This document shows, in pieces, positions 1 to 64,000 of a stretch of DNA of 64,000 nucleotides; positions within the stretch are counted from its first letter, which is position 1, and the number at the start of each line of letters is the position of its first letter. The notes under the pieces were generated by a model. It saw only the letters and a list, made by a program, of their open reading frames with translations, did no database searches and was not told the DNA's origin. This DNA comes from Rhynchobatus australiae. Its lineage: Eukaryota. Location: the NCBI GenBank assembly GCA_034780895.1, contig JAUZTB010000001.1:72464337-72528336 (forward strand). Direction: 5' to 3'. The position numbers were made by a program, and so were the translations under genes.

Positions 1-960
1 CACCATTTCTTTCAATACCTGTGATGCATTCCGTCAGAACCAGGAGACTTGTCCACCTTTAGGCCCATTAGTTTGCTCATCACGACCTCTTCAGTGATAG
101 TGATCGTACTGAGGTCCTCACCTCCCATTGCATTCATAACATCTCTGTTTGGTATGTTAGATGTGTCCTCCACTGACACAAAATAGCTATTCAAGGCCAT
201 AGCCATTTCCACATTACCCAACATTAATTCCCCCTTCTTGTCTTCCAAGGAACCTACGTTCACTTTAGCAACCCTTTTCTGCTTTATCTTATTATAAAAA
301 CTTTTACTACTTGTTTTTATATTTTGTACTAGTTTACTTTCATAATCTATCTTCCCTTTTCTTATTGCTTGCTTAGTGGCTCTGTTGCTTTTTAAAGTTT
401 TCCCAATCTTCCAGTTTTCCATTACTCTTGGCGACTTTGTATGCATGAGCTTTTAGTTTGATGCCTACCTTTATTTCCTGAGTTATCCAAGGCTGGCTCT
501 CACTACCCTTGATGTTCTTGCTTTTAACTGGAACATACCTTTGTTGAGCACTGACAAATCTCTCTGAAAGTCTTGCACTGTTCCTCAGCTATCTCTCGAT
601 ATAGCCTGTGTTCCCATTCTACACCAGCCAACTCCTCCCTCATCCTGTTGTAGTCTCCCTTGTTTAGGCATAATACACTGATTTTAGATCAAACTATTGC
701 ACCTTCCATTTGTGTGAGAAATTCAATCATACTGTTACCACTGTTTCCAAGAGTATCCCTAACTACAAGATTGTTAACTTTACCTGATTCATTGCATGTT
801 CCCTTGTAGGTTCAGTAACATGCTGTTCAAGAAAGCTATCACGGATGCATCCTATGAAGTCCTCCTCAAGACTGCCTTGACCAACTTTATTCACCCAATC
901 TATGTGCAAATTAAAGTCACCCATGACAACTGTCATTCCATTCTTACATGCATCAGACAT
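1..960 (-). mobile_element. CR1-like LINE ORF2 fragment (end of APE endonuclease plus tether), degraded
   Basis: ORF 763..960 has VVMGDFNLHIDW (APE GDFN motif). ORF 12..446 ends in KVDKSPGSDGMH (CR1 KSPGPDG motif just before the RT domain). Stops and frameshifts lie between them. Confidence 0.9.
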
Positions 961-1139
961 GAAATTTCTTCCAGTATTGATGTTGTGAGTGGTCTCTCAA
1001 TCCTGATGGACATAACTGACAGGCTCTTTGCAGGGTGGGACTATAGGTCACTCATTGCCCCGGTCCAGAGGATCTTTCTCCTGGCCTGTACGTCTTTAAG
1101 TAGGATGTACATAGCCTCATAAATGAAGGTGAGAGTTCT

Positions 1140-1141
<2 letters not shown>

Positions 1142-1172
<31 letters not shown>
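1142..1172. repeat. (CT)n microsatellite
   Basis: Directly visible CT dinucleotide run. Confidence 0.95.
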
Positions 1173-1177
<5 letters not shown>

Positions 1178-2277
1178 TCACAGACTCTGTCACTTTGGTG
1201 GTCGTGTAATGTTGCTGCTATCTGTTTGCCAGCCTTATCTGATTGCTATGTAATGAAGCAATGAGAAATGTGCCAAATTTGGTTGGGTCAAGAATTATGC
1301 AGGTCCTGTATTAGCACTTGCATCTGAGTGTAAACCACCCTACCCCAATGTAAATTGTATTTTGGTCATTTCATGATATTTGTCGATTAGGGTTAGAGTT
1401 AAATTCAGCAATATTTTAGCACACCAAAAATAGGAGAAATCAAACCTATTAAGAATTTCTCTCTGAGACCTGCTCATATTATTTTAAGTCTGTGATTTTC
1501 AGGAATTAATTATTGCCCACACAGGATGCAGACAGTTTGCAGCCAATAGCACTTTCGTTTTCTTAAGATGAATCATCAAAACTATTTCCTGGTGTCCACT
1601 TTTCATAGTTAGAACAAAACTTAGACTTTTCTAATATTTCAGAACATTCTCCAATATGTCACTGGAAATAAAAGAAATTGGTATTTGATATCTTTCCATT
1701 TATTTATTTGTGCAAAGTATATCATGTTATTATTGCTCAAAATGTTAGCTAAGATAACTGTGAACAGAGATACCAAGATTGTTAACCAAATGCCACCCAC
1801 CCCACCCAGTTCTGTTCATTGTTACCATCCTTTTCCTTGAAAGATAATAATGGAAACTGTGCTGATTTTTAACTTGGTACAATGGTTACCAATAATGGAT
1901 CTCTTTGCAGTTTATATCCTGTATTAAATAAAGTTCCCAACAATTCAAAGTTGGATAGCTTTTCTGTTGACAGAAGCAGTGAAGCCACAAGAGATTCTGC
2001 AGTTGCTGGAATCTGGAGCAAAACACACAAAGTGCTGAAAAAACTCAGCAGGTCAGGCAGCATCTAGGGAGGGAAATAAGCAGTCAACGTTTCGGGATGA
2101 GACCATTCATCAGGATGGGAAAGGAAGAGGNNNNNNNNNNNNNNNNNNNNNNNNNNNNNNNNNNNNNNNNNNNNNNNNNNNNNNNNNNNNNNNNNNNNNN
2201 NNNNNNNNNNNNNNNNNNNNNNNNNNNNNNCCCAACTGTTACCAGCTGACTCACTGAAATCTTAACTTTGTTCACAG

Positions 2278-2340
2278 GGAGATGTTGGCCTCCCAGGACC
2301 GAGAGGAGCCCCAGGTTTGCCTGGAGGACCAGGCCTGAAT
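2278..2340 (+). CDS. col6a2: Collagen VI alpha-2 triple-helix exon (63 nt; GDVGLPGPRGAPGLPGGPGLN)
   Basis: ttcacag acceptor and gtaagt donor, phase 0/0, seven Gly-X-Y triplets. Order and size fit the COL6A2 helix exons (about human exon 17). Confidence 0.93.
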
Positions 2341-3269
2341 GTAAGTTGAACTTTCTGACCCATCAAGCAACAAACTCTGTTCCTGGGGTTTCATCACATG
2401 ATCTCCCATCTCCATTAGCCTGCCTGCTTACTGTTAAGCATAGGTAACAAACAAATGTGTTCAAACGGATTGCAAAATAGATACAGATGATTTTTAAAAT
2501 TACTCCACGGTTTACCTCCTGGGTTGCTGACTACTGAGTCCATACAGTCAATCAATTCCAGGAGGCTCCAGAAGCTTGAGCTGGGGTAGTCCAACCTATC
2601 GGTAATGTCCAGTGTTAGAAGTGTGTTTGATGTATGCCCTGTCTCTTGGGGGCCCCAACAAGTTGGGTGTTGGAGAACATGCTTTACAACATATCTAGTG
2701 CATGGTGCCGGCCTTGTGAGTGGTATTTCTGGGTCTCTGCATGAACTACTTCTGAAGTGGATCTGTTCAGTAATATAACAACCTATGCTTCAAAAGCCTA
2801 CATTATCCCCACTCTCATGCTCAATCTGGACACTGATCGGATTGAGTTACTTCATTGGGGTGTGGGTCGATCCCTGAAGAAGTGGCTAGAGTGACACCAG
2901 ATGTGCACTCATGTCCTGTGGTATATATCAGTCATTAGCCAATAAAGAAGGGACTATAAACCTAAAAAGGGCTTCTCAAACTATATCATCGCTTTGCCAG
3001 CAAGCAACTTGTTTTGCATGTGCTCCTTCTCTCTTCCTCAGCTTCCTTTTGTTTTAAGTTTGTGGCATAAGCTGAAGCATTTGGTGATGAGCTGAATGTT
3101 CCGGTCTGAGATTTGCATGACATCACAGCTGGATCTGTGTGAGACTGGGCAAGCTAAAGCTCTTTGTATCTCTGGAGTTACTGTGGAGATCACATTAATG
3201 GCCAAATCTCATTCCCTTTTGCATTAGTTACCATTTGGTCAGAGAAGTTGTCATGTGGCCAGATACAGC

Positions 3270-3790
3270 ATCAACTCAACCTTTTAAATTCTCCGATGAC
3301 ACCAACAGCAATGATGTGGCAGAGTACAGGAAAGAGATTGTGAGCCCTGTGGCATGGTGTCAGAACAACAACGTAGCCCTTAACGTCAGCAAGATGAAAG
3401 AGCTGGTTGTTGACCTCGGAAAGTGGTGGGGGTGGGGGGTGAACACAACCCTGTCCTCATTAATGGAGCTGCTGTAGAGATGGTCGACAGCTGCAAGTTC
3501 CTTGTCATCCATATCACCAGCAACCTCACTGAGTCCCTCTTTCACATCCCCTGCTCGGTGGTGCTGCCTCGTTCTCTGACTCTCAATTCTACCTCTCTTG
3601 GTTATTCAGTTATTGTCACTTTAGCATTTCTTTTTGCACGACTATCTTTGTACCATGCTGTTATTTTGCCCTCATTGCTGTATTTATTGTTGTATTTATT
3701 ATTACCATGTATACTGTTTACTCCGTGAGCTTCATGCAAACAAAGAATTTCATTGCACCCTGGTGTATATAACAATAATCTGATCTAAGC
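3270..3790 (+). mobile_element. Rex1/Babar-like LINE RT C-terminal fragment with 3' tail
   Basis: Translates to KFSDDT...WCQNNNVALNVSKMKELVVD and VEMVDSCKFLVIHITSNL, typical of the Rex1/Babar RT end. An AT-rich 3' UTR follows. Confidence 0.75.
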
Positions 3791-4908
3791 TGAAATTCTC
3801 ACCAAGCCATAATAATGGAGGGGCAGACAGGGAGGTGGAGAGGATAATGGTGTTGGAAAAGGGAAGAGTCCAAACCTTATTGAGGAAAATTAGAGGAAAC
3901 CAGGAGGGGGGTGATTGGAATGAGGGGGTGACTTTGGATAGGAATTAAATGGTCAAACTTTATGGTCCACATTGTAGGCCACTGAACGAAGTCCATGAGG
4001 ACATAATAATAATAGACACCCTTAGATGTGCCAGTTACACTGAGGAAGTAGCCAGTGTAATGCCTCCTGATCAAGAAGGGACCAAAGGATGAGCTGGATT
4101 TGGATCTAAGGTTTATCGTCACTTCTGATAAAACCAATGATTATTCAAAATAAACTTAGCCTTCAAAAATGTACGACATCATCGAGGACAAACAAAAGGC
4201 ACCTTTGACAAATTAAGGGATTACCTGTTGAGGAGTTGCTGTTTTGGAAAAATTGCTAGACATGAGGCTGAAGGTTTTTCAAAAGATGTTCAGTTAGAAA
4301 CCTTACAAGAGGTCCACCACAAAACGTTGGCCAGGTTCCAACACAGTACAGTAGCAGGGGTGGGGAGGGCGGATTGGTTGACAGTCAACAGAATGTTTCT
4401 CCAGTTCGTGGGAAGGGGGAGAGGGGAAGAATAGTGGAAGGTATGGTTGAGGAAATATTGGCAGTGCGACTTCAGGGTAAGGGTGATCACTGAGAAAATG
4501 AGAAGAGTTTTGGGTAAATATTTATACACGGAAGGTTGTGGGAGCATCAAGTACTTGGCCGCAGGATATGCTCAAGGCAAGGACTCTTGCTTCAGTAGTT
4601 AGCATCAATATTTGAATGACTGAAAAGTGGGCAGCTGCAGAGAAAGCCAGGTAGACTTGGATTAGTTTGAATTATTGAAGCAAAGAGGGGCCCTTGCCTC
4701 TACACTACTCTCTGTTATCCCTCCCCCTCCCCCTCCGATGACCCTCTCCTTCCCCCCCCCCCCACCATCACCATCCCAATTGCTGCCTACCAGTAATGGG
4801 ATGACCCAGACACACAATCTATATCAGTTGAGTGCTCTGTAGTTACACTTGCTGTATGGTTTACGGATTCTACAACCGACTTAAAAACCTACCTTTCCCT
4901 TGTTGCAG

Positions 4909-4971
4909 GGATCACGAGGAGACCCAGGTGAGGTTGGACCAAGAGGTGACCATGGACCTCCAGGCCCCAAG
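4909..4971 (+). CDS. col6a2: Collagen VI alpha-2 triple-helix exon (63 nt; GSRGDPGEVGPRGDHGPPGPK)
   Basis: ttgcag acceptor and gtacgc donor, phase 0/0, Gly-X-Y x7 with two RGD motifs as recalled for human [21 protein letters not shown]. Confidence 0.95.
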
Positions 4972-5129
4972 GTACGCATTTGGACAGTTGGCCATAAACA
5001 TTGTTGGTATGTTGTCAAATGATGTCGGGTAAGTGTGAAGATTGCCATTGTGTCGGGTTCCTGACTGACGATGGATAATGATAATCTTTGAATCTAAGAA
5101 ACTTTTGCAGTACTTTATAAAACTAAAAA

Positions 5130-5600
5130 AAAACTGCAAATCCCAAATAAAAGCAGAAAATGCTGGTAAATACACAACAGATCAAGCAAGATTCGTGGGG
5201 AGAAGCAAGGTCAGTGTTTCAGGTGCAAGATCCTTCAACAGCACTGGGTGAAACTCTGAGTTGACAGAAGTGCTGAGTTGTGCAGAAAAGGATGAAGAGG
5301 AGAGGAAACAGGAGAAGGTCGCTTATCTTCACCTCACCCATCTGACTCCCCTGATTGCTCCATCCCACTTCAGGGACAGGCTATTAACCATTACAAGCCC
5401 ACAAATTCACACCACTACCTTGACTGCACAACTTCCATCCTGTTCCTGCAAAGATTTCAGTCCTTTCTCCTGATTCTTCCATCTTTGTACATCTGTTCAG
5501 GAGATGTCTCCGGCCACACCGGTGCTTTTGAAGTGCCTCTCTTTTCCTGAGGTGGGGCGTATCCTCCACCAGAGTAGACAGGGCTCTCAACTGCAACTTC
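5130..5600 (+). mobile_element. Penelope-like element fragment
   Basis: Degenerate S-H-P-x-S-C-K-D-x-x-P-F-S-type RT C-terminal segment near 5430-5500, preceded by the repeat head also seen at 1985, 16690 and 39205. Confidence 0.5.
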
Positions 5601-6399
5601 TCCAGTTCCTCCTCCCCGTGTCGCCACAGTCTCTGGTCCTTCTCCTCTGCACACTCTTACGTCCTTGAGGTCCTTTCTCAGCAGGTCATAGCAGTTGCAA
5701 CTATAGTGAGCTCTGCAATCCCAGCTACAGCATCCCATTATTCCACTGGCTTCTTGTAGTCATTTGACACCGCAACACATTTACATGGATTCCCACATCA
5801 ATTCTCACAAATGCTTAGATAGTTAATGCACATTTCAAGTGCCGACTGCCATGTTATGTCAAATGCCAGGTTTATAAAAAGACCATTGAGAATCATGATC
5901 TACATTTCAGTTTATAAACTTCTACTCTCCTTCATATCCCATCTAGAATGGTTCTAATTGAGTAAACATAATCTTACTAAGAAAAAAAGCACAGCAAAAT
6001 TACAATTTGTGCTTTTGCACTCTTCATTATTTTTTAATTAGAGTGAAAAATAACAAAACATTTTAATGTACCATAAATATGCAATTTAGCTTTCAAGGTA
6101 TTCCAATCTACAAGACAATAAATTACTTTCTCTGTGTATGGAACGGTAAAATTTTCCCATGGCTGATTTTGCTTCCTGGTTTTAAAAAAGATTACCCTTT
6201 TCCATACAAGCAAGATTTACGTCCACATAAAATATTCCAAGATCTGCAACCTTCTCAGATCATCCATGACATTCCTCCAGCTTTAAAGAGCATATTTCTG
6301 CAGCACCTTTATTTCCGTTGTTATTCTAAATGGGCCCGATTGTCAAATCTGTTCGTGAGCAACTCATCCCACGGTTCCAGCCACACCATTGGATGTAAT

Positions 6400-7058
6400 T
6401 GGTTATTGGTTTACTATTGTCATCTGCGCTGAGATACAGTGAAAAACTTTGCTTTGTGTGCCATCAATACAGATCATTACCAACATCAAGGTAGTACAAA
6501 AGGAAAAATAATAACAGAATGTAGAATATAGTGACATAGTAACAGAGGAAGTGCAGAGTAGGTAGACAATAAGGTGAAAGGCCATGATGAGATAGACTGT
6601 GAGGTCAAGAGTCCATCTTATCATACAAGAAGTCAATTCAATAGTCTTATAAAAGTGGGATAGAAGCTGCCCTTGAGCCAGGCAGTATGTGTTTCCAAGC
6701 TTTTGTATCTTCTGCCCGATGCAAGGGGGGAGAAGAGCGAACGTCTGGGGTGGATGGAGTCACCTATTATGCTGGCTGTTTTACTGTGGCAATGAGACTT
6801 GTAGACAGAGTCCATGGAGGGGAGATTGGTTTTCATGATGGACTGAGCTGTGTCCACAACTCTCTGCAAATTCTTGCGGACTTGGGCAGGGCAGTTGCCA
6901 TACCAAGCTGTGAAGCATCCAAGTTGGATGCTTCCTATGGTGCATCTATAAACATTGGTGAGGATGAACAGGGACATGCCAGATTTCCTTAGCCTTCTGA
7001 GGAAGTAGAGGCACTGGTGTGCTTTCTTGGCCATGGTGTCTACGTGGTTGGACCAGGA
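6400..7058 (-). mobile_element. Rex1/Babar-like LINE 3' fragment
   Basis: ORF 6633..7124 contains WSNHVDTMAKKAHQCLYFLRRLRKSGMS...YRCTIGSI...WYGNC, the conserved post-RT region of Rex1/Babar. The 3' UTR ends near 6400. Confidence 0.85.
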
Positions 7059-7061
7059 CCT

Positions 7062-7240
7062 ATCAGAGGAAGTGGCTGAGGCTGGTGCAATAACAACTTC
7101 TACAGGACAGTTGGGCAGGTACATGGATAGGAAAGGGTTAGGTGGTTATGGGCCAAATGCTGGCAAATGGGACTAGCTTGGATAGGGCACCTTGGTCGCC
7201 GATGGGCTGTATGGGTCTATGACTCTGTGACTATGACAAG
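7062..7240 (+). mobile_element. CR1 LINE 3' end fragment
   Basis: Characteristic 3' sequence (gaggctggtgcaataacaac...tacatggataggaaaggg...atgggccaaatgctggcaaatgggactag). Confidence 0.65.
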
Positions 7241-7989
7241 CTCTTGATGATATTTACACCATGGTGGGATCCCACCAAACTGATCTCCTCAGCAACGAGG
7301 TAGCTCACATGACCGGCACTGATGAAGTCGGAGCGAGAGGCACACACCTCCCTCTCCCACAACAAAACCCCTTCGACCAGTCGAGGAGTGATCGGAAGAT
7401 CTGATTATTTTCCTCAAGCTCATTGTCTTCACTATAATATACTTGACGAGCAAGAGAAACATTTGCAACTCTTCATTTTACAGGCATTTGTCATGATTGA
7501 TCAGAAAATAATTAAAGATTAATTAGCGAAAACACTGTGGTCACCACAGCTCAGAGGTGGAGCTACTGGGTCCTGTTTGTGTTGAGTGGTCAGAGCCTGT
7601 TAACACAGTGCCACGAGTCAGCAATGTTCCTGGAGAATCCCTGCATCAGCCAGACCATCACCAGGGGAGTTTAAAAAGAAAAATAACTAGCAGCACATGA
7701 ACCAATTTCTAAACACATGTCAGGGTGCAGTGCTTACTTTTTNNNNNNNNNNNNNNNNNNNNNNNNNNNNNNNNNNNNNNNNNNNNNNNNNNNNNNNNNN
7801 NNNNNNNNNNNNNNNNNNNNNNNNNNNNNNNNNNNNNNNNNNATATCAATTGATTTTTTTGTTTATCGATATGAAGCATTGTGATTTCTAGTGTGATTCA
7901 ATATAATCTATTTTGTAATATTTTCTTTTTTTTTCCTTTGTTTCATGTATTTTGTACTTCTTATTTGAAATTAATAAAATATTGAAAGA

Positions 7990-8480
7990 TTCTGCTACCA
8001 GGCACAACTTTCCCCTCCCCTCCCTTTCGGCATTACATAGGGATTGTGCCCTCCATGATTCTCCTGTTCACTCTTCCATCTCTGCTAACCACTCTCCCTC
8101 CCTTGCACCTTCCCATGCAGACACGGGAGATGCAACGTTTTCACCTCTTCCCTTCCCACCATCCGGGGACCCAAACAGTCTTTCCAGGGTGAAGCAGCGA
8201 TTCATTTGCATTTCTTCTGATTTCATGCGCTCACCACGTGATGTGATCTGCGTCAGAAAAGTCATCACTGATTGGGTGAATGCTTTGCAGGCCACTTCCC
8301 TTCAGTCCACAAGGACAACCCTGAGCTTCCAGTTGCCGGCCACTTCAATTTGCCCTTACAATCCCACATTATTGTCTTCCTCAGCCTTCTATATTAGTCC
8401 AACACCCAATGTGAGCTCGAGAGACAGCACCTCATCTTCTGACTGGGTACATTACAGTTTTCAGCATTAAATTCAACAGT
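7990..8480 (+). mobile_element. Penelope-like element, degraded GIY-YIG endonuclease region
   Basis: ggacccaaacagtctttccagggtgaagcagcgattcatttgc gives GPKQSFQ-VKQRFIC, followed by a PVAxHFN-like segment. Homologous to the 40640-41050 copy on the - strand. Confidence 0.65.
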
Positions 8481-8989
8481 TTCAAATAATCAGCAAATCC
8501 AGCTATTGTATTCCACTTTTCGAGGACCCATGGTACATTTTCTCTTTTCTGGTAATTTCAGATATTTGTTCTATTTTTTTTCTGTTACTGACCCTTCTCT
8601 GCCCAGCCTGGCTTTTATTCACCAACGTGTTTACCACCTTCTTTCTCTGTTTACCACACACTGTATCATTTCAGAGAAGCAAAGGACTGCAGATGCTGGA
8701 ATATCTAGATGACACTTCACTTCCCTTGCCCTCCAACCTATCACCAACTTTTCTTTGTGTTCAGTTAGACCACAAGACATAAAACGTAGGAGCAGAATTA
8801 GGCCACTCCCTCCTGCCCTCTCCATTTTCTCTGCAACATCCAACTTTTTTTAATCGCTTACTTTTCCCCATTGGCCATGCAAGTTCATTGACCTGAAACA
8901 TTAACCACATATCCCTCTCCACAGATGCTGAATGGCCTGCTGAATTTTTCTAGCATTTTATTTCTTGTGATTGCAGCTTTATAAAATTC

Positions 8990-9535
8990 TGCTTAGACTG
9001 CATCTAGTTCAGTTCTGGTCCCCCTTTATAGGAAGGACGTGGAGGATTTGGAGAGGGCACAGAAGAGGTTTTCCAAGATGCTGCCTGGATTAGAGGGCAT
9101 GTGCTATAAGGAGAGGTTGAACAAACTAGGGTTGTTTTCACTGGAGTGGTAGAGGCTGAGGGGAGANNNNNNNNNNNNNNNNNNNNNNNNNNNNNNNNNN
9201 NNNNNNNNNNNNNNNNNNNNNNNNNNNNNNNNNNNNNNNNNNNNNNNNNNNNNNNNNNNNNNNNNNNNNNNNNNNNNNNNNNNNNNNNNNNNNNNNNNNN
9301 NNNNNNNNNNNNNNNNNNNNNNNNNNNNNNNNNNNNNNNNNNNNNNNNNNNNNNNNNNNNNNNNNNNNNNNNNNNNNNNNNNNNNNNNNNNNNNNNNNNN
9401 NNNNNNNNNNNNNNNNNNNNNNNNNNNNNNNNNNNNNNNNNNNNNNNNAATGTAATTAGACGTCATTAGCTTAATTAGTTTGGCAAAATGTCAAGGGCTG
9501 AAGGGCCTGTTCCTGTGCTTGTACTGTTCCATGTT
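8990..9535 (+). mobile_element. CR1 LINE RT C-terminal and 3' fragment, interrupted by an N gap
   Basis: Translates to VQFWSPLYRKDVEDLERAQKRFSKMLPGLEGMCYKERLNKLGLFSLE. The gaagggcctgtt tail follows the gap. Confidence 0.85.
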
Positions 9536-10664
9536 TTATGTCCCAATATGCTTGGTTGGCACATGTAATGGTGGGTAGGAGAGGTGGGGGAGTGGGTTAG
9601 AGCTAAGAGTCCTCCACATTCAAATTGCACAGATACAGGTTCTTGTGCTAAATATACGATAAGGCTAAGCCTAATAGTCAACCAGATGAGCAACAAGGAC
9701 AGACTAGAGAACGGCCAATGACACAGGAAGATGCTCATTGGATTTAAAATGAACTTCCAAGATGTTGTACTTTGAACAAATCTGCCAAATTGTTGTCAAA
9801 ACTTGAGGGAGTTCAAGATATATTGGATGCAAGAGAGGCTGAGTGTCGAGAAGGAGTAAGCTCAAGAGGCCAAGTCTTCTCTCCTTGTTGATACTCTAAT
9901 GTTTGGCTCAAAGTTATCTCGCACCAAGAGACCAGAGTAAGTTAGGTGCCAGTGGCTATCCATGCACTGAAAGAGGTAGTGCTGAGGTCTACCCAGTGTT
10001 GGGTTGTGGGGCCTCCTTTCCCCCAGTCTGATGAGCTCCACTGGGTGCCTGCAGGCCAACCATTAAGCAACAAGATTTCCCTGTGGGCTTGTACCCAGGC
10101 CAGGGCAGATGCGATTGGGGTGGACAAGTGAGGTCAGGAAAGGGCAGAAGCTCAGTTTAGAAGAGAAGGGCCAATTGGGAGAAGCAATTGAGAAGGGGAA
10201 ATACTCCAGAGAGAATTGAAATGAAGGGGAAGCCATTGAGCGTGATGCTGAGAGATGATATGATGGAGTAGAGGGCTGGCTGCTATCATTTCAGATCATG
10301 AGGAAGTGGGGAAAGCCTTTGGGAGCAGGAAGTAGAGCGATTAAGATCGGGGTGAAGTGAGGAGGCAGGGCCAGATAGAATTCAGCACAAAATGTTCATC
10401 ACAGTGAAATTGGAAGATTCACTTCTCTGCCAGCTCTACCTTCTGATAAATACGTCTTTTTTTTTAGAATGTGACTTCTGTCTTCTCGTTGCCGTGCTTC
10501 CTTTAAAATTCTACCTCATTCTCATGTTTTCCAAAAGTGATGAGACTTCAAAAGGTCATCGCTATCTGGGTGTCATCAAATATGCCATACCAATGCAAGT
10601 CTTTAGTTGATCAGGTTCCTGGTCTGTGTTGCCTGTGTAACTTTCTTCTTGAACTTGTTTTTAG

Positions 10665-10715
10665 GGTGACAAAGGAAGGCAAGGATTCAGTTTCCCAGGA
10701 CCCAGAGGAGACCAG
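10665..10715 (+). CDS. col6a2: Collagen VI alpha-2 triple-helix exon (51 nt; GDKGRQGFSFPGPRGDQ)
   Basis: ttttag acceptor and gtaacg donor. The 51-nt size and GFSFPG helix interruption are characteristic of collagen VI (human GFSYPG). Confidence 0.95.
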
Positions 10716-11428
10716 GTAACGGGGCGATGTGTTCATTACTTTTCATTACATCTTTCCCTGCTTCAGCAATTTTCTTCTGTATATGTTGAACAGGCAGGAT
10801 TTTCAGACTATTTGGAAGCTGCTTATGTAACCTGGATGTGGAGCATTTCGATCATTTACAGCAAAAATATTTCTAACAGTAAACACTTAACCGATGTCTA
10901 CAAATTCTAACATCTATTCAAACAAATCATAACCAGTTGCGGCTAATCTGGCGTTACAACACGGGCTGTTTAGTTTGGAAATTCTGGAGTGCACTGATGG
11001 TGTTTGAACATGTCACGTTCATCCTATGAAAAATGTTGATCTTCATTGCAACTGGATTAATGTTAGTTAAAGCGATAACGGCAAAGAACTACTTGCCTCT
11101 TCCTTTCTTCCCTTTTCCTCTTGTCCCTTTCCCTTTTCCACCTTAATCCCTCCTCTTCCCCTCTCAGCCCTTCTCTCATTCTCCTCTGCCCTCTTCCCCT
11201 TCCCCATTCCCTCCCACCCCCTTCAACTTGTTCCAGATCCACTTCTTCTAATGATCCAAATTCATTGTTTTTCTCACTCTCCTTCACTCTTGACCCTAAT
11301 CAATCAACGCCCTCTTTTGACTGAATGTTGCCCTGATTCCTGATGTGTTACCCCTCTCTGTGTATCACTCTGTGGTAGGACAATCATGAACAGAAAGTTA
11401 TTACTGTTTCTTTTCCTTTGCTCCTCAG

Positions 11429-11464
11429 GGTGATGAGGGAGTGCCAGGACCTGATGGGTACATG
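11429..11464 (+). CDS. col6a2: Collagen VI alpha-2 triple-helix exon (36 nt; GDEGVPGPDGYM)
   Basis: cctcag acceptor after a pyrimidine tract and gtgagt donor. Four Gly-X-Y triplets. A 36-nt exon is expected at this position. Confidence 0.92.
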
Positions 11465-11719
11465 GTGAGTTGATGTCTCCATTGAATTGAAACTGTTTGC
11501 GAGGACATGTGTTAATCTGATGAATCACGCGACTGAATTTTGAGTGAGGCAAAACAAAAGTCCCTGTAAGCTGATAGTGGTTAGCACATGAGTTGCCCTT
11601 AGAAAGGGAGGCTGGATATTATGGTCCAATGAATGTTGATGATCTGGCGTATGATTACTGGAATCAGTAACAGACCAGTTAAGAATTCAAGATCGTGCCT
11701 AAGACTCTTGCTGGAACAC

Positions 11720-12183
11720 AAGGGAAAAGGAACAGGAGTAGGCCTTTAAACCTGGCTACATCATTCAATGTGATCATGGCAGATGTGCTCCAGGCCTTGT
11801 TTCCTCTTCTGTGCCAGTTCCCAACAGCTCTCAATTCCCCAATCTTACCAAAGTTTATCTACCTCCTCTTTAAATACCCCAATGATCCAGCCTCCACTAT
11901 CCTCCAGGTTCCAGAGCTTCACCACCCTCTGTGAGAAGTTACTACACACCTCTATATTGAAAGACCATCCCCTAATCTTGTAACCATGTCCCCTCATTTG
12001 AGAATCTCTCACAGGGGAAAGCATCTAATCATCTACCCTATCATGCCAACTAAATATCTTATTTGTTTCAGTAAGATCACCCCTCATTCCTCTAAACTCC
12101 AAAGAATTTGTTTAGCCGCTCATAATATGACAACTCTCTCATCCCAGAAATTAGCCTGATGAATTTCTTTTGGATGACCTAGA
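11720..12183 (-). mobile_element. CR1 LINE 3' fragment
   Basis: Reverse complement of the CR1 RT end and 3' UTR (taagatcacccctcattcctctaaactcc; similar to copies at 14150, 35100 and 52190). Confidence 0.7.
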
Positions 12184-12769
12184 NNNNNNNNNNNNNNNNN
12201 NNNNNNNNNNNNNNNNNNNNNNNNNNNNATTTACCATCTCTCAAGATATGCTGTAAATTATGTACCAAGACCCCAGTGCAGTGGTCAACAAGCTTGCAGA
12301 CTTTTTGTCCAGCAGTGTGCTTTCCGCTATGGTGGGTGAGAAGCATCCTTTACGAATGCCAAGGGAGATATTTTGCAGTCATTGATACCAGCCTTAGCTA
12401 CTTTCTATGGAGGCTGAGGTGTCCTGCAACAAGGCTGACAACTACTTTTTTTTTAAAGTTAACTCTGGCAGAGCAGTTCTAGTCCACATTGAAGCACTCA
12501 CTCGCCCATTGTTCCCATCATCTTGGATCCAGACCTACCCCCCACAATCCTCATTCAATTTCTCTCCCGTATCAAAAAATTAGGACAAGGAAATTGCAGA
12601 TGTGTTTAGCTGTAATCTTCCAAAACACACTTGAATGGTGGAAGGGGTACTAAATGCAGCACATGTCACTCATTTTTGGAGTGTGAACATCCAGTTTCAG
12701 GGCAAAGGTCACTCCACAGAAGAGCAAAGTCAAATTATTCAACGTTAAGACCTTTTTTTCCCCCTTCAG

Positions 12770-12832
12770 GGTACCAAAGGAGAAATGGGACGCAAAGGAC
12801 AGCAAGGAACTAAGGGGACCACTGGTGAAAAG
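12770..12832 (+). CDS. col6a2: Collagen VI alpha-2 triple-helix exon (63 nt; GTKGEMGRKGQQGTKGTTGEK)
   Basis: cttcag acceptor and gtaagt donor, Gly-X-Y x7, phase 0/0. Confidence 0.94.
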
Positions 12833-13036
12833 GTAAGTCTAATTTCCCAAAATCCAGTCAACTTTGCATCCAGAACTTGATCAGATCCAATGCTTGGTGC
12901 CTTTCCGAGTCACCAACTAGATACCCTTTCTATTGATGGTTCAACATATCCAGTTGAAGCGGTCATAATATGGATCACATGAATGTGTTTATAATTAAAT
13001 AAAAATCACAGTGCGACTTATTTCCTTTTGTTCTAG

Positions 13037-13099
13037 GGTGATCCTGGACCAATGGGTGAGCCAGGAGAGAGAGGGCGACCAGGAGAACCAGGACAAAGG
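13037..13099 (+). CDS. col6a2: Collagen VI alpha-2 triple-helix exon (63 nt; GDPGPMGEPGERGRPGEPGQR)
   Basis: ttctag acceptor and gtgagt donor, Gly-X-Y x7, phase 0/0. Confidence 0.95.
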
Positions 13100-13427
13100 G
13101 TGAGTGACACTTGGCCTGACCTGTAACAGAGGAGTGAAAGTTGAATCTGCTTGTGGGCAGTGTTATGCGTTATGTAAATAGGTTAAGATACAAGTATCCA
13201 GAACAGCCTAGTTGAAGTTCAACATTCACAGCATTATCTGCATTCACAGGGGTGATGAGAGGAAAATGGAGGGATATGGGCATTGTGTAGGTAGGAGGGA
13301 ATAACTACATCAGCGCAGCATTGTGGGCCGAAGGGCCTGTTCTGTGCTGTACTGTTCTATGTTCTTTGTTGGAGGTCAGACCAGCTTTTAAAGGGCATGG
13401 GATGAATCTGACACAACCATGCACAGG

Positions 13428-13428
<1 letters not shown>

Positions 13429-13501
<73 letters not shown>
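13429..13501. repeat. (CA)n microsatellite running into an assembly gap
   Basis: Directly visible. Confidence 0.95.
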
Positions 13502-14149
13502 NNNNNNNNNNNNNNNNNNNNNNNNNNNNNNNNNNNNNNNNNNNNNNNNNNNNNNNNNNNNNNNNNNNNNNNNNNNNNNNNNNNNNNNNNNNNNNNNNNN
13601 NNNNNNNNNNNNNNNNNNNNNNNNNNNNNNNNNNNNNNNNNNNNNNNNNNNNNNNNNNNNNNNNNNNNNNNNNNNNNNNNNNNNNNNNNNNNNNNNNNNN
13701 NNNNNNNNNNNNNNNNNNNNNNNNNNNNNNNNNNNNNNNNNNNNNNNNNNCCCTATAAATAAATCATGGGCTCATGTCACCTGGGAAGACTGATGCTTTG
13801 TCACCATCTGCTCAGGATAGGGATCAATGCTAGGTCTTGCTGTCCAGCAAGCCTGGGACTGATCCACCAGGTGGTCCTGATATTTGCTTGTTGGGAGGGT
13901 GGCATTCTTCAAGTTTCTTTGAGTGATTCAGGTAGCTGGCTGGCAGCCTGGCTGATTAACCATTGCACCTTGAATACTTGGAGGCAATAGTAATCAGATC
14001 TGTAGTTATAAAGAAGATGGATTTAAGCCTGGTCTCAGCCAACAGTCTAAATGCAGAATCCCTGTCCTTCATTCCCAGGAGGGCTCTTTACCATGTAGTA
14101 AGATTGTATCTGATCTTGTACTTCAGGATCACTTTCCTGAACAAACTCC

Positions 14150-14440
14150 ATATCCCTTGATTTTCTTAATATCCATAAATATATCAATCCCTGCCTTTAA
14201 CACACTGAGAGATTGATCCTCCAAAGCCCCCCTAGTAGTGTTCCAATTCGCCATCCCTTGAGTAAAGATGTCTCTCCTCTCCTGAATGGCTGATCCCTGA
14301 TTTGAGATTCTGACCCCTGATTCCAGACACCCCAGCCAGGTGTACATTGACCCTGCATCTACCCTGTCAAACTCACTAAGGATGTTTTACGTTTCAATGA
14401 GATCATCTCTCATTCTTCTAAATCCTGAGAGTAAGGGCTT
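14150..14440 (-). mobile_element. CR1 LINE 3' fragment
   Basis: Minus-strand translation RRDIFTQGMANWN...SLSVLKAGIDIFM resembles the CR1 ORF2 C-terminus. Confidence 0.65.
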
Positions 14441-15284
14441 AAATCTTCCTGCAAAGATTCAGGAGCTGGAGGAGGAAGATGATGGCAAAGTCTTTCATGT
14501 GAATTGTCCAAAGTCTCCATGAACTAACTACAGCGGAGACAGTGTCTCCCTGAATCCAGAATGTATCCCTTCCTCTGGATCCCACAGCCTTATGAATGCC
14601 TATAGACCTGGATCATAAATGTCAGCAATTACAGGTGAAAATGTTCAGTGTCTGCTGCTTGGGTTTACCAATGTTGGGTGGAAATGTTGTTTGATGCACC
14701 AGTCACAAGCCAGAAGGTAGTGTGTTGGGACACTGATGGCAATCACTGCACAAAGTGAGCAGATGCGTCTCCCCCAGAGAGTGAACGGAAGCGGATGCAT
14801 ACACTGAACCAGCAGATTTACAAAGTGTCTAATCAAATTCACTACAAAACCCTAAGGAGCATTAATCGTTCCTCAGGAGGAACACGCAGCTCCAGGTCAC
14901 TTCCATTAGTGTGAAGGAGTAGAGGAACAATGAGCGTGGTAGGTTGGGCAGGTCACGTTGTAGTGGTCAGAGATTGACTAAACTTTGAAGGATGAGGGGG
15001 TCGGGCATTGGTCTGGTTCCAGTGGGGGTTGGGTGCACTGGGATCTGGGTCCAAAGACTGCAGAAAGTGTAGACGTGACCTGAGCTGGTGGATTGTGAGG
15101 GCCGTCATTCAGCTGAATAAGATCAAGGCTTGGAAGTTTAAGCATTGCCATTGGACAAGCAATTGCGTTAACGTCTAACTTTGCTGATTTTCCTTTGCCC
15201 TCTCCCCACCCCATCCCTGGCAGTCCCACCTTGACGCCTCCCCTGCCTGTGGTCATACTGTGCCGGGTGAGGAGAGCAGCACGA

Positions 15285-15570
15285 GGGGAGGTACAGCACT
15301 GTCCAAGGAGCAGCGCTGCTTCTCCCACAGTGTAGTGCTTTCACTTTGTTACTACAGAGCTCCCTTGGCGCGGCCCCTCCCATAGCATGGCACTCCCTTC
15401 CACAGTGCGATGCTCCTTCCTCACCACCCCCACACCCGTCCCCACACCGCCCCAGAGTGCGGTGCTCCTTCCTCACCACCCCACAGTGTGGTGCTCCCTC
15501 AGTACCACCCTTCCTACAGCATGGCACTCTCTCCCACAATATTGCGATCCCTTAGCACTTCCACTTTCTC
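15285..15570 (+). repeat. Degenerate short tandem repeat (ccacagtgcgrtgctccytc-type units)
   Basis: Near-repeats at about 15324, 15400, 15452, 15481 and 15532, including two copies of tgctccttcctcaccacccc. Confidence 0.6.
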
Positions 15571-16359
15571 CACCCACAGACACCAGTCCTGTCATCTCTC
15601 CTGTTTTCCTGGTGCTGACATTCATCACATCCACGTGCAAGAGGACCACACAGCCAGTCCCATCACTGTGACTTTGCTCCCTGCACAGGCCATTGTCCTG
15701 ATCCCAATTCTTTCACCGTTCCTGCTCTTTCCACACATGCTCCTCTTCTTTTCCACCACGCACCCCCCCCCCCCGTCCCCCCACNNNNNNNNNNNNNNNN
15801 NNNNNNNNNNNNNNNNNNNNNNNNNNNNNNNNNNNNNNNNNNNNNNNNNNNNNNNNNNNNNNNNNNNNNNNNNNNNNNNNNNNNCCACCACGCACCCCCC
15901 CCCCCATTCCCACCACCAATCCTCACCAACAGCTCAAACACCTTTGCTTGAACTTGCTCACTTGCCAGTTGTACCCCAAGCAATCCTTCAGCACATGATC
16001 TAAAGAGGGGCTGGTGTTGCACCTTTTATCCCATGTCTTTACTTGGCCTTATTTCTGTCCACTATCTCTTCTGATCCCCAGTCACACTTACGCAATGTGC
16101 CACAAGAAAAAATCTCTGCAGGTGCTGCATTAAATTATTCCATTTTACAATATAATCCCCACAAAATAACAGCAATAATAACGAGATAATTCAATATTTT
16201 GATGGTGGTCGTTGAGAGAGAAGTTATTGCTATTTATTGCACTGTTTATTTTATAGTTTATAGTAATTTTATGTCTTTGCACCATACTACTGGCACAAAA
16301 CAACAAACTTCACATCATTACAAGTCAGTGATGATAAATCTGATTGGGAAGTATTGTCC

Positions 16360-16660
16360 AGTGATGCAGCCAGTTGAGCCGCTGCCTCACAGCTCCAGCA
16401 ACCCGGGTCCGATCCTGACCTCGGGTGCTGTCTGTGTGGAGTTTGCACGTTCTCCCTGTGACCACACGAGCTTCCCATGGGTGATCCAGTTTCTTCCCAC
16501 GTCCCAAACATGTGCAGGTTGATCAGCCACTGTAAATTGCTCTAAATCGCTGCATGGAGCAGGGGGAGTTAATGGGAATGTGGGGGAGAGTAAAATGGAA
16601 TTGGTGTAAATGGTTGATGGTCAGCACAGACTTGGTGGGCTGAAGGGCCTGTTTCCATAT
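16360..16660 (+). mobile_element. tRNA-derived V-domain SINE (HE1-like) with CR1-type tail
   Basis: gctgcctcacagctccagcaacccgggtccgatcctgacc head (B-box-like), tgtgtggagtttgcacgttctccc V-domain core and gaagggcctgttt tail. Confidence 0.85.
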
Positions 16661-16689
16661 TTCTTTACGATTCTTCTGGAGAGAATGCT

Positions 16690-16910
16690 ATAACAACACA
16701 CACAAGCTGGAGGAACTCAGCAGGTCAGGCAGAATCTATGGAGGGAAATGGACAGTCAACCTTTCAGGTCGAAACCCTTCATTTGAGTCCAGATGAAGGT
16801 TCTCAACCTGAAACAATTTCCCCAGTAGATGTTTCCTGACCCACTGAGTTCCTCCAGCTTTTTGTGTGTTGTTCCAGATTTTAGCATTTGCAGTCTCGTG
16901 TGTCTCCAGA
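16690..16910. mobile_element. Palindromic non-autonomous repeat (long inverted arms)
   Basis: acacaagctggaggaactcagcaggtcaggc is matched by cctgacccactgagttcctccagctttttgtgtg. Same family as 21545-21750 and 39205-39605. Confidence 0.75.
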
Positions 16911-16974
16911 ATACTATAGGTTGGTGACTCATTTCCTTATTTCAAGCTAATGGTGTTTCTTGTTTACAATGCAG

Positions 16975-17010
16975 GGTACCCACGGACCTCCAGGCGACCC
17001 TGGTCTAACA
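16975..17010 (+). CDS. col6a2: Collagen VI alpha-2 last triple-helix exon (36 nt; GTHGPPGDPGLT)
   Basis: atgcag acceptor and gtaagt donor. GPPGDPGLT matches the recalled end of the COL6A2 helix. Confidence 0.95.
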
Positions 17011-19279
17011 GTAAGTACTTTCTATTCAGGGACTCAGGTGCTTGGGGATCAAAGAGAAAATCCCTAACCAAACCCCAGCTCTCTTTCTATGTACCCACGA
17101 GGATTCAGCACCAGTCTTCGGAGATCCCACCCTCCTCCACTTGCCATTGCTTGCCCACCACATCCATTGTCATGGTACCCCCACCTTTCCATTCTGACTG
17201 GAAAACTCTGTAACCTGATTGGTTGACTCTTGACTGTTGGGCAAGCAACTTAACTACCATCACCCATCTGTCAAGCCCTCTCCCTCGTAGCCAGAACCAA
17301 ACAATATTTTTACAGGAGTAAGAAAGAACAAAAGGGTTGTTCAGGGGAATTGGGGAAGGAAACACTGGGGCAGAAACTGCTGCTTGCCTACACAGGTGAA
17401 TACACTGACCCTGTGTTGGGGGCCAACTCCCATTTTTATGTTTGGCCTGCAGCTTCAATATCCTATTCTGCACAAGCCTCGGGGTGCTGTGTGCAATTAA
17501 ACCTGCCTTCCTGGCTTGCCTACACAAAGGAGGAAGCACCTCAGACACAGATCATGGTGCGGGTTGTAATGGTGTGATGCCCAAAGAGTGTGGAAGAGGG
17601 AGAATTGGAGCTTCCATCATGGAAGCGGGTGGAGATCGGGACCTTGAGGATCGGGTCATCGTGAGGGAAGGAGGGTGTAATTGGTTGGCATCAAAGAAAA
17701 CACGGGGTAGTTAACCTGTTGACTCCAGCATCAAACTCTGCAGCAACTTGGTCTGCCTGCCATTCATAAGCAAAAGGTTTATACACGGGTGTTGAATAAG
17801 GTTTGCTCCCACTCAGTGACCTGTGCACTAAGGTGAGCATGCTCAATGTTTCAAAAAGACATGGGTGCAAAGGCTGTGCTGGGCAATAGAATTTCCAACC
17901 CAATATTATTTAATGCTCTCCTGTTGCTTTTTGTTGCTGTTCTTGGACTAAGGCACGAAAGCATTGCGGTTAGTCCATCAGACTAGACTCCCAGACCTTT
18001 GATCCAGAGGCACAACTTCATATCCCACCAGGGCAACTCAAAAATGTTAATCTAAATAATTAAATAAAGGTGGAGTAAAAAGCTGATATCAATATTGGCA
18101 TCCTTAAATTACCCAATTATTGTAAAGAGCTGTCCGGGTCACTAATGGTCCTCCAAAAAGGAAATCTTTCTGATCTGGCCTGTATGTGATTCCCGACCCA
18201 GTGAAGTAGTTGCATCTTACACTGCCTCATTACAGGGGAAATCAGGTGGGGGAGGGGGGATGGTGGGGGGGTGATTGCAATAAATGCTGATTCTCCCAGT
18301 GACGTCCTCATCTAATGAAAAATAAATAATACATGAAAAGTCCCAAAGCAATCCAGACCCAACCCTGGGGCCGAGCAGTGAGACTTGAGGCAACTGCAGC
18401 TTTGTGCTGAACCCTGTGCCCTTTGAGCTGGCGAGTTGATGACAGCTGGATGGAAACACACACGACAAGAAGCAGAGTTAATATTTCTGGGTCAGGTACG
18501 TCTCTCCAAAAAGATGTGAACCTTTCAATGCTAGTTTTCTGATGGAGGGGCGGTGCCTTGAAACATTAATTCTGTTTCTCTGTGTTTCCAGCATTTCTGT
18601 TTTATTTCCGATTTCCAGTATCTTTTGGTTTTGTTTTGCTGGAAGAGAACCAACCACTGCAATGGAAGGGGATGATTAATTATTAAGTCCTTCCTTGCCC
18701 AAGGTTGGGAGCTGATGGGCAGTGGGCTGAGGAAAGTGATGGAGCAGGGTGAAGCATTGCCATTTCCTATTCAAATCCATCTGGTGAGCACTACCTGGTC
18801 ATCTCAAGTTCCACTGAATCCAGGCTGTAGCCCACTGCCAGCACAGGAGCTCTCTCCCTGGACTTAATGCTGTTAGCCCTGCAGCACTCTCAAATTTCCT
18901 AGACACTGCTAAGAGAATAAAATTATATTTCTTCCAAATTCTTTGACTGTTGACATTAATTAGATACTAAAATATTAGGGATGAGGTTTCACCGGCTGTT
19001 AATGATAATCCAACAATGGACTCATGGGTTCTCTTTCCAAATGGCCTTTGAGAAGATGATGTCCCTGGTGAAGCAGTGGAGGGAGGTGGCAGGCTGATGT
19101 GTATTGTTGCAAGAGGGAATGTTATGAAGTTGTCGGCAACCTTGGAGTTTCCAGAAAGCTTTCGCCACTTCATTCAGTGCTCTCAGCTTTCTCCCTGGGC
19201 TCGTCTTTTAGTTGGGTTTCTGTGGAAGGCTTTGGATTGTGCTCCTCTTATTGCTCCTGACTGTTACTTCATTCCCTAG

Positions 19280-19325
19280 GACTGTGATGTGATGACATAC
19301 ATCCGGGAGACATGTGGATGTTGCG
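19280..19325 (+). CDS. col6a2: Collagen VI alpha-2 Cys-rich helix/C1 junction exon (46 nt; DCDVMTYIRETCGCC)
   Basis: ccctag acceptor and gtgagt donor, phase 0/1. CDVMTY.RETCGCC is diagnostic of COL6A2. Confidence 0.97.
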
Positions 19326-19969
19326 GTGAGTCTGTTAGTCCACAAATTGAAGAACTTAATATTCAGTCAATTTGCAGAGGCATTTTTCAATGGGACTTTC
19401 TGACAATAAAGGGGAACTGATGGAAGGGAACCATGCCTGCAGTACGTGTAAAGCAACACATCGTGGTGCCAGCTTCTCACTGGGTTTCCACTTGACTGAT
19501 CTGGATAGAACATTGGGACATCACTGGAGCATTGGCTGCTACTCTGCTGTTTTTTACAGTAGAGTCTTGGGTGCAATTTTCCTTTGGGTGTGTGGCTCCC
19601 TGTCCAACTGCAGGGCTGCCCCCAGTGTAAGTGGTCCACTATAGTGATAAAAATGGGGCTGACAAGGTGGGTCATCTCACTGGCTGCCAAGCTGCTGTTT
19701 AACTTCTTTTACGATAACAGCACAAGTGGTGTACCTTCCCAACACAAGGATAGTCAACAGGATTAGCTGGTTCTGTCGTCCTCCAGCAATCCCATTTCCC
19801 TATGTTCTTATAGTTACTAGTGGGGAATCACTGAATTGAGCAATCAGTGCAGTGGATTCATAGATTTTGGATTAGTCTGCTAACATACACAAATCTTATC
19901 AAAATGTATTTCAAAAATGTTCATTTGGCATATCTAAACTTCGTTTCTTTCCCTCTTTCCTCTCTCCAG

Positions 19970-20122
19970 ACTGTGAGAAGCAGTGTGGACCACTGGATAT
20001 TGTGTTCGTCATTGACAGTTCAGAGAGTATTGGGCTGACCAACTTCACCTTGGAAAAGAATTTTGTCATCAACACTGTGAGCCGATTGGGCACATTAGCC
20101 AAAGACCCCAAGTCTAAAACAG
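19970..20122 (+). CDS. col6a2: Collagen VI alpha-2 C1 VWA domain, first exon (153 nt)
   Basis: ctccag acceptor and gtcagc donor, phase 1/1. Encodes [50 protein letters not shown], with MIDAS DxSxS. Confidence 0.97.
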
Positions 20123-20669
20123 GTCAGCAACTCGGGAAGGCACCCTCGTACAAAGCTACCCCTTAATCAGGTTAATGGGAAATTTTCTTCACATAATCTT
20201 ATGTTTGGAATCCTCCCTACTCCATAATTTGGATCACCATGAAATAATTCATAGCTTTCTTTTTATTTTGCCTGTCTCATTCATAGAGTTGCACAGCAAA
20301 CTTCGGCCAACCACGTTGTTTATTGACAGGAATCCCCTTTGTCCACATTAGGACCATATCCTTCCATGCCTTGCTGTTTGTCATAATGCCTCTAACGTGT
20401 AGTAATTGTACCTGATTCTACCACCTCCTCTGGCAGCGCGCTCCAGATACAATCTTCATTTGCAAACGCTCAGCTTTCCACGTGTGTGTAAACCTAATCC
20501 TCAAAGGGAGTTGATCAGGACCTAGAGTTTAGAATGTGATGGTCCTCCATGTCTTGTGCCCTGTACTTTGCCTCCTTTCTGTGCATTCTGTTTGGCTCCC
20601 AGTGGAGCTTCCTCCTGCCCTGTTTACTCTCTATTATGCAATAACCTCATGGCGTACGTTGAATTGCAG

Positions 20670-21122
20670 GAGCCCGTGTTGGCGTCGTCCAGTACAGCCA
20701 CAATGGAACGTTTCAAGCGGTACAGCTCAACGATCCGAAAATCAACTCCCTCTCGACGTTCAAGGAGGCGGTCAAGCAGCTGCAGTGGATTGCAGGTGGG
20801 ACGTGGACCCCCTCTGCCCTCAAGTTTGCCTACGACACGCTGATTAAGGCCAACAAGCGCGACAATGCAAAGGTCTTTGCCGTGGTGATCACTGACGGGC
20901 GCCACGACCCGCGGGACGATGACACGCTGCTCACCTCCCTCTGCCAGGGTGATGTCATCGTCAACGCCATCGGCATCGGCGACATGTTCTACAGAGCAGA
21001 GGATGACGAGACCTTGCAGTCCATCACCTGCAGGCAGGACGGGCGCGTTCAGAAAATGAACCTCTTCGCCGACCTGGTGGCTGAGGAGTTCATCGACAAG
21101 ATGGAGGAACTGCTCTGTCCTG
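20670..21122 (+). CDS. col6a2: Collagen VI alpha-2 C1 VWA domain, second exon (453 nt)
   Basis: ttgcag acceptor and gtaggt donor, phase 1/1. Encodes [15 protein letters not shown]...[16 protein letters not shown]...[14 protein letters not shown]...[11 protein letters not shown]. Confidence 0.97.
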
Positions 21123-21544
21123 GTAGGTCCAGCTCATGGGAAGTAGCTTAAGCATGTCCTTTGGTAGCTTGGCTTACTCCTCAGTATTGAACAGTTTCCC
21201 CACCCACCCCTCCTACAGTGGCTCATAGACCTCTGTTGTAAGCCCTAACATTAAATCTTTTGACTAACTCATCCTCGTGAGACACTTAGACTTGCCACTG
21301 CACGAAGTGGTTAAGGTCAACGGTGTAGGGTATTGAAGGGGGAGCCTGATACACACACAATTGTCTCATTGATGGGATAAGATGCAGAAGAGTGGGGGAA
21401 AGCTCTTGTGAAGCTGCTAAACACCCCTCTGAAGCTGCTGCCTCGGTTGAACTGACAGCAGGTTATAAATGAGGCTCTCCTCACTTCCCTTCGCTCCCTA
21501 CCAACCATTTCTTTCAATGTATCACAAGCTTTCAAAAGCCCTTC

Positions 21545-21750
21545 ACAAGAGACCGCAGATGCTGGATTCTGGAGAAACAAACAATCTGCTGGAAGAATTC
21601 AGCAGGTTGAGCAGCATCTGTGGGGGGGGAAGGAACTGAAGGTGTTTCAGGACTGATGCAGGGTTTTGACCCGAAATGTTGACTATTCCTTTCCTCCCAC
21701 TGATGCTGCTCGACCCACTGAGTTCTTCCAGCAGACTGTCTGTTGCTCTA
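21545..21750. mobile_element. Palindromic non-autonomous repeat (long inverted arms)
   Basis: tctgctggaagaattcagcaggttgagcagcatc is matched by gatgctgctcgacccactgagttcttccagcaga. Confidence 0.75.
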
Positions 21751-22336
21751 AAACCCCTTCAGATGTTGGTGTCAAATCATCACAGTGCCTCCAACACCCA
21801 CCTCCCCTCANNNNNNNNNNNNNNNNNCCCCCCACCTCTGTTTCACTGCCCTTCCAGATGCCTGTCAGTAAATGTCTTGTTCCTTATGTCCAAATTCAAG
21901 ACACTTGAAAGGCAAGCTAGCCTTGATTAAAGCAAAGCTATAGGAGGGTACTTAAGCCAGAGTTGGGTGCATGGTTTGGGCTGAGGGGAAGTTGTGTTGA
22001 GGGACCTGTTACATTTCTTCCAGGTAAGGGTGGCTTTTCTCCTTTCTATCCATCTGGCTCTGCAAGTACCTGGTTTAAAGGTCTATAATGAAATGTTGCA
22101 CAAAGCTCCATGGGGTGGGTATACAAGATCACCAATCACCATCAGATCAAACTCTCCGTTGGGGAAACTATATAAAGAATGGGGCCTGCAACTGGTTTCC
22201 TGATTAGGGAATGGTGCACATTACATGATAGGCAGGGGATAAATAAGTTTAATTGAGGATATTACTCTGTTAAATTTGCTTTTAGGTTCTTACTAAAGTT
22301 GTGAATGATTTTACATCCTGTTTCTCTTCCTTTCAG

Positions 22337-22375
22337 AACCTGAGATTATCTGCCCTGATCTCCCATGTAAAACAG
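22337..22375 (+). CDS. col6a2: Collagen VI alpha-2 C1-C2 linker exon (39 nt; EPEIICPDLPCKT)
   Basis: tttcag acceptor and gtatgt donor, phase 1/1. Matches the recalled human PQIVCPDLPCQT. Confidence 0.96.
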
Positions 22376-23799
22376 GTATGTTCCAAATAAGTCAAAGCGC
22401 ATTGAGTAACTGCATCACTTTGAGACATTAGACTACACATAGAGAGGAGGCAAGCTGTACAAGAGGAAATTCTGCATGTTGACTACATGTAAACAGTTTA
22501 TAGAACTATATAGACTGCTTTTGACTGAACAGGCACCATGTAAAAGTAGACTATAGCACACAAGGTGTAGATATGCAGGCAACAGGATGTCTTCTCTCAC
22601 CCACTACTCTTTCCTTTGTGTTTAATCTTAAAAGAATTCATTGAAGCAACTTTGACAGAAAACAATAACAGCACATAAGTCTTGAATTGTGCATATTAGG
22701 ACCCTTTTCCCATATGGAATTGTAGAGACAGTTACCAAATCTTTTTTCTTTATAATCCAGATCCAAAGGTAAGAATATTTGCGTTTTTCTGTTTGATGAA
22801 TAACTCATTGTTGAAAGGATGGATCATTTGCCATGAAATGCAACTGATCTCTTGAATTGTATAAAATAAAATATTAATCTGAGTACATAAAATTGCCAGC
22901 TCGGACTGGACAAGGATGGTGTAAATGAGGTGCCATCCCTTTGTTTGGGCATCTAGTCATGGAGGCAGATGGAAAACATGGGTACTGCATCCTGATCCCT
23001 GTACCCTGCTGTAAGGTAGGTCCAAATGGTCCCCAGGGAAAGAAAGGCTGAAACTCCTTTTGATCCTGTGCTCAATCCTCTCAGTAAATTGATCTGCCTG
23101 CTTGTGTTATGAGTGGCCAACTGGTAGAGCACACAGGCCAACTGCCCGTTCCCCTCAGCCAATAGCAACCCCCCCCCCCCCCACCGTCCTCACCCCATGA
23201 TCTTGAGGTCCGGGCTGGCTTACATTAGGCTAACTTGGTTCCCTTCTCCAGGCTGAGGTCAATCTGGGAAAGCCTCTGTATAGCCGAGCCGCGGTGGAGG
23301 TTTGTGTTCCAAGCTAGCAGTGGTCCAGGTTACTTATGTGGGTCCCAGAGTAACCTCTCCTGATTCCCTGGGACCCTCATTGATAATTTGACTGCTGCCT
23401 TTGCTGGTCCTCTCCTGTTCCACCACTTGCGGAACTTCTCAGTCGGTGACAACATGAGGTAACGTAGGACACCATTTGAAGTTGAAAATTGACCTCTGGA
23501 ACCATACATGGTTGACTGCCTGTGGAATACTGGCTGGTTCAGGCCAAAGCCTCTGAGGTATCATTCCAGCTGCAGTAGAATTGGGATCCACCTCTGGATA
23601 CTCGAACACTCCAAATTCTTGAAATCAGCCTTCGTTCTTCTTCAGTTACTTTTGTTTTTGGGTTTCAGTTTGAAGTGCCACTGCCAAAAAGCATTGCTCA
23701 TTTGGTCTGTGCGCACAATTGCTGTCACAAAGTCCCGTCTTCCTTCAGACACAGCAAGAGGGAGAGCTTTGGGGACCAATATCTCAGTCTTTTCTATGG

Positions 23800-24110
23800 A
23801 GTGGTCACCACTGATAGAAAGCTCTCTGCCTCTCGGCTCCAGGGAACCTGGGTTTGATCCCGACCTCGGGTACTGTGTAGGCAGACCTTCCCTGCAACTG
23901 CAGGGGTTGCCACTGGGCTCATCCCACATCCCAAAGGGACGCTGGTAGGTTAATTGGCTTGTGTAAGTTGCCCCCATTGTAAGGAGGTGGTGGAGGAAAG
24001 GTGATCTGAATGTATGAAAGAGAATAATTAGCGGGGGTGGAATTGATGGGATTGCTCTTTTGGGAGCTGACATGGACTTGTAATGAATGACCTCCTTCTG
24101 TGTCTTACTA
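23800..24110 (+). mobile_element. tRNA-derived V-domain SINE, diverged
   Basis: ctgcctctcggctccagggaacctgggtttgatcccgacctcgggt head and tcccacatcccaaag...taggttaattggc core. Confidence 0.7.
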
Positions 24111-25044
24111 TTGTGATGGGGGGGAGGGGGTGGGGATGAACCCTGAAATGGACGGGGCATGTGGGTATTACCATGGATGTGTAAACCTGACTGGCCAGTG
24201 GAAAGATCGGTGATGCTGATTCATTACCTTGCCTGGTGGTGACAGAGCCGCTTAACTAAAGTGAGACCACTGTGGAAGTGGGAAGGATGGTTGAACTGTG
24301 TATGAACATAGAGTCCAAGCATGACGCTAACCATATGTTCCACTAACTGAGATGGCTGCATGCGCTCGACTGCTCTTTACAGCAAGCAGAATGCAGTGCC
24401 AGAACATGCCCTGTAAGGAGGCCCAGGGCCGAGCTAAACATAAAACATAGGTGTATGGACGAAACTATGGAATGCAGGAAGTGGGCTGGAAGGTGAGGGG
24501 AGGGCATGGTGTGCAATGAGCTATGTTGTAGAATCATTGCCTGCCAGTGTACGTTACAGGAGCATATGATCTGTAATTGAACCAGATTTGTTTGTACCGT
24601 GAGAAGAATCTGCTGACATATCGACAACTGCAATAGCTTCTGAACAACTCGGTGCATAAAGTTACTTAGTACCATTTAGGGTGGCTTTTAAGGAGTCTTG
24701 TGCATGCACTGTTATTACAAAGCTGCATGCACAACCTTTCCTGTTCTGGCTGTAACCCTAACCTTGCTGCTGACTCTCCTTGGTAACAATGGAGCGGGAA
24801 GACATTTGTCTTTGAACAGGAGAACATTGATTGGTTGTTGTTCTCGCACCTTTCCCCATTCAAATCCGCAGTGTTACTGAATGTTGGGAGGTGAGCAAGC
24901 TCGCACCTGCACGTGATTTCAGTGCTCGTGATAAAAGACTAATTGCTCCCCTGTGATTGCACATCACTGACTTTCCATATATTTTAAAACAACATAATTT
25001 TAGAAATTTCAATTAAATCTCCTCTCTTCCATCCAAATACCATG

Positions 25045-25380
25045 GGTTGTGGCTTAGCAATAACACTCTTGCTCCCAAGTTAGATGGTTAAGTCAGATCC
25101 AATGCAGAGGTTGAAGATTGGCACTGGGCTGTGGAACCGAGGGGAGCGCTGTGCTATCAGGAATGGCGTCTTAAAATGATATGCTAAACGTCTACTCTGT
25201 CAGGAGGGGCATCAATGTCTCCCGGGAAACTGTTCTGAAGCAGCATGCTGACTTCTCCATAACCTGGTGAACCACTGATGTATTTCATTGCTGTTTGTGG
25301 GACTTTGTTGCAACGCTGCGGGACTTCATAACATCAGGCATCTTGAGAAAATGAAAAGCACTACGTAAATGCAAGTGCCT
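25045..25380 (+). mobile_element. Deu-domain SINE (SacSINE1/AmnSINE1-like), diverged
   Basis: cattgctgtttgtgggactttg core and gaaaagcactacgtaaatgcaagt 3' end. Related copies at about 45520 (-), 48690 (+) and 56250 (+). Confidence 0.6.
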
Positions 25381-25685
25381 TCCTGCCTTTCCCCTCCTCC
25401 CCTTAACCTCTTCCTTTTTGTTCTTTATTTTTCCTTTTGATTCCTGTTCTTCTCTTGCATCCTCATTCCTCCTTTTACTTGTCCATTCCACAGTGGCCTC
25501 CGCATTGGTATTCCGTGCTTTGGTAAAGACCGTGATGCTGTTTCATGGCACATTGAGCAATCGTCTGTTCTCTTTGTAAGCTGTGGCCAGAAGGATTTTG
25601 AGAGGAGCTGTGCAGGTTTACTGGTAACTGAGTGAATGGTAGCCAATGCCAGCGAGCCTAAACTCTTCTTTTTAATCGTTTTCAG

Positions 25686-25975
25686 ATGAATTAAACAGTA
25701 ACGATGCAAAACCAGGTAACCCATCCTTCCCAGGGTCTGAGAGCGACCCTGAGAACTGGTTTTCCACATTCCAGGAACTTACATCAGCCATGCAAACTGC
25801 TCAGCACCCAGACGCCTACAAAAAACTGGTGGCAACCATGGCCTACACTGCAGGGATGGCCAAATTTGCCAGCGGAGAGGAACGCAAAAATTGGACAGAT
25901 TTATTCATAGATTCTTTTAAAATGGTTTACAGCAACCTAACAGGGAACGTCGACAAAGCAATGGGGCTGTGCTAG
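25686..25975 (+). CDS. col6a2: Alternative terminal exon of collagen VI alpha-2 (C2a-type tail, 96 aa, replacing the C2 VWA domain)
   Basis: Strong acceptor ctcttctttttaatcgttttcag|AT in phase 1, compatible with exon 22337-22375. Open frame (D)ELNSNDAKPGNPSFPGSESDPENWFSTFQELTSAMQTAQHPDAYKKLVATMAYTAGMAKFASGEERKNWTDLFIDSFKMVYSNLTGNVDKAMGLC-stop. It resembles the recalled human isoform 2C2a tail (..YTAERAKFATGVERQDWMELFIDTFKLV..ALALC). Confidence 0.88.
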
Positions 25976-27157
25976 GGGAAGTGTGCGATTTATTCCACGG
26001 CCGTGACTGCTTCACGGCACGCGCCGGTTCCCACTGTTGAAGGACGATGGAAAGCCAGCTTGTTTCCCATTCTGAGCCTTACATTGTGGTCCCTCCGAGT
26101 CATTCGCAGCTGCTCAGGGGGACTGGCTAACTGGGCATCAAAGGCCGCCCACTGCAGTTATGCCCAGGTTTTCCCAGCTGCTTAACAGTCCGCCATTGGT
26201 TTGGGATGGATCCCAGGATGCGCACATCCCACAGAGCCTTTTCAGCAAAGGAGGAGGCCATTCAGCCCACTGACTCCCTGCTGGCCTCTGTTCCCATTTG
26301 CACTCCTGAATCTGGCTTGTTTATTCTGACGAAACAACCAGGCAGTCAAAGAAATCTGGGTACATAAGTCCTCTTCCGGGGCAGGGGGACAGGAATTTAG
26401 TGGTGCAAAGGCCACAGGGTCTAAAGTGGCTCTCCTGGAATCCGGACTGAATGCAGACCCATTTAACTAGAATCGGAGCATTTGGGCAATGGGGTGGGGA
26501 TGAGGTGAGCTGAAATCTATACTTGTGAAGTAAACCTTGCTCCAATGAGAAATAAGAGTAGAAATTGTTGGAGGTGAAGTGTAGGCTAATCATTATCTAA
26601 AGAATCTGCATGCAGACTCTCCAATTGGACCTTGAAGTTCCCAGCTCTGGTTTGATATATCTCCAGAGGTTACACTTCATCACCTCTAGCATCCCACCCC
26701 CCATGATTGGGCTACCAGACTGTTGGGTATCTTCCGAGGTTGTTTGGAAAGGGAGTGGCCTCTCTTTATTCCCGACTCCAGTATTTTAATAACTAAACCT
26801 CAGATATATATTGATTTTTAAACAATGCACACTTCATGCACCACTCTGTGAAAGTACTCCTGTGATTTTGTTTTCTTCTGGCACGGCTGTGTCCTGGGAA
26901 TTGACCTCCAGGACCTGCCTGGAGCTTAGCAACCCTAACAAGCTGAGCTGAAGGGGAGCCTCTGGAATGTGAACTGTCTGCTCCCCCTCCTCGGATGCCC
27001 ATAGTCTGTGTAGTATTCCCAGCACTTTCTGATTCCCATCACTCCCCCACCATTCTGCCTCTCTACCCCCGCCCCGCCCACACAAGCGGAGGAGTCTGCT
27101 GGCGATGCTTGCTTCTGCCTTTTTGGATGCAGTTTTCAACATGTATATGTATTATTC

Positions 27158-27163
27158 AATAAA
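27158..27163 (+). promoter_or_regulatory. Candidate polyadenylation signal for the alternative (C2a-type) terminal exon
   Basis: AATAAA preceded by two TGTA motifs (atgtatatgta) and followed by a T-rich stretch, about 1.2 kb after the stop. Confidence 0.5.
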
Positions 27164-29479
27164 CAATTCATTTTATTCTCAGATGCTGGATGATGTTTTA
27201 ATAGAAAAGAACAAACTCATATTTTTCTATTGCCTTTAACTGTGGTCAGTGTTCTAATGCAGAAAGGCCGGCAGCCTGTTTCCACACAGTGAGATCCCAC
27301 AGACCAACTCATGACAATGACCAGGTGATCTGCTTGCAGTGAAGTTGATTGAGGAACAAACATTGGGCACAGTACCGGGAGGAATTCCTCCTCTGTCGTC
27401 GGCTGTGAGCATGTGACGTGATGCCATGTTATTGTTAAACTCAGCCTTTGCAGTTTGGCTCTTATGATTTTAAGACAGTGATACAACAGTGGACAAATTT
27501 CTCCCCTCCAGCTTTGTGCCTTGTGCTCGAGGTGACATCTTGCTGGAGTACCCAGTAGTTTATGTGCTCAGGTCTCTGGAGTGGGACTGGAAGGAGGGTT
27601 GGACTCTACCTCTGACCCACAGCTGAGGGTGTGGGTTTTGAGGAAGGCTGGTTGGTGAACCTCCCAACGGGAGCCCTGGGCAGCTGGTTTTAGCCTTGCA
27701 CTGCAGCTGAAGAAACTGTCTGCACCTCGGTTTAGGAAAGCTTCCTTTCGTAGCCTGTGCTGATGGTGATGCCCACCCCCAAGAGCCAGTGCACTGTGAT
27801 GGTGAATGTAAAGACCTTACCGCTGTTTCTCATCCACCCTTGTGAGTTCTACTAAAACTCTCCATTAATCCTCCTGCAGCAACTTGTTGAATGCAAAACA
27901 AAAAAAAAATCTAAGGATACACAGTCGGCTTTGGTAGTGGGGAATGGGGGTGGCGGGGGGTGGTGGTATTCACCTTTTGGTGCACAGATTTGGTGCAGAT
28001 TGATCAGAGCTGCTCCAGGCAGGGAGACAAACACACCTTCCTAAATAATCTACCTGTCTTCTCACTTGCACCTTAGACGTGCTGTGTATGTGCAGTGTTC
28101 CCAAGGTGTCTAATTCCTAATTGGCATTGTGCTCCACTCCATCCCTTCTGTGTACAAGCGTGGGGCAGAATGGGGATGGATCCAGGCTTTTGGAGCCAAT
28201 CGATGTTCACCATGCAAGAATGCAAACCAAGGTTTCTAGTAAAGGGCAGTGTTTGCTGATACTAAATTATCGTGGTGTTCCAATCCAGGGTTGACCTCTC
28301 ATCGAGACTCCAGTGCTCGGAAGAGGTCTTTCCCGAATCCTCAGGTCCAGAAAATTCTGGCTGTAACAAACCATACCAGCAAAACTGAGATGGGTCACAA
28401 ATGGGAATGAGGTTGCAGTCTACAGGGTCCAAGTGGCCGTGTCAGTGGGCTTTGTGACTCTAGGTTATGATGCACATGGGTAACGCCAGCCACGTAATTG
28501 ACCCAATTGAACCAACACTCAGTGACGGGAGTGAAAGAGCTAAAGCAGGCAACCTCTGGCATTGCCTCTCTGGTGGTCCTAACAATGGGTTAATGTCACG
28601 CCCCCAGTGAAAAGGAGGGAGGAAGGATGGGCAGTAGGTAAAGGTCTCCTTCCTTCACCACTTTTGGTGGTGTTCCTCACCAGCAAGATGGAGCCTGAGC
28701 TTCAGAATCACTTGCCCGAAACTTTTAAAGAGTTGAGCAGAACGTTGGTTAGTAAGTGCCATTGGGAGAAGAGATTATCCTATCCAGGACTGCTTCCAAT
28801 CTCACTGCATCTGTTCATGGATTGGTTTTGTTTATTCATGCTTTCATAAGGTCAAGTTCCCAGGAGCTGATAAACTCCTACTGGGTTACTGGATTAACTG
28901 CAGTGAACTAGAACCAAACAGGGTATCACATTTGGGATATGGAGAGAAGGTGTTCTATTCACTCTCGCTGTGCTGGTTAGCCACATCCCCCTCCTCCTCC
29001 TCCCCCGACCCTCATTGGAGCCAGGGCAATGCGGCCATTGTTAGAAACTTGCCCTCCCAATAGAAGAGAAATTTGGAATCTAATTCCAAATGGGGCATTT
29101 CCATAAACCTTCATGGTTCAAGACAAAATCCATCGTGACACAATCTTGGGCATACATCTATCATGTCAATTGAAGTATGGATGCCTAGAGAGGACATATG
29201 TGTCTTCAAAACCACACTGGAAACCCTCTCTTTACCGAAGTGTGTACCAGTTGCTAAGTGATGTTTTCTCCTCAGGGCCTCAGTATGACACTTAACATTG
29301 TTCAACTGGTTTACACCCATGTTTCAGCTGCTTGGCCCGTGCAGGAATCCATATCTTACTTCTCAGAATGTCATTGTACGCCCCAGGGTTACAGTAGCAA
29401 GTATTGTGCAAGCTTCTCCCTAACTGAATCTTATCCAGGGTTTTAAGGAGAATGGAGAAGGGAAATACAGATGCTGAAG

Positions 29480-30380
29480 TCATAATTCTGCGAATGCCTG
29501 CTTGATTCAAGAATTGTTCCTTTTGATTTAAGATTGCAAATGTAACTGTTATTTAAGGGAGGCAGGAGAGCAGGTGTGGAAATTATAGGCTGGTTAGTCT
29601 GTTAACAGCAGTGGGCAAGTTATTTGAATTTATAATAGGAGCAAAGGTAGGAAGCTAATGTGCATTTGTAAAGGGTAAGTCCTGCACAAGAAACCTCAGT
29701 TACTTTTTCAAAGCGTTATAGGGTCAGNNNNNNNNNNNNNNNNNNNNNTTAAAATTTATTGGGTAAGATCTGGCATAAAATTAAAGCTGGTTGAATTGAA
29801 GACAAACTGTTGATTTGGCAGAGGCATTCATTAGTCAATAGAAAACAGAATGGGAATAATTGGCTGTGGTATATCTCTAGGATCGGTGCTGGAGCCTCAA
29901 CTAATCACTGTTTGATGACTTGGGTGGCATGCAAAATTATCTACATTTGCTGCCCAAATAGGAAGTTGTTACACTAAAACATAAAATTATATTGAATGAT
30001 TCGTGAGTGAGCAGAACTATAGTGAGTGGACTTCACTACAACCAAATTGGAGGTCATCCACTTTGGACCAAAGAGGGAATTAATCGGAGTGTTAATTTAA
30101 AGAATAAAAAGCTGGGCATAATGTAGGCCTTAAGAGGTTTAGGGTGTATGTGTACGGATAGCAACTCACAGTCTGAAACGAAAACTAATTGCGAAAGCTA
30201 TTGGAATGTTGGCCTCTACCATCAAAGAGCAAGATTGTGGAGACAGGGTGAAGCTTTGTTTAGACCATCTGGAGTACTGTGTGCAGTCTGGGCTCTGCAC
30301 CTTCAGAACGAATATGTTAGCCTTGGGAGTGGAGTGTCGATTCAAGAGAATGTTGCCAGGGCTCCTCGGAGTTGGATTAT
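29480..30380 (+). mobile_element. CR1 LINE RT fragment, heavily degraded
   Basis: Remnants of ANVT.LFK.G...NYR.VSL..VGK, of GSVL.P (ggatcggtgctggagcctcaact) and of HLEYCVQ. Confidence 0.75.
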
Positions 30381-31180
30381 TTGGAAAATTGCATTCCTTT
30401 CTGAGATTTGGAATTTTCTGGGAGCACTTAATTGGAAGCTGCTCAGAAAGCTGATAGGCTATTCAGAAGTAAGCAATTTTCTCTGGTGCATGTGCCCTGA
30501 ATAGAGGGGCTTGAGGTACTTGGGACCGGGAGCATTTCCTCGCACGATACTGGAGCACTCTCTGGCAATAAGCTGGAGACCAGATANNNNNNNNNNNNNN
30601 NNNNNNNNNNNNNNNNNNNNNNNNNNNNNNNNNNNNNNNNNNNNNNNNNNNNNNNNNNNNNNNNNNNNNNNNNNNNNNNNNNNNNNNNNNNNNNNNNNNN
30701 NNNNNNNNNNNNNNNNNNNNNNNNNNNNNNNNNNNNNNNNNNNNNNNNNNNNNNNNNNNNNNNNNNNNNNNNNNNNNNNNNNNNNNNNCACTGAAACAGA
30801 TAACCTGGCCATTATCCCACTGCTGCTTGCACGGCCCTGCTGTGCACCGGTTCTAACTGTGGGTGAAACTCCAAGAAAGTCTGTTGAGCAAATAATCACT
30901 TCCAAGGTCAAAGAAAAGAGTGACTTTCAAATGCAAGGTTTATTCAAACCTCCTGGTGGTTACTTTCTTATTTAAAATTTGTGCTGGGTTTCCTGTCAGT
31001 GATGCTAAGTGCCTGTGATGCTGCTGCAAGTAAATTCTTCATTGCAACTGTGCATACATGACTCTTGCATGGGAACAATAAACTCGACTTTGACTGTTTC
31101 TTGGGTGGGTTGGGGGAGGGAGGGGATGGCAGCCCAGTGGTATCTTGCTCGACCTAACGTGCCCCTCTTGTTTCACCCAG

Positions 31181-31770
31181 AGCTGGCCGTCGCACCGTGC
31201 ACGCAGCGTCCGGTGGAGCTGGTCTTTATGGTCGATGGCTCGGAGCGGATGGGCGAGACCAACTTCCGTCTGGTGCGCGAGTTCGTGCAGAAGGTGGCGA
31301 ATGAGTTGCCCCTGGCCACAAGCGACAGTGACGTGTCCAGGGCCCGCCTCGCCGTCCTGCAGTATGGTGGTGAGGCGGAGCAGCAGCTGGTCTTCGGCCT
31401 GAGCTATAACCTGACCGATATCCTGGACTCCCTGGCTGCCATGAAGTACCTGGACTCGGCCTCCAACGTGGGCTCCGCCATCATCTATGGCATCCACAAC
31501 CTGGTTCAGAGACCCACCAGGCTGGGGTCGGAGCTCTCCTTCCTCTTCATTACGGACGGCACCAGCGGCAGCAAAAGCCTGGGTGAGGCTGTGGACGCCA
31601 TGCGCAAGCATAACGTTGTGCCCACAGTGATCGCGGTGGGCCAGGATGTGGACATGGATGTCCTACTGCAGATAGGGTTAGGGGAGAGGGCCGCCATCTA
31701 CCGGGCAGATGACTACTCCCAGATCCTGCAGCCAGCCTTCTTCGATAGACTCTACAGGTGGATCTGTTAA
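31181..31770 (+). CDS. col6a2: Collagen VI alpha-2 canonical terminal exon, C2 VWA domain
   Basis: tttcacccag acceptor in phase 1. Encodes (E)LAVAPCTQRPVELVFMVDGSERMGETNF...ELSFLFITDG...QPAFFDRLYRWIC-TAA, where RWIC-stop is the COL6A2 C-terminus. The ORF track start at 31009 is intronic. Confidence 0.98.
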
Positions 31771-32279
31771 GGACTTCAAATTCAACGCCCTACGCTCCCC
31801 AGAAGGTTGGCGTAAGGTCTGTCCCCAAGTACCTTATATTAGTTTTATGTTATTCAGGAAAAGATAAAACAAGGTGCTTTCTTTTGTACTCATGTAATTA
31901 TTTTTTTTCATCCTCATTTTCCTCCTATCATTTGGTACATTTCTTGCTCACCAAGCCTGAAGATTTGCTAGGGGTTACCAACGCTGTTTGGGCATTTCCT
32001 TGGGGTGTTGATCACAGTGGCCCTGTCTCCAAAGTCCTGTCAGTCACTCAGTATGTCCATGCCTGTGGCAACTTCCTCACACCCACTGGAAAAGCAAACA
32101 GCCAGCTCATGCCCCGCTGGGACAATGCTTCATCATTTTCTTCTACCAAATAATAATAGAATTTGTCCAGCGCCTACTTTTCTTATTTTTAAAACAAACA
32201 CGCAATTTCTGTTTTTATAAGTGCCACTATAAATTTTCCCTTTTCACCAACAGGGTCACCTGTGCAGGTATCCTTACAA

Positions 32280-32385
32280 TGCCAGGACAGTCCTGGATAT
32301 TAAATAGGAAATTCCTGGAAATGCCAGGACAATCCTGGAGATCAAATAGGAAATTCCTGGGTTTGTCAGGACAGTCCTGGAGGGC
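32280..32385. repeat. 42-bp tandem repeat (about 2.5 copies) built from short palindromes, in the col6a2 3' region
   Basis: tgccaggacagtcctggatattaaataggaaattcctggaaa / tgccaggacaatcctggagatcaaataggaaattcctgggtt / tgtcaggacagtcctgga. Confidence 0.85.
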
Positions 32386-34329
32386 GGGAAGCCCTACAGC
32401 TTTTTGGAGAACCAAATATTTCTTTCTCCTTGTGCCTCTGCCTGCTGTCCTGAGCAGCACATTATTTTTGATGTTTCGTAACCTCTATCATTGAAATGTG
32501 CACTGTTAACTCAAATTTCTCTGAGCAAACTAGGGAGTATCACTTGATGCCAAGGTTTGAGATGGAGGCCAGCCCCTTGCATTAAAGTTTCCTTTTCTTC
32601 CCACTGCCTTCTAATTGGAAGGTGATAAAGGGCTAAAACCACAGGCAGACAGCAGCATCTTGCTGCTGCCACAGCTCCTCCCTCCATCCCAACACTCTTG
32701 GGGAAGAAAACACATGTAAGATAACACAATATCCAATCCCAGTGTCCCTTCCCACCCCAGCAAGCTGCGTACTCTAACATAGGGGACAAGACTGTGGAGA
32801 AATACTTGTCACTGTTACTGGATACAGGACCACAGAGAAATACAGCCCATTGTAATTGGATACAAGGATGGAGAGAATACTGCCCATTGTAACAACACTG
32901 CCCACCTTAACACATTACCTTGGCTCTGTTCCCAGATACCACTGCCCTCAGTGTGTTACCAGCACGCAGTCTGTGATCTGCCCAGTCTAGTCCCCACCAC
33001 TTAAAGCACTACTGTTTAAATTGTACGGTGGCTTATAACCGACCAATAACCATAACAGACCATGTCATTCTCCGAATTTGCTGATCTTGGGAGAAACAGT
33101 TGTGGAAATAGACTAGTTTGCACCTTGAAGTGACACAATGAAGACAAGCACAAATGGAAGTAAATCACTTGTCATTAAGGTGTAGTTATGTTTTGTGTAG
33201 AGAAACCCTCTTAACCTCCTCCCTGTGGGTCACTGTCTGTGCTAGGCACGGGATAGAACTTGAGCAAAGCCTGTTGCAGAGTATTAGTTCCTGAGAGCTG
33301 CAGTAATCCCATTGTGTGGTCGGGCCACGTTGTTCCTGTCATCCACTATAGGTGGTAAAACACACTTGCACAAGCACTTCCTCCAAAATGTTGTGGGAAG
33401 TTCATGGATAAAATGAGAGGAATGGAATGGGCCCCTAAACTTTGCAATCACTTGATGTGACTCCACACATATGAGCTTTCTAAAGGTGCTTTTTTATTAT
33501 GATGGTAACGTTTCATTAGTGAGGTGGGAGGGAGGTGTTGTGGGACTTGAGAGGCTGATGTTCTCCTCACCAGTAGGTGGCGGTATTGTGCAATGAGTAA
33601 TGAGGGGCCTTTTCCACTCAGTGAATGAACTTGAAGTTCAGCTGAAGACACTCAACCAGATGGAGGCAGTTCCATTGAATAAAATGTACCCAAATCATTG
33701 GCTTTCCCAGATGCTGGCAAGATCTGCCAAGACCTCCAGGCGTCTTCATTGTTCTCATAAAACTTTTGGTGTCCAGAAAGTTTAGATGTGGTGTAAAGTG
33801 ACTTTCCCTTGCCGAGTGCACAAGGTGGGGTGCATTTGAAGCGAAAGCATGCTGAGCCTCCCTCACCAAACAACCTCCTTGTGTGTCCTGCCTATTGCTA
33901 GCTCCATGCACAGGGTGGCAGCCAAGTTTGGCAGCTGGTGTACAGGATCCAGATGTTGGCAGCAGGTTCCCATGCGCCCCCCCCCCACCCGCTGCCCTTT
34001 GTGACACACAGCGAGGGTGCTGGAGTGGCAGGGCACCCTTAGTGTCAGATGTCTAGCAGCTCAGTCCTCTTCCCTGGCATCCAGCTCAGTGAGATCCTAT
34101 CAGCTTAGTGAGGCTCATTGGACTTGCTGGGTGAAGCAGCCACCCTTTGACACCAAGTCCTGGTGGGCTGTGCCTGTTTTCTATTGGAGAGCCGCAAAGC
34201 TTTGTAATATATATTTCTAGAGAATGTTTGTTTTTTTTTGCATTGAAATAGTCCTTATCAGTTGTTCCACAAATGTATTTTCATACAGTCTGCTGCATCC
34301 AAATTTGAATAGTTCTGTACTAAATACCA

Positions 34330-34339
34330 AATAAATAAA
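34330..34339 (+). promoter_or_regulatory. Candidate polyadenylation signal for the canonical col6a2 transcript
   Basis: Overlapping AATAAA hexamers (aataaataaa) with upstream TGTA motifs, just before repeat-rich sequence resumes. Would imply a 3' UTR of about 2.6 kb. Upstream ATTAAA alternatives exist (for example 32581). Confidence 0.5.
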
Positions 34340-34449
34340 TGGATTTTTCCAAATATCCCTGCCGATCTTCGGATAATTTGTGCAGGAGCCTTGTGAATAC
34401 TTACAAGTTGAATGTTGTCTGCTGTCCAGTGTGTATGTAAGCTTGTTAT

Positions 34450-34745
34450 AGAGTCAGAGAGAGTGCACAGAAACAGGCCCTTCAGCCAGCAGAGTCTGTT
34501 CTGACCATCAACCACCCATTCTTACACCAATCCTTTGTTAATCCATTTTGTTCTCCCCACCACTCACCTACACACTAGGGACAATTTGTAGCAGGCAAAT
34601 AAACTACTAACCCGTTCGTCTTTGGGATGTGGGAGGAAACCCACGCGGTCACCGGGAGAATGTGTAAGCTCCACACAGACAGCACCTAAGGTCAGGATTG
34701 AACTTGAGTCATTGGAGCTGTGAGGCAGCAGCTCTGCTAGCTGCT
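34450..34745 (-). mobile_element. tRNA-derived V-domain SINE
   Basis: Reverse complement of the 16360 element (acagaaacaggcccttcagcc ... ctccacacagacagcacc ... ggagctgtgaggcagcagctct). Confidence 0.85.
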
Positions 34746-35099
34746 CTGCACATTTGTGTTAAACAGGGAAGATTTTCAAAGACATTGTTGGAAAGTGGGC
34801 TGTCTTGAGTCAAAAAATTGGCTTACGTCAATGTTCATTGCCTCCCTGGGTAACAAATGGGTTCCATTTTTACAGATATCAGAAAGTCTATTTTGTCCAC
34901 AAGTCAGAAAATACACAAATATCACTGGACATAGTAACCATACGTCCACAGCATTGTAATGAATGGCAGCAAAAACACAAGACTGAAAAGAAAGAACTAT
35001 TATTAAAAGTGTCGAGAGAGAAGAAACTAGTTCTGCTGTTCTTAGGATTTAATGATATGGGGGCTAATTTGTATGTACGAGTGTCCATAAGTCGAGCAT

Positions 35100-35840
35100 T
35101 TGTAACTTGGGGTTGGCCTGTATCCAGAAATCTCTTGATCTGCGTTTTGAATGAATTCAATGACTCGGCCTCCACAACTCCCTGAGGTAAAGAATTCCAA
35201 AGATTCACCACCTTCTGAGTGAAGAAATTCTTCCTCGTCTTATTTCCAGCTTGCCCCTTATTCTGAGGTGTAACTCTTTGTTCTCGATTCCTCAGCCAGG
35301 AGAAACCTCTTCACTGCACCAAGTATGTCAAACCATGAAACCATTTTGAAAGCTTCACTGAGATCTCCTCTCATTGTTCTAAACTTAAAAATCTAGGCCT
35401 AGTCTGTTCAGTCTATCCTCGTACAGCAAACCTACTACCTCTGAAACCAGTCAAGGGAATCTTCCTGGCACTCCCTCCATGGCAAGTCCATCCTTTTTTT
35501 AGGTTAGGAGATCAAAACTGTACACAATACCCCATGTACAATCTCACCAGGGCTTGATTTATATGTAGTAAGACCTGTACTCAAATAGTTTTGCAATAAA
35601 AGCCAACTTGCCATTTGCCCTCCAAACTGCTATCTACATCTGCACATCAGCTTTCAGTGACTTGTGAGCCATTTCCCAATCTGTCACCATTTAAAAATTA
35701 CCCTCTGTTTGTGCACCAACGTGGATGACCTCAGATTTTTCCATCTTGTATTTCACCTGCCAAGTTCTCACCCATGCACTAAGCTTGTTTGTATCCCTTT
35801 GAAACTTCTAAGTCCTCCCCACTAATCACAACCCCACCTA
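35100..35840 (-). mobile_element. CR1 LINE RT C-terminal fragment
   Basis: ORF 34888..35211 begins VNLWNSLPQGVVEAESLNSFKTQIKRFLD (CR1 ORF2 C-terminus). A YCVQF motif lies upstream (aaaactgtacacaatac). Confidence 0.85.
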
Positions 35841-36519
35841 GCAGCTCCAACAAAACTCAAGATGTTCAATGCCTTCCAGGACAAAATAACCACTTGACTG
35901 GCACCCCCAGCCAAAATGTTCATTCACCCAGTGCCAGCCTGTGTATTAGCTTCATGACGCAACTCGCCAATGTTCCCTTGATGATATTTCCCAAATCCAT
36001 GAACCAGAACACATGGGGCACTTGTGACTGAATTCATAAGAAACAGAAGCACATCCGGTGCTGTAACTTTTCCTCTTCCCAGCTTTATTCACATGTTCCC
36101 TGGTTCTTTCAGTCTCCATAGTTCTATCACCTTGAATACACTGGGCTACACATTTAACTCCATGGGTGGAGGATTCCAAGGACTTACAACGCTCAGAACA
36201 AAGGAACATCTCCTCAGCTTGGAAATCAGCAGCCCAGAGACCGAGACCATGACTCTTGACTCCCAATCCAGGGGGAATGTCCTCTCATCATCTACCCTGT
36301 CAATCTCTCCCAGAATTCCATATGTTTAATTACATCACCACTGGTTCTTCCAAATTCCATTGACTGCAGGAAAATCTCGTTCAAAGTGATGCACCAATCT
36401 GATTGAAAATATATCACCATTACTTCTTCATTGCAATGGTAAAGTCATTAAATCCTTTGACTAATAGCAAATCTGTTGCCTTATGACACTCAGCTCCAAT
36501 GAAAGTCAATTTAATACAT

Positions 36520-37065
36520 GAGGATACCAGGTCTATGTAACCCTGTGGGTCTGTTACTTTATCATGCTGGAGTACAGCACTGGTGTTTGGAGGATGGGGA
36601 CTGTGTAACTTGGGTAATATACTGCTCAATGCTGCATTGTCACTGTATAACAGTGGATGAACTTCAGGTGGTTACAAGTCTGTCACTGTATGCTGTCAGT
36701 GTATACTGTGGGGAAACTACAGGTGGGTACAGATCTGTCACCATATGACAAAGAGGTACACTGCAGGTGGGTACAAGTCAGGTATTCCATAAAACTGTGA
36801 TTACCTGTGGCTGTAGTTAATCATTATGTAACACTAGCAAAAATACATGTCAGAAATCGCTTAACAGGACTGGTACATACAAGTTTGCCTGTGTTTAACA
36901 CCTGGGTAAGCTCTGGTGCGCACGGGTTTGTCACCTTACAACAGTATTCAGTTCTGTTGGGTATTAATCTATCATATTCTGACACCGGGGCCACTTACGG
37001 TCCATTATATTATAACAATGGCATGCAATTGGGATGGACACAGATCTTTCACTGTATTATACTGC
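36520..37065 (-). repeat. Degenerate ~41-bp minisatellite, reverse orientation relative to 50830-51822
   Basis: Recurrent ggtgggtacagatctgtcac / gtcactgtataacagtgg / tacaagtctgtcactgta units. Confidence 0.65.
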
Positions 37066-38734
37066 GATGTTGGAAGTAGAGGAGATGGCTGACTGTGGAT
37101 CAGTGGGCAATGAATTAGAACTGCTTTGGGATGAGGGTGCACGGACATGGTCTGGCCTTTGCAGGGCACATCAAGAGGTAAATAAAATCTTGGGAATTGC
37201 ACAGCAATTTCATATTCGCCCAAGACGGCGAGCAAGTGGGACACAGGATTCAAACTCATAAAGCTGAGCTGAAGAATGGGTTGATCTTTTTCCATGTTTA
37301 CTTGGTGAGTGATTTCCTGTGGTTTGAGTGTTGGGATGTCACCATACAATGTCACAATGTGGGCAAATCAGTTTATGCTTGTGGGGCCCAGACTGGCATC
37401 CACCCTTTTGACAGAAGGATAAATCATCTCACCACAGAGCATGCACAACTGCAGAAAACACTGGAGCAGGGCACCAATTCTCCTATAGTTGTTCACCATA
37501 CCAAAATATTTAGAAGATGGGGACTCCTTTCAGACACCAATCAAAAAGGGTTTATCCATTCTATCCAGCATCAATAGGCATTGGAATGAGGCAACTAACT
37601 CTGATACACGTTGAATGAAATACAGGCATTAGCACAGCTGAAACCTAGTGGCCGTTTTCTCTATAGAAAGGATCCCTCAGGTTGGGGATCAGATTATGGC
37701 TATTAAAGAATGGAAGAAGCAAAGTTCCCCAAGAGAGATTGAGATGGACCTTGCAAAGTGATGCGGAATTTGGTTCTTCTGTGTACTCATTCCACGTTGT
37801 TACTGCACTTGTCCAGGAATGAAAATGGGACATTTGGAATGATTCCTAGGATTCGTCTAACCTTTACACCGACTGCTTTAAATCTGGAGAAATGCAAGGT
37901 TGATATCATTGGGTTTGCTTGTCGTGCACTTTTCCTTCCAGTATCGAGTAACACAGTCCATGCAAAGAGTGAACCACTCTACCAGACAAATACACTGTCA
38001 CAATGAGCATCTGGGGCTTGGTATTTCCCATCAGGTGCTGAGTAAATGTTGCATGGATCTGATCCAAGGCTGGCACTTTGCTCTAGCTAGAATTCACACT
38101 AGGGCAATTTAGACAAAGCCCCATGATAAATCTGTTCACATATAACTTATTTCCAGGGTTAGTGCAACATTGCAGCTATTTAGCATTATTGGGAAGCATT
38201 ATAGTTACATGGCCTTTATGGGCATTTGCTGGTTAACATTCCAGGGTTGGAGGGCTTCAGTTTTGATGGAAAATGGCTAAGATGTGGTTGTGTCCTTTGG
38301 AGCACAGGAATCTGAGGGGAGATTTAAAGAAAATCACAGGAGGCCTAAATAGGGTGAATAAGAAGTGCCTAGTGTGCCTTGCAGAGGGGACAGTGACTAT
38401 NNNNNNNNNNNNNNNNNNNNNNNNNGAGGAATTATTTACTTCCCTATTAGAGAATGAGGGGAGTCTGAAAGTCTCCACCTGAAAGAGTGTTAGGATAGAA
38501 TCCTTCATCACACTTAAATGAATTTGGATGAAACCTGATGTGTGGTACACCTACATGGATGCAGACCAACAGCTGAAACATTCCATTAGACTCTAAAGCT
38601 CTTCTTTGGACAGTATTGCCACAATGGGCCTTATGGCCTCCTCCTGTGCCATATGCGTCTATTCCTTCTGTAAATAACTCAGCACATTCTGACAAATGGC
38701 ATAATGGTGACCTTCACTGGAGTTCTTCAATGAT

Positions 38735-39190
38735 AGGCCTGTTGCTATGTAACATTAGGGGACCGTGTGGGACCATCACTGTGTTATTCTGAGGTACAAT
38801 AATGGTGGGTGCAGATCTGTCATGAACATCTGGGAATCCACTGCTGAGGAAGAATGCCATAGTTTACAATATCAGATGGTGCAATACATGTAGATGCACG
38901 TCTGCCATAGCTTGACCTGGGGAAATGACTGGTGGGCATGTAGGTCACAATTTACATATTGACAGGTATAGGTCTCTCACTCTATAATTATGGTACAGAG
39001 CTGTGACAGTATAACAGAGTAATCAAACCTTGTGGTTAGAGGTCTGATGTGCAGTTCATTTCTGGAGGGCACAGATCTGGCATTGTGTAACACCAGATTT
39101 AGCTCTGAAAGGTACAGATCTGTAAAACACAGTAAGCCATTACCAGTGGATGGTGATTAACACTGGAATGTGATACAGCAGGGATTTGGG
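38735..39190 (-). repeat. Highly degenerate ~41-bp minisatellite, reverse orientation
   Basis: ggtgggtgcagatctgtca, ggtataggtctctcactctataa, gggcacagatctggcattgtgtaacac and ggtacagatctgt units. Confidence 0.55.
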
Positions 39191-39204
39191 TGAGTTTCTG
39201 TAAT

Positions 39205-39605
39205 AAAGAGCATGTTGGAAATACTCAGCAGGTCAGGCAGCGTCTGGAGAAAGAAACAGAGTCAAAGCGCCAGCTCAGTGAACTTTCATCAGAACTGGAG
39301 CAACAAACACTCCACTGGAGGGACTCAGGGGGTCGAGCAGCATCTGTGGGGTGGGGAAAGGAACTGTTGAGGTTTTGGCTTGAAACCCTGCATCAGGAGG
39401 GTTGTTCCAGCAGAGTGTGTGCTGCTCCAGATTCCAGAACCTGCAGAATCTTGTGTCTCTGCCTTTCATCAGAAGTTTCTGGGTCCAGATGAAGGATCTC
39501 CCCAAAACATCGACTGTCTATTTCCTTCCACAGATGCTGCCTGAACCTTGAGTTACCCCAGCTCCTTGTTGCTCCAGCTTCCAGCACCTGCAGTCTCTTG
39601 TGTCT
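39205..39605. mobile_element. Nested palindromic non-autonomous repeats
   Basis: Outer arms (actcagcaggtcaggcagcgtctg ... cagatgctgcctgaaccttgagtt) enclose a second copy (acactccactggagggactcag ... ttccagcagagtgtgt). ctttcatcagaa is duplicated at about 39283 and 39463. Confidence 0.65.
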
Positions 39606-39828
39606 GTGCTTCAGTGCTGGTGGGGCAGCTGTGTCCCAGGGAGAGAAAAAAATTGAGGATTTACTTTAGGAGAAATCTACAAGGTGCATGACATATCTTT
39701 AGTAAATTTGCACACCAATGCATTACTATCAAACTTCTGTTAGTTGCACATTGATAGCATTAATGCACATTTATCTGCAGCCTATCCAACCACCAGTAAT
39801 GGGATCAGTGCAATTGATGAAGATACTT

Positions 39829-39834
39829 TTTATT
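39829..39834 (-). promoter_or_regulatory. Polyadenylation signal of the minus-strand microprotein gene
   Basis: tttatt on + reads AATAAA on -, about 410 nt after the predicted stop codon. Confidence 0.6.
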
Positions 39835-40241
39835 ATTTGTGCACAGGAAGAGGCAGTTGTTTGACAATCTTGGAGCTTCTTTCAGGGAGCAATAAGAGAT
39901 GAAAGACATCTATTTAAGAAGCTAAGCTCTGAAGCTATCTTATGACAGACATCATTAGAAGGAAAGACAAGAAGAGAATCAGGAGACAATCCTTGCCTGC
40001 TGTGGTTACGTTTGAACAGTAATTAACAGTGACACGTTAACCTTACACTTGGTATAAACTTATTCAGGAAGTCTTCTAAGAGAAAAGAAAATCAGAATTC
40101 TGCCAGTAATCAGACAACCCCACATACCATTACACCTAAAGGTAACATTTCCAAGGTAAATGATGCTCAGTAGTCCATGGACCTTCCACATTGATAGGGG
40201 CAATGTCAGTTAAGGGTATGGTCCTCAACCATTGCTCCTGT

Positions 40242-40250
40242 TCACTTCAT
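40242..40250 (-). CDS. Microprotein gene, last coding exon (M-K-stop, then 3' UTR)
   Basis: Minus strand reads tgtcccttgctcttttctag|ATG AAG TGA. Strong pyrimidine tract, phase 0 matching the upstream donor, and AATAAA downstream. Confidence 0.6.
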   Translation of the reverse strand: MK

Positions 40251-40289
40251 CTAGAAAAGAGCAAGGGACAGTGATTAGCAAGCGGTGAC

Positions 40290-41050
40290 AAAAACAGAGA
40301 ATACTGGAAACGCTCATCAGGTAGCAGGCAGTAGGAGGAGGAGAAACGCTGTTAATGTTTCAGGTCGAAAGCCTTTGTCAGAACTGGGAAGGAGAGGAAA
40401 CAAGTTTGTTGTAAGTCGCATGGGGGGTGAAGGGAAGTATGGTGGGATAAAGGGAATATCTCTGATGGACTGAGGCTCAAGCGGCTGTGGGGATAAGCTG
40501 GGGCAGTTAGAGGGTGACGTGTTGCAACTAGTTGGTCAGGGTGTGCTAACGGAGAGGCGAAATAGAATACAAACAAAACTGGGCCAATATCACAGAAATG
40601 AAAGTGGCTATTTCTGCTATTGATAGAGAAAGTGAGTTTCAAGTAGCTGTAGAATTCAATATTGAGCCCAGAGGCTCACCGTGAACCCAGAGAGAACATG
40701 AGGTGTCGTTTCCCGAGCTTGCATTAGCTTCGTTGTGACAATGCCACAGATAGTCAGGTCAGAGTGGGAGAAGGATGGACAGTTGAAATGGCAGGCAACT
40801 GGAAGCTCAGGGCCACTCTTGTGTTCTGAAGACATATGCTCTGCAAAACCTTCACCCAGTTTGTGTTTGGTGTCTCTAGTGTAGAGGTGGCCATGTTATG
40901 AACACCGAATGCAGTGCACTAGATTGGGAGAAGTGCAAGTGAATCACTGCTTCACCTGGAAGGACTGTTTGTGTCCCTGGATGGTCAGAGGGGAAGACGT
41001 GAGAGAGCAGGTACTGTGTCCTCTGCAGTTGCATGGGATATTGAAGTAAG
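40290..41050 (-). mobile_element. Penelope-like element, degraded GIY-YIG region and terminal repeat (intronic)
   Basis: ORF 40944..41153 ends TIQGHKQSFQVKQ. ELPVACHFN follows (gttgaaatggcaggcaactggaagctc on +). Homologous to 7990-8480. Confidence 0.7.
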
Positions 41051-41241
41051 ATGGGGAATGGTTGTTAGGGAAGGAAGAGCAGGCCAGGGGTTTTGGATCA
41101 AGAGCAGACCAATGCCAATAAATGTTGCTTGGCTTTGTCATAAGTACCCACATCCCAAAGCAATGAGCAAATAAATAAAAATAATCCTTGAAAATCTAAG
41201 GAGAAAGAATTTGCTCTAGTAAAAGTGCAACAATCACTTAC

Positions 41242-41453
41242 GTTTCCATGTGACAGCCCACAACTGTTTTGCGTTCCTCCGGGACCACAGCCATGAGATT
41301 TCTGTTGGCTACTGCCACCACCATGGCACTCCCTGTTGCCTTGGTGCCCACAACCTCCACACTGCTTAGGCTTATGTTTTTTCCCCTGCGATTCATCGTT
41401 AGCATGGGGATGACATCCTTCATGATCGGGATGTTCCATCTTCTGACCCTGAC
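41242..41453 (-). CDS. Microprotein gene, main coding exon (212 nt), Gly/His/Cys/Gln/Lys-rich
   Basis: Acceptor ttttacacttcactttcctcgtaaacag| and consensus donor AAC|gtaagtg, phase 1/0. Encodes GQGQKMEHPDHEGCHPHANDESQGKKHKPKQCGGCGHQGNRECHGGGSSQQKSHGCGPGGTQNSCGLSHGN. Confidence 0.72.
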
Positions 41454-41819
41454 CTGTTTACGAGGAAAGTGAAGTGTAAAAGTTGTGGTATCCGATTGTG
41501 TCTGCACTGGGCACTGTGTATGGGCGAGTGACAGACCTCTGTCCCAGTCAGAATGCCTCATTGCACAGGTCGATGGATTGCTCAATGCACTGCAGCCACC
41601 ACTGGGTCAATGCATTGTTCCGGCATGCAGAAGAAAGCATACCACGCAACCAGTGAGTACAGACTATATCTTATAGTTGGCATTACAGAAGGATAAAGAA
41701 ATCACATGAAACCAATACCCCACAATCAGCCCTTTGAAGAAGTATAGCCTGGAAAATCAGGATACTGTATGTATCAGACACTCCACCCCCTTCATTCTAC
41801 AGCAGTTCAGTGATATCAC

Positions 41820-42015
41820 AGAGAAGCAGAGCACAGAAACAGGCCCTTCGGCCCACTAAGTCCATGCCGACCATCATTCACCCATTTACACCAATCCCAC
41901 ATTAATCCCATTTTCTATCCTCCCCATATTCTCATCAACTCCTCCCCCCCCCTCCAAATTCTACTACTCATCCACACCCTGGGGGAAATTTGCCAGTGGA
42001 CAATTAACCTACCAA
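41820..42015 (-). mobile_element. V-domain SINE, 3' half (intronic)
   Basis: acagaaacaggcccttcggcccac...caattaacctaccaa, matching the 34450 and 57315 copies. Confidence 0.75.
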
Positions 42016-42178
42016 TCCTTAAGCCTGGGATCAGAAAGGTAACATACCATCATGGAAGCTCACGTGCCCTAAGGTGCTGGGCATTCCCCAACTAAAGTGG
42101 CTTCTACAGTCCCAATCAACAGGAACTTGGTCTTGGTGATGAATGGTAAGGTGAATTCGATTGAAAATGGAATCTTAC

Positions 42179-42191
42179 CTGGTTCACACAT
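42179..42191 (-). CDS. Microprotein gene, first coding exon (ATG TGT GAA CCA G; whole exon 42179-42210)
   Basis: Minus strand reads ttctgctttatttcag|CTGACCATCACTCTTGAGG ATG TGT GAA CCA G|gtaagat. There is an A at -3, an in-frame TGA upstream of the ATG, and a phase 1 donor matching the next exon. Confidence 0.68.
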
Positions 42192-42265
42192 CCTCAAGAG
42201 TGATGGTCAGCTGAAATAAAGCAGAAATGGGACATTAGCAGTATAATCACACAAACCCTTCATAG

Positions 42266-42550
42266 AAAGGAGGAGAGGGGAAGGAAAGTGGGAGGGAGAA
42301 AGAGGAGGAAGGAAGGAAAGAGGGGGGAGAGGGAGGGAGGAATAAGGTGGGAGGGAGGGAGGAAAAAAGCAAGACAGAAACAAGGAGGGTGGAGAAGTGG
42401 GAGTGAAGGAGAAGGTGTGTGGGACCAAAGAGGAGGGGAGCAAGAGTGGAGGAGCAGGATAAGAAAAAGGAGGAAGGGATGGAGGAGGGAGGCAGCAGGA
42501 GAGAGGAGGGTAGAAGGATCGAGTGAGCACAAGGGTAGAGAGGGAGCGAT
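42266..42550. repeat. GA-rich low-complexity purine tract
   Basis: About 280 bp composed mostly of G and A. Confidence 0.85.
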
Positions 42551-43472
42551 GAGCGGACAGATTGCATTCTGTCTTGCCTGTGCAATATCAGTACAGGGTA
42601 CTCTCAGCCTGGGCTCCTAACCAATTGTGATCAAACCTCAGGCCAGACCAGAGCTGAAAGGCCACAAGACTCCAGCCACCATGTCACCTGATGTCAGCAG
42701 TCAGTGCTGTTGGCAAAGTCATACAAGCTATGCCCACAGCCAACACCGCCTGCTCCTTATGCATGAAGTAATGCAGAGTCACCAACATGTACTTCAACGT
42801 ATAAAGGACTAGAAGAAGACTGACGATTTATAAAACATGGAAGATAAATAAATCATTAATCAGCATAGATAATGAAGAGTTAACCAGCGTGGTGGAGAAG
42901 GGATAGACTAATGTTTATCAAGAACCTTTTATCCCATCAGTAAACACCCATTAAATATATATTCACTGCCTGTCCTTTGATGGTGTGGGTTCAAATCACT
43001 AACATTAACACAAAGCAGGTGTTGAAGAAAACTGGAAATCAGCGGGAGAATCTTATAACACAAGGAGAACTTGCAGCCTGTGCTGGCTGCTTGGGAGATT
43101 CCAGTCCCACAACTCCTATGGCAGAAGCATGAAAAATGCTAGAAATTCACAGCAAGGATAATTAGCTCTGAGGAAGAGGAGAAAGTTTCATCAGACCATC
43201 ACCCAGTGTCCTTTCATCAAGTCATCATTCACACTACAGTCAAGACTCTGCATTGGAACCTCTGGCATCCAAACCTTTTATTTCCTTTTCCACAAACTGG
43301 CAGAGCTCCTGCATATTTTCAGCTGTTTGTCTTTGGATGTCTGGTCACCTGATTTAAACCCTAGAACTCCTTCCCTAACAGCACTCTGGCGGGCCCTCAC
43401 AGAAACACTGCAGCAGTTTACGGCAGTGATTCGAAACCACCTTCCTGAAGGCAACAAGCGCTGGCTGTGTCA

Positions 43473-43473
<1 letters not shown>

Positions 43474-43546
<73 letters not shown>
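43474..43546. repeat. (CA)n microsatellite running into an assembly gap
   Basis: Directly visible. Confidence 0.95.
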
Positions 43547-46500
43547 NNNNNNNNNNNNNNNNNNNNNNNNNNNNNNNNNNNNNNNNNNNNNNNNNNNNNN
43601 NNNNNNNNNNNNNNNNNNNNNNNNNNNNNNNNNNNNNNNNNNNNNNNNNNNNNNNNNNNNNNNNNNNNNNNNNNNNNNNNNNNNNNNNNNNNNNNNNNNN
43701 NNNNNNNNNNNNNNNNNNNNNNNNNNNNNNNNNNNNNNNNNNNNNNNNNNNNNNNNNNNNNNNNNNNNNNNNNNNNNNNNNNNNNNNNNNNNNNNNNNNN
43801 NNNNNNNNNNNNNNNNNNNNNNNNNNNNNNNNNNNNNNNNNNNNNNNNNNNNNNNNNNNNNNNNNNNNNNNNNNNNNNNNNNNNNNNNNNNNNNNNNNNN
43901 NNNNNNNNNNNNNNNNNNNNNNNNNNNNNNNNNNNNNNNNNNNNNNNNNNNNNNNNNNNNNNNNNNNNNNNNNNNNNNNNNNNNNNNNNNNNNNNNNNNN
44001 NNNNNNNNNNNNNNNNNNNNNNNNNNNNNNNNNNNNNNNNNNNNNNNNNNNNNNNNNNNNNNNNNNNNNNNNNNNNNNNNNNNNNNNNNNNNNNNNNNNN
44101 NNNNNNNNNNNNNNNNNNNNNNNNNNNNNNNNNNNNNNCTCTACCCCACGCGCCCGTCGCTGTCCCCCTTGTCTCTATCTCTCTCTCTCTCTCTCTCTCT
44201 CGATAAACAAGGAAGTCACACACTGTGTCTATTTTTAAGCTTGGACACATAAAACTTATTTTTGACTGAGTCAATCCCATGAAAATATTTCTTGCTTTTG
44301 TTTGGTGCCATTTTGTCTCCTGGTTACACCTCTGTGTTGGTGCTTTAGGACATTTCATAATGTTAAAGATGTTTCTTCAAGCAGAGTCTTGATTCAACAG
44401 TACACTTTTTTATATTGAAGCTCTTCATTGCCTCACTCTCTATAACCTTCCCCAGGCCAAAACCCACCCTGGTCCCTACCTTCCTACAATTTTGATCCCC
44501 TATCCACAACCCTACATCTTTCTGTTCCATCATTAGCAGCTGTGCCTTCGATTGCTGGACTTTAAACTCTGGTAATCTTTGCATAATATCTTGCCTCTTC
44601 TCACTGCTCCTTAAATCCTACCTCTTTGTTCAAGCCTTTAGTCACCAGGCCTAATATCATCTTGCATAGCTTGAAGTTCAATTTTATCTGAGGATGCTCC
44701 TATGAAGAACCTTGAGATGTCTAACTATGTTCAAAGCTTTAGATGCAAGTTATTGTTGTTCTTACATTGATATTATTTGTTGCAGTCAGCACAATCCAAG
44801 CAGATTCTATTAAGAGTTGCACCACTTTGTGTACAGTTCCCAGCTCCATGTTACATCTTTGTGATGTGATTCAGACTTCCCGGGAAGGACAAAGGTTTCA
44901 TTCTGTTTTTTCAAGTGAGGGCCACACCAAGTTCAGCTGAGCAACCAAATTGCCTTCAGTCAGTCAAGCCATGAAGCCCGCAGGTAAATCTTCTTTTCAA
45001 CTGCCCAGGGAAGGTGGGATCAAAATTCCGCATCCATTATTTTCAAAAAGTAGCAAGATTTACATATTTATTGCATGTTCACATGTGCCAGGAGCTGGAC
45101 CACACGCAACCCAAAATGGCCTTCTGCCTTCAATCCCAGGTTGCACTCACTGGGCATTCCTGCTGGCCCAAAACTCACTAGTGAAAAGATTGGTGAACTA
45201 TTGTGTAATCCACAATTAGTTATGGCCCATTAGAGACTATAATGAATTTGGACTGATATTAATTACAGCCTCGCACTGATTCTTCTGTTCCTTAAATACT
45301 TCTTATATTTGCTTTGGCCTCTCAGCACTTCAAACTTTAAGACTCGCAGAGTCATGGAGTAATACAGCACAGAAACAGGCCCTTCCACACCAACTCCCCC
45401 CCCCCATCCATGCTAGTCCCACATTAACTGTGCTTTTATCCCTCTCGGCCCTCTGTTTATAACCATAGATTGTCTCTTCGACACAAGCCATAAACAAAAT
45501 ATTTAAAATGCCCACTGAGCATTTTAATGTACCCTTGCACAATCTCAGGGCATCCCACAGAGCTGTACGACAAATGAAGTGCTTCTCCGAGGTGCATTTG
45601 TCGTTAAAATGCGGCAGCTCGTTTGTGCACAGCAAGCCCCCAACATCAGATTACATGAAGATTTGATTTCGGTGATGTTTGTTGAGTAATTAGTATTGGT
45701 TGGAATGTCAGGGGCAACACCCTGAATTCTTCTTCCAAACAGGTTGTTCACAGTTACCTGACAGCCCAGTCGGGACCTTGGGTACTTTCAGATGATGACA
45801 TATACTGAAGCAGAGCTCTTCCTCACCACCAGTTAGACTGCTACCATGGATTTTTTTTTGTGCACATATCCCTGGAGTAGGGCTTGACCCCACAGACTTC
45901 AGAAGCCAGAGTGAACCACTAACTGAGCTCCAATGACAAGGTTGTGTCTGCTCATTCCCCGCCATGCCTCTGCTGCTCTTCCCACCTTTAATCTTGTTTC
46001 TTTTATCAGCGCCCCTACTGCATCTTCCTTGTATCCGATATTTCACCTTTCATTTCTCCCCTGCCCCGCTTCAATCCCCACTCTAATAGGTCACTGATCC
46101 TTGATCAGCCAGCTCTCCCAGACTTCAATCCTATATGGAGAGGTCCTTGACTGCAACCTTTCCAACTTCCTCCATAGGACCGTCCTTGAGACCTCCAGCC
46201 CATACCCTATCCTCCCTACTGCCGTCACTCCTCTTCAGTGTTCCTGCCAGGGGAGGATCATCCTGCCCTCTATTGTCCTCTTGCACTTCCATCAACAACA
46301 ACAAAGCTTCCTCCCACCTCCCCGCACAGAGTAAGTTCCCTAGCATATATGGCCTTTTCCCAACTGTGTCCTTATTGTGGCTACAATGATCTGTTCGTGG
46401 ATTCCTTGTTATTGGACCTTTGCCACAATAGGTCAGACCACCCAAACCTCTCGCACTTCCAGGCTCTCTGGTGTCCTCCTCGGCCACTTCTGGGCTTCAG

Positions 46501-46888
46501 CCTCCTCATTGCGGAGATTAGCAGATATTTAGATTGTGAATCATGGCAATAATGCGAGTAAGTGGAAATGAGGTAGCAGATCAGCCATGAGCTTATGAAT
46601 GGCATTACAGGTGCAACAGGGCTGAATGGCCCATTCAGGAGGACAAGGCATAAAGTGTTAAACCTGATGAAAGATGGGAAGAAGGATATCTCAGCGACTC
46701 AAAGAGCACTTTGCAGGAAAAGGGCCCAGAACAAGTTGAGCTACTCAAAAGAGGAGACAGAGCAACGTGTCATCAACTGCAAAGTTTCAGTGGGTCAGAT
46801 GGTGGAAACCATACACAAGCAGGGAGGCTTCAGTGAAGGGACACTCGTGAGTGCAGCCTCACCGAAACTGTGAGATAAACTGTATAGC

Positions 46889-47252
46889 ATTTGTAACTGA
46901 GTTGCAGAAAAGAGAGGAAAAATTGTGGAAGTTTTGCTTCTATTATTTATGTTCTCTGGGCCAATCCTACTATTTGCCCAGACCCCAGACACACCAGATT
47001 GTGCAGCAACTCCACAGACTAAACCAATCAATGAATTGCAGTGCACCAATGGATGTCCATACAGAACGGAGACTGGTTACTCAGATAGAATACTCCACAT
47101 GAATGGTTTTAAGGGCATGATTTAAGTAAGTGTAAAAAAGTGTTTGTGCTTTAAGCTGTTTGTCCTCCAGAAATGAATATGCCTACCAATTTTTACAAAC
47201 TGTGGAAAACTTCCACAATTTTTCCTCTCTTTTCTGCAACTCAGTTACAAAT
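46889..47252. repeat. Perfect 47-bp inverted repeat (46889-46935 and 47206-47252)
   Basis: atttgtaactgagttgcagaaaagagaggaaaaattgtggaagtttt and its exact reverse complement. The second arm ends at an N gap. Confidence 0.9.
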
Positions 47253-48933
47253 NNNNNNNNNNNNNNNNNNNNNNNNNNNNNNNNNNNNNNNNNNNNNNNN
47301 NNNNNNNNNNNNNNNNNNNNNNNNNNNNNNNNNNNNNNNNNNNNNNNNNNNNNNNNNNNNNNNNNNNNNNNNNNNNNNNNNNNNNNNNNNNNNNNNNNNN
47401 NNNNNNNNNNNNNNNNNNNNNNNNNNNNNNNNNNNNNNNNNNNNNNNNNNNNNNNNNNNNNNNNNNNNNNNNNNNNNNNNNNNNNNNNNNNNNNNNNNNN
47501 NNNNNNNNNNNNNNNNNNNNNNNNNNNNNNNNNNNNNNNNNNNNNNNNNNNNNNNNNNNNNNNNNNNNNNNNNNNNNNNNNNNNNNNNNNNNNNNNNNNN
47601 NNNNNNNNNNNNNNNNNNNNNNNNNNNNNNNNNNNNNNNNNNNNNNNNNNNNNNNNNNNNNNNNNNNNNNNNNNNNNNNNNNNNNNNNNNNNNNNNNNNN
47701 NNNNNNNNNNNNNNNNNNNNNNNNNNNNNNNNNNNNNNNNNNNNNNNNNNNNNNNNNNNNNNNNNNNNNNNNNNNNNNNNNNNNNNNNNNNNNNNNNNNN
47801 NNNNNNNNNNNNNNNNNNNNNNNNNNNNNNNNNNNNNNNNNNNNNNNNNNNNNNNNNNNNNNNNNNNNNNNNNNNNNNNNNNNNNNNNNNNNNNNNNNGA
47901 AACATCGACAATTCCTTTCCCCCCCCCACAGATGCTGATCAACTAGCTGAGCTTCTTCAGCAGTTTCTTCGTGTCTCCAGATTCCAGTATCTGCAGTCTC
48001 TTGAGTCTCAGTTTGATTCTCCCTCTCCCTGGCTAGGGTCACTGAGGCCAAGTCTCTGACTTAAGTGAATACATTCTCAAGAAACAATTGTCTATCCCCA
48101 GGTGGTAATGGTGTAATAACTCCATGACAGCAGCAACCCTTAGTTCAGACAAAGGGTTGCACACCCCAGGAGCTTTTTCCAGCCGATGCTACCTGACTTG
48201 CTAAGTTTTTCCAGCATCTTCTGTTTTTGTTTCAGATTTCCAGCATCTGCAGGTTTTTCGATTTCTATCCTGTTACTTATATAATTTCTCGACCAGTGCA
48301 GTCCCACATGCTAACCACAAGCTACATGCAACCTTTTTGAATCTAGATGTGACTAACTGCATTACCTAATTGGTCACTCAAGATCAGATATCATTGTGTG
48401 TGTGATCTCAGTCCTGGCTTAAATTAGACTGTGCAAATGAATCTTTTGTTCCTTTGTCAGCAAAAATAACATCATGAAAAATTGTGTGTGATTGTTTCTT
48501 GTCTTTAGCCACTTTTACAAGCAATTCATATGTAGTTATAGTGGCTTCACGGCCCTTTCAGAAAATGCCAAAGCATTTTTAAGACAAAGCGTTTCTTTCG
48601 CAGTCTCTGTTGTAGTAAATTTACTGCATGGTGTAAATTCAGTTCAGTATTGGGGAAGTGCTTCACTGACAACCAAGAAATTAAAACCACCTACCCACTG
48701 AGATGCACATAAAAGGTCCTTCCACTGTCTCAAAGAGCAAAAGACATCTCCCCAGTGCCTTACCCAATGTCTATCCCTCAACCAAAATCATTAAAAGCAG
48801 ATCACATGGCCATTCTTTTGTTGTTTTTGCAGAAGGTTGCAATATCCAAAAGGGCAGATGCATTTTCTTCATTCCAGACCTAATTATTCACTGGGTTTTG
48901 CAATGCAGCTTAGAATATTCNNNNNNNNNNNNN

Positions 48934-49745
48934 GTATGCAGTTTTGGTCTCCTTGTTCAAGGGAGCGATATACATGCAGCGGAAGCAGTACAGAGAAGAC
49001 CCATTGGGATAAAGGGGTTGACATTGAGGAACAATTGAGCAAGCTGGGTCTATGCTCATTGGCCTTCAGAATAAATAGGAGCTGATCTTACCAAAGCTTT
49101 AAATTCTGAGAGGGATGATACCAAGAGGATGTTTCCCAAAGTGGGGGAATCCAGAAGTAGGAGGCATAGTTTCAGAATTTCCATTAGTTTTCAGTGTTTC
49201 CACCAGTCAGGGAATCTCAAACCAGGGGACATAGTAACAAGATTAGGGCGGGGGCAGTGATTTAAAACTGAGGTGCTTGAGAATTTCTTCTTACAGAGGG
49301 TGTTGAATCTCTGGAATTCACCATCCTGGTGGTTGTGGAGCCGAGATCATTGGAGGTATTCAAAGAGGAGGTAGATAAATATTTGCAAGATCAGGGAATT
49401 GAGGGCTAAAGGGAACTTGCAAAGAATTGAGGCCTGAGGAGGTGCAGCCACTGAATGACAGGCTGAGTGGCCTTTCCCTGCTTCTGCTTTCTTATGTGCT
49501 TTTGAATGAGGGATCACCCAAGTAAGATGGAAATAAGGAATTTCTTCTCTCAGAGGGTTGTGAATCTTTGGAATTCCCCACTGCATAGAGCTGTAGGAGT
49601 AAATATATTCAAGGATGAGGTAAATGGATTTTTGATCTGTAGGGGAAGGGGGGGGTCAAGGATTAGAGGTCAGAAAATGAAACTGAGGCCAAGATCATCG
49701 AATGGTGGACCACACTTGCAGGACCACATGGGCTACTTATCCTCT
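48934..49745 (+). mobile_element. Tandem CR1 LINE 3' fragments
   Basis: MQFWSP at 48936. The NFF.QRV.NLWNS motif occurs twice (about 49280 and 49540), each followed by a CR1 3' UTR. Confidence 0.85.
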
Positions 49746-50664
49746 GATGTCTTACTCTTTAGAGTTAGGATCAAAATCTTTTTATTGGGTGTGGTTGTTT
49801 TTGCTAAAATTAATACTGGGGCTAAGGGGACTTTCCACAGCTACACTATGGTTTATCAGCAACTTCTACTGTAATACACTGATCAAGACATTCAGGTAAA
49901 ACCAGCCTTGGATTCAAAACTAAAAAGATCCAGAAGATAAATTTGGCATTTCTTTGTTTGGCATAATTGAAAAATATACCACTGTGGCCCATGATAAGTA
50001 CATGAATGAAAACAATTCTGACATTACATAATCATTTGTTGATCTATTTTCATGCAGGCTAATTGTAGAATCATAGAATCCCAAAAGCGCACATGAAGAC
50101 CATTGAGGCCATTGTTTCCATGGTGGTGACTTTGTAGACTGGTCCAATTATCCCCACTTCCTCAGACCCTCCAAGCCCAATCCTTCTACCATGNNNNNNN
50201 NNNNNNNNNNNNNNNNNNNNNNNNNNNNNNNNNNNNNNNNNNNNNNNNNNNNNNNNNNNNNNNNNNNNNNNNNNNNNNNNNNNNNNNNNNNNNNNNNNNN
50301 NNNNNNNNNNNNNNNNNNNNNNNNNNNNNNNNNNNNNNNNNNNNNNNNNNNNNNNNNNNNNNNNNNNNNNNNNNNNNNNNNATGTCCAGGATTTTATATT
50401 TTTATTTGATATGTCCAGCTTCTGCTGTAATTCGTTTTTGTATTCCATTAGCCTTTTGAGAAAAGGACAAAATGGGTTCTGACTTCAACCATCTGAACCG
50501 AGAAAGCTCACCTTAAACATTAGCTCAGTCTCTCTATTCACAGGTGCTGTGTGTCCTGTTAAGTGTTTCCAGAATGTTCTGCCTTGTTTCAGATTTCCAT
50601 TATTAGCAGTATTTTGTTTCCCTTTTGATCAGTGAGAAGAAAGGATCTTTATTTGAATGGGGTC

Positions 50665-51822
50665 TAATGGTCTGTCACTGCATAACGGTGGGGTGCAGGA
50701 ATGGTGGGTACCAGTCCGTCACTGTGCAGAACTGGATACAGAAAACACTGTGATCTCCACAATGGTGGGCACAAAAATGCCACTGTGGAACACTGGGGTA
50801 CTGAACTGATGGGTACAGTGCTACACAGCACCAGAACTGCTCCCACCAGAATTATACCCCAGTGTTATAATGTGAGAGATCTGTACCCACTAATGTTACA
50901 CAGTAGCAGACCTATCCCCAGCAATACTGTACCCAAGAGTTATGCAGTGACTGACCTGTACATCCACCAACACTGAAACCCAGTTTTACACAGTGATAGA
51001 CCACTATCCACCACTACTGTAACTCAGTGTAGCAGTGGACCTGTGCCCACCACTAGCGTAGCCCAGATTTATACAGCAACAGACCCATCCCCACCAGTAC
51101 AGTACCCCAGTTTTACACAGTGACAGATCTGTTCCCACCAGCACTGTACCCCAGTGTTACACAGGTACAAACCTGGTCCCCAGCACTATTACATGCAGTG
51201 CCCACTAGTATTATACCTGAGTCTTATACAGTGACAGGCCTGTCCCAACCTGTATAGAATAACAGAGTTGTACAGTGACAAACCTGTCTCCATCAGTACT
51301 GTGCCCCAGTTATACTGTAATATACCTGTACCCAGCACTACTATATCTATTTTGTACAGTGACAGACCCACACCCACCAGGTACTGTACCTGAGCCTTAT
51401 ACAGTGAAAGACCTGCTGCTACCAGTACTCCACACCAGTGTTATACAACTACAGACCCATCACATAGGTACTGTACCCCACACTTATACAGTGACAGATC
51501 CATCCCCAGCTGTCTTGTACTCAAATGTTAAACAGGGACAGACCTGTCCCCATCAGTTCTATACCCCAGTGTTATACAGTGAAGACCTGTCCCCACCAGT
51601 ACTGTATCCCAGTGTTATTCAGTGACAGACACATCCCCACCAGTAACGTATCCCAGTGCTATTCAGTGACAGACTCATCCCCACCAGTACTGTACCTCAG
51701 TGTTAAACAGAGACAGACCTGCCCCATCAGTACTGTACCCCAGTGTTATACAGTGACAAACTGGTGGCCACCAGTATTCTACCCCAGTGTATTACAGTGA
51801 CAGACCTGTGACCACCAGTACA
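50665..51822 (+). repeat. ~41-bp minisatellite array (consensus about ccagtactgtaccccagtgttatacagtgacagacctgtcccca), with an inverted segment at its left end
   Basis: More than 20 diverged head-to-tail units from about 50830 to 51822. The stretch 50665-50820 holds reverse-complement units (ggtctgtcactgcataac, aacactggggtactg). Confidence 0.9.
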
Positions 51823-52189
51823 CCTGCCTCTATAAGTTGGTATGGATCTGGATTCAATGCATTTCCTACCCCCACATTATCTTTGGTCCATGGGATCTTA
51901 TAGCTAACCTCCCAATTCCAGGTTAAATCATGCCTCCAGCTCAGGGCCTGGCCATGAACCTGAGTGTGTGGCTAACTGGTTGGGTGCTAGACAACTCTTG
52001 CCAGAGCCAGCATCAGCTCAATGTGAAAACTTTGCAAAAATTCTGGTTCTTGACAGCTGTAATGTGCCATGTTGGAAAGTGTTCATTTCTGAGCTTATTT
52101 CAATTGAGCCTTGTTTCAATTATAATTTTTTTTTCCTGATCTATTTGTATTCAGTCCTTCATCGAACATAAAAAAAAGGAACAGAGTAA

Positions 52190-53000
52190 GGCCTCTTAAC
52201 CTTACAGCCTGTTGAACCAAATTAATATGAACAGAGCTAATCCAATGCAACCTCAACTCTGCATTCCTGCTCTATCTCTGGTAACCTTCTACTCCTGCTT
52301 ATCAAGAATCTGTCTAAGCTCTGCCTTAAAAATATTCAAGGGCTCTGCTTCCACCATGCTTTGAAGAAGAGATGCAAGAGAATAAATTTCACCTCATCCG
52401 TGTCTCAAATGTGTGATGACTTAGTTTTAAACATTCTTCTAACTGTAGATTCTCCCACAAGAGGAAACATCCTCTTCACATCCACTCTGTCAAGTTTTCT
52501 CAGGATCTTTTGTGTTTCAAGTTACCTCACGGTCTTCTGAACTCCAGCGGACGTAAACTTGGCCTGGCCAACCTCTTACAAAACAACCAGCCAATCCCAG
52601 GTGGTAGTCTAGTAAACCTTCCATTGTATTCACATCCTTCTTTAAGTAGAGACCAACACTGTGCATGCATGTGGTTTCACAAATGGCCTATATAAATGAA
52701 GCATAACTTCCTTCCTTCTGTACTCGATTCCCTTCACAATCAACCATAACATTTAGCGAGCTTTCCTAATTACCTGCTGTACCTGCATTTGTGAATCACA
52801 CGTTAAAAACCCAGATCCCTTTGCATCTCAGACCCCTGCAGACTTTCATCATTCACATAACATGCTTTTGCCTTCCCCTGCCAAAATGGACCATTTCACA
52901 TTTTCCTCCATTACTCTCCATTTGCCAGATGCCCACTTTGCCCACTGACATACCCTATCCCTTTGTGGCCTCCTTATGTTCTCTTCACAACTTACTTTCC
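52190..53000 (-). mobile_element. CR1 LINE RT C-terminal and 3' fragment
   Basis: Reverse complement of CR1 motifs (ccaaaatggaccatttcacatttt corresponds to KCE.VHFG; ccttaaaaatattcaag lies in the ORF2 C-terminal region). Confidence 0.75.
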
Positions 53001-56000
53001 TCTCTGTGTTATCAGCATTTTATCAGTTTCCACCCCTTGGAACATAACTTAGGGGTGAAATTAACTTGAACATATTAAAAACAATTGCAGCTCAAGATGA
53101 AGTCTTGATCTCGCTATCTACCACGTTGTGGGCCTTGCACTTTATTTGTCAACCTGCACTGCACTTTCTCTGTATCTGTAACACTATATTCTGCATTCTG
53201 TTTTTTTACTTTTTACTATCTCAATGTACTTATGCATGGAATGATCTGTCAGGAAGGCATGCAAACAAATGCCTTTCACTATATCTCGGTAAATGTGACA
53301 ATAATAAACCAATTATCAATTCCATTCAAGCTTTAGATTTAAAGGGAGTTAGCTGGCAAGATTTATTTCACTGACATGAAGGTGCATGTTATTAATCAGC
53401 ATGTGAAGCCCACATCCCTTGAATGAATATATATACAGTATAGAAAATCACTGANNNNNNNNNNNNNNNNNNNNNNNNNNNNNNNNNNNNNNNNNNNNNN
53501 NNNNNNNNNNNNNNNNNNNNNNNNNNNNNNNNNNNNNNNNNNNNNNNNNNNNNNNNNNNNNNNNNNNNNNNNNNNNNNNNNNNNNNNNNNNNNNNNNNNN
53601 NNNNNNNNNNNNNNNNNNNNNNNNNNNNNNNNNNNNNNNNNNNNNNNNNNNNNNNNNNNNNNNNNNNNNNNNNNNNNNNNNNNNNNNNNNNNNNNNNNNN
53701 NNNNNNNNNNNNNNNNNNNNNNNNNNNNNNNNNNNNNNNNNNNNNNNNNNNNNNNNNNNNNNNNNNNNNNNNNNNNNNNNNNNNNNNNNNNNNNNNNNNN
53801 NNNNNNNNNNNNNNNNNNNNNNNNNNNNNNNNNNNNNNNNNNNNNNNNNNNNNNNNNNNNNNNNNNNNNNNNNNNNNNNNNNNNNNNNNNNNNNNNNNNN
53901 NNNNNNNNNNNNNNNNNNNNNNNNNNNNNNNNNNNNNNNNNNNNNNNNNNNNNNNNNNNNNNNNNNNNNNNNNNNNNNNNNNNNNNNNNNNNNNNNNNNN
54001 NNNNNNNNNNNNNNNNNNNNNNNNNNNNNNNNNNNNNNNNNNNNNNNNNNNNNNNNNNNNNNNNNNNNNNNNNNNNNNNNNNNNNNNNNNNNNNNNNNNN
54101 NNNNNNNNNNNNNNNNNNNNNNNNNNNNNNNNNNNNNNNNNNNNNNTGCAGTGGGAATCTACACTGTTGGGGACTGTCTTTTGGATATAATATTAAGTGA
54201 GATCCCAATGTGAGGTGAAAATTAGAAGAGTGTGAAGGTTGAAGGGTTGCAGTGGGACTGAGATAGGGAGGGGAGAGGACATAGAAGGATTTGAAAACAA
54301 ACATGATAAATTTAGAAGGAAATAACTGCAGAAAATGGATATCTGGAATAAAAATATCCATTGCTGGAAACACTCAGCAAATTATCTCTGGAAAGGGAAA
54401 CAAAATTAGTGTTTCAATAAGAAGACCTTTCTTCAGAACCATAGTGAGAAATTTGGTACCAGTGTTGCCAGATCATCGGTGAACAAGGGCTGCTGGATGA
54501 ACAGCGCTGAGTGTGAGTTCAGAAGGGAGCAGCAGAGCTTTGAATGAGCTTTCAGATCTTTGTTCTCCCCCTTTTCTGGTTTCTTGCGCACCCTCCATTT
54601 CTATCACTTTGTCTTCATCAGTACCTTAAGCTGCCTCGACCTGATCTCCAGAGTTCCCTCTTTAAAGCACTCTCCTCTTCTGAATTGTTCTGAAAATCTA
54701 TCACATTAACGTAGCTTTTTGTCACATCCTAATCTATTATGTGGATCCATTACATGTTGTTTGATTATGCTCCTGTGAAGTAGCTTGGGATAATTTAGTT
54801 CTTAGAGGTGCTTTATAAATGCAAGTGGGTTTTCTTCCTTTCCCTATATTTCTTCTTCTTCCCTTTCTCCTTTCCTTCATCATGGATCATTGAATGAACA
54901 ATCTAGTTAGTGCCTTCCCTTTGATTTTTATTCAGCAGGGCACCCTTGAACAGATTACTTCAGAAAACCAATCTCTAATCTCCAAGAAACAATATTAACA
55001 AATGACAATTTCTTTTAGTGCTTCTAATTATATTGCTTTGGCAAAGATTTTTCTTTGGCAGTAAAGAACAGTTTGTTCCAAAATGTGACATGTAGCAGCT
55101 TTTGTCCTTTATTAAACAGTTTCTTTACATGGTTTGCTATAATGTATATACACGGAGCTCATCTTTTGTGAATTCTGGCAGGGCTGGTGGCCCAACATTT
55201 CAGAGTTGTTTGCTCCACATCCTAACAGTCTACCCCCATCCACCCAACTTGCATCCCAGTATATTCTTGTGCATTGAGTTGGTCTGTATCACAAGGGTTG
55301 AGATTTCACGGGGTAAAATAAGTGGAATGTTTACTTAACACAGTGGAATTCCAAAGCACAAAAGTTCAGCAAAATACTGCATGGGACTGATACAGCAATG
55401 GCTTAGTTACCTGCTTATTAAGGCTTTGGGCTGTCCATTTTGCTTCAGACCTATATTTTAACTTGGTGACTTTTATTTAGAACAGTAGAGCCAGGACCAG
55501 ACCCACCCCTATCCTCTGAGGGCTGAGGCAGGGTGACCCGCTTTCTCCCATTTTAATTAATGGGATTGTGGATACTTTATTGTGCTCCTTGTATAGGGAT
55601 GGTTACAGTTTTGATTTAGGGATGGGCAATTTTTATTGCAAGGGCATGTCGAAGAACCTCAAGATTGTGGAGAGATTTTCTTTATAAAATAAAGCAGCTT
55701 TGAGGTAAATATAACAAAAAACGCAGGTTTTTGTACGGAGTTGAAAAGTAACACTACTATTTTTAATGCTGTTAAAGATGCTCAATTACCAAATGAGTTA
55801 GATTGAAATCAAGGTTCAGAGCTTAAATGGCCATAGTCCAACCCACTGTCCAACTTAATCCTCCCAAATGCTTTGTATGAAATGTGCAATTTGTGACCCG
55901 TTGTATTTGGTATCAAACTATCCCCAAACCTACACATCAACAGCATTTAAAACTAAAGAAAATAGAACCAGTTGGTAATCCATTGAAAATCACGGCAGCA

Positions 56001-56082
56001 CTATCATGTGAGGAACAAAGACCATGTAGAACTTTAATTTAATGTTCTTCTATAGATTGTGACATTAGCTTCACATGGAAAG

Positions 56083-56980
56083 AATTGCCCCTCTGTATTT
56101 TCCTATACCCCTACATTTTATTCTCCTCACACATGCCCATGAGCTCCCCTTTTGTTCTTTTTTTTCATTAACGTGCACAAAAAGCTTTATTTTCAGTCAC
56201 CATTAACCTACAAGGAGGGAAAGGGCAAATGTTAGCTGAAGTTTAAAGAGAAATTCCAGTGTAGTGTTGAGCAAGTGTTGCAATATCAGAGCTGACGTCT
56301 TTCACCTGATGTGGATCAGGTGCATGTAAAAGATCCCATCGCTCTGTTGAACAGCAGGTGAGTTCATCCTAATGTTCTGGTCAGCACTTTATGCCTCAGC
56401 CAACATTGCTAAATATAGATTATCAGATCATTATCTTTCTACAGTGTGCTGTGCCCAAACTGGCTGTTGTATTTTCAATATTACAACTGCAAAAACTGTT
56501 TTATGAAATTATGACAATGATGAAAACTATGAGATTATGAAAATCACCTGGTAAATGTAAATTCTTTCATTCTCTTTTTCCCACCAAGAAATGACCAAAG
56601 GGAGCCCTTTAAGCTATTTCTCCTCAATTTATTACACTCAGTTTATGAAACCTAGAACAACACAGGAAACCATTCAACCCATTGGAGTCCATGCCATCTC
56701 CCAGNNNNNNNNNNNNNNNNNNNNNNNNNNNNNNNNNNNNNNNNNNNNNNNNNNNNNNNNNNNNNNNNNNNNNNNNNNNNNNNNNNNNNNNNNNNNNNNN
56801 NNNNCCCATTGGAGTCCATGCCATCTCCCAGGAGAGCAAACCCATTAGTCCAATTGTCCCTCTGTATTCTCCTATACCCCTACATTTTATTCGTCTCAGA
56901 CATGCCCATAAACTCCCCCTTTGTTCTTTTTTTCCATTAACCTGCACAAAGAGCTTATTTTCAGTCACCATTAACCTACC
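56083..56980. repeat. Local ~125-bp direct duplication (about 56083-56210 and 56852-56980) of a SINE-like fragment
   Basis: aattg.ccctctgtatt.tcctatacccctacattttattc...ttattttcagtcaccattaacctac is present twice with scattered substitutions. Confidence 0.85.
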
Positions 56981-57314
56981 AGCACATTTTTGGCATTTGA
57001 GAGGAACCTGGAGCAGCCAGAGAGACCCACATAGGCATGGAGAATAACAACTCATTTGTTTCAATAGTTCAAAGAGCAGTGAAATTTAAGCCTGCAAGGG
57101 CATTGTGACTTTTTGCTGTTATATAAAATAATTTTAAGTTGTAATCAATCTTGCCTTGTATTCATTTGACTGACACTGGTAAAAGTTTTGACTTTATTCA
57201 AACAGATGGATCAATAGGTATTAGTACTTAAACAAAAGTTGATGGAGTATGGTTGAGAATTACATGCCCCATTGGGCCCGAGGTAAAATTTGTGAAGGTG
57301 CAACTTTTTAGGAT

Positions 57315-57670
57315 CATAGAGAGCTGCAGTACAGAAACAGGCCCTTCAGCCCACCGAGTCCTCACCAACCATCAACCACCCATTTACACCAATCCTACAT
57401 TAATCCCTTTCTTGTTATTCTCCCCACATCCTCTTCAACTCCCTCCAGATTCTACCACTCACTTGCACAATAGGAGCAATTTAGAGTGGCCAATTAACCC
57501 ACCAATCCACATATCTTTGGAATATGTAGGGGAAACTGGAGCACCAGGAGGAAACCCATGTTGTCACAGGAAGAACATGCAAATTTCACACAGACAGCAC
57601 CTGAAGCCAGGATCAAACCTGGGTCTCTGGCACAGTGAGGCAGCAGTTCAACTAGTTGCAACACTGTTCC
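57315..57670 (-). mobile_element. tRNA-derived V-domain SINE
   Basis: Full-length reverse copy (acagaaacaggcccttcagccc ... cacacagacagcacc ... gtgaggcagcag). Confidence 0.85.
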
Positions 57671-58309
57671 ACCCTTTTTCTTTTCTCCTTCTCGGGTACA
57701 TCTTGAATTCCCTCCTAAACCTTCAACTTTCACAATCTATTCCAGATAAAGTCCCGTTTTCATACACCCAACTACAAAAGTAATTCACAGCATCAAATTG
57801 TGTTCATTCCACAGAATGGGATGCAACTCTTTTTGTCTAATCATACTTTTACATTCAAATTCCTTTGACCAATATCTTTCCCACTGCCCAACCCATTCGA
57901 TTTGATCAATTGTGACACTGCTTACACAGCACAAATCTTGAGACTCCTCTATCAGTTTTATCACTTAAGTACTAGCTTTACNNNNNNNNNNNNNNNNNNN
58001 NNNNNNNNNNNNNNNNNNNNNNNNNNNNNNNNNNNNNNNNNNNNNNNNNNNNNNNNNNNNNNNNNNNNNNNNNNNNNNNNNNNNNNNNNNNNNNNNNNNN
58101 NNNNNNNNNNNNNNNNNNNNNNNNNNNNNNNNNNNNNNNNNNNNNNNNNNNNNNNNNNNNNNNNNNNNNNNNNNNNNNNNNNNNNNNNNNNNNNNNNNNN
58201 NNNNNNNNNNNNNNNNNNNNNNNNNNAGCTAAAGCCGTAGACAGCTGGGAAACTCTTCATATTTTCAGTTCCCCCATTTCTACCAAAAGAAATCATCTTT
58301 TGCAACAGG

Positions 58310-58665
58310 AAAGGACAGCACAATGGCACAGCCTCGCAGCACCAGAGATATGGGTTCAGTCCTGACCTCAGGAGTTGTCTGTGTGGAGTTTGCACGTTTT
58401 CCCTGTTTCCTCTGAGTGCTCCAGTATCCTCCAATATTCCAAAGATGTGCAGGTTGGTAGGTTAATTAGACACTGCAAGTTGCCCCTAGTGTGTAGGTGA
58501 GTAGCAGAATCTTGAATTGTGTGTGTGTGTGTGTGTGGGGGGGTGGGTCAGAGAATAGCTGAGAATGTGGGGAGAGTGAGATTATTGTAGGATTAGTGTA
58601 AATGAGTGGTTGATGGCTGGACATGATAGGCCAAGGAGCCTGTTTCCGTGCTGTACCTCTCTATC
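58310..58665 (+). mobile_element. tRNA-derived V-domain SINE with internal (TG)n
   Basis: gggttcagtcctgacctc, tgtgtggagtttgcacgttttccc and gcctgtttccgtgctgta. Confidence 0.85.
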
Positions 58666-59654
58666 TCTTTGTCATAGTGTCTATGAGAAATCAGACTGTG
58701 CAGCAGTTGTACAGAACAGTAGCTTGAAGGAACATTTAATTCAAGGTACATTTAAGTAATGTAATGCCCAGATCCTCAAAATACCCTAAAAGGTCCAAAT
58801 TTGTGCAATATGCATTCAGCATAAAAGGGCAGCAGAATTCAGGAGGCTGCTTTCGGTACTGGAGTCATGAGGTGCAAAATCTGCAGAAATCCCTTTGGCC
58901 CTGTGCTCACTGTAATCAGATAGATTGCAGTAGCAGCACCGTATGATGTCACACTGAAGCTGGCTCCCTGTGTTTATACTCTGTAGCTGCTGCTATGCAG
59001 AATGGAAATTCTAAGCATAATGCATCTTAGAGTTCTCATACACTTTACTAAAGAAAATTAATCCCACATATTCTTCTGTTTTCCCACCCTCTGCCTTCAC
59101 ATTTTGATGACTGGTTCCACACTGAAAATCATCACCTGCTCAACATGTTTTATGCAAATATTTAATTGGCTTTTAATAACACCTTTCATGCCACTTCACA
59201 AACCAAAATACACTGAGATTCTTATTATATGAGGAAGCTTGAAAACAAAGTTCTCAAAATAGTCTATCCACTTTGTTGATCTGTGTTATTTGCAGGGCAC
59301 NNNNNNNNNNNNNNNNNNNNNNNNNNNNTGGATAACAATTTCCAGGTGCATCAGGAGACCCCAAGCAATCATGGTTTAATAACTCATCTGATCATCCGGC
59401 ATTCCTTCAACATGGATTTGATGGGTTGAATAGGATCCCTCTTTTCCATAACAATTTTATGATTCTATTCCAGTGCAGTCCAGATTATGCCTTGAATGTC
59501 TGACCTCCCAATCCAGGGTGATATAAACCAAATTTCTTGCCATTTTTGATATATATTCAAAACTGGTGGTCCATTTATCCAAAGGCTAGGTGTGTTTGCT
59601 GTTCTTTCCATTCTAGCCCTGCAGTCTTCAGTTCTCCCCAGCCCAAGATAATTA

Positions 59655-59943
59655 TTCTTTATTAGTCACATATACATCAAAACACACGGTGAAATGCATC
59701 TTTTGCATAGAGTGTTCTGGGGGCAGCCCACAAGTGTCACCAAGCTTCCGGTGCCATCAGAGCATGCCCACAACTTCCTAACCCATACGTCTTTGGAATG
59801 TGGGAGGAAACGGGAGCAGCCAGAGGAAACCCATGCTGTCATGGGGAGAACGTACAAATTCCTTACAGACAGCAGCTGGAATTGAACCCTGGTCACTGGC
59901 GCTGTAATAGTGTTACGCTAACCGCTACACTTCCATGCCGCCC
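59655..59943 (-). mobile_element. tRNA-derived SINE with a Rex1/Babar-like 3' tail
   Basis: Minus strand reads gggcggcatgg..tagcggttagc..gggttcaattcc head, V-like core, then gcaaaagatgcatttcaccgtgtg...atgtgactaataaa. Confidence 0.75.
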
Positions 59944-60094
59944 ATGGCATGGTAGTTGTGGTGATCAGAACTGGTCCCAATGCTGCCAATTTGTGGGTTT
60001 GTAATTATGCAATCAAAGCAAAGGTGGTCTGGATTCCTCAATGAGACAAGTGAGAACGTTCATAAGTAACGACACTGAACAGCTGAAAAAAATG

Positions 60095-60340
60095 GGGCGG
60101 CATGGTAGCAAAGCAGTTAGCACGATGCTATTACAGCACCAGCGATTGGGGTTCGATTCCCGTCGCTACTGTAAGGAGTTTGTACATTCTCCCATGTCTG
60201 CATGGGTTTCCTCAGGGTGCTCCGGTTTCCTCCTACATGCTAAAGATGTACGGGTAGGTTAACATGGGTTTAAAATGGGCAGCACAGACTCATTGGGATG
60301 GAAGGGCCTGTTACCACACTGTAAATAAAATTAAAAAAAA
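60095..60340 (+). mobile_element. tRNA-derived SINE with a CR1-like 3' tail
   Basis: gggcggcatggtagc..ggggttcgattccc head, V-like core, gaagggcctgtt tail and A-rich end. Confidence 0.8.
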
Positions 60341-61570
60341 ATTGTTTTAATTAAATTTAGAACTAGACCAGAACCGAAGAACTGAGTGGCAGCAACCAGA
60401 CAGATAGGAGTTAAAAAAGGAAGATCTTGCGTGCATCTAGCACTTTTTTTTTCTGACAAAGCCAATGAGAGCACTTCTAGTGTGAGCATTGGGACCATTT
60501 CTCATCACCACATCTCTTGGGCTGGTGGGGGGGGGAGGAACTGAAGAAAGCAGACCTAGAATTTTTTTGGAAGAAGCATATTGTGAGGGATGAGTTTGAT
60601 TAAACTGCCAGAGACCTGGGAGTTAACTTGCAGAAGACATGTATATCACAGGACAAGGCAGCTGTAGGCAGAGACAGCAAGATAGCTGCTTGCATATAAA
60701 AAAAGTAGGTAAAAGGTGNNNNNNNNNNNNNNNNNNNNNNNNNNNNNNNNNNNNNNNNNNNNNNNNNNNNNNNNNNNNNNNNNNNNNNNNNNNNNNNNNN
60801 NNNNNNNNNNNNNNNNNNCGACTCTGCAGACTCGTAAATAAATGGTTTTCTTGTTTCCACGACTTTGTCTCTGGCATGGTGATTGTGAGCACGGACCATA
60901 TCTCACAATATTTTTTTAGAATGTTAATAAGGGAGAAGAGGAGGAATGTGGAAAGGAATTCCAGACCAGCTGAAGGCATATGGACATTGGCAGCAATGCC
61001 ATGTCCAGAACTGGGGGATAGAAAGGAAGGTTGGAGCAAGACTACACCAGCCTTTAAGCACAAGTGAAGGAATGAGATGTTACCTGACCAGTGTGAGCAG
61101 GGCTTGGTGGAGTTAGTGCAAGGGACACAGATCAAAACAAAAGCAGTTACATCCTTCCTTGAACATTCACAGTGCAACCAGGAATTCAATGTGCTACTTT
61201 GTTGCAATTGAGTCTGTTTAAAGGGGCATTCCACTGACATCAGCTGACCTGACTGAGCAGCTTCACAACTCACTGTGGGCAGCCCAAACACCTTCCAAAA
61301 ACATTAGAACGTGATGATTACACCACCAGGCAGTCCTTTCTCCGGCACTTAGCTGCTGACCTACTCATTCCCTGTGTGCCTGAGTGGTGACGCCGCTTAA
61401 AGCTCTCCATTAACAACCCTTCTAGCTGAAATAAGGCGGTATCAGCAGCAATGCCAGCAGTTGCCACACCAGTGTTGATTATCTTCATTCTCTGCACAAT
61501 GAAGTTTGTTATTCCCCCCCAAATGAAGGCGAATTTCAACAGTGCTGTTGTGTTCAAAAGCACTTGTTAA

Positions 61571-61759
61571 ATGTGGGATGAGGGGGCCCGCATTGTGAGC
61601 CTCTCTCACCAGGAGGCGAGCACCCTGGGGAGCCTGTTCGACCAGCAGAGTGTTAACAATGCCCTGCCGGCACCACCGGAAGGGATTGGGTACGACACAA
61701 CCCTGTGGGATCGGGTAGTGACCGCCATGAGGGTCCGGTACCCTACCCTTCTCGAGTGA
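61571..61759 (+). pseudogene. gag: ERV gag (capsid N-terminal region) fragment, ERV-L type
   Basis: WDEGARIVSLSHQEASTLGSL...TLWDRVVTAMRVRYP follows the recalled ERV-L Gag pattern WDxGA..L...EA..LGSL....LW.R...A...RYP. Confidence 0.7.
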
Positions 61760-62620
61760 GAAATTCATGGATGCCCCCTCTGGTGTCAGGAACACTGGCA
61801 TTTTATTTGGGACCGGGCAACTCACAGAGAGATTTTGGTCCACCATGTGGATGCCCAGACCCACAAAAATACAGAGGACACTATACACAATGCCGCTGTG
61901 GACCAGGCTGCCCAAATATGCTCCAGATTAAACCAACCTCAGTGCTTTAGCTGAGTGGGCACACCGCAAAAGTGGGCATCTAGGGGCCGATGGTACATGG
62001 TGTCGGGCGCAGCACAATTCGGGGTTGCTCTGACATTGGATCAATGTAAGACCAGTGTTGCTAACTGCCGTATCTGTCAGCAAGTGAAGCCACGAGGTTG
62101 GCCAGCAGGGCCGCCGGGTCGCATTTGCCGCGGCGCGGGAGTGGGTCACATGTGGCAGATTGACTATATCGGACCGCTCCCACGCCAAAACAAAAAGCAG
62201 TACGCCCCAACGATGGTGGACACATACTCCAGTGTCCTGGTGATGGTGAGAGGGCTGACCAGAATAGCACCATCAAAGGATTGCAGCACCTCTCCTCCAT
62301 CTATGGAGTCCCATGGGAGGTACAATCCGATCAGGGCTCACACTTTGCTGGGGCTAAAGCCCAGAACTGGGCTGCTGAGGTGGGGCTCTTGTGGCTGTCC
62401 CACATACCCTATCACCCACAGGCATCAGGCCTGATTGAGAGAATGAACGGCCTGCTAAAGAAAAAATCTGCACGCTAACGCCCTCCCGCACACTGCAGGG
62501 GTGGTTGAGCGTGCTGCAGCAGGCTGTCGACCAGTTGAATACACAGCCCACTGGCCAAGGGGGGTCCCCACTGTCCCGCCATCTGGCACACTCCCCACCT
62601 GCCGACTTGGAAGACACCGA
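61760..62620 (+). pseudogene. pol: ERV pol 3' part (RNase H C-terminal half and integrase), frameshifted
   Basis: PLWCQEHWHFIW..ILVHHVDAQTHKNTEDTIHNAAVDQAAQI; WAHRKSGHLG and CRICQQ (HHCC); WQIDYIGPLP; MVDTYS; VQSDQGSHF; HIPYHPQASGLIERMNGLLK (D,D35E). Confidence 0.93.
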
Positions 62621-63153
62621 ACCCCCTGAGACTGAGGACTCAGGGAGAGTATGGGTACNNNNNNNNNNNNNNNNNNNNNNNNNNNNNNNNNNNNNNNNNN
62701 NNNNNNNNNNNNNNNNNNNNNNNNNNNNNNNNNNNNNNNNNNNNNNNNNNNNNNNNNNNNNNNNNNNNNNNNNNNNNNNNNNNNNNNNNNNNNNNNNNNN
62801 NNNNNNNNNNNNNNNNNNNNNNNNNNNNNNNNNNNNNNNNNNNNNNNNNNNNNNNNNNNNNNNNNNNNNNNNNNNNNNNNNNNNNNNNNNNNNNNNNNNN
62901 NNNNNNNNNNNNNNNNNNNNNNNNNNNNNNNNNNNNNNNNNNNNNNNNNNNNNNNNNNNNNNNNNNNNTGAGACTGAGGACTCAGGGAGAGTATGGGTAC
63001 AACAGCCACAGGGTCCCCCTCACGCATGGTCCTGGAGACACCTGTTGGGTCGTGATTCCGGGTCACACTAATCTGTCCTGTCTTCATACCTGACACCTGA
63101 CCCAACTAGAATGAACCTGTTCCTCAACCACCCCCCCACGCCCTACAGTACAA

Positions 63154-64000
63154 TGGCATTACTCCAGTCATCCCTTCTGTTCACTGCAATGATCGGCATC
63201 GGGATGTCAACACCTTCTTCAGAGTCACTTCTGAAATTTCCAGCACCACTGCTGGATCCCAGCACACACCAATGAAGCTCTGCCACTTACGCCATTCCTG
63301 CTGGATGACTTTCAGATAAACTGTTTACATAGACCTTCTTGCTCCTGTGAGGTTTGGCATATCTGTTTGGGGTGGGGGCCAAATGGCAGTCCCCCACCTC
63401 TCCCCTCACCACTACATAACATCCCCTTCAGCAATCCCTGATGGGGTGGGTGTTTCAGGAACTGGTATTTCCCTCTCTACAATTTAACCTCCATCCAGGT
63501 CCCGACTCTCAGGATCATTCCACAGCCGATGAGCAGACCTAAGGAATGCTGGTGCAGGCTCCTGATTGAGCACGGTTCCACCCTTTCAGTTGGTCACGGC
63601 GACTGCGAGCGAAACTGGTATCCAGGTGCCCCAGTGAGTACTGCTGATAAGCTGGGGGCTCGCTGGAGTTTGAACGGGACCCACTGGATTTTGCCTACCT
63701 GTGGCCCCCATGAGCTGGTATGGTTGCTGCTTTCCAGCGTTTGTGGTGCCCTATATCCACGCCCTAGATGACCTTGGGAAGCACCAGGCATACAGCGGCC
63801 ACTGGGACAAGAGGGCCATCATGGAGGCAGAGAGTTATTGGATGATAGCCTTTCCCACATATGGCATGGCCCGATTGTCCCATGAGGTCATCCAGATGGC
63901 CAGTGTGCTCGAGACGCTGGCCAATGAAATGGCAGTGGCACTGCCACACGCCGAAAACGCCCTGACACAGACGGCAGCTGAGTTGACTACAGTCAGGATA
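63154..64000 (+). pseudogene. env: ERV env remnant (SU end and start of gamma-type TM), truncated by the window edge
   Basis: Hydrophobic MALLQSSLLFTAMIGIG start and WSLNGTHWI. Then, in a shifted frame that is open to 64000: SWYGCCFPAFVVPYI...HWDKR|AIMEAESYWMIAFPTYGMARLSHEVIQMASVLETLANEMAVALPHAENALTQTAAELTTVRI. Confidence 0.75.

Follow-up and report, generated by a model that had tools for sequence, protein, structure and literature searches.

The window, a stretch of 64,000 nucleotides, contains the 3' part of col6a2, to which the alpha-2(VI) chain of sawfish maps exon after exon from position 4903 on. The features discussed here are listed with the evidence for each in brackets (X1 and X2 are sequencing runs).

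20670..21122, + strand: C1 exon, encoding most of the C1 VWA domain and common to both isoforms (tblastn, Pfam VWA, contig joints)
22337..22375, + strand: linker exon of 39 nt, encoding EPEIICPDLPCKT with two Cys
25686..25975, + strand: alternative last exon, coding part, a C2a-type tail of 96 aa including the split Asp codon (spliced in X1 and X2; orthologues)
25736..25942, + strand: FAM180-like region, tail residues about 17-85 (Pfam PF15173, hhalign, HMM controls, AlphaFold)
25970..25972, + strand: terminal Cys, the sole Cys of the tail (conserved in orthologue tails)
25976..27181, + strand: 3'UTR of the alternative exon, with AATAAA at 27158-27163 (signal scan; an X1 contig spans 25683-27181)
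31181..31770, + strand: canonical last exon, coding part, C2 VWA domain ending RWIC-stop (Pfam, contig joint)

The C1 exon matches sawfish residues 670-820 at 100% (tblastn) and is flanked by contig joints at 20119>20667 (cut +3) and 21121>22336 (cut +1). The linker exon ends at 22375 in a phase-1 donor (ACAG/gtatgt) that is common to both last exons. A pyrimidine tract leads into the acceptor of the alternative exon (...ttttcag/AT at 25686), whose phase matches this donor. The phase-1 junction joins G to AT, so that the first tail codon is Asp, followed by 95 codons up to the TAG at 25973-25975; the resulting tail of 96 aa has the C-terminal end AMGLC. The first AATAAA or ATTAAA downstream of this stop is the AATAAA at 27158. 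The original prediction of an intact, in-frame phase-1 exon of 96 aa with a polyA signal at that position was thus confirmed in acceptor, frame and signal.

The canonical acceptor (...cacccag/AG at 31181) is also phase 1 and opens an exon that encodes a VWA domain (Pfam VWA, E 5.6e-27). Pfam gave no VWA match for the alternative tail, and the structural model of the tail is all-helical, not of the Rossmann-type alpha/beta kind. The genome yielded a single copy of the tail exon, a number that is a lower bound.

Elsewhere in the window, integrase-like frames at 61955-62478 (weak Pfam rve match, E 0.023) probably belong to a decayed LTR element, and a LINE-like frame at 6633-7145 on the reverse strand (Pfam ALKBH8_N, E 2e-8) is an interspersed repeat fragment. 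Intronic fragments of interspersed repeats at about 21550-21750 and 31000-31095 have very high contig depth.

Use, distribution and conservation of the alternative exon

Splice junctions were taken from contigs of four runs (X1-X4) over positions 19800-32600; X1 and X2, from one study of a related species that is about 95% identical, are presumed to be RNA, and their contigs skip GT..AG introns. The predicted spliced use of the alternative exon is borne out by a contig joint 22375>25686 with GT..AG ends, which occurs in X1 and X2 (two of the four runs) beside the canonical 22375>31181. Depth at the alternative joint was 35.4 in X1 and 11.7 in X2, and at the canonical joint 298.3 and 131.9, respectively, so that the alternative share of last-exon junction depth is 0.106 and 0.081, or about 8-11%, contig depth being a rough measure. 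Only the canonical joint was found in X3, yet the alternative exon is covered there, while X4 barely covers the gene. One X1 contig ends at 27181, about 18 nt beyond the AATAAA. The exon is real, and is spliced as a minor last exon with its own polyA signal.

Frame-disrupting changes in related species were sought in four further runs of near relatives over 25600-26100 (X5 possibly being the source DNA, and X7 and X8 coming from a single sample), and none of the four contained any. The coding part of the tail is free of indels in all of them; the only indels lie in the intron at 25640 and in the 3'UTR at 25989.

Three protein searches returned a matching tail, usually in a protein named "collagen alpha-2(VI) chain isoform X2", from six elasmobranch genera, gar, many teleosts, three amphibians, turtles, squamates and birds. 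Named orthologue chains with the tail are 901-929 aa long, and the nearest protein to the window chain is that of sawfish (92%), which bears out the original condition that the host be a cartilaginous fish. Tail identity is 74-92% in elasmobranchs and 33-43% overall in bony vertebrates; the last 57 aa align ungapped with those of turtle, bird, lizard, snake, gar and catfish at 31-35 identities out of 57 (31-34 in sauropsids), which fits the value of roughly half that had been put forward for the human tail. The same phase-1 acceptor was present in metagenome contigs at a bird-like and at a teleost-like genomic locus, the latter having the order C1, tail exon, canonical C2 exon. As the tail exon occurs both in chondrichthyans and in bony vertebrates, it dates at least to the gnathostome ancestor, the age originally suggested for the isoform. 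No chimaera, coelacanth, platypus or cyclostome tails were seen, an absence that 90% clustering and a word-based search make uninformative.

The human isoform 2C2a of COL6A2 (NM_058174) has been known since 1990 (Saitta 1990, as cited in PMC10965357 and PMC10049728). The exon described here resembles it: both lie upstream of the canonical last exon, have their own polyA site, are used as a minor alternative and replace C2. Because no mammalian C2a tail was among the returns of the three protein searches, we infer orthology with human C2a from position, length, architecture and the literature. Several public gene models fuse the alternative exon with the canonical C2 exon in one protein; these are probably prediction artefacts, cassette use of the exon being possible.

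Conservation was assessed in 66 of 128 stored proteins, those kept by a filter for a clean tail of 90-105 aa that removed canonical isoforms, fused gene models and short or odd tails. Within these 66 tails, 17 positions are at least 95% conserved, all except one of them in residues 44-95. T54, A55, A58 and K59 are conserved at 100%, and E18 and D75 at 95%. A Cys lies within the last two residues in 64 of the 66 tails and is the sole Cys in 63, which leaves the alternative chain with three Cys after C1 versus four in the canonical chain. The window tail has two N-glycosylation sequons, NWT at residue 68 (25889-25897) and NLT at residue 83 (25934-25942); the second is missing from the sawfish tail, and 33 of the 66 tails have some sequon.

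The exon had also been proposed to be under purifying selection, and this is clear over deep time (the 17 conserved positions) but weak between close species. Compared with X1, the tail exon shows 13 base differences and a crude pN/pS of 0.49 overall, with values of 1.27 for residues 1-40 and 0.26 for residues 41-95, all from small counts. The departure from neutrality is not significant for the whole tail (Fisher p 0.15-0.48), and p is 0.03-0.15 for the core. In the C1 exon, all 13 listed differences (of 14) from X1 are synonymous (pN/pS 0). Between close species the tail is far less constrained than C1. As judged from the aligned sequences, the constraint is deep and concentrated on predicted helices 2-3.

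Relationship of the tail to FAM180

The tail had been regarded as unrelated to other sequences, a description that had to be abandoned since it resembles FAM180. In Pfam, the window tail matches FAM180 (PF15173) with 17.7 bits (E 0.0038). In a search of 24,736 families, this family was matched at E<=1 by 29 of 29 aligned tails (best E 1.8e-6, for one isolated tail) and the runner-up family by 6 of 29; the 29 tails are mutually related and so do not constitute 29 independent tests. Among full-length proteins, PF15173 was matched by 16 of 20 tail-bearing and by 0 of 5 canonical isoforms, and none of the 20 reached the Pfam gathering cut-off of 27 bits (best 24.5). A PF15173 match is precomputed for 1 of the 120 listed proteins of the tail search. 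The matches lie mostly within profile positions 67-137 (of 137), and a single one that extends to profile position 30 runs into C1 and is probably spurious. Pfam rows for CARD_2 and TIP39 were dismissed as weak.

The genome contains two FAM180 loci (C42:21204662-21215943 and C127:96823649-96823990). When the 29 tails were compared by hhalign with the FAM180 exons of both loci jointly, a probability of 96.2 and E 2.1e-9 over 68 columns were obtained; singly, the two exons gave probabilities of 73.9 and 90.1. An HMM of the 66 tails scores these exons at 20.0 and 20.1 bits. For either exon, none of the 2000 residue shuffles and none of the 2000 shuffles of 7-aa blocks reaches the exon score (maxima 4.5-12.1), and the reversed exons score -1.3 and -1.4 bits. 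Conversely, an HMM of the two FAM180 exons matched only the tail exon among 2005 frames of the window (E 1.2e-4, the next being 1.9). The aligned block comprises about 42 residues without a gap and includes the pairs Y44/F, T54/T, G63/G, W69/W and F77/F.

AlphaFold predicts the tail to be all-helical, with helices at residues 21-37, 43-60 and 63-85 and a pLDDT of 86-95 for residues 41-80 and below 50 for residues 1-20. The model is consistent with the original view of the tail as a helical module. The first 40 or so residues had been described as a divergent linker, but the poorly structured part comprises only about 20 aa, residues 21-37 forming predicted helix 1. The FAM180 model, obtained independently (two sequences, mean pLDDT 70.9), has helices at 42-53, 61-80 and 84-104, in register with those of the tail, plus N-terminal ones. 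In VIA-align, the two first-ranked neighbours, both of them three-helix-bundle chains, are the same for the tail and FAM180 models, which have 19 of 50 rows in common; this lends weak support to a shared fold because three-helix bundles are common. The Z values of the structural neighbours (8-9.5) are within the background of the tool for helical models, and as the neighbours are generic helical bundles only, their resemblance to GAT, BAG or designed bundles is not taken as a hint of function. With Foldseek, neither model had a match at E<=0.001. Searches of PDB sequences, made with the tail, its profile and a FAM180 exon, returned no solved relative and chance rows only; spidroin (E 0.38), chaperonin (E 0.44) and Crov588 (E 0.035) were rejected as such. 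A chicken variant has reportedly been likened to a fibronectin type III repeat, which is at odds with the all-helical model.

The resemblance could in principle reflect convergence of amphipathic helices, the tail then being a conserved orphan domain that has no ancestry in common with FAM180. Tail identity to FAM180 is only 13-25%, the Pfam scores are below threshold, an ESM Atlas feature search gave no FAM180 cluster (scores <0.9, dominated by VWA), and the three-helix fold is common, all of which would suit such a process. It is difficult to reconcile with the reciprocal HMM tests and their shuffled and reversed controls, with the hhalign E of 2e-9, and with the single family out of 24,736 that matches all 29 tails; tail and FAM180 also agree in helix lengths, in the G-x5-W motif and in how far these lie from the C-terminus. 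We therefore consider convergence highly improbable and are confident, on these sequence comparisons, that the tail is remotely homologous to the C-terminal half of FAM180.

The tail, a truncated FAM180-like domain, falls outside the family as strictly defined. Like the family, which is encoded mostly by its last coding exon, it occupies a last exon, and it matches the C-terminal half of the profile. It differs from FAM180 in having no counterpart of profile positions 1-66, a stretch that holds the ELAS motif and the preceding helices (predicted H18-23 and H25-37). We take ELAS to be the motif name of the Pfam FAM180 family, and EELAS/EELSS is present in FAM180 sequences. The tail also has Tyr in place of the Phe of FAM180's D/T-F-E and adds a G-D-P-x4-G-L-C end. 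Finally, it is fused to collagen alpha-2(VI), whereas FAM180 is a stand-alone protein that appears to be small and secreted. In the FAM180 gene on C42, a furin-type RLKR site lies ahead of the domain; the FAM180 exon on C127 ends in Cys, as does the collagen tail, and has a candidate signal-peptide exon nearby.

The last FAM180 exon starts in phase 0, about 30 residues ahead of the aligned block, and the penultimate exon starts in phase 1, like the tail exon. These phases fit either capture of FAM180 followed by trimming or budding of FAM180 from the tail exon. In a tree, the two FAM180 rows lie on long branches apart from all tails, and the direction of transfer is not given. An HMM of the FAM180 exons detected no upstream FAM180-like exon remnant in the window. 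Some 130 kb upstream, VWA-coding exons on the same strand (C1:72326800-72334430) probably represent col6a1, which usually lies in tandem with col6a2. A scan of 40 kb over the 3' end of this upstream gene, and of a weak hit on C64, revealed no frame resembling the tail or FAM180 (0 of 1410 frames under E 0.1). The bundle was presumably acquired by exon shuffling with a FAM180-type gene.

The isoform itself and its RefSeq annotation in sharks are already known; what is new is the domain identity of the tail. PMC10965357 and the available part of PMC10049728 give no domain family for the tail of human 2C2a, and the RefSeq "isoform X2" entries (sharks, rays, teleosts, amphibians, reptiles, birds), which have the same tail, are automatic models without a domain name. 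Among the papers listed, titles and abstract openings gave no link between FAM180 and collagen VI structure or domain homology; an earlier notice may exist in subscription journals or structure-classification databases. Among the matches listed, the FAM180 literature is, by title, almost all omics or GWAS.

Collagen VI assembly and the possible role of the tail

According to PMC12354898, collagen VI trimers are driven by the coiled coil, while in the microfibril bead C2 of alpha2 contacts C1 of alpha3 and C2 of a symmetry-mate alpha1. Human C2a chains are secreted (Zhang 2010, as cited in PMC10965357), and their assembly up to tetramers without incorporation into microfibrils has been proposed (PMC10965357). 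A forced switch to 2C2a causes recessive UCMD (Ullrich), with collagen VI that is secreted but mislocalised and sarcolemma-deficient; C2a cannot stand in for C2 in muscle and has been read simply as a loss of function there (PMC10965357). Because the coiled coil drives trimers, C2 makes bead contacts and 2C2a is secreted, a C2a chain should trimerise but lose the bead contacts. An altered assembly had been predicted with dimer formation in mind. Loss of the C2 contacts is indeed to be expected, but to judge from PMC12354898 the step affected by the swap is more likely to be bead or microfibril contact than the dimer step.

We favour a process in which a col6a2 transcript spliced from 22375 to 25686, and so ending in the alternative last exon with its own polyA signal, would give rise to a minor alpha-2(VI) chain. 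In this chain the C2 VWA domain would be replaced by a short linker, a FAM180-homologous predicted three-helix bundle and one terminal Cys. The minor chain would trimerise without making the C2 contacts of the microfibril bead. Its bundle would present a different binding surface that may dock on another matrix or cell-surface partner, and the subset of collagen VI containing it might cap, limit or bypass microfibrils. The odd Cys count after C1 (three, not four) would leave one thiol for an inter-chain bond. Invariant small or polar residues (T54, A55, A58, K59, D75) together with the terminal Cys point to a face for binding and to a thiol that is free or bonds between chains. On balance we lean towards a minor chain that would cap or divert collagen VI while displaying a binding module of the FAM180 type, which, beyond fold and homology, we infer.

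If alternative polyadenylation served instead as a regulated switch that merely turns C2 off, thereby tuning the amount of microfibril-competent collagen VI, the tail could be an inert stable cap that binds nothing specific but, once folded, gets past ER quality control and pairs off a cysteine. Such a cap would agree with C2a acting as a loss of function in muscle and with the unaffected heterozygous carriers (PMC10965357), as well as with the relaxed pN/pS between close species, and the conserved Y44, W69, F73 and F77 could be core residues. However, the near-invariant small or polar positions T54, A55, A58, K59, E18 and D75 differ from FAM180, which suggests a tail-specific surface, and short truncating isoforms (human C2a' and the short tails in two stored proteins) remove C2 without an ancient folded domain. 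Both the inert cap and a switch of this kind therefore seem rather unlikely to us, if worth keeping in mind.

Endotrophin is released from the C5 domain of alpha3(VI). This Kunitz domain, like the tail, is a non-VWA module at a collagen VI C-terminus; it differs in having another fold, in being constitutive rather than alternatively spliced, and in being cleaved. The tail might likewise be freed by proteolysis and act as a diffusible FAM180-like factor. In favour of release, a fast-evolving, low-confidence linker (pLDDT <50, residues 1-20) precedes the domain, and free FAM180 is seemingly a small secreted protein, with an RLKR site in a gene of the same genome. Removal of alpha3 C2-C5 by furin, MMP and BMP1 is noted in PMC12354898. 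The tail linker shows no conserved cleavage motif, dibasic or other, and the tail could be held to the linker cysteines by its terminal Cys, so that we regard a released factor as quite improbable, and the minor chain that caps or diverts collagen VI remains our preferred reading.

C2a takes over when the canonical polyA site is lost, which gives the isoform clinical relevance (PMC10965357), and, judging by its position, it would escape mutations that lie in the C2 exon. The FAM180 family has no known function, and the link to C2a makes both testable by way of the invariant surface, the odd cysteine and common partners. The tail also allows exon shuffling into a structural collagen to be dated. 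A wider proposal, which we put forward tentatively and would not yet bet on, is that col6a2 and FAM180 genes exchanged a helical exon before the split of sharks and bony fish, and that a polyadenylation switch displays a FAM180-type ligand module in place of C2. If this is true, C2a collagen VI and free FAM180A/B would share, or compete for, one matrix or cell-surface partner, and this would offer a first way into the function both of an orphan secreted family and of an isoform modifying COL6A2 myopathy.

Follow-up and report, generated by a model that had tools for sequence, protein, structure and literature searches.

A candidate spliced gene for a 77-residue Gly/His/Cys-rich protein between col6a2 and mreg in a ray genome

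Does the minus strand behind col6a2 in this ray encode a small protein of its own, and what could such a protein do? The stretch of DNA that was analysed (the window, 64,000 nucleotides, C1:72464337-72528336 of a 2.23 Gb genome) holds three minus-strand exons that can be joined into one short reading frame. The observations described below suggest that they belong to a real protein-coding gene. On the strength of the sequence features this is very probable, and the gene is likely to be restricted to a cartilaginous-fish lineage and apparently undescribed. No published work on this gene or locus was found in a literature search whose coverage left most subscription journals outside.

The exons join in phases 1 and then 0, giving a 234-nt frame of 77 codons and a stop (Table 1). 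The original prediction had listed three exons with matching phases, strong splice sites, an ATG with A at -3 and an upstream in-frame stop, and an AATAAA about 410 nt past the stop codon. All of these are present in the sequence, the splicing itself being predicted. The five splice sites fall in the top 2% of AG and GT sites in 264 kb when scored with a generic splice matrix: the acceptors stand at percentiles 99.3, 98.1 and 99.4 among 33,741 sites, and the donors at 99.9 (ATG exon) and 98.0 among 26,816. The ATG exon has stops in all reading frames except that of the ATG, and is thus a start exon and not an internal coding exon. Codon 10 is a second in-frame ATG in good context, situated within the main exon, and a 68-residue product starting from it is also possible. 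A further possible acceptor, at 42257, precedes the ATG exon by 47 nt. Two other acceptors for the last exon, at 40383 and 40075, were rejected. With either of them the protein would likewise stop after no more than a few codons, and the one at 40383 is inside a high-copy repeat.

A non-coding first exon had been proposed further upstream, at a position that could not be given. A candidate is now found, still unproven: the TATA match at 42832 and the donor at 42687 would define a first exon of about 115 nt followed by a 477-nt intron. Since such TATA matches are frequent, at 0.5 per kb per strand, this one may be due to chance, and a gap of 592 N at 43547-44138 could conceal the true first exon. 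The region 42600-43400 is single copy in the genome. A POU-type motif match is found at 42766 on the minus strand, inside the candidate exon.

Table 1. Features of the new gene and its neighbours (positions in the window unless stated otherwise)
Feature	Position	Strand	Remarks
Candidate promoter and non-coding first exon	42688..42832	-	TATA match 42832; donor 42687 (97th percentile); putative
ATG exon	42179..42210	-	32 nt: 19 nt untranslated and 13 nt coding; ATG at 42191; phase-1 donor
Main coding exon	41242..41453	-	212 nt; single copy
Last exon	39810..40250	-	Two codons and stop (40250-40242), then ~430 nt of 3' UTR; exact 3' end predicted
Polyadenylation signal AATAAA	39829..39834	-	Begins at 39834, 408 nt after the stop; the sole one within 577 nt of the stop
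col6a2 last coding exon (VWA domain)	31181..31770	+	Neighbour, convergent with the new gene
Two melanoregulin (mreg) exons	~86 and ~94 kb, window-extended (L009:2360-2614, L009:9718-9807)	+	Pfam, in 200 kb of neighbouring sequence
Fibronectin type I exon	~250 kb, window-extended (L025:6243-6368)	+	Pfam, in 200 kb of neighbouring sequence

The predicted tail-to-tail arrangement with col6a2 is correct: col6a2 stops at 31770 on the plus strand, and the order along the locus is col6a2 (+), the new gene (-), mreg (+) and an fn1-type gene (+). The last coding exon of col6a2 matches collagen VI alpha-2 of Mobula at 88%, of Hemitrygon at 84% and of a skate and two sharks at 80%, and outside elasmobranchs at no more than 65%, which points to a cartilaginous fish, most probably a ray, as the source. 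The tail-to-tail partner of human COL6A2 is FTCD, and human MREG and FN1 are on another chromosome. Unlike in this human arrangement, col6a2 is here linked to mreg and a fibronectin gene, and ftcd is not adjacent to it, lying 5.5 or 14.8 Mb away.

Several other elements of the surrounding sequence deserve mention. A stop-terminated open frame of 99 codons occupies 25676-25972 (+), between the penultimate and the last VWA exon of col6a2. It has no Pfam match and is absent from the long ray col6a2 isoform. We take it to resemble human COL6A2's alternative terminal exon, C2a; if the resemblance is true, the C2a isoform predates the divergence of cartilaginous from bony fishes. A 144-nt candidate exon on the minus strand (L017:1327-1470) is found between mreg and the fibronectin gene; its splice sites are strong, and its open frame is hydrophilic and has no Pfam match. 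The region ~61900-64000 (+) is provirus-like: an integrase-core match below the Pfam cut-off (E 0.00018) spreads over two reading frames, with an assembly gap behind it, and then come open frames that look like an envelope and have no Pfam match. A degenerate array of short repeats, about 1.1 kb long, is found at 50650-51800.

The main exon stands out by its composition. The 264 kb contain a single run of at least 60 codons that lacks stops and F, W, Y, I and V, at 41242-41457, and this run stops at the donor of the main exon and starts 4 nt before its acceptor. The expected number of 70-codon runs free of stops and of F, W, Y, I and V, with no more than one Leu, is 1.8e-7 on both strands of the 264 kb, a figure that overstates the rarity because the test was framed after the composition was known. 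Hydrophobic residues (L, I, V, F, W, Y) make up 1.4% of the main exon, and the next lowest value among 37 candidate internal exons of at least 40 codons in the 264 kb is 14.9%. Synonymous codon use is varied, with each of the four Gly codons occurring, and Tandem Repeats Finder detects no tandem DNA repeat in the exon; the bias does not, therefore, come from a simple DNA repeat. Frame 0 is open in this exon as well, since T occupies just two of the 70 second positions of the real frame. Frame 0 was rejected as the coding frame: the repeat conservation described below would sit on its third positions, and it has no credible family match. Selenoprotein read-through of the TGA was rejected as well, as there is no Rfam match, SECIS included, in 32000-64000.

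The internal architecture of the main exon carries the argument further. It is built of three and a third decayed 63-nt repeats, each encoding 21 residues, which start at 41451, 41388, 41325 and 41262. The first unit begins with the first full codon of the exon, and a Gly-Cys pair occupies positions 12-13 of each full unit. At a lag of 21, 13 of 49 residues are identical (P 0.025) and the BLOSUM similarity has a P of 0.012. The 10-11-residue repeats of the original prediction are not significant (10 of 60 residues at a lag of 10), and the main period is 21 residues. At the DNA level the identity at lag 63 is 43.5%; codon shuffles give 29.7% (P 0.022, all in-frame lags considered). No lag is significant in the second half of the protein (P 0.36). 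The repeat units agree at 25, 24 and 15 of 49 pairs at codon positions 1, 2 and 3, respectively, the shuffled means being 13.0, 18.0 and 12.6 (P 0.00015, 0.044 and 0.25), and nine of the 13 identical residues use different codons. The third positions are thus at background and the first and second are kept, which argues for selection on the protein in the Gly/His/Cys frame. Read in this way, the codon pattern shows that constraint acted on the protein after the triplication; such constraint is past, and present constraint is not proven by it. The repeat architecture is new, and a codon test of repeat against repeat can confirm genes that have no relatives. Together with the splice sites and the composition run, this test gives good sequence support to the proposal of a small spliced gene that has no assigned family.

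The gene is single copy. The main exon, the last exon and the upstream region have one genome match each, and the read depth over the main exon is flat at 5-6 in two DNA runs, in which the intron repeats reach thousands, up to 118,000. A transposon or other repeat, which would be present in many copies, was rejected on the single genome copy and the flat depth. The main exon has two weak genome matches (E 0.54 and 5.5), which are interrupted by stops and resemble intergenic or repeat DNA, and no paralogues were found in the 264 kb around the gene. Membership in a known gene was also rejected: none of 148 minus-strand open frames of at least 52 codons, from col6a2 to ~79 kb, matches Pfam, a scan that shorter exons would escape. 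These 148 come from a set of 175, in which one frame had been scanned earlier, three cross stretch borders and the 23 nearest to mreg were left out.

The protein searches used the 70 codons of the main exon, whose low complexity weakens all of them. They gave no match among proteins of 38-123 residues, four candidates among longer proteins with none scoring, and no match in 1.84 billion cluster representatives, in Pfam (E up to 10) or among PDB sequences; the ESM Atlas was blank, a result that speaks neither for absence nor for novelty. The searched collection does include annotated ray and shark proteins, and col6a2 finds its matches there. The family, which had not been recognised from the letters, is not recognised by these searches either. 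Orthologues may either lack a protein annotation or be too diverged for word-based or composition-corrected searches. A missing orthologue could mean that the gene diverges fast, that it is annotated as non-coding, or that it is young or dead. In a DNA run labelled as coming from a second organism, a single 817-nt contig covers the main exon and shows 33 differences and six gap letters (~96% identity); the greater part of the last exon is covered too, at 30 differences over 614 nt.

The 77-residue product contains 17 Gly, 9 His, 8 Gln, 7 Cys (at 2, 18, 36, 39, 47, 60 and 69), 7 Lys, 5 Pro and one Leu, and no F, W, Y, I or V; the recount agrees with the numbers first given. Gln, Lys and Cys account for 22 of the 77 residues, Gly and His for 26, and His and Cys for 16. 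The calculated mass is 8.0 kDa, the pI 7.7, the GRAVY -1.54, the net charge about +1 and the charge-hydropathy index -0.25. A hydrophobic stretch is absent, and hence also a signal peptide, as had been stated, and a membrane anchor. The product is therefore predicted to be cytosolic, and it is also predicted to be disordered.

What might such a protein do? The reading tentatively favoured here, with somewhat less than an even chance of being right, is that of a disordered protein of the cytosol that is cross-linked by transglutaminase and through disulfides, and that serves as a structural filler where cells, most plausibly those of an epithelium, differentiate terminally. Once a real coding gene is granted, a cross-linked structural role comes close to an even chance, by analogy with known proteins. 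The gene would be transcribed from the TATA promoter with its short non-coding first exon, and the message would then be translated. Transglutaminase would join Gln to Lys, the Cys residues would form disulfides, Gly would keep the chain flexible, and His may contribute Zn or Cu bridges. The peptide would thereby be fixed to keratin filaments or to the cell envelope.

This role was chosen because of the Gln, Lys, Cys and Gly content, the marks that cornification proteins have in common, the occurrence of one or more transglutaminase-core matches in this genome, and the existence of TGM1 homologues, in shark among others. The common marks are the lack of a fold, low complexity, repeats and Gln, Lys and Cys content (PMC13487633), and TGM1 homologues are reported for all examined species except tunicates (PMC11152450). 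Cornification proteins rich in His, Gly and Cys occur in lampreys (PMC12101200) and archosaurs (PMC5827346). Genes of the SEDC type were sought by an ATG 20-25 nt past an acceptor (PMC4245816); the ATG of the new gene, 19 nt downstream of its acceptor, comes close. The original proposal of a cross-linkable epithelial structural protein would fit published features of cornification by its composition. The gene is single, while cornification genes come in clusters (PMC13487633), and almost all fishes lack a cornified layer (PMC10707392), which counts against the role. The lack of Tyr, the presence of just five Pro and the lack of an orthologue among annotated ray and shark proteins also count against it.

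The same composition also fits metal binding and sperm proteins. A cytosolic buffer for Zn, Cu or Ni, in which a disordered chain folds on the metal through mixed His and Cys ligands, metallothionein-like without being a metallothionein, is unlikely, although 16 of the 77 residues are potential ligands of these two kinds, aromatic residues are lacking, and His and Cys are closely grouped (C18-H19-H21, C36-C39-H41, C47-H48, H58-C60). Nematode metallothioneins do use His ligands, but the Cys content of 9% contrasts with the 20 Cys in 60-63 residues of vertebrate metallothioneins (PMC4101491). A conventional metallothionein gene exists on C27 (C27:40411935-40415033). This gene has five metal-response elements in the 832 nt upstream of its exon 2, within ~110 nt, and serves as an internal control, whereas none occurs in 1,336 nt upstream of the ATG exon of the new gene; the position of the new promoter is itself predicted, and that promoter may lie beyond the gap. 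The proposed metallothionein-like function is thus weakened by the seven Cys in place of 20, the absence of Cys-X-Cys, the missing elements and the true gene elsewhere. Metal binding by the peptide stays plausible, and the role of a metal-induced buffer is less so. Small mammalian sperm proteins rich in Cys, Gln and Lys, such as SMCP, become disulfide cross-linked late in sperm maturation, and a structural protein of the spermatid or sperm that behaves likewise is quite unlikely here. Testis-specific expression is frequent among orphan genes that are short, present in one copy, quick to diverge and Cys-bearing, and the failure to find an orthologue at the protein level agrees with this; the net charge of about +1, on the other hand, is not that of a protamine-like DNA binder, and Pfam gives no sequence link to any sperm protein.

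The arrangement might also be a relic, that is, a once-coding exon in a non-coding transcript or silent locus, or else the work of chance. The lack of a homologue, a first exon that is only a candidate and the open frame 0 would all agree with this, as would the fact that the repeat signal reports past and not present constraint. Against it, an intact frame, five good splice sites in phase, the start context and the poly(A) signal survive together, and the openness of frame 0, which has no family match, follows from the scarcity of T at second positions; a relic is accordingly given only a small probability. A marginally smaller one goes to some other cytosolic role, either as a disordered adaptor or as an unconventionally released antimicrobial peptide of the Gly/His-rich type found in insects and plants. 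The 26 Gly and His residues recall the latter by analogy, but there is no signal peptide, the charge is near neutral, and amphipathic and aromatic residues are lacking.

The favoured reading, a cross-linked filler of a differentiating cell, can be carried one step further. Low-complexity cross-linked epithelial proteins are described as having arisen independently four times in vertebrates, namely as the EDC of tetrapods, the KRTAP of mammals, the KRTAPL of cyclostomes and the AEDC of amphibians (PMC13487633). No description of such proteins in sharks or rays was found in the literature. It is conceivable, if doubtful, that the new gene is the founding member of a cartilaginous-fish family of the cornification type, independent of these four, which was born by triplication of a 21-residue Gly-Cys-His unit and whose product is hardened by covalent cross-links and His-bound metal in a specialised ray epithelium. 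If expressed in epithelium, the gene would fill the shark and ray gap and provide a directly testable case of convergence. If it proves to be silent or confined to the testis, it simply adds one to the orphan microproteins. Those of low complexity are not uncommon, and no new mechanism is shown here. Whatever the role, two of the three coding exons are shorter than 15 nt, and the gene exemplifies those that annotation misses.

A comparison with known families places the gene near several of them and inside none. Vertebrate metallothioneins have three coding exons, and the product resembles them in being small, cytosolic, free of aromatics and rich in potential metal ligands. It differs in its nine His, in the absence of Cys-Cys and Cys-X-Cys and in the lack of a Pfam match, and its seven Cys fall far from the 20 in 60-63 residues of the vertebrate proteins (PMC4101491), so that it does not belong among them.

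The expectation that the gene is not an EDC member is borne out by its locus, its three coding exons and its termini. Its neighbours are col6a2 and mreg and not S100A genes, and the nearest of the four S100 matches in the genome, at C1:63.39 Mb, is 9 Mb away. The model has three coding exons (splicing predicted) without an S100 domain, whereas SEDC genes have one and SFTP genes two after the non-coding exon. The EDC terminal motifs (MSY..QQCKQP or MCSR..CH, and the C-terminal motif) are lacking, just the first two residues agreeing with the MCSR type. The low complexity, the richness in G, S, C, P, Q and K and the repeats are nevertheless those of EDC proteins. The likeness is greatest to SEDC proteins such as EDCH and loricrin: the product is small, of low complexity, rich in G, C, Q and K and repetitive, with an N-terminal Met-Cys and Cys-His pairs, and the gene has a putative non-coding first exon and an ATG soon after the acceptor. 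The Cys/Pro-rich C-terminal domain described for EDCH, the Cys-His motif proteins of birds and crocodilians, is absent here (PMC4245816 and PMC5827346), and the EDC was not found in fishes according to the former.

The KRTAPL proteins of lamprey horny teeth are likewise slightly basic, with short repeats rich in Gly, Cys and His (PMC12101200). Their Gly content of 23.2-36.4% compares with 22% here, just under the lower bound, along with 9% Cys and 12% His, so that the compositions are alike. They differ in size (15-32 kDa versus 8.0 kDa), in having two coding exons rather than three and in being clustered rather than single, and the new protein has no Tyr; no orthologue of KRTAPL was recognised in jawed fishes by the authors (PMC12101200). 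The AEDC proteins are mostly shorter than 100 residues, and they share with the new gene three exons, repeats due to internal duplications and a C, Q, K and G content (PMC13487633). Their genes, however, are in phase 1 throughout, as against phases 1 and 0 here, are amphibian-specific and form a cluster, and the AEDC locus is that of ADIRF, between sncg and glud1, and not col6a2-mreg-fn1, which sets the new gene outside this family too. The new gene may work like the EDC, KRTAPL or AEDC proteins without belonging to any of them.
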